A stretch of 64,000 nucleotides of DNA, taken from assembly GCA_905178155.1 (NCBI GenBank), contig CAJINV010000007.1, forward strand, positions 2,771,151 to 2,835,150, written 5' to 3'. A program made the translations under genes and the position numbers. Source of the stretch: Amoebophrya sp. A120. Its lineage: Eukaryota; Protista; Dinoflagellata. The notes beneath the pieces are model-generated. The model was given only the letters and a program-made list of their open reading frames with translations. It searched no databases and was not told where the DNA came from. Shown in pieces: positions 1 through 64,000 of this stretch. The number at the start of each line of letters is the position of its first letter. Positions within the stretch are counted from its first letter, which is position 1.

Positions 1-548
1 GACGTGGCATCGCTCACGGACGACGACGACGAAGCCATGCTGAAGCTGACTGATAAAGACGACGCTGCGCTCGACGAACTTCTGCTGCTGACGGGCTTGA
101 AATTCAGTAATGCGTCGAGCGGCTTTTTAACTTCTTCTTTCCGTTTCTCCATGTGCTCGTGGATGCCCGCCAAACGAAAAGCAGAGGAAGCGAATTTGTG
201 CTGGCTGCTTGGAGAAGACACCGCTGTTACAAAACCGGAATCTGGGATGATTTCGTTGAACTCATCAAGTGCTTGCTCATGCCAGTCTTCCACTTGCACC
301 AGCTCAGTTTCTACGGCGTCCATGATGGTGTTGTAATAATCTGGGGCTTTTCGCTTTGATGGCTGCGATGGTCTTGCTGCGTCGCTCAACTGTGGGTGGC
401 TTTTCGTGGCTGACTTCTTGTCGGCGCCTGCTAGCTCCTTCAGGGAGGCTGCAACCGCTGCTTGCTCTGCCAGCTTTTGTAGCTCGCGCCGCAGGACGTC
501 CTCGCCCAGGGCTTCGTGACACGCATTATTTGCAATGAACTTATTCAT
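1..548 (-). CDS. Hypothetical protein, runs off the window start
   Basis: Manual translation from the ATG at 548 (MNKFIANNACHEALGEDVLRRELQK...DYYNTIMDAVETEL...) stays open to position 1. It is absent from the ORF track because no stop lies in the window. No recognisable domain. Confidence 0.5.
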   Translation of the reverse strand, partial: MNKFIANNACHEALGEDVLRRELQKLAEQAAVAASLKELAGADKKSATKSHPQLSDAARPSQPSKRKAPDYYNTIMDAVETELVQVEDWHEQALDEFNEIIPDSGFVTAVSSPSSQHKFASSAFRLAGIHEHMEKRKEEVKKPLDALLNFKPVSSRSSSSAASSLSVSFSMASSSSSVSDAT

Positions 549-837
549 CGTTGTATTTACAACCTGTTCGCACTAAAGAAGCGGCAAGACGTAAGAGTAC
601 GAAACTGAATCGCAAGGAGCTTATCGCTCGGCTCGGAATCACTCGGGGTGTAGCATCTGTGATGCGCTCTGGAGATCTCAATAAGCAGCTGATGCTTAAA
701 AGGACAAAAAGGACGCAAAACACGAAAAAAGAAGAACACTGCGACCTGCTCGTAACCTCCTGTGTAGATTATCGGGTTGGTGCTGCGACTTCTATTTCAT
801 CATTAAAAAAAATCGTAAGAAACGTTTTGCAGACTGA

Positions 838-2532
838 TTATTGTCCGAAAGGGTTGCTATACACTGAAGCTGAAGCTTTTCCACCATTGTTTTTTTGTCG
901 CTTCAAACCGGCCCCTTTCCCGCCCTGATTGTTAAACTGTGGGGCCTTTGGGAAAGGACGCAACATATTACCACCTAGACCTTGCTGCTGGTTTCCATGC
1001 TGCTGGAACTGCTGGCTCCCCTTGCCTCCTCCTTTGAGGGGACAGTCTTTGTTCCAGTGCGCCTCACCACCACACTGCGGCTTTGGGCACTTGATGTAGC
1101 AGATGTTTCCTGATGCAGCGCACGCTTTCAAGCCCAGCTGGCCGTCCTTGTGGTGGTTGCCTGGTCCTTTGCCTGCCATGATGCAGTTGACGCAGCTCTG
1201 CGTGTGGGACATCCAGGTAGACAGAATCGTGGGACTCTTCGCATTCGCAGCCTCCAGTGCACCTAAGCCGCCCGCGGTCGTTTTGGGTGCGTTGTTCATG
1301 ATGGTGTTGATTTCGTCGTACACAATTTTGTTCTTCTGCTGCTCTGAGCTTGCACCACCACCGGGGTGTTGTCCCAAGTCCGGGACTCGATTTTTGTTGT
1401 TGCCGCCAATCATAGACATGAGATTTCCACCCAGTTGCATCATGCGTTGAATGATATTTGGTTTGCACAAATTATCACACGCTGCCGTTGTCATGGCCGC
1501 CGCGTATTCTAAATTGTAAAATCCCTCGTCGGTTGGAGATGTGGTATACTTGTTTTTGAGCTGGGCCGCGAATTCTTTGATGAAGAAATATCTGCGGAGA
1601 GTTTGTTTTTATCATTACTTAGCAAAACAGCTCACTCAAGCGTGAATATGCAAAAGACATGGCAGAATACAAAAGATGAACAAACGACGAATGAGAGTTT
1701 GGAAGCATCGGACGAAACAAACAGGATATACGTACATTTGGTAATTGTAATTCAGCGGTAGCTTCTTGGGCGCGATCGAGTTTTTGGTCAACGCGGCCGA
1801 TTTTCGTTCGTAGTATGTCACTGGCCATAGAAAATACCGGGCCAGGATAGTCCACTCTTCGTTCGGGAAGAGGTCTATCAGTGTCTGGAGGTATTGCTTC
1901 AACTCGTACAAGGAACCCGCCGGGGGCAAGATCATGTTCTTCCAACTGCACTTGGGAATATCTTGCTGGTTGGTACTGTCGATGAAGCTCTGTGAGGTCA
2001 AAATGTAGAATCAAAATAAAACTGACATGCAACATCCACATCATCACATGACCAGAAAAACAAGATATACCTGTGCTGCCGCGTTGGTGGTTGCTAAGTG
2101 CACGGCGAACAACTTCATCATGAACTTGCCTTGGTCTTTGTCGATTTTCTGGGATCTTCTGACCGGGGGGCGCTTGAGAGTTTCGTAGTACTTGGCCTTC
2201 AGGTCGATTGGTGTGGCCGCGAAGGTTGCGTACCACGGGTGGGCTGCAATCACTTGCTGAGTGACGTCTGCTGTGCCCGCTCGCTGATCGATCCTGTCCT
2301 TGACTTTCGAGGAGTCCGAGAGTGTCTTCGTTCTTTTGCAGGCTTTGCACTTCCCAACTTTTGTCTGGAAATCGTAGCTGCCGAACTCGTCGATTAGAAT
2401 GATCCCTCCATTCGTCTTGTAGCAGTTGGAGCAAATGCAGGAACATGCTGCACAGCTTGCTTCCGAGCAAAACAACTCACGATCGGCATCGGCGATCGTG
2501 CCGGAGAAGCAGATAACGCATCTTGAAGACAT
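838..2532 (-). CDS. Three-exon protein (489 aa) with an N-terminal Cys-rich RING/PHD-like finger and a C-terminal CCHC-like zinc knuckle (Gag/ORF1-like architecture)
   Basis: GT-AG introns 1990-2070 and 1592-1735 join ORFs 2044..2580, 1636..2001 and 838..1494 in frame. N-terminus has CVIC...C...C...CICSNC...CKAC; C-terminus has CPKPQCGGEAHWNKDC followed by a Gly/Gln/Lys-rich tail. Confidence 0.65.
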
Positions 2533-2851
2533 CGTGAGCGAATGCTGGTTGCACTCAAGTAAAAACTGCACATTGCACATAAATACAAATGAAGAGGTAG
2601 GAGGATCGTGTTCTGTGTGACGACGACAGGAAGACGAAAGGAAAAAATTAAAAAAGCATGTGTACAGGACGTCAAAAAGTAGAACACAGTGCGATCATAA
2701 CCCACGAGAAAAGAGCTATCACAAATGCTTTTTTGAATCGGACTTTTTCGTAAATCAACAAACTTTCGCATTCGGAAAGACCTACTAGCGTCAGCTCGTA
2801 TCACAAGACATGTTCGTCTGAAATCTAAAGAGTTCTGCTCCTAGCTTTCAG

Positions 2852-3514
2852 CTAGTTCTCGTTTTGTAACTGCAGGCGCTGTTCGTTGCGCTGCAGCGGC
2901 TCATTGAAAGTATCGTTTGTCATGTTCGACACCACGGATCTTTCAGATAACAATTTCACCGCACCGGGTTCGGTGGGGGCTTGACCTAAGAACCAGTCGG
3001 CGAAGGCCGGGTTCCAGGCCTTGGCGGAGGCAAACTGCGGCAAGAAGATAATCGGAAACTCCCAGAGTAACGTCTTGAATCTCTGGGACGGCTTTGCCCC
3101 CATCGCCAGGCGACTCACCGTTTCCTGAAAGAATTGATGATAATGTACATTACAAAGCAATGCAAGAAAAAAGCGTCAGTATGTCATGCATAAGATACAA
3201 TGAAACACAACTAATACCAGCAGAGCGTTTGTAGTTCGCAACTTAGATTCTCGCAGTTCCTGGCTGTAGGCCATACAGTTGGCTCTGGCAATTTGCGGGT
3301 CTTGGTGCTCGTCATCCATGATGGTGAACGCACGCGGGCCTGCTGTTTGTACGCGCTGAGCGTGAGCTTCGACGAGGTTGGCGACCGTCTCCAAAGACAG
3401 GTTTCCGTACACCAACGCACACCAGACGGGCGTGTGCAACGAGATGTCGTTGGCACACGAGGAGAGGATGCGCTGCATCTGCAGTAGATCTGCAGCGGAT
3501 AACGACAGAGCCAT
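2852..3514 (-). CDS. Two-exon hypothetical protein
   Basis: GT-AG intron 3125-3217 (ctg|gtattag...tttcag|gaa) joins MALSLSAADLL...NALL to ETVSRLAMG...QNEN in phase 0. Confidence 0.55.
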
Positions 3515-5637
3515 CTTGTTCTGTGTCCAAACACGAATTTCTGTCTTCTCGCCAGCAGGGCAGAGGGAAAGTAAATCGTGTAGATCCTTTTTCAAACGTG
3601 AAACTACAAGCAGTGAACCGAATGAAAGCAGGGGCATCGCGTGGTCTCGGTAACAGCACGATGCAATAACTAACCAAAATCACGCAAGATCAACGAAATG
3701 GCCATGTAACACAGATCTTGGAGAAATACGCGACAGTGATCCAGACAGGAGCCAAGAACGCGGGCGCGTTGCAGACTTATGCATGGCGCGCACGGGGTGC
3801 GCTCCAATGACAGTGGCAGCTGCAGCCGAAGGCTACCATGGTCCATAACGAACCGATGGCTTTCTGACATGTTATCAGAGATCATCGGAACTGTGTGTGC
3901 ATCGCGGATGTGCGAATGCCCAACAGGACCTTAATCGACGACGAAGGAACCGAGACGACGAAAGGCGACGAAAAGCTGCTGGTGTGCAGATTTCGAACGC
4001 GAAAAGGAGCTGCCACAATGCCGGACGACAAGGTCGCCGTGCGAATGTGTCATTCGCTTTTCAAAATAAAGTGTGAGTGTGGTGACCGGATGCTCACAGC
4101 CCCGACTTACGAACTACCATAGACAACTCCCACACTTGACGATCAACTATTTCCTTACGAAAACCTCAGATCTCATAATGTTGAGGTTGTCGGTGTAAAA
4201 AGCGTCGTGTTGTTCGTGTAGTTCGAAGAAAGATGATGGGGTTGAAGCACGACGATGTTTACTTTCGCATTTATTTCCAAAGTCGTGCTCAGTTTGTTCT
4301 ACGTCTTTTTCCTGTTTCTCCCGCCAAGGCCGCCGCCTCCGCTTCCTCCTCCAGGTCAGCCTCAACAATGATTCTGATCTACTTCGCTTTCTTCCACCAT
4401 CGCGCGGCTCGGCATCGTTTTTTGCACTGCTCTTCCGAATGATGTCGCTTCCATCGCCCTTGTGGGCGCCTCGCCTTTTTATCGGGCTGTAGTCTCCACA
4501 TAGTGATATAATTTCTCGTCGATCGAACCCCCTTGCGACACTCTGAGCGTCGTGTGATACTTGCCGCCGGTGTTGGCTGCAGTTCCGGCGGCTGCCGCGG
4601 CCATCACGATCATCTACAACGACTTCAGGACCAGGGTCACACATCCTCTCTGAAGCCGAACTTTCGCTTCTCCCGGGCACTAAAGGGTCGCATCTTTGGC
4701 GAGCCGCCATGCCGGACGAGCAAGAGGGAGATGACCTCTTGCTCGGGGAGTCGAGCTCCATGGTCGTCCTCGTGTTTTGGCTGCGGTTCTGCATGCAGCT
4801 ACATCTTTCACTCTCCCTTTTGGATGCAAGAGGCCATCAAGAGGATGGTCTCGCGTCTCTCGTCGTCGTCCCTCCTAGTGGTCCCAGCTCCTTCCCTAAT
4901 TGGATTATGATCGGTGTGCGTTTGAAGAAGTAGAAATGCCCCGCTCATTTCCAGCATAGCAAAAAGAACAACACAAAGAAAAAATAGAAGAAAGGTATCA
5001 TGTGTGAAAAAGAAAATCAAAATTGCCTTCTTGCTGTTCTTTGCAGTTTTTGGACATCAGCTTCTGTCTTCTTCTTTGGTGAAGAAGATGAAGTACATGT
5101 GTTCATCTAGAAGAAACTCTCTAACTCTACTCGCTCCTCACGTTGCGCATTTTCTTTTTTTTTTGTTCCCATTCGTCCAAGACCAGTTTTTTTTAGTTGT
5201 CATCGCTCCTTGCAACATTATCTGCGGAGATGAACAAGAGGACGTGAACAAGAGTCCCGCCCCAGCTGTAGTAACTACAGCAGGGTGAACTAGAACTCGT
5301 TGAGGCTAAGCTTTTACATTGCATGATTGTTGTCCGCACGCGCAACAATCAGCGAATATCTGCAGTACATTTTCGCGAACTTATGAAGGTGGAGGACGCC
5401 TCAGCTCTCTCTCTCTGGTCGCAGTCCTCATGCTTTTGCTCGCTTGTCTTGAATATCCAAGCAGCTCCAGCAATGCCACGATCGGCCTGTTAACAGCGAA
5501 ACCAATGTATTTCTAGCATCTACTCGCGGCTGTGGAAAGCTACAAAAACAACCGCAATCCACGATGACAGCTCAGAGTAGCATACCTAACAAACTATGAT
5601 TGTCATCTTTCGGCATGTGAATCTTCACCTCCCGCGA

Positions 5638-8600
5638 CTACTCGCCCCAAGCCCCACTCCCAAGGAAGTCCAAGTGTCCATTTGCGATCAAGGCAGCTAG
5701 AACGGCCGAAACCAGAAAAGACACATAAGCGTACAGAGCGTTCACCAAGGAGCGGTCCGCTTTCTGGTACAAGAAACGCAGCGGCAGCAGTTCGTAATGC
5801 GTAGACAAATCTTCCGCCAGCTCAGGGGCAAGGGTCTGTACCAACTCTAGCTCGGTTTCTACTTCTTCGTCTGCGACTGCGGTTAATGTTGGTGGGGCAC
5901 CAACATTATTCCCACTTGCAGCAGAGAACGTAGAAATAAATCTGCGTTTTCTCTCCGTCCGCCTGACCCCGGCTTCGATTCCCAGTCGCCGGCAGGCTTG
6001 CGCGAGTTGCTTGAAGTTTTGGTTGCACCTTTCGCCGTACATAATCGTCGCCAGGAGGGAGACCGTGACGAATACGAAAATATACGCGACCTCGAAAATC
6101 ACGGGCCAGTAGACTTTTGATGAACTTGTGGCTGCATCTTCGTAGGTCGTTCCAGACGTAGAAGAACCAGTGCCGCCTGCAGTCGTTCCGCCAGATCTGC
6201 TGGTGCTAGAGGTGGAGACTTGGAGAATCACAAGCCCGCAGCACCCGAGCAAGTAGAGCATGGACAGGACGGCAAACCCGCAGTTATACCGCAGCATCGT
6301 TTGTTGCATCAAGGTGGGGGATAGAATTCGGCAAAGCACCCAGAACGCCTTCACGTCCTTTGCAGACGAAATCTGCGCTTGACACGAAGATACTATTGCG
6401 AGCGCAGAGGTGCTGCTGCTGTTCACAGTTGTGGTTGGCGTGGTCGACGTAGGTGCTTGCTCCATAAGTGTTGTTCCACCTGTCTTCCCTTTCATCTTCC
6501 CAGTAGTTGGAGGAGCCAACTCTTCCTCTTCCCCGAGCAAAAATCGCAACAGCCTTTTCGTCTCCGCGTCGTCCAACGTGTCAATGTATCAAATGTAAAA
6601 ATGTCTGGGTCTGGAAGAATGCATGTTTGTCATGCTTGTCCGGCATGGCTCTTAAATCTGTCACGCACGTTACCCAAGAGCTCCATTTTTCTGTGATGCA
6701 GAAACGCTGTTTGTCATGCAGAATAGGCACCTTGATATTCCCGATTCACACTCGGGGGAATTTTTTTTCTGGCTTGGAGACCCCCTCCCACCCCCCCGAT
6801 CTCGGATGTGCGTGAGCCCATGAAAGTTTTCAAAGGACTTGAAACATGCAAACATTTATGCGTGAGGCCAAACAAGATGGCAAGCGAGGTGGGAACTGGA
6901 ACTTTCGCGAGACCAAACAAGATGGCAAGCGAGGTCCGCGCGCCCCCCCTGGAGGTGAGATAGGCAATACCTAGAAGCTCAGAAACTTGTGACGCTGAGC
7001 CAGCAATTGTGGCCTCCTCATGATACGCCACACAGCATCACAAGTTTCCACCAGACCCAGACACTTTTGCATTTGATGCAATGGCACACCGGGCCCGCGC
7101 GCTGCTGTTTTTCGTGAACAGTGCCAACATCAGGGCGGACAGGCGCCAGCGGCGGTGCGCGTCGAGGTAGGGGTAGTAGAGAAACCCCATGAAGACGAAG
7201 AGCATCATGAACTTCTGGAAAATCAGCAGCCCGAAAATCACTTTGGTCAACGCGTTCTCCCCGAAGGGGGAGAGGTCCATCGCGAGCCACCGGGCAAAGG
7301 GGACGATCGCCGCACCGATGAGGTACACTCCAAGGTCCGCGGGAGCGGGGCACGCCCGGTAGGCGATGCAGAGCAGGGCGTAGGCGGCGATGCGAACGGG
7401 GAGCCGGGCAGTTTCTTGGAAAGCCTGCAGCTCCGGTTTAGTTACGCAGCACAGCTCCCGAACGTCCCCGTACTTGCAGCTCTGCATCTGCTCGAACGAA
7501 AGCGGCGGAAACGGCGCGGTCAGCGTTTTCGTGTGCGCAATGTGGGCCTCCTTGTCCTCCAGCCTCCCCAAAGACTCGTTCGCGAGACGAAAAAATTTCT
7601 CGGCGAACTGCTTGGCTTTAGTTTCGGACGCCGGAATATCTGTACCTGTACGTTGATGATCGACATGCAGTTCCTCTTTGGTAGTTTTTGTTCCACCGAA
7701 GTCGAATTCCGCAGTGAGGTATTCGTCCACACAGGAATTGCGCAGTGAGGACTCGAAGAGCCGCTCCAGGTTGTCGGCGGCCGCCGTGCCAATATCGTCG
7801 TGAAAGGCCGCGCCGCCGAGCCGCCGGTAGACGACACCCTTGTCCCCGTACTTTTGCGTGCCCCTGACGCAGGCGAGCTCGGAGTCCGTAAAGTAGGCGT
7901 ACTTCAAAGCAATGCCGAAAAAGCGGTAGAGCTTAAGCAGCGCCAGCACCGCGATGTCTGTCCAGTGCACTTTTTCCTCCTCGTTTCCCTCGGTGTCGGC
8001 TAGCCACAGCGCGAAAATGACGAACCACATCGTCGGCGAAACGGTCAGCTCCGCGGCAAGTAACGCGACCTTGTCGCCGTCAATGACGAACCGGTTGTGC
8101 GCAGAGGCTTTATTTTCCAACAGCCAGCAGAAAAAATAACCGACCGGGGCCGGGATGGACTCGAGAAACACGGTTTTGAACCGCTTATCCGATACAAACA
8201 TGTCTGGGTCTGCATAATGAGTCCACATGTTTCTTGCCACGCGGTTTTTTTCTTGACCAAGAAGCTCTGGGATGCAAGCAATACTAGCGTCACAGGTTTC
8301 CAGATAGACTCTCCATGTCCATGTGTTGTATCCCGCATGAAAAATACCTGCATTTTGATGGCAATACTTGGTCTACTTCGTACTTTGGCTGTCCACGCAT
8401 AAGAAGTTTGTGTCTGATAAAAAAAAGGAATCACAAGTTCACAATCACATGATTCCAGACCAAGACATTACATTTGCATTGCATACAGCTGTCCGTACTG
8501 CAAATGCTCTTCCGTCCACACGTCCTCCTCGAAAGCGCGCCAGCTCGTGGACGGTGGTCTACTTGAAGAGGTTGAGGTTCTGAATCCAGCTTCCTCTTCT

Positions 8601-8935
8601 ACCATTATTTCACCCCTTCTTCTTGGTGTCTTTTCCTTCTCGCCGCCGTCCACTTCTGGGCCGACGTGCGGCGTCACTTCTTCTCGACGACCGTCGCTGT
8701 TGTCTGGTCCACTGGAACCAGGAGCATGGTAGCTGCTGCTCGCGGACGTATGTAGAAGTTGACCAGCGGCCACCACGTCTCCGCCGGATATTTCCACGTT
8801 TTCCACGCAAAACGTCTTTACGTCGGCGGAAGAAGAGAGCTCCGCAAGGCGCATGCTCGTCCGGCTTTTGGAGAGCCCAGGCCTAAAGTGGACGCTGCCG
8901 CCCTGGTCTGGATCGATGTCGATACGGCGGGACAT
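5638..8935 (-). CDS. Multi-pass membrane protein of unknown function, split by two introner elements
   Basis: ORFs 8468..9010, 7038..8240 and 5638..6576 join in frame (QYGQ[L/R]FKTVF and ARCAIDTLDDAETK) when elements 8186-8485 and 6587-7078, each with one 5-bp repeat, are removed. Several hydrophobic segments are present. Confidence 0.75.
6587..7078. mobile_element. Introner/MITE family A (non-canonical intron)
   Basis: TIR TATCAAATGTAAAAATGTCTGGGTCTGG...CCAGACCCAGACACTTTTGCATTTGATG, with direct repeat CAATG at 6582-6586 and 7079-7083. Colinear with the copy at 10743-10995 apart from a nested insert. Confidence 0.93.
6730..6959. mobile_element. 230-bp insertion nested inside the introner
   Basis: Absent from the sister copy (GAATAGGCAACACCTAG near 10879). 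Flanked by ATAGGCA at 6723-6729 and 6960-6966. Contains CCAAACAAGATGGCAAGCGAGGT twice. Confidence 0.75.
8186..8485. mobile_element. Degenerate family A introner
   Basis: Decayed TIRs (TATCCGATACAAACATGTCTGGGTCTG...TTCCAGACCAAGACATTACATTTGCATTGCATA) and an imperfect repeat CCGCT/CAGCT. Excision restores the frame. Confidence 0.8.
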
Positions 8936-9108
8936 TGTTGGGGCTTGTTGTGACGTTCTTGACGACGAGGTGCGGCAGGGACTCGAACACTGGACGTATA
9001 CTGGAACCAATCGAAAATCACAATGTATAAATAAAATTGCAGCGGAAGTAGACTAAGCCATATACAGGCTCACTTCCGGACCCGGATGCGGATCCTTGAG
9101 GACTACTA

Positions 9109-9429
9109 CTAGTCCAGACACTGATTGGCCCCGTACCCGAGCAGCGCGACGCCGACAATCGGTATTCCGTAGGTGAAAACAAGATCCCCGTAGAGCCAGT
9201 AGGACAATACCAGTCCAATCGGAATTCCATAGGAGCTGAAGAGCAACAGGTTCAGCACGAGGCTCAAATAGGGCTCTTCCAACGTCGCTAACCGGGGTCC
9301 GATCCCGAGAACCTTCGCCAGAAAAATCGACGGCAGCATCAAGAGCCGCTTGCACTTTTGGAGGGTTGTCAGCTCCTGCTCCCCGCGGGGGCCACGTCGA
9401 CCAAGAGCACTGGCGAAGAGGGAGGACAT
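9109..9429 (-). CDS. Small membrane protein (106 aa), hypothetical
   Basis: MSSLFASALG...YGANQCLD with two or three hydrophobic helices; same strand as its neighbours. Confidence 0.5.
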   Translation of the reverse strand: MSSLFASALGRRGPRGEQELTTLQKCKRLLMLPSIFLAKVLGIGPRLATLEEPYLSLVLNLLLFSSYGIPIGLVLSYWLYGDLVFTYGIPIVGVALLGYGANQCLD

Positions 9430-10036
9430 GTGGATATCTAGTACTTCGTGGTCAGCCGGTGAGCAAGTAGTTAGAAAGCTGAAGCACCACTTACGGATAG
9501 TGCAGCTGCGTGGCAATAATTGTACTTTTGAAGAACTCGACTTCAACGCCGCTTTATTTCTCTCCGTCTCTCACTCTCCAGTCTTCCTTATCGTTGAAGG
9601 GGGCACAAAAATGTCGAAAAAACCCATCACCATGCGATTGGCATTGGCTGTAGGAAGCGAAAACATAAAACAATTTAATGGAGGAGCAAGCATCAAAGCC
9701 AAACAAAATTTCGTGTCAGCACGACCAACGACAACGAGTTCCGGATTAGCAACAATGAAAACAGAAGAGCCCTGCGCTGTCCCCAGACACACCGTTCGGA
9801 CACCACACCTCCAAAAATGCTGAAGAGGTAAAATCTGTGTTTTCCATGATTTGACTTGGATTTTATCTCGAGGGCACCAGATGAAGAGCTGTAGACAACT
9901 ACGGAGGACCTAGAGAGTGATGTCGCTTGAATGATGTTCAAAATCTTGTATAGTTTCATTTTTATACTCTGCGCTGCTAACTACACGTAGTGCAGTTTCA
10001 AATTCTGGTGCACTTCCGCACGCTAACTGAGTAGTG

Positions 10037-12880
10037 TCAGCTGTTCCCTAGTACCCCGCCACTGACAGAAGGACTCGTTCGTTTTGTCATCATCATTTCT
10101 ATTTTCTCCCCAGCGCCAGGTCGGATTGTTGAGGAGCTAGAACTGGTGCCGGGAGCTACACTACTAGCGCCGTCCACAGGTACAAGTTTCTTGCTCCGAT
10201 AGTTCTCATCATCTTCACCGTCACCTGCCCTCCTGCTCGAGCTCGAGCTTCCTGCACTACCAGGACCGTGAAGAACCCCTTCTTCGCCTACTTGTTCGTC
10301 GCTATCTTCTGGCTCCGGCTCTCCGCCGGTGCCCTGTTCACCTGTTACCCCATCCGGTCCTGTATCCGCCGTGGAACGTAGCAACCTCGACTCGCCCCGC
10401 TGACGATACGCCCCGTGCCGTTATCCTGAGTAAAAACGTACCCACACCAGAGTCAGGATGGGGATTTTGCAACACAAGCCTAGGAGTTTTGTGAGTCACG
10501 CATGACAAGTTGCACTCGGCAGTGTAGTGCAGGTTAGCAAGTGCAGCCGCGTCACAGATTCATCTGCTCATCCTGTTGACAGCATCACAAATTCCAAAAC
10601 ACGACTGGAAATGGCTCTCATGGGAATGCGCGCTACAAGTCTTCCTGTCTTTGCAAATCTGCATTACAACTCTGGTGTGGGTACGTTTTTACTCAGGATA
10701 GCCGTCTGACCTTGACGACGCCGATCGTCTCCGCGATTGCCATATCAAGTGTAAAAGTGTCTGGGTCTGGAAGAATGCGCGATTTGTCATGCTTCTCTGG
10801 CATGACTCTTAAATCTGTCATGCAGGTTACCCAAGAGCCCCACTTTCCTGTCATGCAAAAACGCAGTTTGTCATGCAGAATAGGCAACACCTAGAAGCTC
10901 AGAAACTTGTCATGCTGAGCCAGCACTTATGGCTTCCTCATGATACGCCACCCAGCATCACAAGTTTCCAGACCCAGACATTTTTACATTTGATATGCCA
11001 GGCACAGCGGCCAGCCGTGCCGCTTTTCCAGGTGCAGGAACACGGTAAAGAGGATCAGAAAGATCGCAAGCAGGTACTGGCCGTAGGGCAGCAGGACGTT
11101 GACTAGCATCCACCGCCAAAATTTCAGCAACTGCCGGTACAGCAGCTGGTGCATCCGCACGAACCAATTCCCCGAAAGAGGCGTGTCGTAGTAGGCCGGT
11201 GTGCTGGTGCGGGTCTGTGGCGGCCACTGTTTGGTTGTGTATGTGCTTTCGTTTTCTCGCTGATAGAATACTTCAACATATTCGGGCGTCATGCTAAACA
11301 AGAGCAGGAAGCAGAATCAACATTGGGCCAGTAAATTCTTGTCATACATCACTTTAACAACTCTCATCACGTTTATTTCATGATTTTGCTGCATGTGCAT
11401 TGTTCCTTGAGACCGTATAAGGAAGTTCCTTCTGCGGTCTACTGAGAAACTAACTATTCCCGACCTGCACCTGATGAAGCTGATGAAATAAGCATACTCA
11501 CACGAAAGACGAAGATGAAGATCATTTTCTCGCACAACTATGTTACCTTCTCCCCCTTTTTCGTCCGACTGGCCGGAACGCCGTCGAAGCACAGATCCGG
11601 CTCGTCCGCTGGGTTGGCGACCTCTATGGTGTGAAAATTCGAAAACGCGGACTCACAAAAGTCCTGGGCGTCCTGCACCATGAACTGCACGGGTTCGCAC
11701 CCCACGTCATTGTTGCAGGGCACAATTTCGTTGTTCGCCCTGCCGACGAAATACTCCTCCCGACAGGTTTGGTACCAGGTCTCACAAAAAGTCGGACACA
11801 TGTGGATGGCACCAGTGGCAGACAGAAGCCCGGTGCCCACGTCGCCGTCGCACTGGCTGCACAGCACGGACCGGGTCAGGCTTGCGCACCTGAGCGGGGT
11901 TGGATATTTCTGTTGCTTGGTCGTGGTCCTACACCTAATCCTACCGTAGACAGTTGGTTGTAAAACTCAAAACGCCTGACATGATGCAGCAGCTAAAATC
12001 ATAGTGTAACCTAGCAACGTCATCAGGTCTTTCTTTTCTAGTCGTATCAAGTGATTTATTCAACAACTGCAAGCGCCTTCAGAAAAAAGTAGCCACCAAG
12101 TAGTACTGCTCGCTTTTCATCATGCTGACGGCGTGTTCGTTCATTTTGCTTCGGATGCGGTTCACATGTGGTCTGCGACAGCAGGTGTAGGGAGCGTGCT
12201 CCACACAATAGTCCAAAACCTGCACGTCCATGGCGGATTCGTCAGGCGTGAAGGTAAGGTCCTTCGTGCAGTATGGACGCGGTTCCGCCGGGTCATCTGT
12301 GTAAAAGAAGGAAAACTGAGCTTTTTTTTTAGTGTGGAGTTGAAGGAACCGGTAGAGAAAACAGCTTCAGTTGTTTGTAGACACCATAAGCACAAACTTA
12401 AGTGCCAAGTAGACGAAAACGAAATTACAAACTCTAACTTTAACTTGTCTCGCATCAAAATAAGTAAGTACGTTGCTTCTTTCCCGGCGGTTTCTTCTTT
12501 TTGCCGCTTTTTGCTTTCTGCTTCTCCTCAAATTCTTCCGGCTTGTCGCGAGGTATAGACAGAACCGTGTTAAATGTCGCTGTTGCGCACAGGAAAAGCG
12601 CTATCTTATTCCGGAAGGGGTTTATGTTTACTTTCAGGAGCGTATTTATTCCGCTTGGCCTTGCTCTTCTTCTAGAGGAGCAAGAAGAGGGGGACATCGT
12701 GGTCGAGGGGGTAGTACACGTAGCAGGAGACATCTTAGTGCTTTTTTGGCTGGCATCAGGAATATCAAACGTGGACGCGGTGGAGGAAAAGGACCGTGTC
12801 GCTGTCGCTGGAAAAGGTGGCTCTCGTGATGTTCTTGAGCCGGGAACGAAGACGTCGGGACCACTGCACGCTATTTTCAT
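10037..12880 (-). CDS. Folate-receptor-like Cys-rich domain protein with a C-terminal transmembrane helix; six exons
   Basis: Cys pattern YCVEHAPYTCC...CASL...LCSQCDGDVG...MCPTFCETWYQTC...IVPC...C...DFC...CFDG resembles the folate receptor family. Model uses GT-AG introns 12297-12471, 11890-12106 and 11260-11546 plus introners 10743-10995 and 10422-10700 (joins PLCLAIAETIGVVKVRRHGAYRQ). Start codon uncertain. Confidence 0.7.
10422..10700. mobile_element. Introner/MITE family B (non-canonical intron)
   Basis: Perfect 32-bp TIR TATCCTGAGTAAAAACGTACCCACACCAGAGT, with direct repeat GCCGT at 10417-10421 and 10701-10705. Excision restores the frame. Confidence 0.93.
10743..10995. mobile_element. 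Introner/MITE family A (non-canonical intron)
   Basis: TIR TATCAAGTGTAAAAGTGTCTGGGTCTGGAA...TTCCAGACCCAGACATTTTTACATTTGATA, with direct repeat TGCCA at 10738-10742 and 10996-11000. Confidence 0.95.
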
Positions 12881-13792
12881 CGTGATGATGTCGTTGTGAC
12901 CCTACTTACTAGGTTCTTCTTCTTGCAGAAGAAGGACAAGTGTGCTCCACAGGCTACGTTCCGACCCAGATGACAGACGGTGCTACAGGAGAACAACAGT
13001 CATCAATATGCTTTGTGTTTCCATTATTTGACGTTTGCCTCTGTCTGAGCAAAAGTGACAACATTCAACTGCGACTACTCGTTGTACTGGTACATATAAT
13101 CCTTGTCTACAACTATACTACGTGCATGTGTGCCAGCGTATCGGCAAAAACATACTCCTACTGTTGAGTTGAAATACACCAAGTCATATCTGTTTCTACT
13201 AGCAATGAATCGGAGTCGGAATAAGTACTATAAGCCATCTGTCTATCTCTATTCCTAAGCGCGCATGAAACAATAATTTGGACAGAAAAAAAGGGACCGA
13301 AAAAAGGCGAAAAGATTTCTTTGTGAGAACTGCGTCTGCGATTTTTATTCTTGTCTGGCGTGATATCAACAGCTCCAAAATGATGATCTTTGTGTCGGAG
13401 ATATCTATCTGTCCACCATGCAAACTAAAAACTTTTCGCATTGAAGATCTGCGCATGATGAGCTGCGCGCGGACAGCAGCGGAAAGCGAACACACTGTGA
13501 TTCTTTTCAGTGACTACACACACCACAGGCAGCAAAGCCTGATGGGACAATGTGGTGAGGGCGACTGCGGAGGCATACTGAAATCGAAGATCAGACAGAG
13601 AATGATGCGTCCTGCCTGCTCTGGTATACTACACTCGATTACGGTTGCTTGGCATCTCCAGTATCAGTTGCAGTAGCAGTTCATCAAAGTAAAGGCAAAG
13701 TATACACGACAGCACTGAAGATGTTAAACTGACGTATTCATAGTCCTTGAAAAGGATGTGGCTAAAAATATCATCAAATTCGTACTCCACTA

Positions 13793-16700
13793 CTACCCTC
13801 CCCGATTGATCAGCCCCGCCTGGTTCATGGTGATGATGGTGGCGTACACGAATCCGATCACTGCGATGGAAATTTTCAAGATTAAAATCCATTTTGCCGC
13901 CGTCCAGGCCCCCCGCGCCACCGCCACCACCGTATTCACGAACGCGTTGTTCGTGAACATACTCTGCCTCCCTGCCTGCAGCTCCTTGTCTTCCGGGTCC
14001 AAAAAAGGATTGATGTTGGGCTTCTCCCGCCCGCGCCCCACTTTCTGCTCGTTGAAGCCGCAGATCTGCAGCTCCGTGTTGACCACCGCGCGGACCTTGC
14101 CCGGGTAGGCCGGAAGGTAGAGGAAAACCGGGGACTTCGCGAACAAAAGTTTCAGTCTTTGTTTTTCGCTGTTTTGCCGCTGCTCCAGCAAAACTTCTCT
14201 TGCCTCGTCCAAATCCTGGGACAAGTCGATCAAGGTTTCCCCCAGGGGTTCGTTCGCGAACACCAGGTTATTCACAAACGCGGTCAGTGTCAGAGTCGGG
14301 TTTTGCAACGGCAACACCACATCGAAACACAGCCGCCAGTTGAAAACCGCCCGCCCGCCGGGCGCCACCCGCCGGTGCACGTCGGTTTGCTGCTCGTAGG
14401 TGTTGCCGTCGTCCAGCGTGAGTTTTGCGGTCACGCTCAGGTTCAAGTAGCTGTCCTGTCCCTCTACGCCCTCGCCGAACAAAATGTCCGTCACGTCAAA
14501 GATTGCCAACCGGATCTGCACTCTTTCGCCGTTCTTCTTCAGCATCGTTTCATTCGTCAATGCGGAAGTGCCGCCGGCGGCACCAGATGATGAAGAAGTA
14601 TTGTTTCCGTCTGGATTCTCGGTTGCAGCTTGTTCCCCGCCTTGGTTGCTATTGCTCGCGGCTCGTTCGGCGGCTCCTGCTCCGCCCCCCGTCAACGAGG
14701 TTGGTAAACTGTTTCGCACACTCGCAAATAACCCACTGGCGGCATTTTTCACCGAATTCGCTTGCTCCTCGATCTGGTCCGCGAGGGACTTCGCGTTCGT
14801 GCCCGCACCGCTACTACCGCCCGCACTCGCGGAAATCTGTTCCACTGACGCTGCGGCTAGAAGCTCTGCCACCCCGGCGTCGCTCTCCGCTAGCACCTCC
14901 GCCCGGAGAATCAATCTTCCGGTGGAGATCCCGCGACTGCTGTAGCCGACGGGGTGCAGCGGCCGGGACTCCAGCGCGGTGCGCCGCAGACGCATGCTCT
15001 GCCGGTTTCTGGAATGGAAAAAACGGTCCTCGAGGTCAATGAACGTGGACCCCAGCTCGATAGAGTTGTGGTTATTTCCGATGCTGGTACCCGTAGAACT
15101 ACCACCGCCATTGTCACCACCGGCACTGTCCCCTTCTGTGTGCTCCAACACCGTGACGCGCACCAACGCGTTTCTTGGAAACGAGCAGTCGGTCAGGGTA
15201 AAGGCCTTCCGGTATTCGGGTGTGTGCATCGTCAGGGTCTCCGACGTCGACGCAAAGTGGTTGTTGGAGTGGTCCTCAGGACGGTCGCCACCAACATTTT
15301 GCAGTCCGCTGTGATCCCCAACAAGTTGCAGACTGGTTTGCAAGTTCTTCCCGCCGTAAGGCAGCAGATCGCCCTGCTGCACGTAGATGCGGATCAGCAG
15401 ATTCCGGGCCATCTGCATCTCTTTCTTCAGCTGATTCACGCGCAAATTGAATAGATTGTTGGTTCGGTTCAGAAAACCGGTGGAAGGGTGGTCCTCAGAC
15501 GAGTCGCCTGAAACGAGGACACTTGGACTTGCATCTACAACTGTCGAAGTTCTTGCCCCACCGGTCGTCCCCACAGGTGGCTCTTGTATTTCTTCTACTG
15601 GTTTTTGTTCGACAGCGGAGCTACCACTACTTCTCCTTCCAGCAGTAGAATCCTTCTTGAATTTTGGCAAAACGCAGAGACAATACTTCACAACGCCGGC
15701 CACGATGGTCTCGCCGAAATCGTTCACGACGAAAAGCTCCGCCTTCTCGTACAGCCAACCGTCCGGCTCTAGCGTCTGTTCCAATTTGCTTGGCACCAAG
15801 AAATCCTCGTGCGCTTCGACGGGCTTCCACTCGAACTCCTCTTTGAACCCGTTAACCGTTTTATCCGCCTTGAGAATCGCCTCCCGCTTCTTTTTCCTCC
15901 TGGTCTGTCGAAAGGCCTGCGGCAGGACCGCGCGCTTCGCTGTGTTCAGCAGTTTCTTACTTGGCAAAAGAATTGCCTTGCTCAGCGCTTCTTCGGCGAA
16001 AGAGGACCGGCGGCGCCTTTTGACCGATTTATCGACGGATGTGGTCATCTGGTCTGTACTACTTTTTCTTCTTTTACGCGCTCCAGGAGCTGTTGTCTGC
16101 GCATTTTTTTCACCATCGTGTTCGACGCTGTTGATGCCCTTCTCGTCTTCAACATCTGTCGCTTCAGTGCCTCTCGTGAAAGATGATCTCAACATTCTCG
16201 CCCTGTACTCATCCTCTTCCAAGAAAAAAGAATCCTTTCCTGTGCTATCGCCGGCAGCACCAGCATCGTCAGCTTCAACCACTGTAATCACCCTCGACGA
16301 CGGGTCGTTGTATGATCCCGCCTTCATACTTTTGTGCTTACTCGTGCGAAACAAATCGTCCCCGGCGTGGTCCTCTTCTGCCGTATTATTTCCGAATGGG
16401 TTAGGGTTTGCATCTGCTCCTTCCGCGAACTCTTTCATCAAAACGCAAAACTTCTCGCGATCCGAGATTTCGACGTCTTCAGCATCATTTTCTAAAGATC
16501 CAGGTGCTTCGTTTTGCCCCTTAATCATGTTGCTCTCTCGTCCTCCAGCCACGACCCTCTTCCAGTAGAACGAACCTTCGTTCCTGCCGAACCCCAGCAA
16601 ATTATCGGTTTCCTCCTCACTACTAGAGGAAAAATCCGCCTCGTCTGCATTGTGGCCATTATCATCTTCTCTTACCGTGCTAAAAGTCGTTCGCAGTCGC

Positions 16701-19700
16701 TTCCGAGTCTCCGCGCTGAACCACGGGCAGTGAGGGTTCAAGTGAATGTGACCGCTGCAAAGCTTCTTCCCAAATTTGAGTTCCTCATCGCTTTCGATAT
16801 GCGCTGGTCTGCTGCTGGACGAATCAGCTCCGTGGTGGTGATGGTGATGAGAGGTGCTGGTGGAAGAAGTACTTCCTCGACCAGCGGCTGCTCTTTTGTC
16901 AGACGTGACGTGCGCACGTCGGCTGCGGTGATGATCTTTGGAAGTTGTAGACGGGTCGTGTTCCCCGTCGTTCTTGCCTTTTCTACTCGCCCGATGACTG
17001 TGGTGGTGCACAGATTTTTTAGTGCCGGACTCCGGAACGTCACCGCCACCGACGATGGAATTGAGAATGTCAGCCGCGTGTGAAACGGAAAACCCAAAGG
17101 ATGCACTTCCACTGTCGTCTCGATTCTCGTCCGCTTTCCCGACGTTCTGTGTCTTTTTCCCGCCAGAGGACACACTTTGCTCCCCTTGATCCGGCGAGCC
17201 CGCGACCAGATTTCCAAAAGACGTCCCCACTTCTGACAGGCGGTTTGTGAAATTGTCGAAGAAACCACCTCCACTTGCAGAATTTTTCGCATTCCCCTCT
17301 GCTGGACTTGCGAAGTGCTCCCCTTCCGGATAGAACACCAACGGGTTAATGCCAATGGCGGTGTGCGGACGCCCAGTTATGTAATGAACGGAATTACCGC
17401 CTTCATCGTATGCGTTAGTGGTGTTGCTCCCAACTGCTCCTGCCCAGTCTGCGTCCGCCCGCCTCGCTTTCATTTGTTGGTGGAACAGCTTCTGTCGTGT
17501 CGGGCTGGACATACTCTCGTCCAACGCCGAGGAATCCGCAAAGTCAAAAGACCAATCTAGCGACAAATCGAGGTCCACACCGTGATCACCTCTATTCTGC
17601 TGGTGCTGCTGAAATTGCTCCGCGAAAAGCTTTCCGAAAGTTGTTGTGCTTTGTTCGTGACAGCCCGCAACATCGCGTGGCGAGGGGTAGCGAAGTGGAG
17701 CGGGTGGTGCAGATTGTTGTTCGCCTTGTTGTGCATCAAGCTGTGCCTGTGCCCCTGGCCGCCTTGCAGGATCTACATCTACATCATCTACTACTACGTC
17801 CGCCAGTTCTCTCTCCTGCTCCTGCTGCACGTTTGTCTCTTCAACACCTTCATCCCCGTTCTTCTTATCTATGTCCCCCTTGTCAGACCCTGCGACACTT
17901 GCTCTTGCTTTGCTTTGTGGCCGTGGAGGCGCACCAGTCGAGGGCACATTTGGTCGATCCTCTCTTCGAGTCTCCCCCTCGTACTCGTTCGTGTGCACAA
18001 CTGCACCATCAGCGACATTATCATCCGACCGCCCTTCGAGAACCATCGCTCCTTCCTCTACTACTTGCGACTGTCGGCCTTGCTCCCGCACAAGCGAGGT
18101 GAAATTTTTGGAACCCATTGTCGTCGAGGAAGTCCTGTGCCCGGGCGCCGTCACAACTCTCCGCCGCTTCAACTCCGGTGATTCTTGTTTCTTCGACCGC
18201 CGGTTATTTTTGTTTTCGCTGTCGTAGGCTACCAGCGCTTCCGGCACCGGGACCTCCCCCGGTCTTTTCGAAGAAAGCATAGGCTTCGCGTCGCGCAGCG
18301 TGAGGGACAGAAAATCCTGTACCGCCCGTTTCCGGGACAAGTTCAAAGAAAACTTGAACTCGTTGTTGAAATTGAAGCCCCCGTTCGACCCATCCTTGCA
18401 CACGGTCGACCGCGCGACCACGTTATTGTCGCTGTCACAAATTTCGAGGTAGGGGCAAGCGGGGGTCGTCGTCGCGAGAGCAGATGAGAAGTGCACTTCT
18501 TGAGAGCTCCCCGCACTCCCGGCACTTGTTCCCTTCAGTCTCGTTCTTCTACTTCCTACGGATGACCTACTTTCTGCGCTCTTACCCACCTCCGTGAACA
18601 GTCGGACACCGAGCACGAAGAGCCGCACGTCGCAGGGAAAGTAGCCCGTCGAAACTTTGTCGACTTGTTTGTTCCACTGCGGCACAGTCAGCTGTAGTTC
18701 TTGGGCTGGTCCACCTGCAGCAGGAACAGCGCTTGTAATCTGCTTCGGAAGCGAGAAACTGTTGAACGGAAAGCACTCCAGAGCCAGCAACATTCTGCAC
18801 GGCACCTCGGCCAGCTGATGCACCTCACCTTGATAGTGCGACGAATTCCGCCGCAAATTCATCCAAAATGGCATGCCGCGGTATTGTATCGGCAACGATT
18901 CCCCAGGAATGCGGCCGCGAGCCAGGATTTTCTGTTCGTGAGTACTAGAGGTGCCGGACGAAGTGCCGGTGTCGTGATGATGATGCCCGCGATCTCTACT
19001 ACCCTGTGAAGCACGTGAGACTGGCACGTCAACGACATCTAGCCGGACATATGGCCACAGACTTCTATCAGTCGGAAGTTTGGTTTGCAATTCCACCACC
19101 TCATTCCAAACAGGATGCTGACTTTCATGGTGCGCCACCTCCAGCTCTGTAGTTTTAAAATTGCGGGAACCATCTGTAGTTGCCTCGTTATTCATCTCGT
19201 CCTCCGCTTGATGTCTTTTTCCACTTGTGGCTGCTCCCGAAGTAGCCGGTGCAACCTGTCGGACTTCCGTCCCGAAAGAGATTCGAATGCAGCGCTGAGA
19301 CGACATTGAAGAAGACCTGCGTTTTCGTGGTCCAACTGCCCCACGGTCCCGTTCCGGAAAGTGGAACCCCTGGAAGAGAAAAACGCGCAGCACGTAAATT
19401 TCCCAATCAACCGCATGGTAAACATGCTTGGTTTTTTCTACGACCGAAGGCGACGGTGCAGCTGTAGGACTTACTGATCCACCAGCAGTTGGTGAACTTC
19501 GATCGGTCGAAGAAGACTTCCGGTCCTTCGAGCCCACAGCAGCTCCACCTCGATAATTATTCATAACATTTTTACTAATCTTCGCTGTGACAACATGCTC
19601 CTCAACCGAAACTGCGATCAACGCCCGAGCGCCGATTTCGCCGACGTTTTGCACCGAGTAGAAATCCATCCAGGTTGGCATAGGCGAATCCCCGTGCGTG

Positions 19701-22149
19701 CTCGAAGAGAGCTTGTGCGCCTCCGGTGCCTGGCCGCACAGGGCGCACGTCAACTGGTCCGCACGTATTTCGTCATGATCGTGATGCTGTGCAGCTAGTT
19801 TATCGGTGGCTCCTTCGTCGCTAGTGGTGCTAGCATGATTTTTGCTGTGATGTCCTCCTCGATGCTCGTTGCCATGGTGATGACTTTTCACAGCTTGTTC
19901 CGGCGGCTTCAAGAACCTGACCAACACGTAGAGCGGTGTGTTGACGTCCTTCTCTACCACGAACCCGGGTACGGACCCCGTCGCTTCGTCGAAGGTGATC
20001 GAAGTCAGGTTTTTCTTCCGTTGGAACGGGGGCAGCGAGGTGATGGTGACAAAGGATTTGTCCTCATCGTCGTAGTTAAGGTTATTTTCACTTTCCTCCT
20101 CCGCCGCGTAGTAGCTTGGCCAGCAGACCACCCGCGTGCCGATGTGGAATTCAAACACGATTTCCAGATCTTCGGAAGGAAGGTCGTGCCCGCCAGTGAA
20201 GTAAAGATCGGAATTGTGACTATTGTCCTTCATCAGGAAATCCAGTTGGTACAGACTCACCCGCAGCATTTGCTTCTTCAGCCCCACAGCAGTCAATTCG
20301 TGCGCCGGCAGAACTTTCTTGCCGAAAAAAGCACAGGAGTTGTAGCTGCTGCCCGGTGAAGTACTAGTTGTAGAGGCGTTCTCAAAAATGGGCTCCCGCA
20401 CAGCCGATACTAGGATTCTGCCGCCCCAGATGCACTGGTAGATATCGGAAAACTCGAGCAGTTTCTGCTTGTACGACTCCGACTTCTTCGCGTACTCCAA
20501 GCAGTCCACCGGGTAGGAGAAGAGGGACAGGTATACCGGGGGAACCGCTCCACTTTCCAACACTGGCGTGACGTCGAAGGAGATCTTATTGAGACAGGCA
20601 TTGTCCCCAAACAGGCCGTTGTCCGTGCAAATGCGGAGCCGGACCGTCGTGTTCCACGGGGACAACACAAACGGGAAGCACAGCTGTTCCCCATAGACGG
20701 GGGACACCGTGTTTTCTTTCACCGAAGTGGTAATGGTCTTCGGAAAGCCAGCGAGCGCGCACTCCACAAACGGGTTGCACTCAACGGTCTGGAACGGGGT
20801 GAACAACTTTTGGCACCGGTGGATCAGGATCTTCAGCTGCGCGATTTGCACGCGAGCCTCGGACGGCATCCGAGAAATCCGCGTGTTGATATCTCGAAGC
20901 TGTTGCGCGGATTTGCTGTTCGAAGTAGCAGACGACGAGGATGAATCATCTCCAGCCCCGGCAGCTGAAAAACTATCTCCGCTACTAGTTGTGCTCGTCC
21001 CAGCACCTCGACCACCGACCTTCCCCCTCTTTCGCACGACCGCCCGACTCGGAATCGCGTCCTTCGCGGTGAACACTCGGACGGAGAGGTTTATCCAGCC
21101 TCGTTGGTCCAGTCTCTCCGGATTCAGCACCGGAAACCACTGCTTCTCGAGTTTTTTGTGCTCGGTTGCCCACACCTTGTTGATTTCCACCACAAACGTG
21201 CCCACCAACTCGTCGGAGGTGGTTAGATTCACGGCCTTGTCAATGAAGCTCAGCTCGTTCATCACGGTAAATTGAATCACTTCCTCCTGAAATTCCAACG
21301 GGGATAACCGCCCCAATAACGCGAAATAGGCGTTGAACATGCAGGAGCTCGCTTCCCTGCGCACGTCCGTTTTCCGCTCTTCCTGCAGATGCGTATCCAC
21401 AGTAAATTTCCCGCACACGTACAAATGCTGTTTCTGCATGACAAACTTTTCTTCCAATCCTATTCAGCATGACAAGTGGCATGCTCCAACTTAGTAAAAT
21501 TTGTCATGCGTTTTGTGCATGTACAGGAAATTTGTATTGCATAATGCGGCAGAGAGTTCACCACCACGTACGGATTCAGAAACGCCGTGCTCCGGGGGTC
21601 GCCCTTCTCGTCCAACGGCGGACGGATCCCGTACAGGTATCAACTGCAAATATGTCTGGGTCTGGAAGGTTTCAACTTGTGATGCTATCTTCGGATCCTA
21701 AAAACATTTGTATTCCATGACCAGGAAGAGGAGCTCATTTTGTGCTACGCCGGAAGGGCATTTGTCACGCGGAATAGGCATCAGGATGCCCTCCAAAAGT
21801 CTGTGATGCTAGGCCATGCTTTACAAGCATCATGGGTCATGCCAAATATGCATGACAAACCAAAGTGCAGGACCAGAGGACAAGAGCCGAAAAGGTACAA
21901 ATCGGGAAAAGCTGCCGTATACCCGCGTAACCTGGTATGTGAATTGTGTCGCACCCTTCACATTTCAGAGATCGCACCCGTCCGCTGAAAAAATTAGATA
22001 ACGAATGATGAAAAAAAGCACAATAGCGGGCCAATAAAAAAAAAATAAAAAAATATGCATGACAAACCTGGCAACCTTCCAGACCCAGACATTTTTGCAT
22101 TTGATAACAGGGAATGGACGTCGATATCGATCAGGTATTCCGACGTCAT
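13793..22149 (-). CDS. Ferlin-like protein (multiple C2 domains, C-terminal transmembrane anchor)
   Basis: The 2554-aa ORF has repeated C2 motifs (CNPFVEC...TVSPVYGEQLCF; QHPVWNE; ELGSTFIDLEDRFF; QQTDVHRR...AVFNWRLCF), the ferlin-type VGRGREKPN.NPFL motif and a terminal TM helix. The N-terminal C2 strand (MTSEYLIDIDVHSLYGIR...LNPYVVV) is recovered by excising 21638-22106. One further intron near 21410-21550 has unresolved ends. Confidence 0.85.
21638..22106. mobile_element. Introner/MITE family A (subfamily shared with 49264-49508, opposite orientation)
   Basis: TIR TATCAACTGCAAATATGTCTGGGTCTGGAAGG...CCTTCCAGACCCAGACATTTTTGCATTTGATA, with direct repeat ACAGG at 21633-21637 and 22107-22111. 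Confidence 0.93.
21862..22050 (+). mobile_element. 5'-truncated non-LTR retroelement fragment nested in the introner
   Basis: Flanked by the 18-bp duplication AAATATGCATGACAAACC (21844-21861, 22051-22068), ends in an A-rich tail, and encodes KCRTRGQEPKRYKSG...LVCELC...stop. Confidence 0.75.
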
Positions 22150-23109
22150 GACTTCTTTGTAGTTTATCGTAGTACCGCACGACAAACGCTGGCTTTAGAA
22201 ACATGATCTTACAGTAACATCAACTTTAACTACTTTTTGTGTCATGATACTACACGCGGCGGCGGCCTAGTGCGATGCAAATGTTAATAATGTCTCTGTT
22301 CCTGCTTCGATAACTAACATGATTGATAGTTTAATTTACCGCGACTTTGCACTTCTTGCGGCCATGCACGAACGACGCAGGCTGAAACCACGAAAGCCAA
22401 ATGCCACTTACGATAAGAATGATAAGCGATGAGAATGAGAATGAATCAGGCCTAAAAAAACCGACAGGGCGACAGACTCTCTTACAGCCTCTTGCAACGT
22501 CACCGCACGTGCGAACTGAGAAATATCGGCTTCTCTCTTTCCTCCCTCTGACACAAGCAAAAGTGTACGTCTAGTCCAATGTCGTGTCCGAGTGTCATGG
22601 ATTCATAATTACTCATGCTACCATCCATTCATGAGAACGACGACGAACGACTTCGAGAAGAAAAGACGAAAGACAAAGAGGACAAAGACAAACAAGGCAT
22701 GAAAGAATATCAACACTCGCGTAGATGCCATAGCTCGTGCAGTGCTTTTCAACATGGCCGGAAATTTATCAGAGTGTAGTTGTACTGCTAGAAGCCTTTT
22801 GATAGTGGGAATTCATCCCTACGAGTAGCTTCAGCGTAAAATAAAGCGTGTATAGTTCTGCGAGCGAAAAAACGGTTTTTGGGTGAGAAGTTCTGCTCCT
22901 GAATGTGCGCGACGAGCAGAGAACATCTCCGACTAGGACGAGGTCATCAACACAAAAAATTTAGATTACAATCCAACGTAGACTTTCGTTTCTTTGTATC
23001 AAAAGCAAAATGGTGACCGTGACTGACAAGTTCGGCACTAAAAAATTTAAGATTTCCGTATACTCCTTTTAATTCTAGTGTACGCCAAAAATCGCCTCTC
23101 CTGGTCGTG

Positions 23110-26100
23110 TCATCCTTCCGGCACCGACGTGAGGGCAAAAATGTTTCCCTGGTCTTGAAACGGGTTCTTGACCCGGTCGACCACCGACAAAACAACGCAC
23201 ATGGACGGCGAATTCAGGTTCAAATCCAGTTGGTCGCGACACTGCACCTTCACAAAATTTTCCGAATCGTGTGGTGCAGCAGCTACATCACAGGAATTTG
23301 ATTCCTCTTCGATTTCAAAGTCGTCGGAGTACTCCGAGCAAAGATCTTCAGGATCTTCATCTTCTGAAGCAGTTTTGTTGTCGGACAGGATTTCATCATC
23401 GTCCTCGATTGTAGCACCGCCTGGCCGTTGCTGGCCGCCGAGCAGCTGATCTTCTTCTGCACCTCCAGTGTGCTGGGCACGATGTGCTGGCAGACCAGCA
23501 GCCGCACGCGGTTCCACTCCCTGCGCTATCCGCGGTGAGTGAATCTCCAGATTTATGGGCGTAGTTTCCTCATGTTCAGCATCTACGTCCCCTGCGCTGG
23601 CTGGATTCTTGAAGGCTCCACCCTGAAGATGTCCTCCCGGGGCGGAAATCATGTTCCTGTTCTCGTTTTGTTCAGCAGTACTATTGGTGAAAAAGCCAGC
23701 CTGCCCTTGGTTGTTCTGGTTCATCTTCATCTTCGCGTTGTCTCCGTTCGATGGTGTTTTCCGCTCAAACACAAGCTGAAAGTCCTCGCCCGCGTTCACC
23801 TGGGCGAGAAACAGCTCGTCATCATCCTGCTCGCCGTCCTCATCGTCCGCACTCAGGGACGCGAGTAAGGAACTGTTTACCCGCCTCCTCGCGGTTTTCG
23901 TCGTGGACGCTCTGGAGGTGTAGAAGTCGTTGGAACTGTAAAGCGGAGGACGTTCTTGCTCAAGATTTGTTCCACTTGAGTAGCAATTGTCTTTTACCGT
24001 TGCGGAGCTACTAGCCATACTGCTTTGTGGGTGGTTTGATGTGGCTGGACTTGGGTCGGGCGCCATTACGCGCTGAGGCCCTGTGTTTGTTCTGCAAGGT
24101 GGCGCGCGACCGTCTTCACCGTCCTCGTCCTCCAGTGGAGATGCGAAGGTTGGCGTGATTTTCACCGTGACAGCTGACTCCTGTGTGGCCTGCATGTCCA
24201 GGAAATGTGGCCGAGAGCGCGCGTTTGAGAGAAGCGGCCCTGAGTTTGTTGTTCAATATTTTCCTATCCAAGCAAAGACAAAGAAACCCAGTACCATCGT
24301 TCGGGAACAATGCAAAAAAAAGTTTTGTACAACTATTGAAAGTCGGTCTATGTTACCTCCGGCTGCAACGCCATGGGCTTCGTCCGCCGGAGTCCTCGCC
24401 ATACTTTCACCACCTTCACCTGCTTGCTGTCCTATTCCGAAAACCGCATGGACTTCTGAAGGTTCCCCGCCACGACCGACCACGTATTTCAAGCTCGCAT
24501 TCAGCTGGTGTGCATCTTCGGTCCAGGCTGCGCGCGTCACGCGGAAAGGATCGCTTTCAACATCACCTTCCAGAGGATTCTTTGCTAAAGAACAACCGTC
24601 TGCAAGGAGCCCATTCTCGCGACTCAGCCGCAACTCGTCATCCGGCGGAAGGTCGCCGGGCAAAGAGAGCTTTTGCGTCTGCTGGAAGTCAACTTGTTCA
24701 TCGTCCTCTGGGTCATGTACTACTTCTGCTTCGTCCTGAATCCGGATCTTGAAAACTTCGTCTTGCGCAGCGTCGTGCGAATAGAAATGCTGACGCATAG
24801 CAATAGTAGCGTCGTGCTCGTCCCGACTGCTCTCTTTTCTTTCTAATTCTACCGCGCCTCGTTCCGCGGATAGAGATCCTCCGAGCTGTGTAAGCGACTT
24901 ATTCAGGAAGTTGTCGATGTTCTCTTGGTCGTTCACCATTCCCGGCGAATCCACACTGGAGGTGTTCAGCATGCGGTAAAAGTCCTTCCCATCGTGCACC
25001 AAAACCGTCTTTTTCTTCTTTATCCCCAAGTGCCGCCCGCTGTTCAGAAACACGGGGTTTGCTGAAAATGCTTCTGGTGAGTAGGCTACCGTCGGTTCGG
25101 GGTGCGGCACTGGGGGAGCGGGGCTGGGAATCCGTGGGTTGGGTAAAGGTTCGTCCGTGGAAAAGTTGGTCTGTTCGATCGCGTTTATTCGGTCGTTTCC
25201 CCCAGCGGAAGAACCTTCTTGCACTCCGCCCTGGCCACAATTATTGAATTGCCGCATGCGGTCCACGAAAGAGCTCCGGCGCTTGTTTGTCGTCGTGGAT
25301 GTAGTGGAATTGGTGCTTCCATTCGTGGCCCTGTTTGCAACCGCGTCGAGTGTGGAGTTCCGGCTGGATCGGTTACTGCACGTGTGCGGCGTGCCGTCGC
25401 CCGAAGTGGTAGTGCCGGAGGAGCCTGCGCGTGGTCGGTTCCTGCGAAGATGTTGACTCCCGGCGGGTAAAGCCACGTGGGACTGCGACGGGAACATTTG
25501 CCGACCAGACTCACGTTCAACATCCTTCGTTGCTGCGACGGGTTGATACTCGTCAGCACCTCCAGCCCCGCTGACCCCGGCTTCTGATGCGCTCGGAGTG
25601 CTGGCTGCGCGAGGCGTCACTCTTGATGTCGAGCCGTCCTTCGCGTTTGCTTTCATTCTGCCATGCTTGGAGTTGGACGATAGAGATGTAGAGCTGCTAG
25701 TACTGGAGGACGACCCTCCAGTACCGACGACTACCCCAGCATACGACTTTTCTTCAGCCGTTCTTCTCTTGCTTCGGTCGCGGTCTGTTGCATGCTCTCC
25801 TCGGTTCTTGACCGCGTGGTCCTTCGACAGTCTCATCTTGTTCCCGCCCGGCCCACCAGCAAAACTGTTGATTTTTTCCTGTGATTTCTTCCTGGCCATG
25901 TAGTTCCGCAAGTAGCTATCGCCTTGGCTGTTCCCCACCTGACTGCCGTTCGACGAGTTTTTATTATTGTTGTTTCCAGTAGATGAGGAACACCCTGAAA
26001 TGGAAGACGACGAAATCGGAACCACTGCCCTGGGGTTTCTGTGCTTCGGCGGCGAAAGCGCTTTCAGGGGTTTGGATTTCTTCCTCTCCAGTATCACCTG

Positions 26101-29100
26101 CTGCGCAGGCCGTGGCGTCGTGACCCTGGACATATTGTCTTTCCCGCGAGGATTTCTTGTTGACAAAGAACAGCTATCGAGTGCAGCAGCAGCAGCTTCT
26201 GGCGGCGTGCTGTCCATTTTCCCCGCCGGCGTGCAATTCCCACTGGAGCTGTAGCAGCCATAGTGCAACACAGACCCTCCACCTGGTGGCGTCACGAGTC
26301 TATCTCGGTCGCTTGTACAACTTCCGAGGATCTTCGGCGTGGACCCCTGTGACATTGGTGGCGTCTTACCCCGCCGGACGATCACCTCTGGCAGCTGCAT
26401 GTGGCTTCCCTCGCTGGTGCTGTTTGCCCGAGATCTCGTGGGCCCGGAAGACTGCGAAGGGGGGCGAGAGGAGGAGGCTGTAGTCGTCCTTCTGGGTACA
26501 GTTTCGGGCTCACCAGTTTCACCCGAAAAATAGTTGTCCGCTGACCCCCTTCTCTTCCTCCTTCGTAAGTGGTCGGCGAGGGCCGTATGATGTTCAGAAT
26601 TCATTTCATCTACCGGCGCGGCTTGATGTTCTTGATCATCGACCTCCCCTGCAAAGATTGTTGATGTGAACGACGAGTCCGGACGAACTAACTCACCGCC
26701 GGAACCGCCCCCGCAGTCCGCCTCAGCGCGTCCAGACGAAGCAGCTGCACGTGGACCAACTGAAGAGAGATATCGTTCGCTTTGTTCAACTTCAACATCT
26801 AGATACGGTTCATCATCCCGTTGTGCTTCTTGCGGCGCTGCTCGTCCTGCTGCACTTGCCATGATCGCGTGACTTTTTGAAGGAGATTTCTTTGGTTTCA
26901 TATCACCAACGCCGCTCGCTCCCTGCAGCAGCTGCTCTCCTCCTTCGTGCATGACGATGATGCTGCTGCTGCTACTGTTCGAGGGGAGGTGATTCGACGG
27001 CGAGTAGGCCAGGGTGTCCTCGCTCGGGAAGTTGCTTGTGATGTTAAAAGTGATCGGCCTGTTCGGATCGTAGGACTCCGCCGTTAGTAGATTCACTCCT
27101 CCCTGAAGATCATCGGCGGGTGATATTCTTCTAGCTGGTCCTTCTAAAAACCGCGGATCCTCGTCGTTGTACTGCATTTCCACATGATGATGGTCTTGTC
27201 GTAATTGTCCTACTTCTCCGATAGGCAAAGACCGCAGTGTGGTCTTCACTGTGGCCTCTTCGTCGGCAACATTATCTCCATTGTCATCTTGTCCATCCCC
27301 CTCGTTTCTTGATTCTGAGAGAAGCTGGTCGCGGCCCCCGGGGTACTGATGTACTTCTTCTTTTAGAGCATCAGGACCAGCAGAACTCCCCTCCTCCTGA
27401 TCTTTCTGTAGATGTTGTCCGGGCATCGGCACATCATCAAGCGTCGCCTCCGAGGTCGTGGCATTGGTACCTTGTGGCTCTATTATTTCCTCCTCCTCCT
27501 CTTCTTTGACTTCCTCAGCGTCGCCCCAGCTTTCGTCGTCCTCGCTCGACTGGCCATTCAGGGGTCCGGAATTTTTTTCTTCCTGTTCGTCCTCTGCTGC
27601 GTGATCCAGCTCTCGCCAGTCGCACAGCTGCGGATAGAAGACCGGATCGAGAAACGCGTAGCGCTCGAGTGAAGAGGAACTTGATGATGTCGCAGTTGTA
27701 TTCTTCATCATCTCCGCGTCGGCGGGCAGTTCGGTAGAAATTGTACTAGATGTTGGGAAGGACGCGGGAGCTGCTGCATCTGGTGCAGCTAGTGGTAGAA
27801 GTCCGTCTTCACCTACAACTTCACTTTGCTGCACGCTGGATGAGGCTGTTCCTGAAGCAGGCAGCAGGGGTGGACGACCTCCAACTTCCGGACGACTTCC
27901 AGCAGGCCCAGCAGGTGTGTCACTGGTGCCACTGGCAGGAGCTGCTGCAGGGGTTTTACTGATACTCTTTTTCACGGCACAGATTCCGTATTCCTCCTTG
28001 AAAATGCGCTCGATTTCGGCCATGCCCTTGGCCGCCCGGATTCGCGCTTTCGGGTTTTCGAGCAGCAGTTTCTCTTCCAGCAGAAATCTCACGTTGTTCA
28101 CCGCACCACCGCTCACGACGTGGTCCGGCAGCCGCTGCCAATCCGCCTATCGTATTTAAAAACGTCCCCACCGCATGGCTGTAATGCAAATCCGCATGCT
28201 GAAAATGTTTCTCATGCGGAGCCCCATGGGAAGCATTTTCTGTATGTGCTTTGGAATTTGTCATGCTCCAATCAGCATGATATACTAGATCTGTGATGCT
28301 GCTGAACTACCTCAAACAGCACAACGCTACGAGTCCAAATTTGTCATGCAAAGCAGCCAAATCTTGTGGATTTGTCTAGCCGATTCCCCATCTTGACTAT
28401 GGTGTGGGGAAGTTTTTACATAGGATACCGCCTTGGAGATCTTCAACGCCAGGGCCGCGAGGTTGGTACCGGTAAACGGGCGGTCCGGAAACGCGATGGA
28501 CTCGTAGAGGCAGACGCCGAAGCTCCACATGTCGGAAGCCGGGCCGTATTCCTCACCGTTCACGAGTTCGGGGGCGAAATAGTGCGGCGTCCCAATCACC
28601 GTCTTCGCGCGGACGGTGGACTTCGTGTTCTGGCTGTTATGCGCGTTCCTCGTCGTAGTCCCGCGCTGGTGTTGCAGATGACCAGCCTTGCTACCGCTGC
28701 TCTTGGTCGTGTTGCCACTCGTGCTGTCGCCTGAAAGGTGGTTTGTTTTATTGTTTTTATCGCTCGTATCAAAACTTCATGTACTGGCTCTAGCCGTTGT
28801 ATAGTGAACAAAGCAAAAACTTCTACTTTTCATGTCCTTTAGCGAGATTTCTGTTCATCAAAATGGCCGACACGATTTAGACTAGAAAGACCAATAGACA
28901 AAACCTCGGCGTTCTATACCGACGAAACACACCCCGAAGTCGGCCAGCTTCGCTCGGCCGAGCGGGAACAGCAGGATGTTCGCCGGCTTCAAATCTCGGT
29001 GGAGAATTTTCTTGGCGTGGCAGTAAGCCAGCGCGGAGAGCACCTGGCCGCCCCAGCAGAGCGCCTTCGCCTCGCTGCACCGGCCGGATTTCTCGCAGTG

Positions 29101-29523
29101 TTGGTGCAGATCCCCGCATTTTGCGTACTCCAACACGATCTGCAAAACGTCCTTCTCGGAAAACAGGACGTCCTTGCAGTCCACAATGTTGGGGTGCCTG
29201 GAAAGTTTCTGCAACAATTTGGCCTCCTTCAGCGCGCGCTTCCTCAGTTGTTTCGACAAGCCGGAGAGGTCGACTAACTTGACCGCGACCAAAATCTGCT
29301 GTTCGACTAGTTGTACTATGGGAGCTTGTTCTGTAGTTGATGCCCCGGGTTGTAGGCAGCTGTTGGTTGTCGTAGTTGTTATGCTGTTCGTGGACGAAGA
29401 TGAACATGTTGCTGAGGTACACTCTGTCTCGTCTACATTTATCTTCGCTGAAGACGTTGTGGTTAACAAGCAAAGCCGCACTTGCCCGAAGGCTCCACGA
29501 CCCAGATGCCGGATCGTCTTCAT
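23110..29523 (-). CDS. NEK/NIMA-family Ser/Thr kinase with a very long low-complexity C-terminal tail
   Basis: Motifs [59 protein letters not shown] and [14 protein letters not shown]. Excising 28148-28427 gives KISKADWQRLP. A probable GT-AG intron 24240-24356 joins ORF 23110..24195. Intron(s) near 28740-28930 are not fully resolved. Confidence 0.85.
28148..28427. mobile_element. Introner/MITE family B (opposite orientation to 10422-10700)
   Basis: Imperfect TIR TATCGTATTTAAAAACGTCCCCAC...GTGGGGAAGTTTTTACATAGGATA, with direct repeat CCGCC at 28143-28147 and 28428-28432. Its reverse complement aligns end to end with 10422-10700 (280 vs 279 bp). Confidence 0.9.
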
Positions 29524-31742
29524 TGGAACGACTGCTTCAGCGCGGAATACGTTTATTTCTTGCCTGTAAAAATACTACTCAACTTGCTCATAGCAGGAGC
29601 AAGTCGTGCTGCAACCAAGCAGCAGCTATGTATTAGGAGCAGACCAAGAGCAGGACGAGCATGAGTAGAGTCGTGTGTTGACCTCCACTGCTCGTGCAGG
29701 CTGGCCGCACGAGCCAGACCATGAGCATGATACGCTGTCCTTCATAAAGCGGAGCAATCGCAACAGGAAAAATGCGGTGTTCAAAAAAAAAATCTGCGCT
29801 GTCTTCGTCGTAGTCAATACTAATTTAGGCATTGTCATGATTTGGATTGCTGTCATGTATCGGTATAAGTCGACTCAGCTGTTGGCTTTCTCAAGATAAA
29901 AAGATTTCTTCGTAAAAATCTCGACCGCAGGCGCAGACGAGTCGCAGTCGCATCTTCTCTAACGATAAGTAACTAAGAATCAACAACCTGAAAAACATCA
30001 CTCGAACGAACGGGTCGTACTCGTAGTCGTACCTTTCTATACAACTACATACTCTCCTCTCGTCGTCGAGCTCCGCATCAAAACCTCCTCCTCTACCTCT
30101 CTCTTCACAACTACGAAGACGACAATGCAGCATGTTGAACTGTACTGGCATGAGGTAGGTCAACAATCAGGAACCGGATCACACTGACCACTGCTAATGT
30201 TGAGAGAAGTACAACAATAAGCATAGCAAAGTAAACTAATCTAAAACATATTAAAATAAATATGGAAAGCACACCTAGATCGCTGGTTAAATCGTTTTTC
30301 AAGAGCGGAAGAAGGAGCATGGGGAACCTAAAGACGGCGAAGTTGAAGGGCGAGCAAGTGTTCGTTTGTAAGCATTCTTGTGGTCAGCTGGTAATTGTGA
30401 ACGTCTTCACTGGCGCCTTAAGCACCGGCCTAAACCTGTGCACCGTTTGCCTACGGTGCACAGATCGATCATGATCTGCGGCTCCAGCCTTTTATTACTT
30501 ACTCGTGCGGAAGATGAAGAATGGGCGCGGCTGCAACGCAGATAGCTTGCAGCTACCACTATCTCTCGGTAATTTCTCTCATGAAGAACCAGTACGACGA
30601 AAGGAAGAAGAACACGCTTACAAGATTATTTTCATCTAGCAGCGCGGCTGCCTATTTTGGATCAGCAAGCGCTAAAAGCATGCAAGGAAGAGATATAAAA
30701 ACTCAACTTATTGCAATTCATTTTATATGATGAGGGACGGTGCTTACGCCTTGACAATCACCGTGGATTTTTGCAATACAAATGTAGAAATTTCTGATGC
30801 CAAATAGCCACTTTTCCAACGTCATGCAAAAATAAAAGTTGGACCACGGGAGGAGGTGGACCGAGACTGACTTTGAAGACTGATGGCATAGCATGCAAAA
30901 ATACAAGTGCTTTGCACTCGAGCTTACATTCGTGTCTTATTTTCCTAAAGAATGAAAACTAACAAAAGACGATAAGTCTGAAGACTAAACTGCACATCGG
31001 TCAAGCACTTAGGTAAAGGCAGTGCACTTTTTTTACGCTATAATTATTGGGGGATGAGCACTCGACTGCTGCACGAGCTGCCCAAAGAACAAGGATCAAG
31101 GAGTTTCTGCGACGAAAGATTTTCGACAGTACAACTGTAATACTCAAGCTGCGACAGAGTCGTCTCTGATACCTCACGGAAGTCATGCTTGTTCTTAACA
31201 AAAAAGAGCTGTCCCCTTGGGGGATCGATATCAGTTGTGTGACAGCAAAGCGAGTCGACACACGATCGACTCACTTCGTGCACTGTAAAGGTGAATGCGT
31301 ATGGCCAAAAAATAATACGATTCAAATGCGAGCTATCGCTGTGCGCAAAATCAGAAAAGGCGCAGTCCCTTCCGCAGTCCCTGTCTCGACATCACAAAGC
31401 TCAGGCTTATCTGTCTGGAGAAGTAAAAGAAGAGAGCACATCCACATCATACATCTAAATTCACACATCATACTCCGTCCTGCAAACTCTTCAATACTCT
31501 CGTCTAAAGAGAGACGCCGACGTTGTACGTTTTTTCGCGTTTTGTGATCTGGTGGGTCGTTATCCGCTAGATGCGTAAAGTTGTAATCTCCCCAAGTAAG
31601 TTGTATCTCACTTTTCCAGTGCAGAGGCTAGTACTCGAGGTCCTCCTGTGCTGGAGCTGGTGCAAGTTGGCGGCACCAAATGTCGTTGATGTCGCGAAAG
31701 TCGGCGGACAAACAAACAACAAACCTTCACCAACAAACAAAC

Positions 31743-32116
31743 TGTAGGCATGATCAAGAAACACGATGCAAATCGATCTTGACAACCAACCCGATTCCGC
31801 AAGGCAAAATTGAAATCACGACGCAAATCAAGCTGCACTGATGATGATTCAAAATGAGGTCTAACCGAAATCACGATGTAAATTTGATGGTGATGATCAA
31901 CGATTGTTGATCTGATTTTAGCGTATACTATGGTGATTCGAGTCTGAATTTGAAGTACCCCAAAACTTGAATGTTTACCCGCAGGCTGTACGTTAGTACC
32001 ATTCAGATTGATTGCAACTTGAAACGCCTTCAAACAGGGCTTATCTACACCTTCACTCAAAGATGACCAGTGTTCAAATCGCCCGCGTTTCTTGCGTTGT
32101 TGATTGTCTTCCGACA
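31743..32116 (+). repeat. 5' LTR (374 bp)
   Basis: TGTAGGCATG...CTTCCGACA, repeated at 38521-38885. Confidence 0.96.
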
Positions 32117-32118
32117 TT

Positions 32119-32140
32119 CTAACGCACAGCCTTGAGCTGA
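32119..32140 (+). other. Atypical primer-binding site complementary to LTR 31985-31996 plus the 3' end of the dinoflagellate spliced leader
   Basis: CTAACGCACAGC-CTTGAGC-TGA begins 2 nt after the LTR. Its reverse complement contains GCTCAAG-GCTGTGCGTTAG, while the LTR reads CCCGCAG|GCTGTACGTTAG. There is no TGG start as expected for tRNA 3'-end priming. Confidence 0.7.
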
Positions 32141-32900
32141 CACCAAGTCCAAGACACGACCAGTGCCAACACGACAACAACTACCAAGACTGGTCCCCCC
32201 GCAACACTACAGCCACACCAAGAGCCGCAGAAAGGTACCCAGAGTGAGAGAACTTCTGGTAGTGTTTTGAGTAAATTTTTGGTTATTTTGAGTTCAAATT
32301 TTTAGCAAAATAACCCCCAGCCACCGAGTTCAAATCAGCCAACATTGGTGATTTGCTGCTGTGCTATCGTGCTTCGATACACGGTCAGAGGCTGGAGAAT
32401 TTGTAATAATACACCTATACAGGTGCAAGCGAGAGACAAAGCCACCAAAGGTGCATGCTACGAAGCGCATGACCTTTGCCGAAGCATCGAGCGAGGAAGA
32501 GGAAAGGCACTAAAAGTGTACCTGTTTCGGTCTGTTTTTCATCATTGGAAATTTTGAATGCGAACACGCACAAAGAGACACAAACTCGCATGCTAATCCC
32601 CGTCAATAACAACTATTACAGTTTGGACGGCGGATTTGCGTACCGAGCAGCAGCCTGGTACAAGAGCAAGAACCCAACAGCCGGGTACGAAGAGGCACTA
32701 AATTACGTCGGTTTTTGAAAATAGGAATGTGAGTGTAAGTCTGATTACGTCTGTAGTTGCATCGTGATTCAACAAGATGATCGCATTAGACATGCTGCGT
32801 ACCATCTGAATTCGATTGCAAATTTGCTGTACAGGTAGCCGCCCACGCGTGTACCGAGTACGACAGACGCTACAGCCGCGACGCGCGTGCTCATCGTAAA

Positions 32901-34056
32901 ATGATGGGGGCGCCGGATGACGAGAGTCGCCCGAACCTTTCCGGCACCGTCGGAATGGTTTACGACGCGGAACACGAAGGACAGGCAGGAAAGGACTTCT
33001 CTGCATTCAAGGGATACGCGATCGCTCAAGCGTTCGCCCTTGACATCGGAGCACAGTTCAAAGAGGACTTGGGAGGAAAGGTCGCTCTTGATAAGTGGGA
33101 TGAGGTTGATCAGTTAGCCCGTGACCAATGGGTTGCTGATGGCAAACACGAAAACGACTTCTGGCCCTCTTACACAACCGAAGTCCGCTCTGCTTATGGA
33201 AAGTTGTATGGTGCAGCATTCAAATCCTTAACCGGAAAAGCCCGAGCCAAAGCGCAAGAGGTTCAGGAAAAGCCCGGGGCTGCCGCGTGCGTAGTCACCT
33301 TGATCCACGCGATTAAGGAAAAGGCTAACCCACAGACCGCCGGTGCCCGTCGTATGTTGATTAAGGAATATTTCAACAATACGCAGGGAGAAGATGAAAC
33401 TGTGGACGAACATGTTGACAAACAGCTCAAGTCTCTGATGACGAAACTGGGCGGATCAATCACTATTGACGAATTGAGGCACCGCTGCACTTTCGGGAAC
33501 ATGCGTGAGGAATTCGATGATTGCAACAAGCGCGCCTTGGCGGATGGATCTAGTTTCGAAGAAACTAAGAATCACATGATCGAGGAAGAACGTGCTCACT
33601 CCAGCAACGGAGAGACCACGAAGCACAAGGCTAATCTGGTCCGCAACAAGAATTCTCGCAGCAAGCATGGTCCGCACCCGGATCACGTTCAGAAGAATCG
33701 CGAAAAGCAAATGTTGTCCAACATGTTTAAGAAGGAGATGCCGAATCTGATCCAGCAGGCCGCTGCGAATCTGATCGCGCAAAATCCAAACTTGGCCGTG
33801 AATCAGACTGCTGGTGGTAATGACGACAGTCATGCGGCCAATTATGCAGGAGATTCCAAGTGATGTTCGAATTGCAATTCGGAATCCCATAACTAACGCC
33901 AAGGACTGCTGGTACAAAAACAGCAACAAGGTCAATAAGCAATCTTCCAACAAGAACAACGGGAAGGGTAACAACACGAATACTGTTCGCAAGGGCAACG
34001 ACAAACCGAAGGGCGGAGGTAAGAAGGGAAAAGGAAAGAAGGGGAGGAAGCACTGA
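32901..34056 (+). pseudogene. gag: Copia gag with a disrupted CCHC zinc knuckle
   Basis: ORF 32901..33863 ends in TGA immediately before CSNCNSESH. Removing a TAAC tandem duplication (33890-33897) restores C-x2-C-x4-H-x4-C (CSNCNSESHNAKDC) and a Lys/Gly-rich tail ending at TGA 34054-34056. Confidence 0.8.
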
Positions 34057-37000
34057 TCTACAGATGGCGTCTCGAAGAAAAGTAGCTTGCTACACAAACT
34101 ACACAAAGCAAGAAAACTATTCTTACGGCTGGCGAAAACTCGATGTTATAATACGAATTATTCTCGATGCTTTTCAACTAAATTTTTACCGAAAATACCC
34201 CCCCAAAAGAACCCCCCACGAAAAGAGCCACAGCTTGGCGATGATGCACCAACGACTACGAGTCAGTTTGAAAAAGATGAATGCGCGTTCGACAACAGGG
34301 CTGACATCTTGAATCAAGATTCATCATCATTAATCGATATGGATGATTTATTATTGAATCTCGATAAGAATGAAAATGATATTTGTACCAATGATGCAGC
34401 TGGTCCAGCGGGACAGCTGAGAGGAAAACGAAAACGAACAGAGCTGGAGCTGGTTGAGCAGTTTGCAACTCCTGAGATGGCAAATTTGATACAACAAGTC
34501 CAGGCTCTTGAGTCGACCGATCGCGAAATCAGAAAGATTTTATATCCTCGATCTCATGCTTCGGATGCGTCCAAAACCGAACGAGTTGAAAAATGCAATC
34601 TGTCAATAGATGCAGTATTTTCGATCGCAACAAAAGAAAGCGAGCAAAATCATTCGCCCGAGTACACAGCAAGAAAGCTCGCACACCTCTACAGCGTTCG
34701 CGAATCAGTATTGAGGAAGGTGCGCGAGGCGAACGATGCGTATCGGAATGAAAAGGACGAGCAGCACCGAAATCATGAAACAGCTTTTAATTGTGTCGAT
34801 GATGCAATTTGCGACAGTGGCGCAACAAGTCACATGTCGGGCCGACCAGAGATTTTCGAATCTTGGGACGAAAGTAATCCAGTGCGAATAACTGTAGCAG
34901 ACGGAAAGGAGTTGGATGGCCCTGGATATTTTGGCACATTGAAACCAAACGCACTTGGTTGCAAACGTGCAACATTCCATCCATTCCTTCCACAGACTCT
35001 CCTCAGTGTCGAACAACTTAAGAAAGAAGGATACAGGGTTGCTTTCGACGAAGGGGGCAACTACTTGCAAAGTAGGAAAACAGGAAAGAGAACTTTTCTC
35101 CACAAAGGGATCGGAACCAAGCTGCCGGCCGTGGCACTTGGGTTCAACGAAGATCCTGGCGAGCAAGGTTTGTTGTGCGAAGAGATCGAGACCGAGGCTA
35201 CCATGATGACAAAGGCTGAGAAAATGCTTCTTGATCATCAGCGTGCTGGACATCGTAGTCTACCTGGAATAGTAGTCCGATGCCCTGCCTGCGATCTCGC
35301 GAAAAGCAAAGGCGCGCAACATGCAAAAGTAAAGAAAGAATGCTACAAAGTTGAGAAATTCACTGACCAAGTTGATTTTGACTTCACTGGACCTTGGGAA
35401 CCTGACTACTGGTCGCAAAGATGGGCTTTGAATGCCATCGATCAAGCAACCAGCTGGCCTCGTTCTTTCATCTGCAAAAGCAAAGCAGAAGCAGGCGCGA
35501 AACTGCAGGTCTGGATAAATGAAGAGGGACCACCGAAAAGAGTGAGATCCGACAACGCGAAAGAGTTCAAGGAGCCAAATAGCACTTGGAAAAAGACAGC
35601 ACAGACACAGTCCCCGCCGATTCATACTGACTCTTCAGCCCCATATGAGCCGCAAGAGAATGGGAAAGTTGAAAGATACAACCAAACTCACCAAAACGGA
35701 GTAAGAGCTATGATGGTCGGAGTTGATAAACGTATGTGGAGTTATGCAGCTCGCACTTTCTCACACATATTCGCCCGAACCCCGACAGCCAAAGGAGGCG
35801 AGTCGCCATATGAAAAACGCTTCAAAAGAAAACCTTCCATCAAGTACCTCCGACGGTTCGGAAGCTTGGTCTACGCGAAGGATCACTCACAGAAGTCGAA
35901 GCTTGAAGACCGGTTTACCCGTGGAATCTTTCTGGGCTACGCTCAAGAAAATTCTACATACCTGGTAGGCATGTGGTCTGCAGATGGTCGACGTAAGAAA
36001 AGCTCCAAAATCCGTTTCGGAGTTCACGAAGTGAAATGTTGTAAGTTTGATGAATCAGCGCTGGTCAGCAAAATAGATGATCTAAAGCCGGACGCTGACA
36101 AGCTGACGACTGATTTTCCGAATCCGGCGCGTCTGGGTGATAGTTCACAGCTCGAAGAGCCGAATGCGCCCGCTGCAGATCGCGATCAAAGCAGTCGTGG
36201 TCAGGACGCTCCGAGGACCGATCGTTCGAAAGATGAAGAAGATGCGGACAAGCGCAATTCCGATAATGCAAAGGATAACGTCCAAAATGACGAGGGCAAG
36301 AGTTTCGAAGGGGGTGAGCAACCTGAGGAAGGGGGTAAGGAAAAGCAAAACCCTAATCAGGTTTGGCTCGATATGTTTTCAGATGAGGCGCCTGAGAACT
36401 CCCCGGAACAGAAAGCAAAAGCTGAGAATGGAAATCGGAAAAGAAAGTCGAATACAGTTGATGCTGATGCTGCAGATAATGAGACACAAAAAGCGCCTAG
36501 GATCCTCGTTGAAGGACCTACACGAAAGAAACTTCGTAAGAAGGGCCGAGGCCAGGACAAAAAGAAGCGCAAAGAACGCAACGACAAAGGCAAGAGTCGT
36601 GGTCCTCGAGCTAAGAAAAGACAAAAAGCCAACCTTGTGTCGTCATCTGACTTACTGAAAGATTTACCAATGGAATTTGAAAAAGAAGCAGAGGCTATAT
36701 TCCAGATTCGTCATGAATTAGAGGAAGACGAAACTCCTTACCTCTTTGGCTTGCAGCACACTTGGGCCAAGCGTCTGGAAAGTCCTGACGCAATCAAATG
36801 GATCGAGTCAGATACAAAAGAACGCCTAGCGCTAGAAGAAACGAAAACGTGGAGGCATGCAACCGCAGAAGACATCAAAGAGATGGGCGATAAGTTAGAA
36901 ACTATCCCGACGGTTTGCATCTACACGAAGAAAAGAGACGGACGCTACAAGTGTCGTCTAGTAGCACTAGGAAACAGGCAAAGGCTATCTCTACAAGGAG

Positions 37001-38435
37001 AAATATACAGCCCAACTGTGAGCCATGCCGCAAACAGGTATTTACTTGCTGAAGCAGCAGCACACGGATGGAAAGTTAGACAGTTCGATACTTCCAATGC
37101 GTTTGTGCGTGCAGGTCTAGGTGACGAGATCGCGTTATGTCGCCTGCCCAAGCATAACGGCTGGAGCAAGAACAAAGAAAAAGGCGATGTTGTCAGGCTG
37201 TTAAAGTCGTTATACGGTCTGAAGATCAGCCCACGCCGCTGGTATGACGAATATGCTGGCAAACTCAAGAAGTTAGGCTGGGTTGTATCCGAACACGAAC
37301 CAGGTTTGTTCAAGAAATTTGCAAAAGACAAACAGGGAAAAGAGCAAGAACTCTGGCTAGCAGTTTACGTAGATGACAACATCACCACAGGTGAAGACGA
37401 TGACCTCGTCGCTGCAGAAATGAATGCAATTTTAGCAGAGTTCCCAGGAAAAGAAATTCTCGCAGAATATGACAAAGAAGGCAATGAGATCCACGACCTT
37501 CTAGGCGCAAAGTTGATCTTCAATGCGAAAAAGAGAGTCATGAAAATCACTTGCGAAGATGCAATTGATAAGCTGCTTGAGAAATTTCACATGAAGGACT
37601 GCCATGCAGTAGCTTCCCCATGTTTACCAAATTCCCATGCAGACTTGGACTCGCCGTCGAATTCCACACTTCCGATAAGATCGCTAGTTGGTGGAATGTT
37701 GTATCTCAGTTGCGTTGCCCGGCCTGATATCGCATTCGCAATACAGAAAGTAGCGACGCAGGTAGCTAGTCCAACCGACCAAACGGCAAAAGATGCCAAG
37801 CGTATTCTAGCGCATTTGAAAGGAACCAAATCGAACCAAATCGCAAGGATTAGAATACAACAAGCAACAAGAAAAGAAATTCAAAGAAATTTACACAAAA
37901 GCCGCAGAGCTAGAAAACAAGGAATCAATACAGAGACGCCATTGCGTTCTGCGATGCAGATTTCGCTGGATGTTCTGTAAGTTTCCGATCCACGTCCGGC
38001 GCAATCTTATATCGACGCGGAGTTCCTATTTGTTGGAAGTCGAAACATCAATCGACTCGAGCTACGTCAACAATGGAAGCCGAGTACTGCGCGATGTATG
38101 ACTGCGTAAGGATGACGATGGACCAAGGATATTTGAACTGGTTTCCAGAACAGGAGTCAGGATCTCTACCGTTGATCTTCAACGACAACAAGTCCGCGCT
38201 TGCGTTGAGTCAGACATCCGTAGCCACGAAAAGATCCAAGCACATGAGTCTTCGACTACATCTGGCACGAGACTACGGAAAAGACTTGTGTTATATTAAC
38301 ACGGATATCAATCTAGCGGATGGATTGACGAAACCACTTCCAGGAGAGAAATACATTCAAATCTTCAAAGCTCCGTCAAGAAAAGCTAATGAAGTATTTG
38401 CGAAAGCTCATTTTGTCGATTTCAGTAATCTCTAG
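34057..38435 (+). pseudogene. pol: Copia pol (protease, integrase, RT, RNase H), frameshifted before RNase H
   Basis: Protease AICDSGATSHM. Integrase HQRAGH...CPAC, DFTGP...RSDNAKEF...ENGKVER. RT YKCRLVALG, FDTSNAF, LKSLYGLK, VYVDD. RNase H FCDADFAG...MEAEY...NDNKSAL...NLADGLTK lies in another frame. A 10-bp tandem duplication GAACCAAATC sits at 37823-37842. Confidence 0.93.
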
Positions 38436-38509
38436 GATTTATTGATGCGAATTTCACAAGAATTCACCACATCAAAGATTTCTCGAGATGATTTCATGTT
38501 CATTGATTC

Positions 38510-38520
38510 GGAAGGGGGAA
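38510..38520 (+). other. Polypurine tract
   Basis: GGAAGGGGGAA abuts the 3' LTR. Confidence 0.9.
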
Positions 38521-38885
38521 TGTAGGCATGATCAAGAAACACGACGTAAATCGATCTTGACAACCAACCCGATTCCGCAATGCAAAATTGAAATCACGAT
38601 GTAAATCAAGATGAACTGATGATGATTCAAAATGAGGTCTAACCGAAATCACGATGTAAATTTGATGGCGATGATCAACGATTGTTGATCTGATTTTAGT
38701 GGCGGTTCGAGTCTGAATTTGAAGCACCCCAAAACTTGAATGTTTACCCGCAGGCTGTACGTTAGTACCATTCAGATTGATTGCAACTTGAAACGCCTTC
38801 AAACAGGGCCTATTTACACCTTCACTCAAAGATGACCAGTGTTCAAATCGCCCGCGTTTCTTGCGTTGTTGATTGTCTTCCGACA
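38521..38885 (+). repeat. 3' LTR (365 bp)
   Basis: Direct repeat of 31743-32116 with about a dozen substitutions and one ~9-bp indel (counted by eye). Confidence 0.96.
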
Positions 38886-38914
38886 CAAACAAACAAACAA
38901 ACAAACAAACAAAC
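38886..38914 (+). repeat. (CAAA)n microsatellite at the copia insertion site
   Basis: Seven CAAA units lie right of the element, and more lie at about 31707-31742 on the left. Confidence 0.9.
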
Positions 38915-38989
38915 AACACACGGGTGAATTTGATAAATATGTAGAATCGCACAGTCCCTTTCCCTGCTCAAGGCCCAGCCGTAACACAG

Positions 38990-41848
38990 TCACACATCCG
39001 TCGGTCGGTTGCTGTAGTCGTCGCTCGTTTGCGGCATGCAGAAGCCCAGACGGTGCGCAGAAGACTCTCGCGAGGAATCAGTTCGCGTTCGTCTGCCGAC
39101 AATCACCGCAGCGCCTTCAAGGTCACTCCCAACCAGGCAGTCGGGAGACCACGACCAGGCTCCGTCGTCTTTGTGTCGGTAGATCGCATACAGTTTGCCC
39201 TTGCGCGATCTTTTGCTTTTCGCTATCGCCGAACCGCTACCACAACGGTCGTGTAGTACCGCACGAGTATTGTCATCTTCTCCCTCATGCGGCCCCTTTC
39301 GGAATGCGTGCTCGAACAGGAGGCGTGTGTGTTCCTTCAAGTTCTTCAGCGTCAGTGGGAACACTCCCGGGGGCAGAGATTGCGTCGAACCGGAACTCGA
39401 GTAGTTGATCCTTCTGGATCTGGAATTGGTATCGGACCTCTCGTCTGAAGCCGAATCTGGCCCGGTTGAGGTGCTTGCGTTTTGAATCACGCGCATGTCG
39501 CCGGTACGAGGCCCCTTGGTGCCGCGGTAGCGATGCAGCGTACCCGGTCGCGAACGTCTTTTATCTACTGCGGGTGGTCGTGGTGATAGTCTGCGCCCCA
39601 CGGGGTGTTGTGCGTCGTCTACTAGTTCCAGACTCGGTTTGGCCTGCCATCGCTTAGATTGAATGGTGCGGCTCGGTTCTGGCGTAGAAGATGAAGATGG
39701 GGCCGACCAGGCTAACGTCCCCGATGCAGTCGCGCTGCACGAAGTTCCGCACAGTGGTCCTTGTCCTTCATGCTGCCGGTCATCGCGACTCCGCCAGTCG
39801 CCTAGCGAGCCTGTTGCCTGGGCCTGCCGCAATCTTGTTCCTACCCCCTGCTCCTCCTGCTCCACGTGGTTCCCGTTCCGTTCATCTTCACCAGATGAAA
39901 TAAACTCAATATCTTCAACTGACTGAATGTATCGAGCACCCGGCGGCTGGTCTTTTCGGTTTTTGTTTTTTTCTCGGAGATTTCGCACTAAGTATCGCTC
40001 CGCTGCAAATCTCGAATCTGTCCCGGGATCAAGTGCGGGGAAATCCAGCGGTTGCAGACCCTCTACTCTGTGCAGGGCCTGAAGAGCAGCGGCTTCGTTG
40101 GTATCCATTTTTAGGAAAGCCCGCTTGTAGTGCTGGAATTCAGGAACTGAAACACAGATGTTAAAATCTAGCAGGGAAAAAAAGGCCCACTCCAATTTGT
40201 TTAACTCTTTCAACGGCACTCCCCCGATTAAGGCATATCGTTTGTTGGAGTTGAATCGGTCGTCCCAATACTTCGAAGCCAGTGTGATTGCGGCAAGCCA
40301 AAAACGGTAGATGTTTGCATTGTTCAGGCGGTGGCTCCGATGTTTTCCGGGAGGGTCGACGCTCGTCAGCGACGCCCGCAGTCGGTCAAGATAGATGTAC
40401 GCGATAACGTAGCTTTCCGCACTCGCGTCGAAGTAATTGTGGAACCGCGCAAAATACTCGCTCAGAGGCATCGACGTCGGGCTCGTTAAGTAAAACATGT
40501 TGAGTCGCTTGTCCTCGCAATATTTCGGCCTGCGATAAATGCCGTGCTTCGGGTCATGAGTTTCGGTGTAGTAACTAACGTTGCGCCAATAAAGGTCCGG
40601 CTGAATCAAGTCCAGCGTTAGCGAGTCCTGCATTTCCATGGGCAGGGTGATCTTCTGCAGCGCGCTTGCGACGTTGCGAACCAAACGGCCATCCTCTGCA
40701 TCAGCTGCTTCGTAAAGACTTTGCATCAGCTGCTTCGCCTCGTCTGACTGCTGCATCTTCAGCTGCTTGTCCTTCAGGTTCAGCTGCTTCAGCTGCATCA
40801 GCAGCTTCGCCTCGTCTGACTTTAACTTTCCAACCTCTGCCAAGGGATCGTCGTACCGTCCCGTTGCCGCAGGCTGAAAAGGCCGATCCAGCTGTCCCAG
40901 ATGGTTGTAGCAGGGAACCTGGCCCGGACAACATTCCACGTCCGTCTCCGCGTTCGCGTCATCAAACGAAGCAAGCGACACTACAGCGTTCGCACTGCCG
41001 GCTTCGGCCGCTGCGCCCCGCCGAATATCAGGTTGGACAACACCACCGCAACCTAACAGGCCGTCAGAGGCTAGAGAAGCATCGGAGGGGCAATTCTTTT
41101 GTGGCGCCGCCACGGCTGCGGATGTCGTGCCTTCCCTGCAGCCTTGAAGTTGTGGACAAGATCTAGAAGTGCTGCGGGTGGTGCCGAAGTGTTGTAGTTC
41201 CGGCGTTTCTTCACTAGCTACACCCGCACTGATCATCCCTCCCCGTTCTTGATGAGCACGCGACTCAAAAGCGCGACAAGTGGACGATGCCTTCTCCTGC
41301 TCTGGTGGTGGTGGATGCGCATGCACAGCCCCCGGTGAGTTCGGCCCGTTTTTCGTGGCATCTTTGTAATGCTTGTCTTGCCGGTCACACGCGGAGCAAA
41401 GATTTCGCAGCGATTCACGGGTGACGCCATGTACTGCGTCCTGCTGGTGTACGCCATGGGGTGACGGCGGTGGGTCGCATTCACGGGTGACACCATGTAC
41501 CGCGTCCTGCTGTGGCACGAATGCTCTGTTGTCCCGGAGGTCGCACCAACTACTACCAGAAGATGCACCTTGCGCTTGCCATGTTTTTTCATCCGCGCCC
41601 GCTGCGATGTCGGGTCGCGAACGAGCGCGCGGGGCCATCTTCCCGTCCGGAGAGAAGTCGTCGGGGATGACCGGCGGCGCGCGGCCCTCTGCGTCCGCAT
41701 GAGCTGCTGCATCCGGGTCGTCGAACGGAGCCGACGGCGCCAGCTGTCGTGCATCCTCCGGACTGAAGTCACGCGGCGGCGTCACACGCACCGTTCCGGC
41801 TTGCGTAACAGAAGCGGCAAGAAAGATAGAGAGGCAGCAAAGCCTCAT
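38990..41848 (-). CDS. P/U-type (PHO80-like) cyclin-domain protein with a putative N-terminal signal peptide, intronless
   Basis: Cyclin box PLSEYFARFHNY...SYVIAYIYLDRL...NIYRFWLAAITLASKYWDDRFNSNKRYALIGGVPLKELNKLEWAFFSLLDFNI; N-terminus MRLCCLSIFLAASVTQA. Confidence 0.88.
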   Translation of the reverse strand: MRLCCLSIFLAASVTQAGTVRVTPPRDFSPEDARQLAPSAPFDDPDAAAHADAEGRAPPVIPDDFSPDGKMAPRARSRPDIAAGADEKTWQAQGASSGSSWCDLRDNRAFVPQQDAVHGVTRECDPPPSPHGVHQQDAVHGVTRESLRNLCSACDRQDKHYKDATKNGPNSPGAVHAHPPPPEQEKASSTCRAFESRAHQERGGMISAGVASEETPELQHFGTTRSTSRSCPQLQGCREGTTSAAVAAPQKNCPSDASLASDGLLGCGGVVQPDIRRGAAAEAGSANAVVSLASFDDANAETDVECCPGQVPCYNHLGQLDRPFQPAATGRYDDPLAEVGKLKSDEAKLLMQLKQLNLKDKQLKMQQSDEAKQLMQSLYEAADAEDGRLVRNVASALQKITLPMEMQDSLTLDLIQPDLYWRNVSYYTETHDPKHGIYRRPKYCEDKRLNMFYLTSPTSMPLSEYFARFHNYFDASAESYVIAYIYLDRLRASLTSVDPPGKHRSHRLNNANIYRFWLAAITLASKYWDDRFNSNKRYALIGGVPLKELNKLEWAFFSLLDFNICVSVPEFQHYKRAFLKMDTNEAAALQALHRVEGLQPLDFPALDPGTDSRFAAERYLVRNLREKNKNRKDQPPGARYIQSVEDIEFISSGEDERNGNHVEQEEQGVGTRLRQAQATGSLGDWRSRDDRQHEGQGPLCGTSCSATASGTLAWSAPSSSSTPEPSRTIQSKRWQAKPSLELVDDAQHPVGRRLSPRPPAVDKRRSRPGTLHRYRGTKGPRTGDMRVIQNASTSTGPDSASDERSDTNSRSRRINYSSSGSTQSLPPGVFPLTLKNLKEHTRLLFEHAFRKGPHEGEDDNTRAVLHDRCGSGSAIAKSKRSRKGKLYAIYRHKDDGAWSWSPDCLVGSDLEGAAVIVGRRTRTDSSRESSAHRLGFCMPQTSDDYSNRPTDV

Positions 41849-43337
41849 CGTCGGAAATGGTTTTTAGCTGCAGGAGAAACAAGTTTAGGCTTTAATCGAG
41901 CACAAATTCGTACAAATATGTTTGAGCAAGAAATAGGTAAAACCAATTAAAAGAATAAATGTAAACGCGTAAAAAAATATAAAGAAGTACGTAAGCTTAG
42001 CCTGGGGTGGTCGTACTTAAGTACACAAGGAATATCACGGGTAAAGAGGACGCTTGGGCTCCTTCCTACGATGCCTATTGCTACTGAATGAACCTTGTAA
42101 AAACTGAACCAATGTCAATGTACAATGTCGCGTGAATATTCTCGAAAAATATCACCTCTAGCTCAACAAGGTCGGACGACCAGTGTTGAAGGTTATGACT
42201 AGTCTGAATCATCAACTTTAGGATGTGTGGGGAGAGAAACAATGTTTATTCGCGCCTCACAGCTTCCCCCAGACTCTTCCCCGCGCCGCGCCATGTTCCA
42301 TATCGTAGTGGCCCGCTAGCGACGGGGGGTGCGGGCCGACGGTAGTAGCGTCGGGTTGCAAGTACTTAGTTTTAGTTAGTGATAGCGGTTGCGAATAATC
42401 ATAATAAGTTAATATTATTATTATTTTTATATTATAAAAATAGCATCTCACAATAAATTTTCAATGTCTTAGAGCCGTCTCTTCTTTTTTGTCCCTGTCG
42501 TGGAAGTTTGGAATTGGAAGGCCGTTACAAACACAACTTCGCCAATTAATTTCACCGTTTTACTTTTGAATTCGTGGAAGCTGAAGCGTGACTTTTGCCG
42601 GTATTGCTATTGTTGCCAAAAACATGAACATGACGATCATACGGAAAATGGACTAAACTCCGTCGCCGCAAGAAAACGCACCAATTCATAAGAATGAAGT
42701 AAAGCCGAGGCTCCTCCTGTACTAGTTCTACTCGCCTAGCTAAGATCCCTTTTTGCATCTTAACACCAGCTACGGTGCGTGATCTTCATCGCAATCGAAG
42801 CCAAGCTCGTCGGAATAAAGCACTGGAATAAACACAAAGAGAGCAAAGTTGAAGTTGAAGCTGAACTTGAACATCAACATCTTGCGAACAACTTGGGCAG
42901 CGCCGCACACTGGAACTACTCCACGACCTGTCCAGTTCTTTCAATTTAGATTTAGGCTCACATCGTCATGCCGTCGCACTGACATTTACAGGTACGGCGT
43001 TCTGCCCTGCTTCAGTTTCTGGTCAGTCTAATGAATTTCCGCAAAAAAAGTTTCGCTCACCCAATAAGACACTAAACAAACGGAGGTGATGTCCACCAAG
43101 TACGCGGATAGTGTTCTATTCCATTTCAAATGAGTAATTGCAAAGAAAAGAAGGAGCACGCACTAGCTACTCGACTACGAAAATACCCGCGAAAGTGCGA
43201 TCGTCCTTTGCGGGGAATAGAACTTCCTACTTGAACGAAACATGCTAGGAAAAATTTCGATCTGTGCGAATCTTTCTCCAGCTGGTGACAGCTACAATAT
43301 GATTATTTTTTTGTCAACATCATAGGAGCACCAACCC

Positions 43338-46300
43338 TTAACTTCCCGGCCCTTCGCCATCGCTGCTGTCCAAATGGGGCGTGTGGGGATTGCTCATCTT
43401 CGCAAGCGCGATGTGCTTGGTAATCCTGGAGGAGCCAAACTGCATTTTCTGTTTCGGTTGCGCCGCGGATGCCATATTAATCCCGCCCACGGCCGCGTCG
43501 CCGACCGCGGTGTTCCCCGCCTTCGCGAAGTTTACGGGAGGTGCGCGTTGCTTTTCGCTCTGCGACTTGATTACGGACTGCATCAGGCTGCGCGACTTTT
43601 CGGACAACGCCTTGGCCCCGAAGGAGACCGTGCCCCCGGCGACTTTCGGCTTCATCATCGCACTTCCCTCCGACCGGGCGCTGCTGCCCACGGACTGCGC
43701 GGAGAGCCTCTCTTTTTTTAGTAAATCGCTGAACGCCGCCGCCTGCTGGGCCAGCTTCACCTTCGGGCCCCACAGCTTTTTCGCCCGGAGCAGTTTCTCG
43801 CGCAGGTTCTTCTGGTCCTCCTCCGCCTTGATCTTCGCCGCCGCCTTCTGCTCCTCGATCTTCTTTCGGCGCTTCGCCCGCAGTTCCTCCGGGGAAAGTT
43901 TTTTCTCGTCCTCCTCCCGACCGGACTCGTTGTCCGAGGAGATATCACTCGTGCCACTTACCTGCTCGCCCGCCAGTTTTTTCTTTTGCCGCCGTTTCTG
44001 CCGCTCGCGCTGCTTGCGCCGTTTCTCGATGTCCTCCTGCAATTTCTGTTTCAGCTCCTCCTCGGTGAGGTCTTGGGGATAAGTCGTTGTTCGTGGTGGG
44101 GTCGTTGCGCTAGTGCCTTCAACAAGAGCAGCACCACGAGGACTTGGGGACGTCCTACCAACATCTGGCGCGGCAACTACGCCCTCGTTTTTACCCTCTT
44201 CTACTATTTCCTCGTCGTCCAACGGCTTCACATTCACAGAGGCCGCAGAAAACTCGTCCAGCGTGTCATTCTGCGACTGACGGGATTCCCGCATTATTTG
44301 TTCACCAGCCTGATCAACAACAGCCTCGTCATTTTTGTCTGGAACCATTTCATCTGCTCCTTCGTTTATTGTCCCTCCAATAAATTCATCCTCGTCCCCA
44401 ACAGTTCCTCGCTGTTCCTCCCGCTCGGCCGCGGAACTCCTTATCGAGGTGAAACTCCCCGGCTGCTGTGTTCTAGAAGCAGCTGATGTTCCCTTTTTCT
44501 CATTTCTCGCGGCCATTTTCTCTTGCGCCGTGAAGGCTGCTTGTCGCGCTTGCTCCAGAATGCTCGGCGCCTGCGCGCTGTGGTCGCCTTCGAGGGATCT
44601 GAATTTGGATTTGTTATTTCCGGAGCTGCTGGTGCTGCCCATGGCAAGCACGGTGTCGTAATTAAAATTATTCGGATTGTTTTTTATCGTTCCTGGTTCC
44701 CCCTTCTCCTCGAGCAGATTACTTCCCACCATCACCTCGCTGTTCGCACCTAAATAGCTAAAGTACTCGCCCACGGAGTCGCCGATTTTATCGGTTCCGG
44801 CGATCAGCCAGCGCAGCTCCTCGTCCAAAGCCGGCCACTGCATCTCCAGCGCGGGGGGTTTTAATGGGTGCAGCGCGCGGTGGGAGGACTGCGAGAGCAT
44901 GTGATTCCACAACAAATCCTGCCCCACGCGGGACCCGCTGGTGTTGGCCGCGTTCTTACTCCTTTGCGCGGCTGTTTTCGAATTCTGGCGGGAGGACCCG
45001 AAGGCTTTCTCAACCATGTAGTTGGCGTTATCGAGCTCGTTTTCCATCACTTGCAGAATCTCCTGGTCGATGTCATACACCGGGAGTTGCAATAATGGAC
45101 TACTGGAGGTGCCTTTCTGTTTCCTTTTCTCTTTCGTCCCTGCTGCGCCGGTAGAACTTGCTGCGCCAGAATCTATTCCCTTGCTATCCTTCTTCAGCTT
45201 GGTTCTACCAGCAGCCGTACTCGCCGTGTCGAACACGCTCGCTTGCAAATCCTCCATGCTCTGCTGAAAGAGGTCCGCGTCCTCGACACTCCACGAGGCT
45301 TCCTGCAATTTCCCCGCGCCCGCGTTGTAGTCTATGGCGCGCTTTTTGAACAGCGCCCGCATATCGTCGGTCAACTTTGCGGACACGTTGGACTCCATGT
45401 TTTCCTCGTCAAGAGGCTTGCTATAGGGACTGGTTTTCAAAAAACTACTCACCTTCTGCAACTCGTCGTCCTCGTTTCTTCCCTTGTTAAGATCTGCTGC
45501 GGAAGAGGGACCGGTGCCCGGAGGGGCAGTGTTCCAGGAATCTGGTCGTGTATTTGATTTCAATTCGTCGAATTCGTGTTAATGAAAATTTCGCATGCTT
45601 GCAAGCCAAGTGGAAAACGAAAACTCACGCACTTGCAATATAGAAGCGGCAAACTCCGCACGGAGGCATCACAAGGAAGGCAGAACGCCGAGATCAACAG
45701 AAGCCCTTGGCGTTGTGAGACTACACTTCTTATAACAACGGAAGAACCAATAGAAACAGTACCATAAGCCTCCAATTTTCGCTTGACCCTCTCCCCCGGC
45801 ATGAGCGTTACCACGGGGGACCTCGACCTGCTCCTGCTCTCCTGGCCCAGCAAGACTTTGACGGCCGACACCTTCTTGGGCGGCTCCGGCCGGTCCTTGC
45901 GCTTTTCGAACGTGGACGCCACGTGTCGGCTGTCGACCACGTCGAGTTTGTATTTTTTCGTTTGCTTGTCGTATTTCGTTTCCAGTTTTTTCCCCGCCAG
46001 CTCCTCCTCCTCCTTCTCCCGCTGCTGTTCCGCGGTTTCTTCGTCCTCCATGTTCAGCAGCAGTTGCATCACATCCTTCTTCAGCGCCCGCTCGATCAGC
46101 GCCTCGCGGGACAGAGACAAAGCTTCCCGCTCCTCGTTTTCTGCCATTTCCGCCACCTGCAGCGGGTTTTTCCGCGAAAAATCCTTCCGCAACGGATTCA
46201 GCAGCAGTTCGTGGCCGTCCTGCCCGTCCTTGCCCTCGGCTAGCAGCGTGTGCGCCTCCTTCACCTTCATCCGCTTCGTTTCCTCGGCCAAGACCGCCAA

Positions 46301-47755
46301 CACGGTGCCGCCCGGGTGGGTTTTGGACAATTCGTTGAAGAGATTTTTCGCGTTCACCATGTTCGGCAAGTTCTTCGTTTTCTGAATCAACTCCCACAAC
46401 TTCCGGTCCTGCTCGTTCTGGATGTCGTTGAGCCCGAGTTTGCTGTCGTTGTAATCTTCAAACTCCCGGATATCCGACAAGTTCACGATGTGTTTCGCGG
46501 TGTCCTCCCCCGCCTGCTCCCTTTTGTAGCTGTCGGAGACGAGTTTCAAGTACTTCACCACCGGCAGTAAATCCGGGTCGTTCTCGAACTCCGTCTCCAA
46601 AGGCATGTACGTCTGCTCCGGTTTCAGTTCGTCCTCCCCCCGGTAGGCGTTCGTCTTCCGAAGCGTTTCCAGCAGCCACCGCTCCCGCTTTTCCCGGTAC
46701 CGCGCGGCCTCCAGCGCCGCCTGCGACCGCTCTTCTAGTTGGACTTTCCGCGACTTGTACTTGTCCTGATTCTCCTTGTCCTCCGAGAGGAAAAAGTCCA
46801 ACTTCTCCACCGGCAGCCACCCGCGCAAAATCGCCGGTCGGTCCATCTCGGACACCCCAACGGTCTGCACCCGCGGGCCCTTCCAGTCGATAAGGTCCTT
46901 CCCGCCCCGGACGGACAAGTCCCACTCCCGCGCAGAGGGCGGGAGCGTTCTCCGCTTCCACTCCTTGATTTCCTCTTGTTTCGACTTCGCGACGATCTGG
47001 GCAATCTCCTTGACCATGCCGTCGTACGTCGGGTGCGCGCCGACGGACTCGAGCGGCTTGTACATCCCCGGGTCCACCTCGGTCTTCCAGCACACGGTTT
47101 TCCTGCCGAGGCCCTCATGGGTGTAGTCCCGCCGGTCGGAGATCTTGTGGCCAGGCTGGGGCCGCATCGTCTTCATGCTGTCGCACTGCTGCAAACGTTT
47201 CCTCCCCTGGTAGATCGTCCCGAAGTGGTCGGTCTGCGCGATCTCGTGCTTCCCCTCGGGCTCGATCAACTCCCGAAGTTTCTTGAACGCAAGCAGCCGC
47301 TGTCGTTCCTCCGAGATCCGCGTTAATCTCTCCTTCTCGTCCTCCTCCGGCTCCTCGGCGCGCAAACTATTGGTCAAAATCGCGGAGCTGATTTTGTCCG
47401 CCGGGCCCTTGGTCATGCTTTTCGGAAGAGCGGCGGGTTGTTTGTTCTTCAAGAGAGTAGAGGTCCGGTTCTTCGAGGCCCGAGCGGCCGCCGCTTGCTT
47501 CGCCTTCGCGAAGGGCTTTTGCAAGTCGCGCAGCTCCTGGGGCACGGACACGACAAACTGTTTGCCCAGCACGGCCGTTTGCCGGGCATTGTCCGTGTCC
47601 TTTCGGTCGTCCCGCGCACTGTTCGCGGAGGATTCGAGATCCACGCTGGACTGCAGTTCCCGCTCGCGGTCCGCGGTGTCCTGCTCGTTCGGACCATCTT
47701 CGGCTAACAGCGAATCCGCCGCCAGACTTGCGTTGGCTGGGGTAGGGTCCGTCAT
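43338..47755 (-). CDS. Large charged/coiled-coil hypothetical protein, two exons
   Basis: ORFs 45560..47755 and 43338..45563 can be joined by GT-AG intron 45542-45762 (tat g|gtactg...ccag|at tcc). The protein is E/K/R-rich with no recognisable domain. Confidence 0.7.
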
Positions 47756-48716
47756 GGTGTAGCTATGGGTTTTTTTTAACGGGTGACACCTTACGAAATT
47801 CTTTCCAAAGGGTCGCAGTAAAAGTTGGTGAAGATGAAGCTGAGGCTAGAAGAGTTGTATACTGCATTTACCATAATTTTAATTGGGCAGAAAACGAAAA
47901 AATAATGTACAGAGATGAGGAGTCATAGCTTTTTTCTTCCTGGGTGGAAATATCTAGACAGGGTATCTGGAGGTTGTAGCCTGGAAGCGTAGTAGTGACG
48001 AAGTAGTTTTTTCCAGTGACAACATATATGTCTGACGAAGAAAGTGAAACACAGCAAGACGGCCACGAAAACTTCAACCAAAACGTGCACGCACAGCTCC
48101 CATACGATTGTCACAGAAACTTCTTTCTTGCACGACGAAAACCGACTTGCGGCACGACCAGAGTACGACCAAGACGGACCGACGGAAAGCAACAGGAGGA
48201 AGGACGAGCTACTTGAGGGTCTGCGCTTATTTCATCTTGTCACGAAATGGAACACACTAGGACGAGGTACGTAGGCAAAACTGAACGAGAACCAACGGAC
48301 GATATTTTCCACCGAAGTGCAACGCATTTCGATTTCACGAGATTTCAGCAACCGGTAATGAGCACAGACCGACCAGAGGAAACTGCACACACGACGAGGG
48401 AACAGTTGTTAGAGTTACCGAACAAGAATCCAAGTAGATGAGCAGCACGTAGAGCATCAATTTCTTACTCTTCTCTCAAACTACGCTTCGAGAAAGTGTT
48501 GACAAAGTCATTACACTTTGCGGCTCGGTCTCTGGTCTTTCGCGAGGCCGCAATTATCCTGCATCGATTGGAATCCAAGTTGCGTCGAGTGCGCTCATTC
48601 ATAGACCCATCGTAGAAAAAAGCCGTACCAGTAGAGAAAATCAAACTCAAACAGCACAAAGAGCGACGAGAAAAATAAGTGAAAGAGTGATCATAATCCG
48701 TCCCTTCTCCTTCTAC

Positions 48717-51700
48717 TCATTCCACATACCCCCGCGCGTACCTCAGCGCGGCCTGTGCGAGGAAGGGGGTGGCGGCGCGAAAAATGTTGAAGTCCTCCCG
48801 GAGCTGCCGGCCCAGGCCGTCCATCACGGCCAAGGACAAAGCGACATTGACAAAGGAACTCTCTAAGGTCACATTGTGCTGGCCGGCGTAGAGGAGCAAC
48901 TTCCCGGTCACGTGCGCCACGTGCATTTTGCTGTTGGGCTGCCGGAAATCCGTGATCAAAACGCCCACTTTTCGCGCAAACTCCGCTTCGTTGCGAACCT
49001 GCAAGTTTGTTTCCATTTTTGCAAGGTCCAAGTACTAAAACATTTTCGTCATTTTTGTCGCTCAAGCATTAGATGATATACGATTCGTAGTTTCAACTGA
49101 AATTTTTCATCATGATCATTTATCAATACCAGATTTCTATCTCCCGGGCTCCTTTTCACAATGAGGTGCGCCGCGTCCGTCGGGTTGCCGTGTAGCAAGG
49201 CGTAGACGCAGTCGTTGAAATTGGTCGCGTCGCGCGCGTTCAACTCGATGCTCAGACCGCAGTTATCAAATGCAAAAATGTCTGGGTCTGGAAGAATGCA
49301 AGACTTGTGATGCAGGTTTTCCATGACCCATGAGGTCTGGAATGCGAGACCCAGCATGACAGATTTTTTGAGGTCTCTATCATGCCTTTCCTGCATGAGA
49401 AACTCCCTCTCAACTTGGTCAAAAGCGGACAGCTTTTGGTAATCATGCAACACAGATTTAGCATGACAAGTGCTAACCTTCCAGACCCAGACATATTTGC
49501 AATTCATAGCAATCCAAGTAGATCAACTCCGGATCGCCGTGTCGGTTCACCTGGAAAAATATCAAATGTAAAAATGTCTGGGTCTGGAAGAATGCAAGTT
49601 TGTCATGCTTGTCTGGCATGACTCGGGAATCTGTGTTGCATAGGCACGAAAAAGCCCTCTTACCTGTCACGAAAAAACGCAGTTTGCCATGCGGAATACG
49701 TAAGACATGGCAGCCAAGAGATTTGTCATGCATAGCTGCGTATTGCAGTGCGTCTATCATTCATTTTTAACATTACAAGTTTCCAGACCCAGACATTTTT
49801 GCATTTGATAAAAAACATGTTTCCCGGGTGCAGGTCCCCGTGGACAAACCGGTCGGTGAAGAGCATTTTCAAATAGGCGTTCAACGCGAGCGAGGAGAGT
49901 TTCTGCAGAAAGTCTGAACTGTAGCGGGACTTGCGGCGGAGAATGTTAGTGGTATTTTGTTGTCGCTCAAGAACTTGATCTTCATGTTCAAAATCTTGAT
50001 GTTCCTGCTTTCTGTAGTGTTGCTCCAGCAGTTTTTCCTCTTTCTCCTGCCACGAGAACAAATTCAACCAACGGCCTGCGGAGGCTTTCCGGGCGAAAAC
50101 CTCCTGAACTTCCTGTTCGTCTAGGGACGTCGGTGGTGGTGCATTCGCGGCTATGCTGCGGCCGGCGTCCGGCTGCTTTCGTGGGAGGTGAAGCTGTGCA
50201 GATTCGTCGCTTGCTCGCCGGGGCGGGGAAACTGCAGCCGCTGTCCTCGCGGGTTGCGTAGAAGTACTTGTGTTGACAGGCGTAGACAACACCTTACCGC
50301 CCTGCCTGCTGCTCCGATCTGTTATAGCTTTTTTCTCCTGTACCTGTTCCCACCCGCGCAGCAACTCCTGCATGGGTAGTCCCTCTTCGAACGACTCGAC
50401 GAGCAAATCCTTACTGGCGAAAATGATCTCCGGAAACCGCACGTTGTCGTAGTTTTCAAAGTTCTTTCGAAAGCGCTCCGTGTGTTCCGCCTCCCTCCGC
50501 AGATCCGTCTGCGCGGACAGAATGATGGAAAACTGCGACACGGCCTCCGTTAGCACCATAAACCTCGTAAACGGGAGAAAGTATTCCACCGCCCAGGCGA
50601 GCGCCTTCAGAATTTCAAGGTCCGCGGCAATCGTCTCCCGCACCCCGGGGTGCAGGATTTTCACCGCGACGCGCCTCGGAGAGGAGAAGGGGGCCGTGAT
50701 CGAAGTCGTGACCACAGATGGGCCTGTTTCATCTGCTTGAGAAAAATCCAAATTCTCTCCGTAACTCTGCCACGTCCCGCGGTGCACCTGCGCAATGCAG
50801 CCGGAGCCGACGACGTGGGGGTCTAAATGGAGCTTTGACGATAAGGGTTCTTGTTGTCCCTCAAACAAGCTGTCGTCCCCCACCACCAGGCTCGTTCCCC
50901 TCACCACCTCCTCGCTCTTCGCAAAATCGTGCGGCGTGCAGCGGGAATGGAGCTCCGAGAGGTGTAAACAGAGTTGATCGGGGAACAAATCTGGCCTAGT
51001 GGCCGCCCACTGCGCAAACTTCACAAAGGCCGGGCCGCATTGCTCCACGCAGGTGAGCAGTAGGGAATACCACGTCGTGCGGTAAGAGCTGCTCTGGTGC
51101 CAGCAAAAGGCCGCGGGCGCACTGAAGACCAACAGGGGCGCGAAATTGAAGAAGATCGTCGCGCACCGGGTCGTCATGCGGAAGAGTTTTCGCGTTAGTC
51201 TCACGATGGCGTTTGCTAACTCGGAGGTGCTGTGCAAAAGTTTCTTGTACATCGAGAGGATATTGTTCTTCTTCTTGTCGTTCTGCGTAATATTAAAGAC
51301 CAGGGAGGTCGTAGGGTCCAGCGCATAAGAATCTGCTGCACTTCCAGCCCCCCGTGGTCCGCCTGATGCTGCAAAAGCCGCCGTTGTGGAGCCGCCTGCT
51401 GTGCTACAGTGCACGACGCGAGGGTTGCTTCGACGAAGCAACTCCGCCCCGTGTCGCAGGCTGGCCCGCAATGACCGCGGCCTTCGCTCCGCGAACTTGG
51501 GGCGAGACGCTTTTGCTGAGGAAACCTCTCTCTGATTTGATGCAGCGGCCGCGGATCCCTGGTGCGTATGCTCTGTGGTCTCCGCACCCATTGTCTCTTC
51601 TTGATGTCGTGAAGAGATGCAAAGTCCTGCTGCACCATGGCCGACGTCGTCGTGCTGTGTCCGTATCTTCTGTTCCTTGGATATTTCCTCGCACAAGATT

Positions 51701-52020
51701 GAGCTGCTTCGTAGTAGATTTGGTCCCGACCCACCTGACCCGCATCCGATACCGATTGACAGAGCCGATTTGCAGGCATCCTCTCGGTTGCAGTTGCCAA
51801 CATGTGCTGCTGTCCGCTGTTCGCTATTGGGATCTTTCGGTCTCGTCGACGACGACGCCGAGGGTGTGGATTCTGTCGCAGACCAAAGCGTGTAAGCAAG
51901 CAGTGCGGTTCCGGTAGCCAGCTTCGCGGCTCCGGGTGCAACGCGGCTCGGCGTCGGTGGTAGGAGCGACCTGTAATTCTTCACAATGCGCACACGACAA
52001 CGCACTCCACCAGGGTACAT
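48717..52020 (-). CDS. ABC1/UbiB atypical kinase (ADCK2/Cqd1-like), four exons
   Basis: Motifs GPAFVKFAQWAATRPDLFP (KxGQ-like), VGSGCIAQVHRG, VAVKILHP and QTDLRREA. After excising two introners the catalytic region reads FVHGDLHPGNMFFQVNRHGDPELIYLDCGL. GT-AG intron 48999-49129; C-terminal DGLGRQL. Confidence 0.9.
49264..49508. mobile_element. Introner/MITE family A, inserted in the kinase DCG motif
   Basis: TIR TATCAAATGCAAAAATGTCTGGGTCTGGAAG...CTTCCAGACCCAGACATATTTGCAATTCATA, with repeat GCAGT (49259-49263) / GCAAT (49509-49513). Confidence 0.93.
49560..49810. mobile_element. Introner/MITE family A, just after the catalytic loop
   Basis: TIR TATCAAATGTAAAAATGTCTGGGTCTGGAA...TTCCAGACCCAGACATTTTTGCATTTGATA, with direct repeat AAAAA at 49555-49559 and 49811-49815. 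Confidence 0.95.
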
Positions 52021-52822
52021 AGTACTCGGGCTGCTCGCGACATGTGGCTTTGAAAAAAGATGGTGAAAATTTACTTTAACTTTTCTTGTGCTTTAGGTGT
52101 CTCGCAACTTCTTACACGCGCTTTCATTGACTACATTACGTAATGCGGCTCTTCCGACGCGGATCATTGCACTGTCTCTTTTTTTTTACCTAATACAGTT
52201 CCCGCACTTCGGTTCTCACTCAGCTCCTTGATGTAGTGCCGTGCGCCCACCCGGACTCAGTTCTAGCACTAGTTCTCATGCTGTCACTACGTATCTAAAA
52301 ATTTCCAAGGTTTCGAACTCTACTGAGACTGCCAGCCACAAAAAAAATTGCGGTAAAAGACTGCATTGAGTCGACAAAAGTAGTTATTTTTCGCTGACTT
52401 TGATATTGTCATTTCTCCATTTCTTGATTGTCTGGCTCGTCTATTGTCCTACGGCCTTGTCACGGAAACAAATCGTTTCTGAACCGTGTTCATTTTCTGA
52501 AAGTGAGGGAGTCTCTGTTTTCATACGTCCCGCTTGCATCTGTTTCTCTTTTACTTGGTACACAGACGAGCCTTGCCTAAGCGGTCTACAAATAGAAAAA
52601 TGAATGTCTACGTCGAAACTACATTGATTTTGCAAGATCAAGGCCCTCCACAACATGAGGCTGCGCTTGCAACCCGAGGTAGAAGTAGAGGAACTCACTT
52701 TCTGCATCCCCTGGGTGTTGACATGGACGTGCCCGTGCAGTCTTACTTTCTATCGTACAGGTACATCCATAGTAGGCGGGTCGTGCACAGCGTATCGAGT
52801 TGAAGAATCCACGACCATCTAT

Positions 52823-54436
52823 CTACTCCATCGTGGGCACATTGTCCAGATCGGACTTAATCACTTCGTACTTGTCCTCCGCTTCGGATTTCACATTTTC
52901 GTTCACCGTGGCTTTCGATCGTCGATCCTCCTCCTCTGGTGGAGCGGTTTCCGGCTGCAGCTCTACGTTAACTTCTGTCACTGGTCGTTCTTGGAGCGGC
53001 TGCGGTGCCGCGGCTTGCGTTTGCTCGTCTGTCGGCACGTTTTGTCGCTCTTCTTCAGACCCGATCTGAAACCTGATAAAGATTAGTTCCTTTTGTGACT
53101 CGCAGCACAGCACAGACTGTAGTTAGAATTTGAAATCTTCTACACGCAAAGAATACACCCGTAGCTCGTAATGGAGCAAACCAACAACTACGCCATTGTC
53201 ATTTTTGTAGCATTTCGATTTCAACCACTTAGACTTACATCACTACCCATGTCCCATGAACGGCTGAAACGGCGGCTCCCTCGGTGCCAGCACACCGCTC
53301 TGCTCGCCCGCTGCGCCGCCGGGAGAACCCGGATTCATCCCCGGGGACGACGCACCCCCCGTCGTGGAAATGTTTGGCGGCTGCCAGCTGAACAGGCGGC
53401 CCCGGACCGCTTTCAACAGTTGAAAGCCCGTGTACATCACCGCGAAGGAGGCCAGCGGCTGTAACACGAAGGTGAACTTCAAGAAAGGCAGGAGAAACAG
53501 CGAGTGTTTCGACGACGTGGCCTTCAGCGTCAGCAACACGTTTGCCAGGGTAATGGATTGGAGCGCGCCCTGCATTCCGGAAACCACCACGATCGAGGAG
53601 AGCAACCCGCCTCCCGTCGTCAACCCCTCCGGCGTGACGGCGTACAGCCCCATAGCGGAGGTGACACAGGACAAGAAGCCCACGACAAACTCCCCGAGGA
53701 AAAATTGTGTTAATCCCACCGCCGCGACGAGAAAGTTGCTGTTTACGTAGTGCTTGTGGTAAAACTGGCAGTCTTCGTCGAAGAACTGCATGCTGCGGAC
53801 CTGCTCCCAGGGGGGCGGCGTCCGGCTGTCCATGTACAGAATGGGCAGACAGCTGTACTTCAGGGTGAGCTGGTGAAAGTGCAGGTTCGGAAAAGAGAAA
53901 GTAGGGGTTCTGCTTGAAGAATCTGTGTCTTTGTCTCTCGATCTGGATGATGTTGAACTTGATAGTGCCCCAGAAAAATTCTCCTCCTGGTGCTGCTCCG
54001 CGAAAGAGGACCGGGTTCCAACTTGGTCCTCATGTGCATGTCCTGAAACAACTGGCACCGAGAACAAAAACTTTTCCAGAAGCTTCTTATTCTTGTTCAA
54101 AGGGTTCTTAACTGTTCCAGAGAGGGAAGATGAAAGATCAGAAGTCAAATGACCTTCCGCTGCGGTGAGGAACCCCGTGAACTGCCTCCAGCTAGTGCCC
54201 GATGTCGGGCGACGTTTCTGAAAACTCCAGGTGTGCCAACTGGTGTATGGGTCGTACAGACGGACACCGGCAGAGGAAGTACTGGACGAGGAGCAACTGG
54301 TATTGCTACCCGTAGTACTTGTAGAGCCCGCGGCGAATTGTGCTGGCGCCGCTTCGCTACCTGACTGGGACGCTGGTCCTCCGCTGCCTTGACCAGGCGG
54401 GGCAGACAAGAGGTAGTCCGCGGTACGGCGAGCCAT
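52823..54436 (-). CDS. Multi-pass membrane protein with an SHP-box-like motif (FMGHGFQIG), two exons
   Basis: GT-AG intron 53073-53246 joins PFQPFMGHG to FQIGSEEE, creating an FxGxGxx[IL]G motif. About four hydrophobic helices lie upstream. Confidence 0.65.
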
Positions 54437-55846
54437 TTTTGAGGTCCTCACCAGCGGCTTATTATCATTCGTGGGGAAAAGAACCAAAGATTAGCGACTA
54501 CTCCAAAAGTGATCTTGTTGCTGTTGCTCTTTTAAAAAGTACTTTTACCAGGTGCTGTGGCTTCGCCAAAGGGCCTAAAGGAAGTACTTCTCCACAGGAC
54601 AAGAACCGAACTGCATGTCGCTCTGAGCAATACAGCACAACTGAAGATCCACAAATTTTATGCCTGTTCTCGTCCCGAAGAAGGAGCAAGATAGGCCAGC
54701 AAAAGCACGATCATCCTCGTCCGCATGGTGTGCTCGGACAGCCGCGGCGCACATTTACTTGTTCGCCGATACTGCTCTCTGAAGGATCGATTGCGACTAA
54801 ATAACTGTGAAAGAAACGACGAGGGCGATAGCGATGGCGATTGAGAAGACAATGAAACGAGCTAATGGCGAGAGGACACTGCGCATTCGCAATGTCATCG
54901 AGGCTCGAGAAAACGACAACGAATCGAACGACTTACGACCAAATTACTTGTGTGCCGCATTTGCATTGGTGCACACGAACTCCATGTTTCGAACATTCAC
55001 TTTTCTTTCTTGCGTCGCCATCAAATCCGAAAATTATCTTTCAGGTCGGCATGGCTCGTGTCATTTCTCGCATATCTTCAGAAGAGTAGTTGCTTCTCGC
55101 GGAAGCTCGTCCTGCGCGTCAACTTTGTCAGGTCGCAAATCTTCACTCGCTATCTCTTACGAAGCACAGACCATCATTTTCAACTTTTAGCTTCAACTTA
55201 TATCAAAATCGAAATCCGGAAGCAAAAAAGAAAAACGTACTTACAGAGGTACATCTTCAACATGCTAGTTCATTGTTAGTTCAACACACACTCATTTACA
55301 CGTAGCATCAAATCTAGGCGTGCGCTACGTATGACAGCGTGCTTAAAATATATTTTTTCGGCTGTGTTCATCATCCGTGAATTAGAATTAGTATCGCGGT
55401 GCGAGTGCGACAGCGACAAGTAGACGAAAAAGAGTACTTAACTTGTCGTTCTTGATGTCACAACCTCCCGCCTGGAAGTCGCACCCTGCTACCACGAGCG
55501 CGATAAATCAAGTTTTACGACTTTTCTGTTTGTTTACCCGAAAGCCAAGAACGAATAGTAAAGTTCAAATTGCAAAAAGTCAACATCATGCCACATGACC
55601 GGATTCATTTTGATACACTCTCACAGAGAGCAAAGGAATTCGCATTCAAGTACATTCGTGTTCATCAAAACATCGGTATAGACCTTGTTTCCCCTAACAA
55701 ACAATCCTCCAGAAAACCTAGTAGTAGAAATCAATCCATAAATATGGCATTGGAACATCCTGCTACTGTAGACCATAGACCGAGTTGCCTCGGCTCTCGT
55801 GCGATAAATCTATTCTAAGTCGTCTTCAAGAACTCCTTCCAGGTTT

Positions 55847-58800
55847 TTACTTCTGCGCTTTTTTCATCGGCGATGATGTCGTCGACTTCTTCGTCGGCGA
55901 AGGACTTTTGTTTCGCTGCAGCTTCGCTGGCGAAGTGATTTTCGCCTTTTTGTTTTCAGTGGCGGCGGAAGCAGTTGGATCGCCCGTGTTAGTTTTTGTT
56001 TGCAAATCACTCGGCCTCGCTCCTGCAGCTCCTACCGCTTTCCGTTCCACCACACTTGTCTTATTATTTGTTGAAAGAAATAGTTCGTCGCAATTGGTGA
56101 AACTGCTGAAGCCCCAACTCCGTAAGACTTCCATCGTGGCCCAGGTGTCGATCCAGTAGCCCGTGTGGTGCACGAAGACGATGGCGGAGGACACTGCGAC
56201 TAGCGCCTTGTACTCGACGGAGGAAACTTCGTACGGCGAGTCAAAGATCGCGTTGAACAGGTTGATTGTAAGCATCCAGAAGTACTGCGGACCGTAGAGC
56301 AGGAGCTCGCAAAGAATACCTTTTTGTTTTTTTCACGTCGTCGTCGTGAAAAATCAACATCGCGCCATCCAGTGTTGAGTCGCTTGTTAGTTCCCACATT
56401 TGCATACCGCACACACTATCTAAATCAACAAATTTCATTTGTATGTTGGACATCAAGTTGATGTAAGTAACTACCGTATTCATACAGCACGACGGCGGCC
56501 CCTCCGCAGAAAAATCGCTTGACGCCCCAGCCAGACGTGTTTTCCTTGTTCGACGGCGCCAACCCGAAGACAATGTCGCGGTTCCTTCCCAGTAACAAAA
56601 TCACCAAGCCACCCAGCACCACGGCAAAGTGGTTGATACCCTCGAAAAGCTGGTACATTTGGAACTCCTCCCCAAACGCACGGGGGCGCTTGCACAGGTC
56701 CGCGAGAAAATCAATCGCGGCGGACTGCTGCGTGACGTAGCTGTTCAGCATGGTGTCGACGGAAATGGTTGGTAGGACCGGCAGGACCCAGGCCGTCATC
56801 AAAACGGTAAACTCCTGCTCCAAAGCCCGCCGCATGTCCGAATATTGCGTGCCGTTCTGACGCCCGAGGAAGACGCTGTGGATGAGATTGATGTTGGTGG
56901 CAAGGAAGATCGTATTTTTACTTTTAGCAACCATGTAGTTGACACATATCGCTTGGAAGCGAAACCAAAACGTAAAAAAGAGTAAGAGAAGCACCGCTCC
57001 AAAACATGAAATAAAGGTGGGACCCTAAACCCTGAAACCTAAACCAAACCCGGTCGCTCCAAAACATGAAACACATGCATACACGTTCCACGCGGCTCTG
57101 CGAGAGGTTTGCGGTGCTCTAAATTTGACCCTGTCTCCCGGAAAGCGATCCACCCAACGTAGTACGGGCGAGCAAGGGTGTGAAGGAACCCTCTGCGTTC
57201 GTGATGTGGACGAACGCCGCAAGAGGTGAACAAGGATCCTGGAGGTGCCTGGGCCGCCCTTTGCTGGGGGGGGCGACTTAGAGCGCACCGGCGGGCTCTA
57301 TATCCATGCTCCTGATGGCCGCATCAATGCGTCTTCGCTACGAGCGTCGTGTTGATTGATTTTGCCACGATCTTTCAATGTCGGCGGCGGGCTACAAGCC
57401 TTGTGCCGCGTTCATCGTGCATCCTGTATTCTAGCGGATGCTACTGCTCCATCTCTCCACAGATAGAGAGAGGAGGGGGGGAATCTACTACGAGCAGGCC
57501 CCCCGATGCCAGGGCAGCCTCTACGGCAGCAACCCGGAGGGCAGACGCGGACGCACGGGAAAGGCGCAGGGACCAGCCCTGCGAGGGCATTGCATGCGTC
57601 AACGCGCGTAATTAAGAGCGATGGGGGGCGCAGCCCAATCCTTCGGACGCGGGCCCATGGCTTTCAGGTGCTTGCTAGGTGGCAGGGAGGCGCATGGCAG
57701 TCGCGGGCCTTCGTGTCTCGCACATCTTTGCGCGCTCGCTGCGTGGCCCTGTATTGGCGTCCCGTTGTCGTATGCTCCGGGGCTGCACACGCAACCGATC
57801 GGATGCGACGGGCATGCCACAGGGGAGGCTACAGGGGCGCGGGCAATGTTTTTAGACGCTGAAGGCGGCGCGCGATGGTCTAGCTGCGAGCTAGACCTGC
57901 TGCGACGAGCGTTCCACGGACCGAACTAGGCCAGATGCTCCACAGGCCTCGCGTAGCTGAGGCGGATGCATTGTCTCACTCTGAGCGCGTTGCCAGTCGG
58001 TCCTGGCATCAGCTGGGTCCTAAAGACAGACCAAGTACTTTTGTGCTCCGAGCACATGGGCTCCCTTCCCTACAAGGGCGGGACCAAAACATGAAATAAA
58101 GTACATGAAATAGAGAAGGTGTTCGATGAATCCCGCAATGACGCTGTTGTAATACTGTCGTGTCGTTCTTCTGCTCGTACTCAAAGATGATGTTCTACTT
58201 TTAGTGGAGTCCGCAGCTACTCCCCCTTTGTCCTCCACTTTGGAACCATCCTCTGTCGACATCAACATTTGTCTTCTTGGAAAACCCCAAAAATGCATCA
58301 TGGGAATGGTGAAGATGAGATAACTTGCCGTCATACCCGCAGCTGGCTCGAACCCGATGCGCATCGCCCCGAGGAATGCGAAAGTTCCCAGTATGCCGCC
58401 CCACAGGTGTGTTTGGCTGTGAGTAAGGGTTTTGTGTCGGAACATCAAAACAACAGCAAAGAAATGCAGCGAGCGTTGTTAGGTCATGCGGGCGGCAGAA
58501 ACGTTTTGCAAGCGTTGAATCTCATACACACCTAACATGAGAAAAAAGGACAAATATATAAGTACAATTGCATCTTGAAAAATTCCCGGCAGCTCATGGT
58601 GTTTATCGCCAGCAGCAGCGAGAAGCCTGCTATTATGCCAACGCCAAAGACAATGTAGGTGGCGAAGGGCGTCTCTGCGGAAAACGCGACTAGGGGCGGG
58701 GAGGAGATTCCGGCAGATGATGCAGTGTGAGACTTAGCCGTCCCGACAGCTGCGTCATGATTACTGTAGTACCCCGGCGGCGGCGGGGCGGGTGCTGAAG

Positions 58801-58870
58801 CTGAAGCAGGTTCTTGTGAAGATGTCATTATAATCCGGCTGGAAGAGGAGGAGGAAGTAGAGGAGGACAT
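55847..58870 (-). CDS. Multi-pass membrane protein, multi-exon, interrupted by a 1.07-kb insert
   Basis: Built from ORFs 58532..58870, 58020..58448, 56425..56994 and 55847..56275. Deleting 57017-58083 plus one 18-bp repeat gives the in-frame HLLYFMYFISCFGAVLLLLFFTF. Other intron ends were not resolved. Confidence 0.65.
57017..58083. mobile_element. 1067-bp GC-rich, hairpin-rich non-coding insertion with an 18-bp TSD and telomere-like repeats
   Basis: CCAAAACATGAAATAAAG occurs at 56999-57016 and 58084-58101. CCCTAAACCCTGAAACCTAAACCAAACCC lies at 57023-57051. No credible ORF. Confidence 0.8.
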
Positions 58871-60182
58871 GGTGCCTTCTACTTTTTTGGTCTTGTATTC
58901 TCTAAGTCGCTCAAACGACAGTCTTGGTTTCTGCTACCACAATGCTAGAAGTGCGGTGGTGCGAGAAAGATAGAGAAGACGGAGCGCCAAGACATACACA
59001 CAGAAGAATTAGATATGTTCAAAAATTTCAACAGCATAGTAGCAACAGTCTCGGAGAGCACACTTCTCAAAACAAAGCCATCTACGTCAACGGTCTACCA
59101 GCTCCCTGCTCACTCTCTCGCCATCACTTTCGTCCCTTTCGTCTCTTTATTCACTTTCACCTCGGTATCGCAACGTGTGCAACTACATCATCTGTAATCT
59201 ACTCATGCTACCACACCGCGGTCGCTGCTCATTGGGCTTGAAAGAAATTCCCTCTCTCGACATCGTAATCTGTCGAGAACAGTACATGACTGTTCAGTCA
59301 CTGGAGTGTGCAAATTTGGTCGCCATGAAAAGCAACATTGGGATACTTAATTCTCAGAAAGATACTAGTTAGTATTCATCTGAAAACGTCGTACTTATCG
59401 TCTTCACAGAAGACGTCGCGTTCATCTTACAGCCTGCTTCCAAAAATTTTGTACAGTGTTCTTACGATGCATATGCTAGGGTGGTAGTGATTAAGATTTA
59501 GAAATGGACAGGATATGATGCGCACGGGGAAGTACTTTCCATAAAAATTTTCCCAGGATAATGATGGCTTTGGCTTAGCTCCACCACGACTGTAAAAATG
59601 AAAATGATTCACGTTTATCTGAAAAGAAACAAGAACTCTCGTGGTGAACCAGCAGCAAGCGTGTGGCCATACGGGAACGGACTCCTGTGCTCGTTGTCAC
59701 ACACTGCAAGCTGTGGTTTTGCGAATTACGGTTGGATAAAGGAAATTGAAAGGTTTAAACTAACTGGTGATGCAATGTTCTAACAATAGACGCTTGGGCT
59801 TGACATAAAGTGGGGGAAGAAAGATACTGCATGCACACGTGACCGCACCATACGCAGGATTTTGCGAAAGTGCCAGCTCACTGGTAAAAGTAAAATCGAA
59901 GACTGGGTGGTAAATTTATACGGGTAGACTGTTTGACTTTTGAGCGCCAGTGTCATAGAAACACTTCGGCAGTATCCCAGATGAAGGTAAAAATGCTTGT
60001 TTAAATGTGAAATTCACGTAAATGTTTTAGTAAAACGCATGTTTGTATGAACAATTCGAAAACGCCGGGAAGAGCAGCGGGCAAAATCAATCACGATCTG
60101 TTGCACTTGCAGCTGCCTACTTTTTCATCACTTCTCGAAAAACAAGAATGTCCTCATCGAAAAGAGATGCAACTTTGTCCCT

Positions 60183-61794
60183 TCACTTTCGCAGCACCAT
60201 GTGCACGAGCGACATGGCTTCGTGCTTTTTGCCCATCACCAGCGCCACCGACAAATTGACCGCCGTCAGGGCCAAGAAGGTCAGCAGTTGCTGCAGAGCG
60301 AACGTGAGGCTGCCGTGCTGCGTGGATGACACCAAGTCCTCCTGCAGCGGCAAAAATGTTGCGCTCGCGGGCACGCACAGCAGAATGCCGAACAAGACCG
60401 GCGCGGCCAGGAGCGAGGTCGTCATCCAGGAGAGCGTGTCGGCGTCCGGTGTGGAATGCGTTTTCACGCCCGCCCAGTTGTTCTTCCACTTCTTTTCCGC
60501 AACCAAGTCCGCCCACACCCGGGAAAACTGACGGGGCAGGAGCAGGAACTCCATGTGCAGCACGTAGGGGAGCAACAGCACGCAGGCGGTGACGTCGAAA
60601 TTCGTCAAGTACAGCACGCTCATCTGCAGCACGGTCCAGGTGCTGTCTTCCAACCAGCCGAGAAGCTCCGACTGCAGCAGCAAGTGCGCCCAGCACAGCA
60701 GCTCGCCGACGGTGCAGAGCAGGCCAACGACGCCGACGTGGAAGGCACTGGGATAGTCATTTGACACAAATTGGTGGACGTGTCATTTTTCTAAAAGTCA
60801 TGTTGTACTCGTAGCTCTAGCTGCTCTGCGTATTGTATTGATGTTCTATCCATGCATGTCGAAAAACAAACTTTATCTTTAAGTACCCTTGTTCATCCCA
60901 GCTGTAGAAGTAGAGTCCGAAAGTGTGCGCCTCGAGCTTGTAGAACGCGAACTCGCACACCGTTGCGAGCATCCGGGCGCAAATCGGTGACTTGAGGAAC
61001 CCGGAATCGACTTGGCGGGCCGGCACGTAGCTGGAGGGCCAGTGGAGGCGAAGAATGGAATTGCTGGCGACCAAAACGGTGGCCAAAGTGAGAGCCAGTG
61101 CGTTGAGTAGGGAGGTGGAGAGGAGAGCTGTTGAATTTTGACATTGATATTGCGTTTGTGGTTCAAAACCTGATGACCAGAGAAGATTTACACCGATACT
61201 AACCAGGTTAGTTTCGGTCTAAATCTTCTCTGAAAGGGCACGTATATGCATGCCAAACCGCGACGACCGGAGCCGGACTCACGGTGAATGAAGTTCAAAT
61301 AATTGTGAGAAATGAATCCAAAAAAACCCAATACCCTTCTCCACCACCACCACGGGCGTTTTCGTGAAGGTCAGCATGGACCACAGCGAGCCCTTGTCGG
61401 CGACCACCGTCGCGGCTGGGAGCGAAACCACACGGTGCATCAGGAACACGCGGTAGAGCAAACAAGCCAACAACAGCGGTGCGCAAAGCCAGTACACTCC
61501 CTTGGCGCGGAACCTTTCCAGGTCGCCGTCCACGTTCGACAGGACCCGCTGGAGCCGTTTCTTCAAAGCGGAAGAAGTTGTGCTGGAAACAGGGGATTTG
61601 GCCACCGTAGGACTTGATGAGTTTTTCTTCGGCGAAGCCGTTGGGGACGCTGCACCCTTCTTCATCGGCGTGGAAGAACCTCCTGCTTTTTTCATCGGCG
61701 TGCGGTTCCGGGCACGGCCGCCGGCTGCGGTCGCCGGACTTGCGTCCTTCGTCTCGAGCAGGGTGGGCATTTTTACCAGAGAGAGAATTCCCAT
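60183..61794 (-). CDS. Multi-pass membrane protein of unknown function, about three exons
   Basis: ORFs 61279..61794, 60817..61086 and 60183..60767 are GC3-rich and hydrophobic, separated by AT-richer intron-like gaps. The N-terminus is basic and SP/TP-rich. Confidence 0.65.
61178..61232. repeat. 55-bp near-perfect palindrome in an intron
   Basis: CAGAGAAGATTTACACCGATACTAACC-A-GGTTAGTTTCGGTCTAAATCTTCTCTG, 25 of 27 positions paired. Confidence 0.9.
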
Positions 61795-62543
61795 TTGAAT
61801 GTTTCTTGTTCAATCAAAGTCTGGACTTTTCTCTTCGCACCTATGAGAGGAGGACGTTTCGTGGATGATGTGACCCTAGCACTACTTGAGTGGTAGAAGA
61901 AGTACGTACTTCTTGGCTCGTGTGGGGATTGACACCACGGCGTGACTTCCTGTAAAAAAAAAACTACCTGAGTGGTGGTGGTGGAAGAACGATAACATTA
62001 TAACGAAGAAAACCACGATCATTGAAGCTCGCGGACACACACTATTGACGGCTGTGAAGAACAAAAAAAAATCCCTTACTGACGGAACGGCGAGAAGAAA
62101 ACACGATTCTGAGCGAGATATTTTGTAGGTACGAGTTGAGCTTGAGGGGACAAACTGCACGAAAAAAAAAATCACGATGGAGTCATGGCTGAACGAGTTG
62201 GTAGATCGATTACGATTGCATGCTGCTGTGTTTCACTTTCACATCAATTTACAACCCAGAGCCAGACGACACGAAATGATTCATTCGCAAAAAAACGACA
62301 CGTTTTTCGCACGATTCCTTTTTTCGACGTTTTATTGACCAAAAAATTGAGCGGTCGAGGTCGACGACCCATAGAAAATATACTCTTCATTCTCATCGCT
62401 GTTGGCTTTCGCATCAAAAAAAAAACGAACAAATAAGGATAGACCAGTTTGTCAATGTCATTCTGGCTGACGCGGCCGAAAAATGTGCAGCGAATTGAGT
62501 GGGACTGGATAGACGTCGATCTAGAGCTAAGCAAACCATTTCA

Positions 62544-63878
62544 TCAACACAAGCTCTTGAGTGCCTGTACGATGTCGGGCTCGTTATCCGGCATCTGCTC
62601 TCCTTGCGCTCTAGTTTCTGAATTTGAGTTAAAGACGGAGCAACCCCGTAGATGAAGTTGCTCACGGCCGACCCGGTTGCCTAGAGTTTCATCCATACCA
62701 AAAAGCTTGCTCGCTGCCTCCCAGATCACCGCGAGTTGATTCTTCTGGTACCGCAAGTCACATGCGTGCAGGCATTGCAGTAAGGCTTTCTGGACTCGCA
62801 GCCGCTGTGCTCCAGCTTCACGAGGAGTACGCCTAGCGGTGACAATAGTGTCAATAACATCCTTGTCCTGCTCTGACGGAGACGCAGAACCACTGAGTTC
62901 AGCACACCGTGGGCGCTCTGGGGGCTTCCCAGAAGTTCCGCCTAGAAAAATCCTGGCTCCCCGGAACAGGGTCGCTAGCGTTTTCGTGTTCACTGCCCGT
63001 TTCAGGTTCTCTGTCGGAGTTGTTCGGGAACGGGAAGTCAACGATTCCACCGTGTCCGCAAGCCTGTCCAAAAGCGGCGAGGCATGCATCGTGAGGATTG
63101 TCGCTGCCAACTCCGTTTGCTCCCTTCCATCGTTGCTCGCGGCGAGGAAAAGCCGGCTAAGGGCATTGATGCTCTTTGCCAGTGGGGAGAGCAAAGTGGG
63201 GGAACAAGAGCTGTCAGTATCTAGTATTCCGGAAGATGCAGGAAAGTCCGCAAGATGAATTCCGATCTTCGAGAAATCAACTGAGTTTAGACACCGTTGC
63301 ACTAAAGTCTGTAGGTTGTGGTGGTTTGGTAGACAAACGTCACAGCTCGCGAAACTCCACTCAACGAAGGAAGCGCAGCAATTGAGCAGTTGCGCAACCT
63401 CCTCGGCGGTGCGGCCTTGCACAGGGTTCTGTGTACTTGATAAAGCTCGTCCCATTTCAGAAGTGCAACCAGTTGTTGTAGCATTCCTGGCTCTGTTCTT
63501 TCCGCCAGCAAGAAACACGGCCTCGAAAAGTCGCATGGTGGTTTCGAAGTTTTGCCATTTCCTTGTCAAGAACGCTGCTGACGACAATGAAGATCCAACT
63601 TCTGCTACCAGAAACAAGCCCCCGGGTCGGAGCAGGAAACTGCGCTGCGTGGGGTCCAGGCTATGGCGATGTAGCAGCACAGCCTTTTGTAATTGAAAGG
63701 CAAGGGCTTCGAATCTTTCGTCCGTTTCGTCTTTTGCGATAGCATCTCCGGGATAATCATCGAGATGAGCGTAGAGATTTCTACTAGAAGCTCCTCTCTG
63801 CTGAAAAACCGCTTTTCTTCTCTTGTGCAAAAAGCAAAACACCTCTACTCCCTCCACGATCCCAACCAAGTCACGCAT
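62544..63878 (-). CDS. Hypothetical Leu/Ala-rich helical protein; the 5' end may lie further upstream
   Basis: 444-aa ORF on the same strand as all other host genes, with no recognisable domain. Confidence 0.55.
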   Translation of the reverse strand: MRDLVGIVEGVEVFCFLHKRRKAVFQQRGASSRNLYAHLDDYPGDAIAKDETDERFEALAFQLQKAVLLHRHSLDPTQRSFLLRPGGLFLVAEVGSSLSSAAFLTRKWQNFETTMRLFEAVFLAGGKNRARNATTTGCTSEMGRALSSTQNPVQGRTAEEVAQLLNCCASFVEWSFASCDVCLPNHHNLQTLVQRCLNSVDFSKIGIHLADFPASSGILDTDSSCSPTLLSPLAKSINALSRLFLAASNDGREQTELAATILTMHASPLLDRLADTVESLTSRSRTTPTENLKRAVNTKTLATLFRGARIFLGGTSGKPPERPRCAELSGSASPSEQDKDVIDTIVTARRTPREAGAQRLRVQKALLQCLHACDLRYQKNQLAVIWEAASKLFGMDETLGNRVGREQLHLRGCSVFNSNSETRAQGEQMPDNEPDIVQALKSLC

Positions 63879-64000
63879 TCGCCGTCGCTGCGCGTCGAGG
63901 ACCCTTGCTCTCGCGAGGACATCGTCGTGAAGGTCAACACTATTTCGCGGCGGTTTTCTCGTGCTGCGAGAATTTGTCTCGCCAACGGGGGCAACAGCTT

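What the first reader, a model, noticed from the sequence alone, without database searches (positions are those of the whole stretch)
31975..32140. Candidate spliced-leader-dependent, self-priming Ty1/copia retrotransposon
Seen in sequence: the PBS position (2 nt after the 5' LTR) reads CTAACGCACAGC CTTGAGC TGA rather than TGG. Its first 12 nt pair (11/12) with GCTGTACGTTAG inside the element's own LTR (31985-31996; identical at 38754-38765). That LTR segment directly follows a splice-acceptor-like TTTACCCGCAG. The next 7 nt, CTTGAGC, pair with the genomic LTR only at the AG. They are, however, the exact complement of GCTCAAG, the 3' end of the dinoflagellate spliced leader DCCGTAGCCATTTTGGCTCAAG (established), and three more nt pair if two G-U wobbles are allowed. 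Established: S. pombe Tf1 (Ty3/gypsy group) primes by folding its own 5' end onto the PBS and cleaving it, whereas copia elements normally use host tRNA. Inference: the transcript is SL trans-spliced at 31984/31985, the SL-R junction anneals to the PBS (~22-bp duplex, one mismatch), and cleavage after the 12th R nucleotide supplies the primer. This would couple retrotransposition to host trans-splicing. I know of no description of this mechanism. The SL-specific part is only 5 extra exact nt, so its weight comes from its exact position.
Basis: partly seen in the sequence, partly recalled or inferred. Interest (0 to 1): 0.95.

Follow-up and report, generated by a model that had tools for sequence, protein, structure and literature searches.

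The report
Spliced-leader-primed copia retrotransposon
This dinoflagellate "jumping gene" has no tRNA primer site; the site matches the junction its own RNA would gain when the host adds its universal spliced leader, so it probably primes its own copying with that trans-spliced 5' end, a link not found in the literature searched.

Summary

**The element.** It is a complete Ty1/copia element at 31743-38885, in a 115.5-Mb genome that carries the dinoflagellate spliced leader (SL).

**The primer site.** The PBS at 32119-32130 pairs 11/12 with LTR bases 31985-31996, which follow TTTACCCGCAG. The next 7 nt are the exact complement of the SL 3' end.

**Comparison within the genome.**
- I located the 5' LTR and PBS in six copia lineages of this genome (RT identity 37-100%).
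- In five of them the PBS has changed and still pairs with that lineage's own LTR segment directly after a pyrimidine-tract CAG. The fit is weak in lineage 7. Lineage 4 has no such segment.
- An SL-complementary stretch follows in all six (combined p about 1e-7). In lineage 6 it is degenerate in the full-length copy.

**Truncated copies.** Two copies in this genome and one metagenome contig from another organism carry a PBS complementary to R, perfect in two and 12/13 in the third, followed by 12-14 exact nt of SL complement.

**Host primers.** Nothing outside these elements matches the PBS complement at two or fewer mismatches, and 19 sampled tRNA genes match worse.

**Limits.** Three RNA runs laid no reads, so trans-splicing at 31984/31985 and the cleavage are inferred. 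Self-priming has been predicted for plant copia elements. The SL link was not found in any paper searched. The scan also noted self-priming on other DNA of this genome (s1-857832).

The parts
31738..31742 (+). 5' copy of the candidate target-site duplication, CAAAC, inside a (CAAA)n tract
   Evidence: The same 5 nt recur at 38886-38890. The repeat context makes this weak evidence.
31743..32116 (+). 5' LTR (TG...CA, 374 nt)
   Evidence: Direct repeat with 38521-38885, 96-97% identical.
31974..31984 (+). Pyrimidine tract plus CAG (TTTACCCGCAG); inferred SL trans-splice acceptor and the U3/R boundary
   Evidence: The sequence is. Every lineage with an R complement has a Y-tract-CAG at the same place. 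Alignable homology between LTR families A and B begins about 15 nt upstream of this CAG, and U3 is unalignable.
31985..31996 (+). First 12 nt of the inferred R (GCTGTACGTTAG); the self-primer segment, followed by the conserved TAC
   Evidence: It pairs 11/12 with the PBS. An LTR of the same family on contig C10 reads GCTGTGCGTTAG, which gives 12/12. It pairs with the PBS in the MFE and centroid folds.
32117..32118 (+). TT spacer between the LTR end and the PBS
   Evidence: The spacer is WT in lineages 1-4 and 6 and in the metagenome contig. Lineage 7 has none.
32119..32130 (+). PBS part 1: complement of the R start (CTAACGCACAGC)
   Evidence: It covaries with the LTR segment across lineages.
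32131..32140 (+). PBS part 2: complement of the SL 3' end (CTTGAGC exact, then TGA pairing with two G-U wobbles and one A-U)
   Evidence: An SL complement recurs at this position in all six lineages.
32901..33863 (+). Candidate gag ORF (320 aa); no Pfam match
34087..37980 (+). pol ORF (1297 aa): Pol_BBD, the integrase SH3-like domain, then RVT_2, which is the Ty1/copia order
38510..38520 (+). Polypurine tract GGAAGGGGGAA, abutting the 3' LTR
38521..38885 (+). 3' LTR; contains the same acceptor and R start (R start at 38754-38765)
38886..38890 (+). 3' copy of the candidate target-site duplication, CAAAC

Best explanation
**What it is.** The element is a Ty1/copia LTR retrotransposon whose minus-strand primer is its own trans-spliced 5' end.

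**Proposed steps.**
1. (Inferred) The element RNA is transcribed from upstream of 31985.
2. (Inferred) It receives the 22-nt dinoflagellate spliced leader at the CAG at 31982-31984, so the mature RNA begins ...UUUUGGCUCAAG|GCUGUACGUUAG.
3. (Complementarity shown; folding predicted) This SL-R junction folds back over U5 onto the site 2 nt past the LTR (32119-32140).
   - It forms 12 R base pairs with one mismatch.
   - It forms 7 exact SL base pairs, and 3 more if two G-U wobbles are allowed.
4. (Inferred, by analogy with Tf1) The RNA is cut after the AG at 31996, before the conserved UAC. The freed 3' OH primes minus-strand strong-stop DNA.
5. (Inferred) The cut also removes the SL from the template.
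6. (Inferred from the truncated copies) During plus-strand strong-stop synthesis the primer is copied back for the R part and about 12-14 nt of the SL.

**Breadth.** The same design runs through at least six copia lineages of this genome and one element in another organism. In lineage 4 the site pairs with the SL alone.
For: **1. Covariation between PBS and LTR.** Each PBS pairs with its own LTR segment directly after a Y-tract-CAG.

| Lineage or copy | R start in the LTR | PBS | Pairs |
|---|---|---|---|
| 1A (window) | GCTGTACGTTAG | CTAACGCACAGC | 11/12; 12/12 with the C10 LTR variant |
| 1B | GCTGTGACGATAG | CTAACGGCACAGC | 11/13 |
| 1C | GCTGTGACGCTAG | CTAACGGCACAGC | 11/13 |
| 1D | GCTTTGACGCTAG | CTAGCGCCAAAGC | 12/13 |
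| 2 | GTTGCGACTAG | CTAGTCGCACC | 10/11 |
| 3 | GCTGTCAAG | CTTGACATC | 8/9 |
| 6 (full length) | ATGTGAATCAG | CTGATTCACAC | 10/11 |
| 6 (truncated) | ATGTGAATCAG | CTGATTCACAT | 11/11 |
| 7 | GATGTAACGCAG | CTACGCTACGCC | 8 WC + 1 GU of 12 |
| metagenome L179 | GTTATGGTAG | CTACCATAAC | 10/10 |

**2. SL complement next to the R complement.**
- The six lineages were sampled through their RT, not through SL content.
- The stretches are CTTGAGC (lineage 1), CTT-TATTC-AGCCAAAAT (2), CTT-TA-AGCCAAAA (3), CTTGAGCC directly after the spacer (4), CTTG-GT-GCC (6) and CTTGAG (7).
- Measured against 30-nt windows of the rest of this window, Fisher's combined p is 9e-8.
- The genome-wide pattern ACAWTCT-N-CTT-N-AGCCAAAA gives 11 hits against 0 for the control.
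- The unspliced bases upstream of R match only 1-5 of the same positions.

**3. Truncated copies.** Each ends inside the SL complement.
- L051 ends after CTTGAGCCAAAAT (13/13) and runs into host DNA.
- L041 ends after CTTGAGCCAAAA (12/12) and joins a partial LTR at a CCAAAA microhomology. The whole is flanked by CTTAT/TTTAT.
- L179 has CTTGAGCCAAAATG (14/14) and comes from another organism. Its LTR has no match in this genome.

**4. Folds.** MFE folds close the R start onto the PBS (z = -2.2 and -4.1).

**5. Host primers.**
- No locus outside the elements matches the 20-nt PBS complement at two or fewer mismatches.
- The three-mismatch hits do not fall in any tRNA gene listed.
- 19 sampled tRNA genes match worse.

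**6. The host has the SL.** There are 63 matches against 0 for the control, and the flanks diverge right after ...CAAG.
Against: - No RNA evidence exists. Three raw RNA runs with the same species label laid 0 reads on 31600-33100, and the fourth run behaves like DNA. Trans-splicing at this AG, the RNA 5' end and the cleavage site are therefore unobserved.
- In the window copy the SL-specific part is only 5 bases beyond the shared AG.
- Most copies carry one or two mismatches in the R/PBS duplex. The A/C or A/G mismatch at position 7 recurs in families 1B, 1C and 1D.
- Lineages 2 and 3 interrupt the SL complement with a 2-5-nt loop. The full-length lineage 6 copy and the lineage 7 copy have degenerate versions.
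- Lineage 4 has no R complement at all.
- The lineages are relatives with conserved LTR ends, so their SL complements may share descent and are not fully independent.
- The three copies with a long perfect SL complement were found with patterns that required part of it.
- Only six lineages could be read. Three further pieces I fetched for two other lineages and for lineage 7 missed the LTR; lineage 7 was then read from an adjoining piece.
Confidence: 0.72

Rival explanations
1. SL-bearing self-primer, but the SL complement is only a scar. The trans-spliced 5' end primes through the R/PBS pairs alone. The SL-complementary bases downstream of the PBS are left by plus-strand strong-stop DNA copying into the SL part of the primer and have no role in annealing.
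For: - Perfect SL complements of 12-14 nt occur only in truncated, cDNA-like copies.
- Full-length copies carry shorter or interrupted versions.
Against: - The interrupted forms CTT-TA-AGCCAAAA and CTT-TATTC-AGCCAAAAT are kept in lineages whose RT is about 50% diverged from this element and whose R complements differ completely. This suggests selection on the pairing rather than decay of a scar.
- Lineage 4 has only the SL complement at the PBS position.
Confidence: 0.12
2. Plain Tf1-like self-priming without the SL. Transcription starts at 31985, the first 12 nt pair with the PBS, and the SL-like complement and the CAG are coincidental or serve another purpose.
For: - The R/PBS covariation and the folds fit this reading equally well.
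- Self-priming without SL is known for Tf1 and predicted for plant TAR copia elements.
Against: - An SL complement lies at the junction position in six lineages, p about 1e-7.
- Exact runs of 12-14 nt occur in three truncated copies.
- A Y-tract-CAG lies directly before R in every lineage that has an R complement.
- Lineage 4 has only the SL complement.
Confidence: 0.08
3. A host RNA (a tRNA, a tRNA half or another small RNA) is the primer, as in other copia elements.
For: - Most copia elements use tRNA-iMet or its half (PMC6317226).
- Only 19 tRNA genes of five anticodon types, none of them initiator Met, could be compared.
Against: - The PBS lacks TGG.
- Its R part differs between lineages and tracks each lineage's own LTR.
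- The genome-wide search for the 20-nt complement finds only element copies at two or fewer mismatches.
- The sampled tRNA genes match at most 8/12 to 10/13.
Confidence: 0.03
4. Chance resemblance in a single copy.
For: In the window alone, the SL-specific evidence is 5 bases.
Against: The design is replicated in six lineages and in another organism, while the control counts are 0.
Confidence: 0.01

Closest known systems
Tf1/Tf2 of Schizosaccharomyces pombe and the Tf1/sushi group (self-primed reverse transcription)
   Same: - The PBS is complementary to the first 11 or so nt of the element's own RNA rather than to a tRNA.
- The 5' end folds back over U5 onto the PBS.
- Cleavage at the end of the duplex is inferred to free the primer.
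   Different: - Those elements are Ty3/gypsy; this one is Ty1/copia (RVT_2, with integrase before RT).
- In Tf1 the primer starts at the transcription start. Here the pairing runs on into a host-added spliced leader, so the primer would be a chimera of host SL and element R.
- In lineage 4 the pairing is with the SL alone.
Plant Ty1/copia TAR lineage (Houba, Osr-1), predicted self-priming (PMC6317226)
   Same: A copia element whose PBS is complementary to its own LTR rather than to a tRNA.
   Different: Plants have no spliced leader, so there is no host-derived extension of the primer. The relation to these dinoflagellate lineages was not tested here.
Retroviral and Ty tRNA priming, in which plus-strand strong-stop DNA copies 18 nt of the tRNA
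   Same: The primer is copied back into DNA for a fixed length. Here the truncated copies record the R part plus 12-14 nt of SL.
   Different: The primer is the element's own processed RNA, not a tRNA. What stops the copying inside the SL is unknown.
DinoSL relics at the 5' end of dinoflagellate retrogenes (Slamovits and Keeling 2008, as cited in PMC7789003)
   Same: SL sequence ends up in genomic DNA through reverse transcription of trans-spliced RNA. This genome has many such sense-oriented relics.
   Different: - Here the SL sequence is antisense and partial.
- It sits at the PBS of an LTR element, fused to the complement of the element's own R start.

Membership tests
Ty1/copia LTR retrotransposon (Pseudoviridae-like) | RVT_2-type reverse transcriptase, with integrase upstream of RT | tested here: met
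   PF07727 RVT_2 matches residues 937-1180 (E = 5e-29). The integrase SH3-like domain lies at 579-627 and Pol_BBD at 241-316.
Ty1/copia LTR retrotransposon (Pseudoviridae-like) | Two LTRs with TG...CA ends, a polypurine tract and a 5-bp target duplication | tested here: met
   The target duplication CAAAC lies in a (CAAA)n tract, so that one feature is weak. The related solo LTR in L042 has a clean AAGTT/AAGTT duplication.
Self-priming LTR retrotransposon (Tf1-like mechanism) | PBS complementary to an LTR-internal segment that is the 5' end of R | tested here: met
   Pairing is 11/12 in the window. It covaries in five of the six lineages read here (lineage 4 has no R complement) and in a metagenome contig. 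That the segment is the RNA 5' end is inferred.
Self-priming LTR retrotransposon (Tf1-like mechanism) | No tRNA-complementary PBS | tested here: met
   There is no TGG. No locus outside the elements matches the PBS complement at two or fewer mismatches. 19 tRNA genes match worse. The tRNA sample is incomplete.
Self-priming LTR retrotransposon (Tf1-like mechanism) | Fold-back structure bringing the 5' end onto the PBS | tested here: met
   MFE and centroid folds. These are predictions only.
Self-priming LTR retrotransposon (Tf1-like mechanism) | RNase H cleavage of the RNA after the paired segment | not testable with these tools
   The only sequence hint is a conserved AG|UAC context at the predicted cut.
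Tf1/sushi clade (Ty3/gypsy) | Gypsy-type RT with the order RT then integrase | tested here: not met
   The RT is RVT_2 and the domain order is copia-type. The element works like Tf1 but is not a member of that clade.
DinoSL trans-spliced RNA | The host possesses the DinoSL | tested here: met
   63 matches against 0 for the control, 51 of them exact.
DinoSL trans-spliced RNA | Acceptor AG preceded by a pyrimidine tract at the junction | tested here: met
   TTTACCCGCAG in the window, with equivalents in every lineage that has an R complement.
DinoSL trans-spliced RNA | RNA reads that join the SL to 31985 | tested here: inconclusive
   Three RNA runs laid 0 reads, and the fourth run looks like DNA.

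The most novel reading that the evidence does not exclude
- In Syndiniales-like dinoflagellates, a whole radiation of copia retrotransposons has made host spliced-leader trans-splicing an obligatory step of replication.
- The SL-R junction, created only by trans-splicing, is the minus-strand primer.
- In one lineage the SL exon alone is the primer.
- Truncated cDNA insertions record the primer as R plus 12-14 nt of SL.
- Such elements would need no promoter of their own in a polycistronically transcribed genome. Only processed RNA would be competent for replication.
Probability: 0.6. Interest if true: 0.9.

Novelty: new variant of a known kind. Interest (0 to 1): 0.85.

Why it matters
**Why it would matter.**
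- The choice of primer is a defining step of LTR-retroelement replication. Known solutions are host tRNAs, tRNA halves and the element's own unprocessed 5' end.
- A primer formed only after the host adds its spliced leader would be a further solution. It ties retrotransposition to a host RNA-processing reaction.
- It would explain how LTR elements can live in genomes where mRNA 5' ends are made by trans-splicing, because the cut would strip the SL from the template.
- It may also inform how SL-tagged retrocopies arise in dinoflagellates.

**How it can be tested.** Junction reads, 5' RACE and mapping of strong-stop cDNA ends would each test it directly.

Tried and rejected
**RNA evidence.**
- The look-up of sequencing runs found no holder on record as RNA.
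- The single read-laying run gave 0 reads in three raw RNA runs with the same species label. The fourth run gave only DNA-like contigs that cross the LTR boundary. This is no test of trans-splicing.

**Cross-species loci.**
- The search for homologous proteins gave two moderately close relatives, P0001 and P0002.
- The search for related loci on viral contigs found no relative.

**Pattern scans elsewhere.**
- The viral-contig pattern scan gave 118 hits, all by chance. None had an R complement of 9 nt or more. This served as a negative control.
- Of seven metagenome hits, six were chance matches inside bacterial-type ORFs or low-complexity DNA. One, L179, was real.

**Own-genome hits.**
- L052, L053 and L055 have no LTR features and were rejected.
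- L054 is a 3' LTR plus flank and was rejected.

**Limits on reading the genome.**
- Three guessed pieces, L182-L184, missed the LTR/PBS of their lineages. An adjoining piece, L193, then gave lineage 7.
- No LTR-internal complement was found for the bases after the lineage 4 LTR.

- The joined SL-R sequence has no reference. I did not fold it or send it to any search tool. Pairs were counted exon by exon.
- I built no consensus of the copies.

Full report
**1. Observation**

The stretch lies in a complete LTR retrotransposon.
- The LTRs are 31743-32116 and 38521-38885. They have TG..CA ends, are 96-97% identical and differ by one 9-bp indel.
- A polypurine tract, GGAAGGGGGAA, abuts the 3' LTR.
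- CAAAC flanks both ends, though inside a (CAAA)n tract.
- The 1297-aa ORF at 34087-37980 carries Pol_BBD, the integrase SH3-like domain and then RVT_2. That is the Ty1/copia order.

- TT follows the LTR.
- CTAACGCACAGC (32119-32130) comes next. It is the reverse complement of GCTGTACGTTAG (31985-31996, and 38754-38765) at 11 of 12 positions.
- That LTR segment directly follows TTTACCCGCAG.
- The next 7 nt, CTTGAGC, are the exact complement of GCTCAAG.
- TGA then pairs with SL bases G15, U14 and U13 through two wobbles and one A-U pair.
- The unspliced genomic bases upstream of 31985 would match only 3 of those 7 positions.

**2. Host**

- The window's genome (G000) has 115.5 Mb in 401 contigs.
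- It holds 63 matches to the 21-nt DinoSL at one mismatch or fewer, 51 of them exact, against 0 for the reversed control.
- The sequences after ...CAAG differ from locus to locus, as expected for SL relics on retrocopies.
- Size, SL and other readers' notes of introners fit an Amoebophrya-like syndinian. I could not name the organism.

**3. Sister families (lineage 1)**

A DNA search of the genome found two more A-type loci and a 75%-identical group, here called families B, C and D.
- Homology between the LTRs of A and B starts about 15 nt before the CAG. U3 is unalignable, while R-U5 is conserved.
- The post-CAG segment and the PBS change together.

| Family | LTR segment after CAG | PBS complement |
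|---|---|---|
| A | GCTGT(A/G)CGTTAG | GCTGTGCGTTAG |
| B | GCTGTGACGATAG | GCTGTGCCGTTAG |
| C | GCTGTGACGCTAG | GCTGTGCCGTTAG |
| D | GCTTTGACGCTAG | GCTTTGGCGCTAG |

- The G variant of A, in an LTR on contig C10, gives 12/12.
- D differs from B and C at two positions on both sides.
- A lacks one base on both sides.

**4. Independent lineages**

An RT search showed at least seven copia lineages, at 27-100% identity to this RT. I located the LTR end and PBS in five more lineages.

| Lineage | RT identity to this element | LTR segment | After the LTR end |
|---|---|---|---|
| 2 | 52% | ..CCCCTGCAG\|GTTGCGACTAG | CTAACA AT CTAGTCGCACC TTTATTC AGCCAAAAT |
| 3 | 48% | ..CTGTTTCAG\|GCTGTCAAG | CTAACA TT CTTGACATC CTT TA AGCCAAAA |
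| 4 | 47% | no complement found | CTAACA AT CTTGAGCC |
| 6 | 37% | ..TGTATACAG\|ATGTGAATCAG | CTAACA TT CTGATTCACAC TTGGTGCC |
| 7 | 38% | ..CCTACAG\|GATGTAACGCAG | CTAACA CTACGCTACGC CTTGAG |

- In lineage 7 the pairing is 8 Watson-Crick plus 1 G-U of 12. That site is the best in its LTR, but the fit is weak.
- The primer segment always ends in AG and is usually followed by TAC. The PBS always starts with CT.
- So the R complement has been replaced entirely between lineages and still fits each lineage's own LTR.
- A shared host primer cannot explain that. Self-priming can.

**5. The SL part**

- I compared the 30 nt after the LTR end with the first 15 nt of the SL complement, the SL being taken by reference from L031:1501-1521.
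- The longest shared word was 7, 9, 8, 8, 4 and 6 nt in lineages 1, 2, 3, 4, 6 and 7.
- In 110,882 background 30-nt windows of this window, words of 7, 8 and 9 nt or more occur at 0.011, 0.0025 and 0.0002.
- Fisher's combined p is 9e-8.
- Genome-wide, ACAWTCT-N(6-12)-CTT-N(1-6)-AGCCAAAA occurs 11 times, all in these elements. The reversed control gives 0.
- Because the lineages are relatives, part of this is conservation by descent. It has persisted while the adjoining R complement turned over, which argues for constraint.

**6. Truncated copies that record the primer**

The pattern scans and one metagenome scan turned up three copies with long exact SL complements. The sense-strand SL-R junction itself was not found in the DNA: all close matches to the lineage 1B junction lie antisense to their element, at the PBS.

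*L051 (contig C13)*
- It carries an LTR 99% identical to the full-length lineage 6 copy.
- Then come TT, CTGATTCACAT (11/11) and CTTGAGCCAAAAT (13/13).
- Unrelated DNA with an ORF that looks by eye like an N-acetyltransferase gene follows (not searched).

*L041 (contig C8)*
- Its order is LTR, TT, CTAGCGCCAAAGC, CTTGAGCCAAAA (12/12) and then a partial LTR.
- The partial LTR is joined at a CCAAAA microhomology.
- The whole is flanked by CTTAT/TTTAT.

*L179 (metagenome contig Ga0099798_11172)*
- It reads ..TCTTCGCAG|GTTATGGTAG ... CTAACA AT CTACCATAAC (10/10) CTTGAGCCAAAATG (14/14).
- A 27-nt duplication flanks the insert.
- Its LTR has no match in G000, so it comes from another organism.

*Reading*
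- These look like captured reverse-transcription intermediates: LTR, spacer and a copy of the primer.
- If so, the primer carried the R start fused to the SL 3' end, copied for 12-14 nt. This reading is an inference.
- The three were ascertained with patterns that required part of the SL complement. Their R/PBS matches after a CAG (11/11, 12/13 and 10/10) were not required by those patterns.

**7. Controls and rivals**

*Pattern controls*
- 118 chance hits of a similar pattern in viral contigs had no R complement of 9 nt or more.
- The other six metagenome hits lie in bacterial-type ORFs or low-complexity DNA.

*Host-RNA primer*
- The 20-nt PBS complement occurs at two or fewer mismatches only in element copies. 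Three-mismatch hits number 6, against 9 for the reversed control.
- None of them falls in a tRNA gene listed.
- 19 tRNA genes (Gly, Lys, Arg, Gln) match at most 8/12 to 10/13.
- The tRNA set is incomplete, but the covariation makes a host tRNA primer very unlikely.

*Fold*
- The fold of 31985-32140 closes nt 1-12 on the PBS in both the MFE and the centroid structure (z = -2.2).
- L051 does the same (z = -4.1).

**8. What was not obtained**

- No listed holder of the stretch is on record as RNA.
- Three raw RNA runs with the same species label laid no read on 31600-33100. The fourth run gave DNA-like contigs that cross the LTR boundary.
- Trans-splicing at 31984/31985, the RNA 5' end and the cleavage after 31996 are therefore inferred.
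- The joined SL-R sequence has no reference. I did not fold it or send it to any search tool, and I counted pairs exon by exon.
- I built no consensus of the copies.

**9. Mechanism proposed**

*Shown*
- The PBS is complementary to the R start.
- It continues into the complement of the SL 3' end.
- A Y-tract-CAG precedes R in every lineage that has an R complement.
- The pairing covaries.
- Truncated copies end in the SL complement.

*Inferred*
- The RNA is trans-spliced at the CAG.
- The SL-R junction folds onto the PBS.
- The RNA is cut after the AG, as in Tf1, and the 3' OH primes minus-strand synthesis.
- The cut removes the SL from the template.
- Plus-strand strong-stop synthesis copies the primer about 12-14 nt into the SL.
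- In lineage 4 the cut would fall at the SL's own AG (AG|UA), which would make the SL itself the primer.

**10. Comparison with what is known**

- It works like Tf1/sushi self-priming but is not of that clade, because its RT and domain order are copia-type.
- Self-priming has been predicted for plant copia elements of the TAR lineage (PMC6317226). That part is therefore a new member of a known kind.
- Four full-text searches gave no paper that links a spliced leader to LTR-element priming.
- Dinoflagellate papers discuss sense-strand SL relics on retrogenes only (PMC7789003).
- The library misses most subscription journals, so an earlier description cannot be excluded.

**11. Verdict**

- Self-priming from the post-CAG segment: about 0.9.
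- Participation of the SL in the primer: about 0.8.
- The full model as stated: about 0.7.

It is a new variant of a known kind and of high interest. An RNA test is the obvious next step.

Noticed in passing
L049 (G000:C4:1715200-1716900), 1528-1560; five further copies listed: In copia lineage 4 the SL complement CTTGAGCC follows the LTR end and the AT spacer directly. There is no R complement, and no LTR-internal complement to the following bases. The primer may be the SL exon alone. The next bases, CTGTGCTTAG, resemble the lineage 1 R start in sense orientation; this is unexplained.
   Followed up: partly
L041 (G000:C8:4047000-4056900), about 4822-5524: A composite mini-element: full LTR, TT, PBS, 12 nt of SL complement, then a partial LTR joined at a CCAAAA microhomology. 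It is flanked by CTTAT/TTTAT. It looks like an aberrant strand-transfer product that was then integrated.
   Followed up: partly
L051 plus L056 (G000:C13:914850-916900): LTR, PBS and 13 nt of SL complement end abruptly in host DNA. That DNA holds an ORF (853-1776 of the joined pieces) that looks by eye like an N-acetyltransferase gene; no family search was run on it. GAGCCA and ATAT occur on both sides of the insert, which may mean microhomology-mediated capture.
   Followed up: partly
L179 (metagenome contig Ga0099798_11172), 5535-5890: The same LTR, PBS and SL-complement design in another organism. It lies beside a 1194-aa TPR_12-repeat ORF. The insert plus 60 nt of filler is flanked by a 27-nt duplication. 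The host is unidentified.
   Followed up: partly
L032, L035 and L037; also L033 and L034 (loci): Repeat families that begin with a complete sense-strand DinoSL, followed by the same sequence at several loci. They are probably SL-headed retrocopies or retroelements. Other first readers noted similar items in this genome.
   Followed up: no
L182 plus L193 (G000:C5:7343400-7346400), 2086-2112 of the joined pieces: In lineage 7 the bases after the PBS read CTTGAG-A-CTCAAG. That is the SL complement followed at once by an SL-like sense hexamer, forming a near-perfect palindrome.
   Followed up: no
L185 (G000:C9:573540-576180): A tandem array of eight tRNA-Gly(GCC) genes followed by four tRNA-Lys genes, spaced about 200 bp apart.
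   Followed up: no
window 31700-31742 and 38886-38925: The element sits inside a (CAAA)n/(CAAAC)n microsatellite, so the 5-bp target duplication cannot be told from the repeat.
   Followed up: no
L045 (G000:C2:9481000-9490900), 2025-2043: The closest sister copy has a decayed PBS, CTACGGCACAGCCTTGCGC. It pairs 9/12 with R and keeps only 4 nt of the SL run. RT matches at this locus come in separate pieces.
   Followed up: no

What the first reader, a model, noticed from the sequence alone, without database searches (positions are those of the whole stretch)
56995..58101. 1.07-kb structured insert with an 18-bp TSD, telomere-like repeats and an internal copy of its own target site
Seen in sequence: the insert interrupts a predicted TM helix and is flanked by CCAAAACATGAAATAAAG. 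On the plus strand it opens with CCCTAAACCCTGAAACCTAAACCAAACCC (TTTAGGG-type). It then carries CGCTCCAAAACATGAAA (57055-57071), identical to host 56995-57011 and including 4 nt outside the TSD. The body is rich in stems: three hairpins capped by TGCGA (57096-57106, 57576-57588, 57877-57897), GCGTTCGT/ACGAACGC (57195-57217), GGTGCTCTAA/TTAGAGCGCACC (57113-57289), GGACCC/GGGTCC (57020, 58015), and a recurrent TGCTCC motif. Inference, three alternatives: a SINE- or ribozyme-like retroposed RNA with a telomeric tail; a telomerase-RNA-related copy captured during break repair (CTAAACCCT would be a TTTAGGG template); or an RNA that carries a guide to its target. It can be removed in frame either exactly via the TSD or via GT-AG 57025-58031.
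Basis: partly seen in the sequence, partly recalled or inferred. Interest (0 to 1): 0.75.

Follow-up and report, generated by a model that had tools for sequence, protein, structure and literature searches.

The report
Two nested retroposons inside an intron
This is an ordinary case of jumping-gene nesting: a 1-kb non-coding element with about a dozen genomic copies sits inside the duplicated target site of a 38-base scrap of a second repeat family, likely from two successive RNA-copied insertions, and the whole thing is spliced out of the host message as a normal intron.

Summary
The sequence features are real, but they are two elements, not one, and they lie in an intron. Element A (57073-58083, minus strand, 1011 nt) has 12 members in the genome; 9 of 12 carry their own 13-16-bp target duplication next to a (TGTA)n tail. 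A shares its first 21 nt and last ~290 nt with a 7.4-kb endonuclease/RT/RNase H LINE, so it is a bipartite non-autonomous LINE derivative. The 'internal target copy' is A's own left TSD plus 4 nt of flank, not a guide. The telomere-like 38 nt (57017-57054) are absent from all other A copies. They are the anchored end of a second, truncated repeat family (B, 29 matches) with their own 22-bp TSD, whose second copy A split. B's template strand is likely G-rich, so it is not a telomerase template. RNA-type contigs splice 58104 to 56876 (GT-AG), and an orthologue aligns without gaps across that joint, so no transmembrane helix is interrupted. No ribozyme was found; small 3' hairpins are conserved. 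Two sequence look-ups found no earlier scan note on either family. Verdict: new members of a known kind, low interest.

The parts
56876..58104 (-). Canonical GT-AG intron of the host gene (1229 nt now; 144 nt without the two insertions, similar to the 149- and 155-nt neighbouring introns)
   Evidence: joint 56875/58105 in contigs of runs X6, X3, X4; lengths; orthologue P0016 aligns without gaps across the joint
56995..57016 (.). Intact copy of the 22-bp target duplication of fragment B
   Evidence: sequence; begins CTTTA on the G-rich strand, like the NYTTA start in 12 of 16 called family-B TSDs
57017..57054 (-). Fragment B: 38-nt anchored (likely 3') end of a second retroposon family with a telomere-like end; 35 nt are 97% identical to family copies
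   Evidence: loose ends in run X1 show the same family continuing on both sides
57055..57071 (.).
57072..57072 (.). One extra base at A's tail junction (tail slip, untemplated base or later substitution)
57073..58083 (-). Element A: 1011-nt non-autonomous LINE derivative; 12 family members, 91-99% identical
57073..57084 (-). (TGTA)n-type 3' tail, shared with family C and the LINE
57096..57106 (-). Terminal 3-bp hairpin just before the tail; its position is kept in the LINE and family C with a U-A to C-G change
57116..57381 (-). Segment aligning to the LINE 3' UTR (70% over 287 columns to L179; 72% over 321 columns to L047, which extends through the tail to 57073)
57195..57217 (-). Hairpin with both-side changes in 3 of the 6 pairs tested across families
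58062..58083 (-). 5' head hairpin; 19 of 20 nt identical to the 5' end of the full-length LINE; present three times in family C
58084..58096 (.). Head-side 13-bp TSD of element A
58097..58101 (.). Remaining 5 nt of B's second TSD copy
58105..58416 (-). Host exon upstream of the intron
56472..56875 (-). Host exon downstream of the intron (its lower boundary may lie 3 nt higher)

Best explanation
The insert is a 1011-nt non-coding LINE derivative (A) sitting inside one copy of the 22-bp target duplication of a 38-nt fragment of another repeat family (B), likely the result of two successive target-primed reverse-transcription events in an AT-rich patch of a normal intron that is spliced out. Shown: family membership, TSDs, ends shared with a LINE, and splicing. 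Inferred step 1: an unknown RT primed at an NYTTA site, copied only the last 38 nt of a B RNA and duplicated 22 bp. Inferred step 2: the protein of the cognate APE-RT-RNase H LINE bound A RNA through its LINE-derived 3' end (hairpin plus TGTA tail), nicked 5 nt into the new duplicate and inserted a full-length copy with a 13-bp TSD. A's shared head is likely the LINE's internal promoter or start signal rather than a ribozyme (untested).
For: A: 12 of 12 candidates match the A-specific 604 nt; single-copy depth ~43 against ~460 over the A-specific part in run X1; 9 of 12 members have a TSD next to the tail. The LINE at G000:C3:8633794-8641194 has Exo_endo_phos, RVT_1 and RNase_H, the same head, a 70%-identical 3' UTR, the same tail and a ~14-bp TSD. 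The head motif occurs 36 times in the genome against 0 for the reversed control. B: 29 matches, many starting at the same end and stopping at variable points; TSDs of 11-31 bp called in 16 of 29, of which 12 begin NYTTA on the G-rich strand (L095 and L096 are duplicates); other short B insertions with TSDs exist (88 nt in L108, ~50 nt in L087); a 12-nt fold-back at the variable end of L098 fits a growing C-rich cDNA. The distance between A's two junctions (13-14 bp) is that family's own signature. Contigs run unbroken at equal depth across host-B and A-host, with no joint for an empty or single-insertion allele.
Against: A landing in a B TSD by chance is unlikely (my rough estimate 1e-4 to 5e-3); no other A, C or D locus held lies beside B, and no other B locus beside A or C. 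The one full-length cognate LINE found is frameshifted with an altered RT motif, and no coding partner of B was found. A's middle ~680 nt has no LINE source, only weak similarity to family C. No listed contig bridges 57052-57073 (110 pieces not shown). No stranded evidence exists for an A transcript.
Confidence: 0.8

Rival explanations
1. One coupled event: an RT copied 38 nt of B RNA, jumped to the 22-nt target overhang, copied 17 nt of it, then jumped onto A RNA; or a second particle hit the first insertion before it was repaired.
For: All target copies are free of mutations and A is 99.3% identical to two sister copies, so both insertions are young. Chance nesting is unlikely.
Against: A's junctions are 13-14 bp apart and start at an A/T-rich site like independent A copies; a template jump would match that only by coincidence. 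The B and A preferred motifs lie 5 nt apart in this patch, which favours repeated hits.
Confidence: 0.13
2. The 38 nt are a telomerase-RNA fragment or telomerase-added DNA captured during break repair; family B would be retrocopies of telomerase RNA.
For: The genome's telomeres are TTTAGGG/TTTGGGG, and a TAAACCCTGA word is kept in most B ends.
Against: The piece is not canonical repeat but matches B letter for letter. B ends differ among subfamilies. The target consensus sits at the anchored end and a fold-back at the variable end, which points to a G-rich RNA. No Rfam match. No source gene was identified.
Confidence: 0.04
3. A is an RNA that carries a guide to its target, or a self-cleaving ribozyme element.
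For: Full-length copies have a precise 5' end and a conserved head hairpin.
Against: No other copy has an internal target copy. Rfam and my HDV/hammerhead patterns found nothing (the patterns had no positive control). Family C keeps three tandem heads in full-length copies, which a self-cleaving head would cut off.
Confidence: 0.03

Closest known systems
Bipartite ORF-less non-autonomous LINEs: RIME/Ingi, NARTc/L1Tc, Bov-A, RTESINE (Kojima 2018, PMC5786205, passages)
   Same: No ORF; the extreme 5' end and the 3' end with tail are shared with an autonomous LINE; TSDs of similar length; no tRNA/7SL/5S head found.
   Different: Only 21 nt of 5' end are shared (60 nt in family C), and ~680 nt of middle are not from the LINE found. 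The LINE has a separate ORF1 and a (TGTA)n tail. No HDV-like signature was detected, unlike the Pr77 ribozyme of L1Tc/NARTc (abstracts). LINE clade not determined.
Stringent LINE/SINE pairs recognised through a 3' stem-loop plus microsatellite tail (eel UnaL2/UnaSINE; recalled, with the general point in the abstract of PMC5135761)
   Same: Shared 3' UTR, a small terminal hairpin kept with a compensatory change, and a short tandem tail.
   Different: A has no Pol III head; recognition by the RT was not tested.
Telomere-targeting LINE 3' ends (SART1Bm; PMC7265360, passages)
   Same: Family B ends in G-rich telomere-like words, as the SART1 3' UTR has GGUU/AGG words proposed to anneal to telomeric DNA.
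   Different: All B copies seen are interstitial, at NYTTA sites; no coding partner and no poly(A) tail were found.
Short interstitial telomeric insertions and telomerase-RNA captures at breaks (recalled, no call)
   Same: A short telomere-like piece flanked by a duplication.
   Different: The sequence is a degenerate family end rather than telomerase product, and its polarity is likely opposite to a template.

Membership tests
Bipartite non-autonomous LINE (RIME/NARTc type) | Multi-copy, no ORF, TSD-flanked, tandem or poly(A) 3' tail | tested here: met
Bipartite non-autonomous LINE (RIME/NARTc type) | 3' end shared with an autonomous LINE | tested here: met
   70-72% over ~290-320 columns and the same tail
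Bipartite non-autonomous LINE (RIME/NARTc type) | Extreme 5' end shared with the same LINE | tested here: met
   19 of 20 nt for A, 58 of 60 nt for family C
Bipartite non-autonomous LINE (RIME/NARTc type) | Whole body derivable by internal deletion of the LINE | tested here: not met
   A positions ~22-700 do not align to L179; weak similarity to family C only. So A is composite, not a plain deletion of this LINE copy
Bipartite non-autonomous LINE (RIME/NARTc type) | Mobilised in trans by the LINE protein | not testable with these tools
   inferred from shared ends and TSD length
SINE in the strict sense | Head from tRNA, 7SL, 5S or snRNA with a Pol III promoter | tested here: not met
   ARAGORN found 0 genes; no Rfam match; one A-box-like word and no B box
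Ribozyme-bearing retroposon (retrozyme, HDV-type) | Hammerhead or HDV-like fold | tested here: not met
   my own patterns lacked a positive control, and an unknown fold is not excluded
Ingi/Vingi, RTE or R2 clade (partner LINE) | RT phylogeny with labelled references | not tested
   homologues are only 25-29% identical and mostly unnamed; PDB matches to R2 and L1 are not clade-specific
Telomerase RNA | C-rich template on the transcribed strand of a single-source gene | tested here: not met
   junction polarity points to G-rich RNA; indirect, no stranded RNA data
Amoebophrya introner / non-canonical intron | Terminal inverted repeats, short direct repeat, non-GT-AG removal | tested here: not met
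   the host intron is GT-AG and extends beyond the insert on both sides

The most novel reading that the evidence does not exclude
Family B is the non-coding 3' end of an undescribed telomere-targeting retroelement of dinoflagellate relatives, whose coding master lies in unassembled chromosome ends, and fresh insertion junctions attract a second retrotransposon particle, so this locus records a coupled two-RNA insertion.
Probability: 0.1. Interest if true: 0.5.

Novelty: new member of a known kind. Interest (0 to 1): 0.2.

Why it matters
It adds two apparently undescribed retroposon families to a little-studied lineage: a young bipartite LINE derivative with its partner LINE, and a telomere-like-ended family without a known partner. 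The genome paper says most repeats are unclassified and does not use the word SINE in its main text (PMC7789003, passages; supplement not read, and it may list these repeats). Kojima 2018 names only four LINE clades that yield ORF-less bipartite elements, so placing this LINE could extend that list. The case also warns that nested TSDs can mimic a 'guide' and that T-rich, stop-free introns can mimic membrane helices. It does not reveal a new mechanism.

Tried and rejected
Rfam on the region and on six family loci: no match within the elements. tRNA scan empty. HDV/hammerhead patterns empty, without positive control. RNAalifold on the shared 3' region gave a weak consensus (covariation term -0.49, 2 of 33 pairs with both-side change). 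The long-range stem 57113/57289 is not supported across families (72.0% paired against 70.6 shuffled, covariation 277 of 500). One search tested the same stem with two brackets misplaced and is superseded. A coding partner for B was sought in the loci around RT matches and B copies (34 RT-centred regions chosen from 106 matches) and by searching B's distal part; none was found. B is not part of the two assembled subtelomeres held, beyond the repeat words. A variant end word had one other genomic hit, unrelated in its flank. No RNA holder is on record; X3, X4 and X6 are RNA by guess, and contigs cannot show strand. The three 2026 raw-read runs do not cover the host exons at 90% and say nothing on this locus. 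Pfam gave no family over cut-off for the host protein. Literature searches listed no paper on SINE-like elements or telomerase RNA of this lineage; only listings and abstracts were seen.

Full report
Observation. All listed motifs are at the stated places. A genome search with the insert returned 41 matches (40 of 55 candidates scored). The long matches begin at query position ~74, not at 18, and end at 1084, so the repeated unit is 57073-58083 and the first 56 nt of the insert are not part of it. The organism is labelled Amoebophrya sp. A120 by the source of a protein 100% identical to a LINE of this genome. The telomeres at two contig ends are TTTAGGG with TTTGGGG variants, as the genome paper reports (PMC7789003, passages only).

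Element A. Read on the minus strand it starts TCCCGCCCTTGTAGGG and ends in (TGTA)n. Its specific 604 nt match 12 of 12 candidates, at 91-99%, and depth in run X1 is about ten times single copy. Nine of the 12 have their own direct repeat beside the tail (longest exact match 13-16 bp; two copies carry one mismatch); two are cut at the 3' end and one by an assembly gap. In the window the repeat is 13 bp (57059-57071 and 58084-58096). The 'internal copy including 4 nt outside the TSD' is therefore this TSD plus the next 4 nt of flank.

Partner LINE. A second family (C, ~1130 nt) and an older set (D) share A's 3' ~300 nt. One match (L047) lies behind an RNase H reading frame. It led to a 7.4-kb element at G000:C3:8633794-8641194 with ORF1 and an ORF2 holding Exo_endo_phos, RVT_1 and RNase_H domains. 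This element starts with A's head (19 of 20 nt; 58 of 60 nt with C), has a 3' UTR 70% identical to A's 3' end, the same tail and a ~14-bp TSD. It is frameshifted and has an altered RT motif, so the active master was not seen. Kojima 2018 (PMC5786205, passages) describes non-autonomous LINEs that keep only the 5' and 3' parts, such as RIME and NARTc. A works like these, but it fails the plain-deletion test because its middle does not come from this LINE copy. It is not a strict SINE: no small-RNA head was found.

Fragment B. A 17-nt telomere-like pattern occurs 9 times in the genome against 0 for the control. Seven of the 8 other hits continue into one shared sequence, which finds 29 matches. 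Many copies are anchored at the telomere-like end and stop at variable points up to ~530 nt. TSDs of 11-31 bp were called in 16 of 29. Twelve of the 16 start NYTTA on the G-rich strand at the anchored end (two of them duplicates); the other four calls, including the window's, were displaced by the script, and no consensus is seen at the variable end. One copy has a 12-nt fold-back at the variable end. Both points indicate, by inference, a G-rich RNA copied from its 3' end with 5' truncation. The window's piece is 38 nt between two copies of a 22-mer, the second split by A. Other very short B insertions with TSDs exist. No coding partner was found.

Host gene. Contigs of three RNA-like runs skip 56876-58104 with GT-AG ends. 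The spliced frame is open for 496 codons from its first Met and aligns without gaps at the joint to an orthologue from a transcriptome record (65% over 357 columns). Without A and B the intron is 144 nt, a multiple of three, stop-free and T-rich, which explains the apparent helix. In run X1, contigs cross host-to-B (56300-57051) and A-to-host (58059-58700) at equal single-copy depth with no alternative joint, which argues against a chimera of two alleles. The 57052-57073 link is not among the listed pieces.

Structure. A as a whole folds little better than shuffles. The three UCGCA-capped hairpins exceed chance (2 of 1000), the hexamer repeat does not (345 of 1000). On 26 aligned 3' regions, six local hairpins taken from the window copy are 88.7% paired against 87.0 shuffled, with both-side changes only in the 57195-57217 stem. 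The terminal hairpin before the tail is kept with a U-A to C-G change, and the long-range stem is not supported. These counts are inflated by relatedness and by my choosing the stems from one copy. They fit recognition signals of a LINE 3' UTR. Three tandem heads in full-length C copies argue for a promoter-like rather than a self-cleaving head (inference).

Mechanism and odds. Two successive target-primed insertions in one AT-rich intron patch, B then A: 0.8. One coupled event: 0.13, kept because chance nesting is unlikely, both insertions are young, and this is the only A-B adjacency among the loci held. Telomerase capture: 0.04. Guide or ribozyme: 0.03.

Novelty. The families appear undescribed in what I searched (scan look-ups by sequence 47 and 48 were empty). 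The kind of element and the nesting are well known. Earlier unreviewed notes describe other retroelements nested in introner-type introns of this genome; this case differs in lying in a canonical intron.

Noticed in passing
L043, L044, L046, L048, L203, L210 (e.g. G000:C12:1105630-1106763): Family C, a ~1130-nt sister of A with three tandem copies of the LINE head and its own TSDs
   Followed up: partly
L012, L014-L022, L024-L027: Older family D sharing the 3' ~375 nt of A, with a different upstream part; 5' ends not defined
   Followed up: partly
window 57306-57447 in raw-read runs X9-X11: Reads from a diverged relative of the repeat carry poly(T) loose ends near 57306-57315, i.e. a polyadenylated RNA ending inside a related copy, probably in another strain
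   Followed up: no
L003, L023, L179: Two A copies share a 95%-identical satellite-like flank, and the full-length LINE sits in a similar ATGTA-rich satellite that resembles the tail; a possible target preference or a duplication
   Followed up: partly
L038:5001-5985 and L042:2880-3590: An A copy and a C copy are each interrupted by a further insertion of about 1 kb and 0.7 kb
   Followed up: no
L148:1450-1833: A family-B copy runs into at least 13 tandem 30-bp repeats and a 5.4-kb gap; beyond the gap lies a Copia-like pol region. The gap could hide B's upstream part
   Followed up: partly
L124-L163: Many non-LTR families with long open RT frames and different microsatellite tails, such as (GTCA)n, (GAT)n and (GAACT)n
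   Followed up: no
L053 (G000:C398): An RT with a YVDD motif on a very short contig that looks like a bacterial group II intron protein; possibly a contaminant (recalled resemblance)
   Followed up: no
window 55847-58888, minus strand: Host gene: ~496-aa membrane-type protein without a Pfam family, with one homologue found at 65% identity
   Followed up: partly
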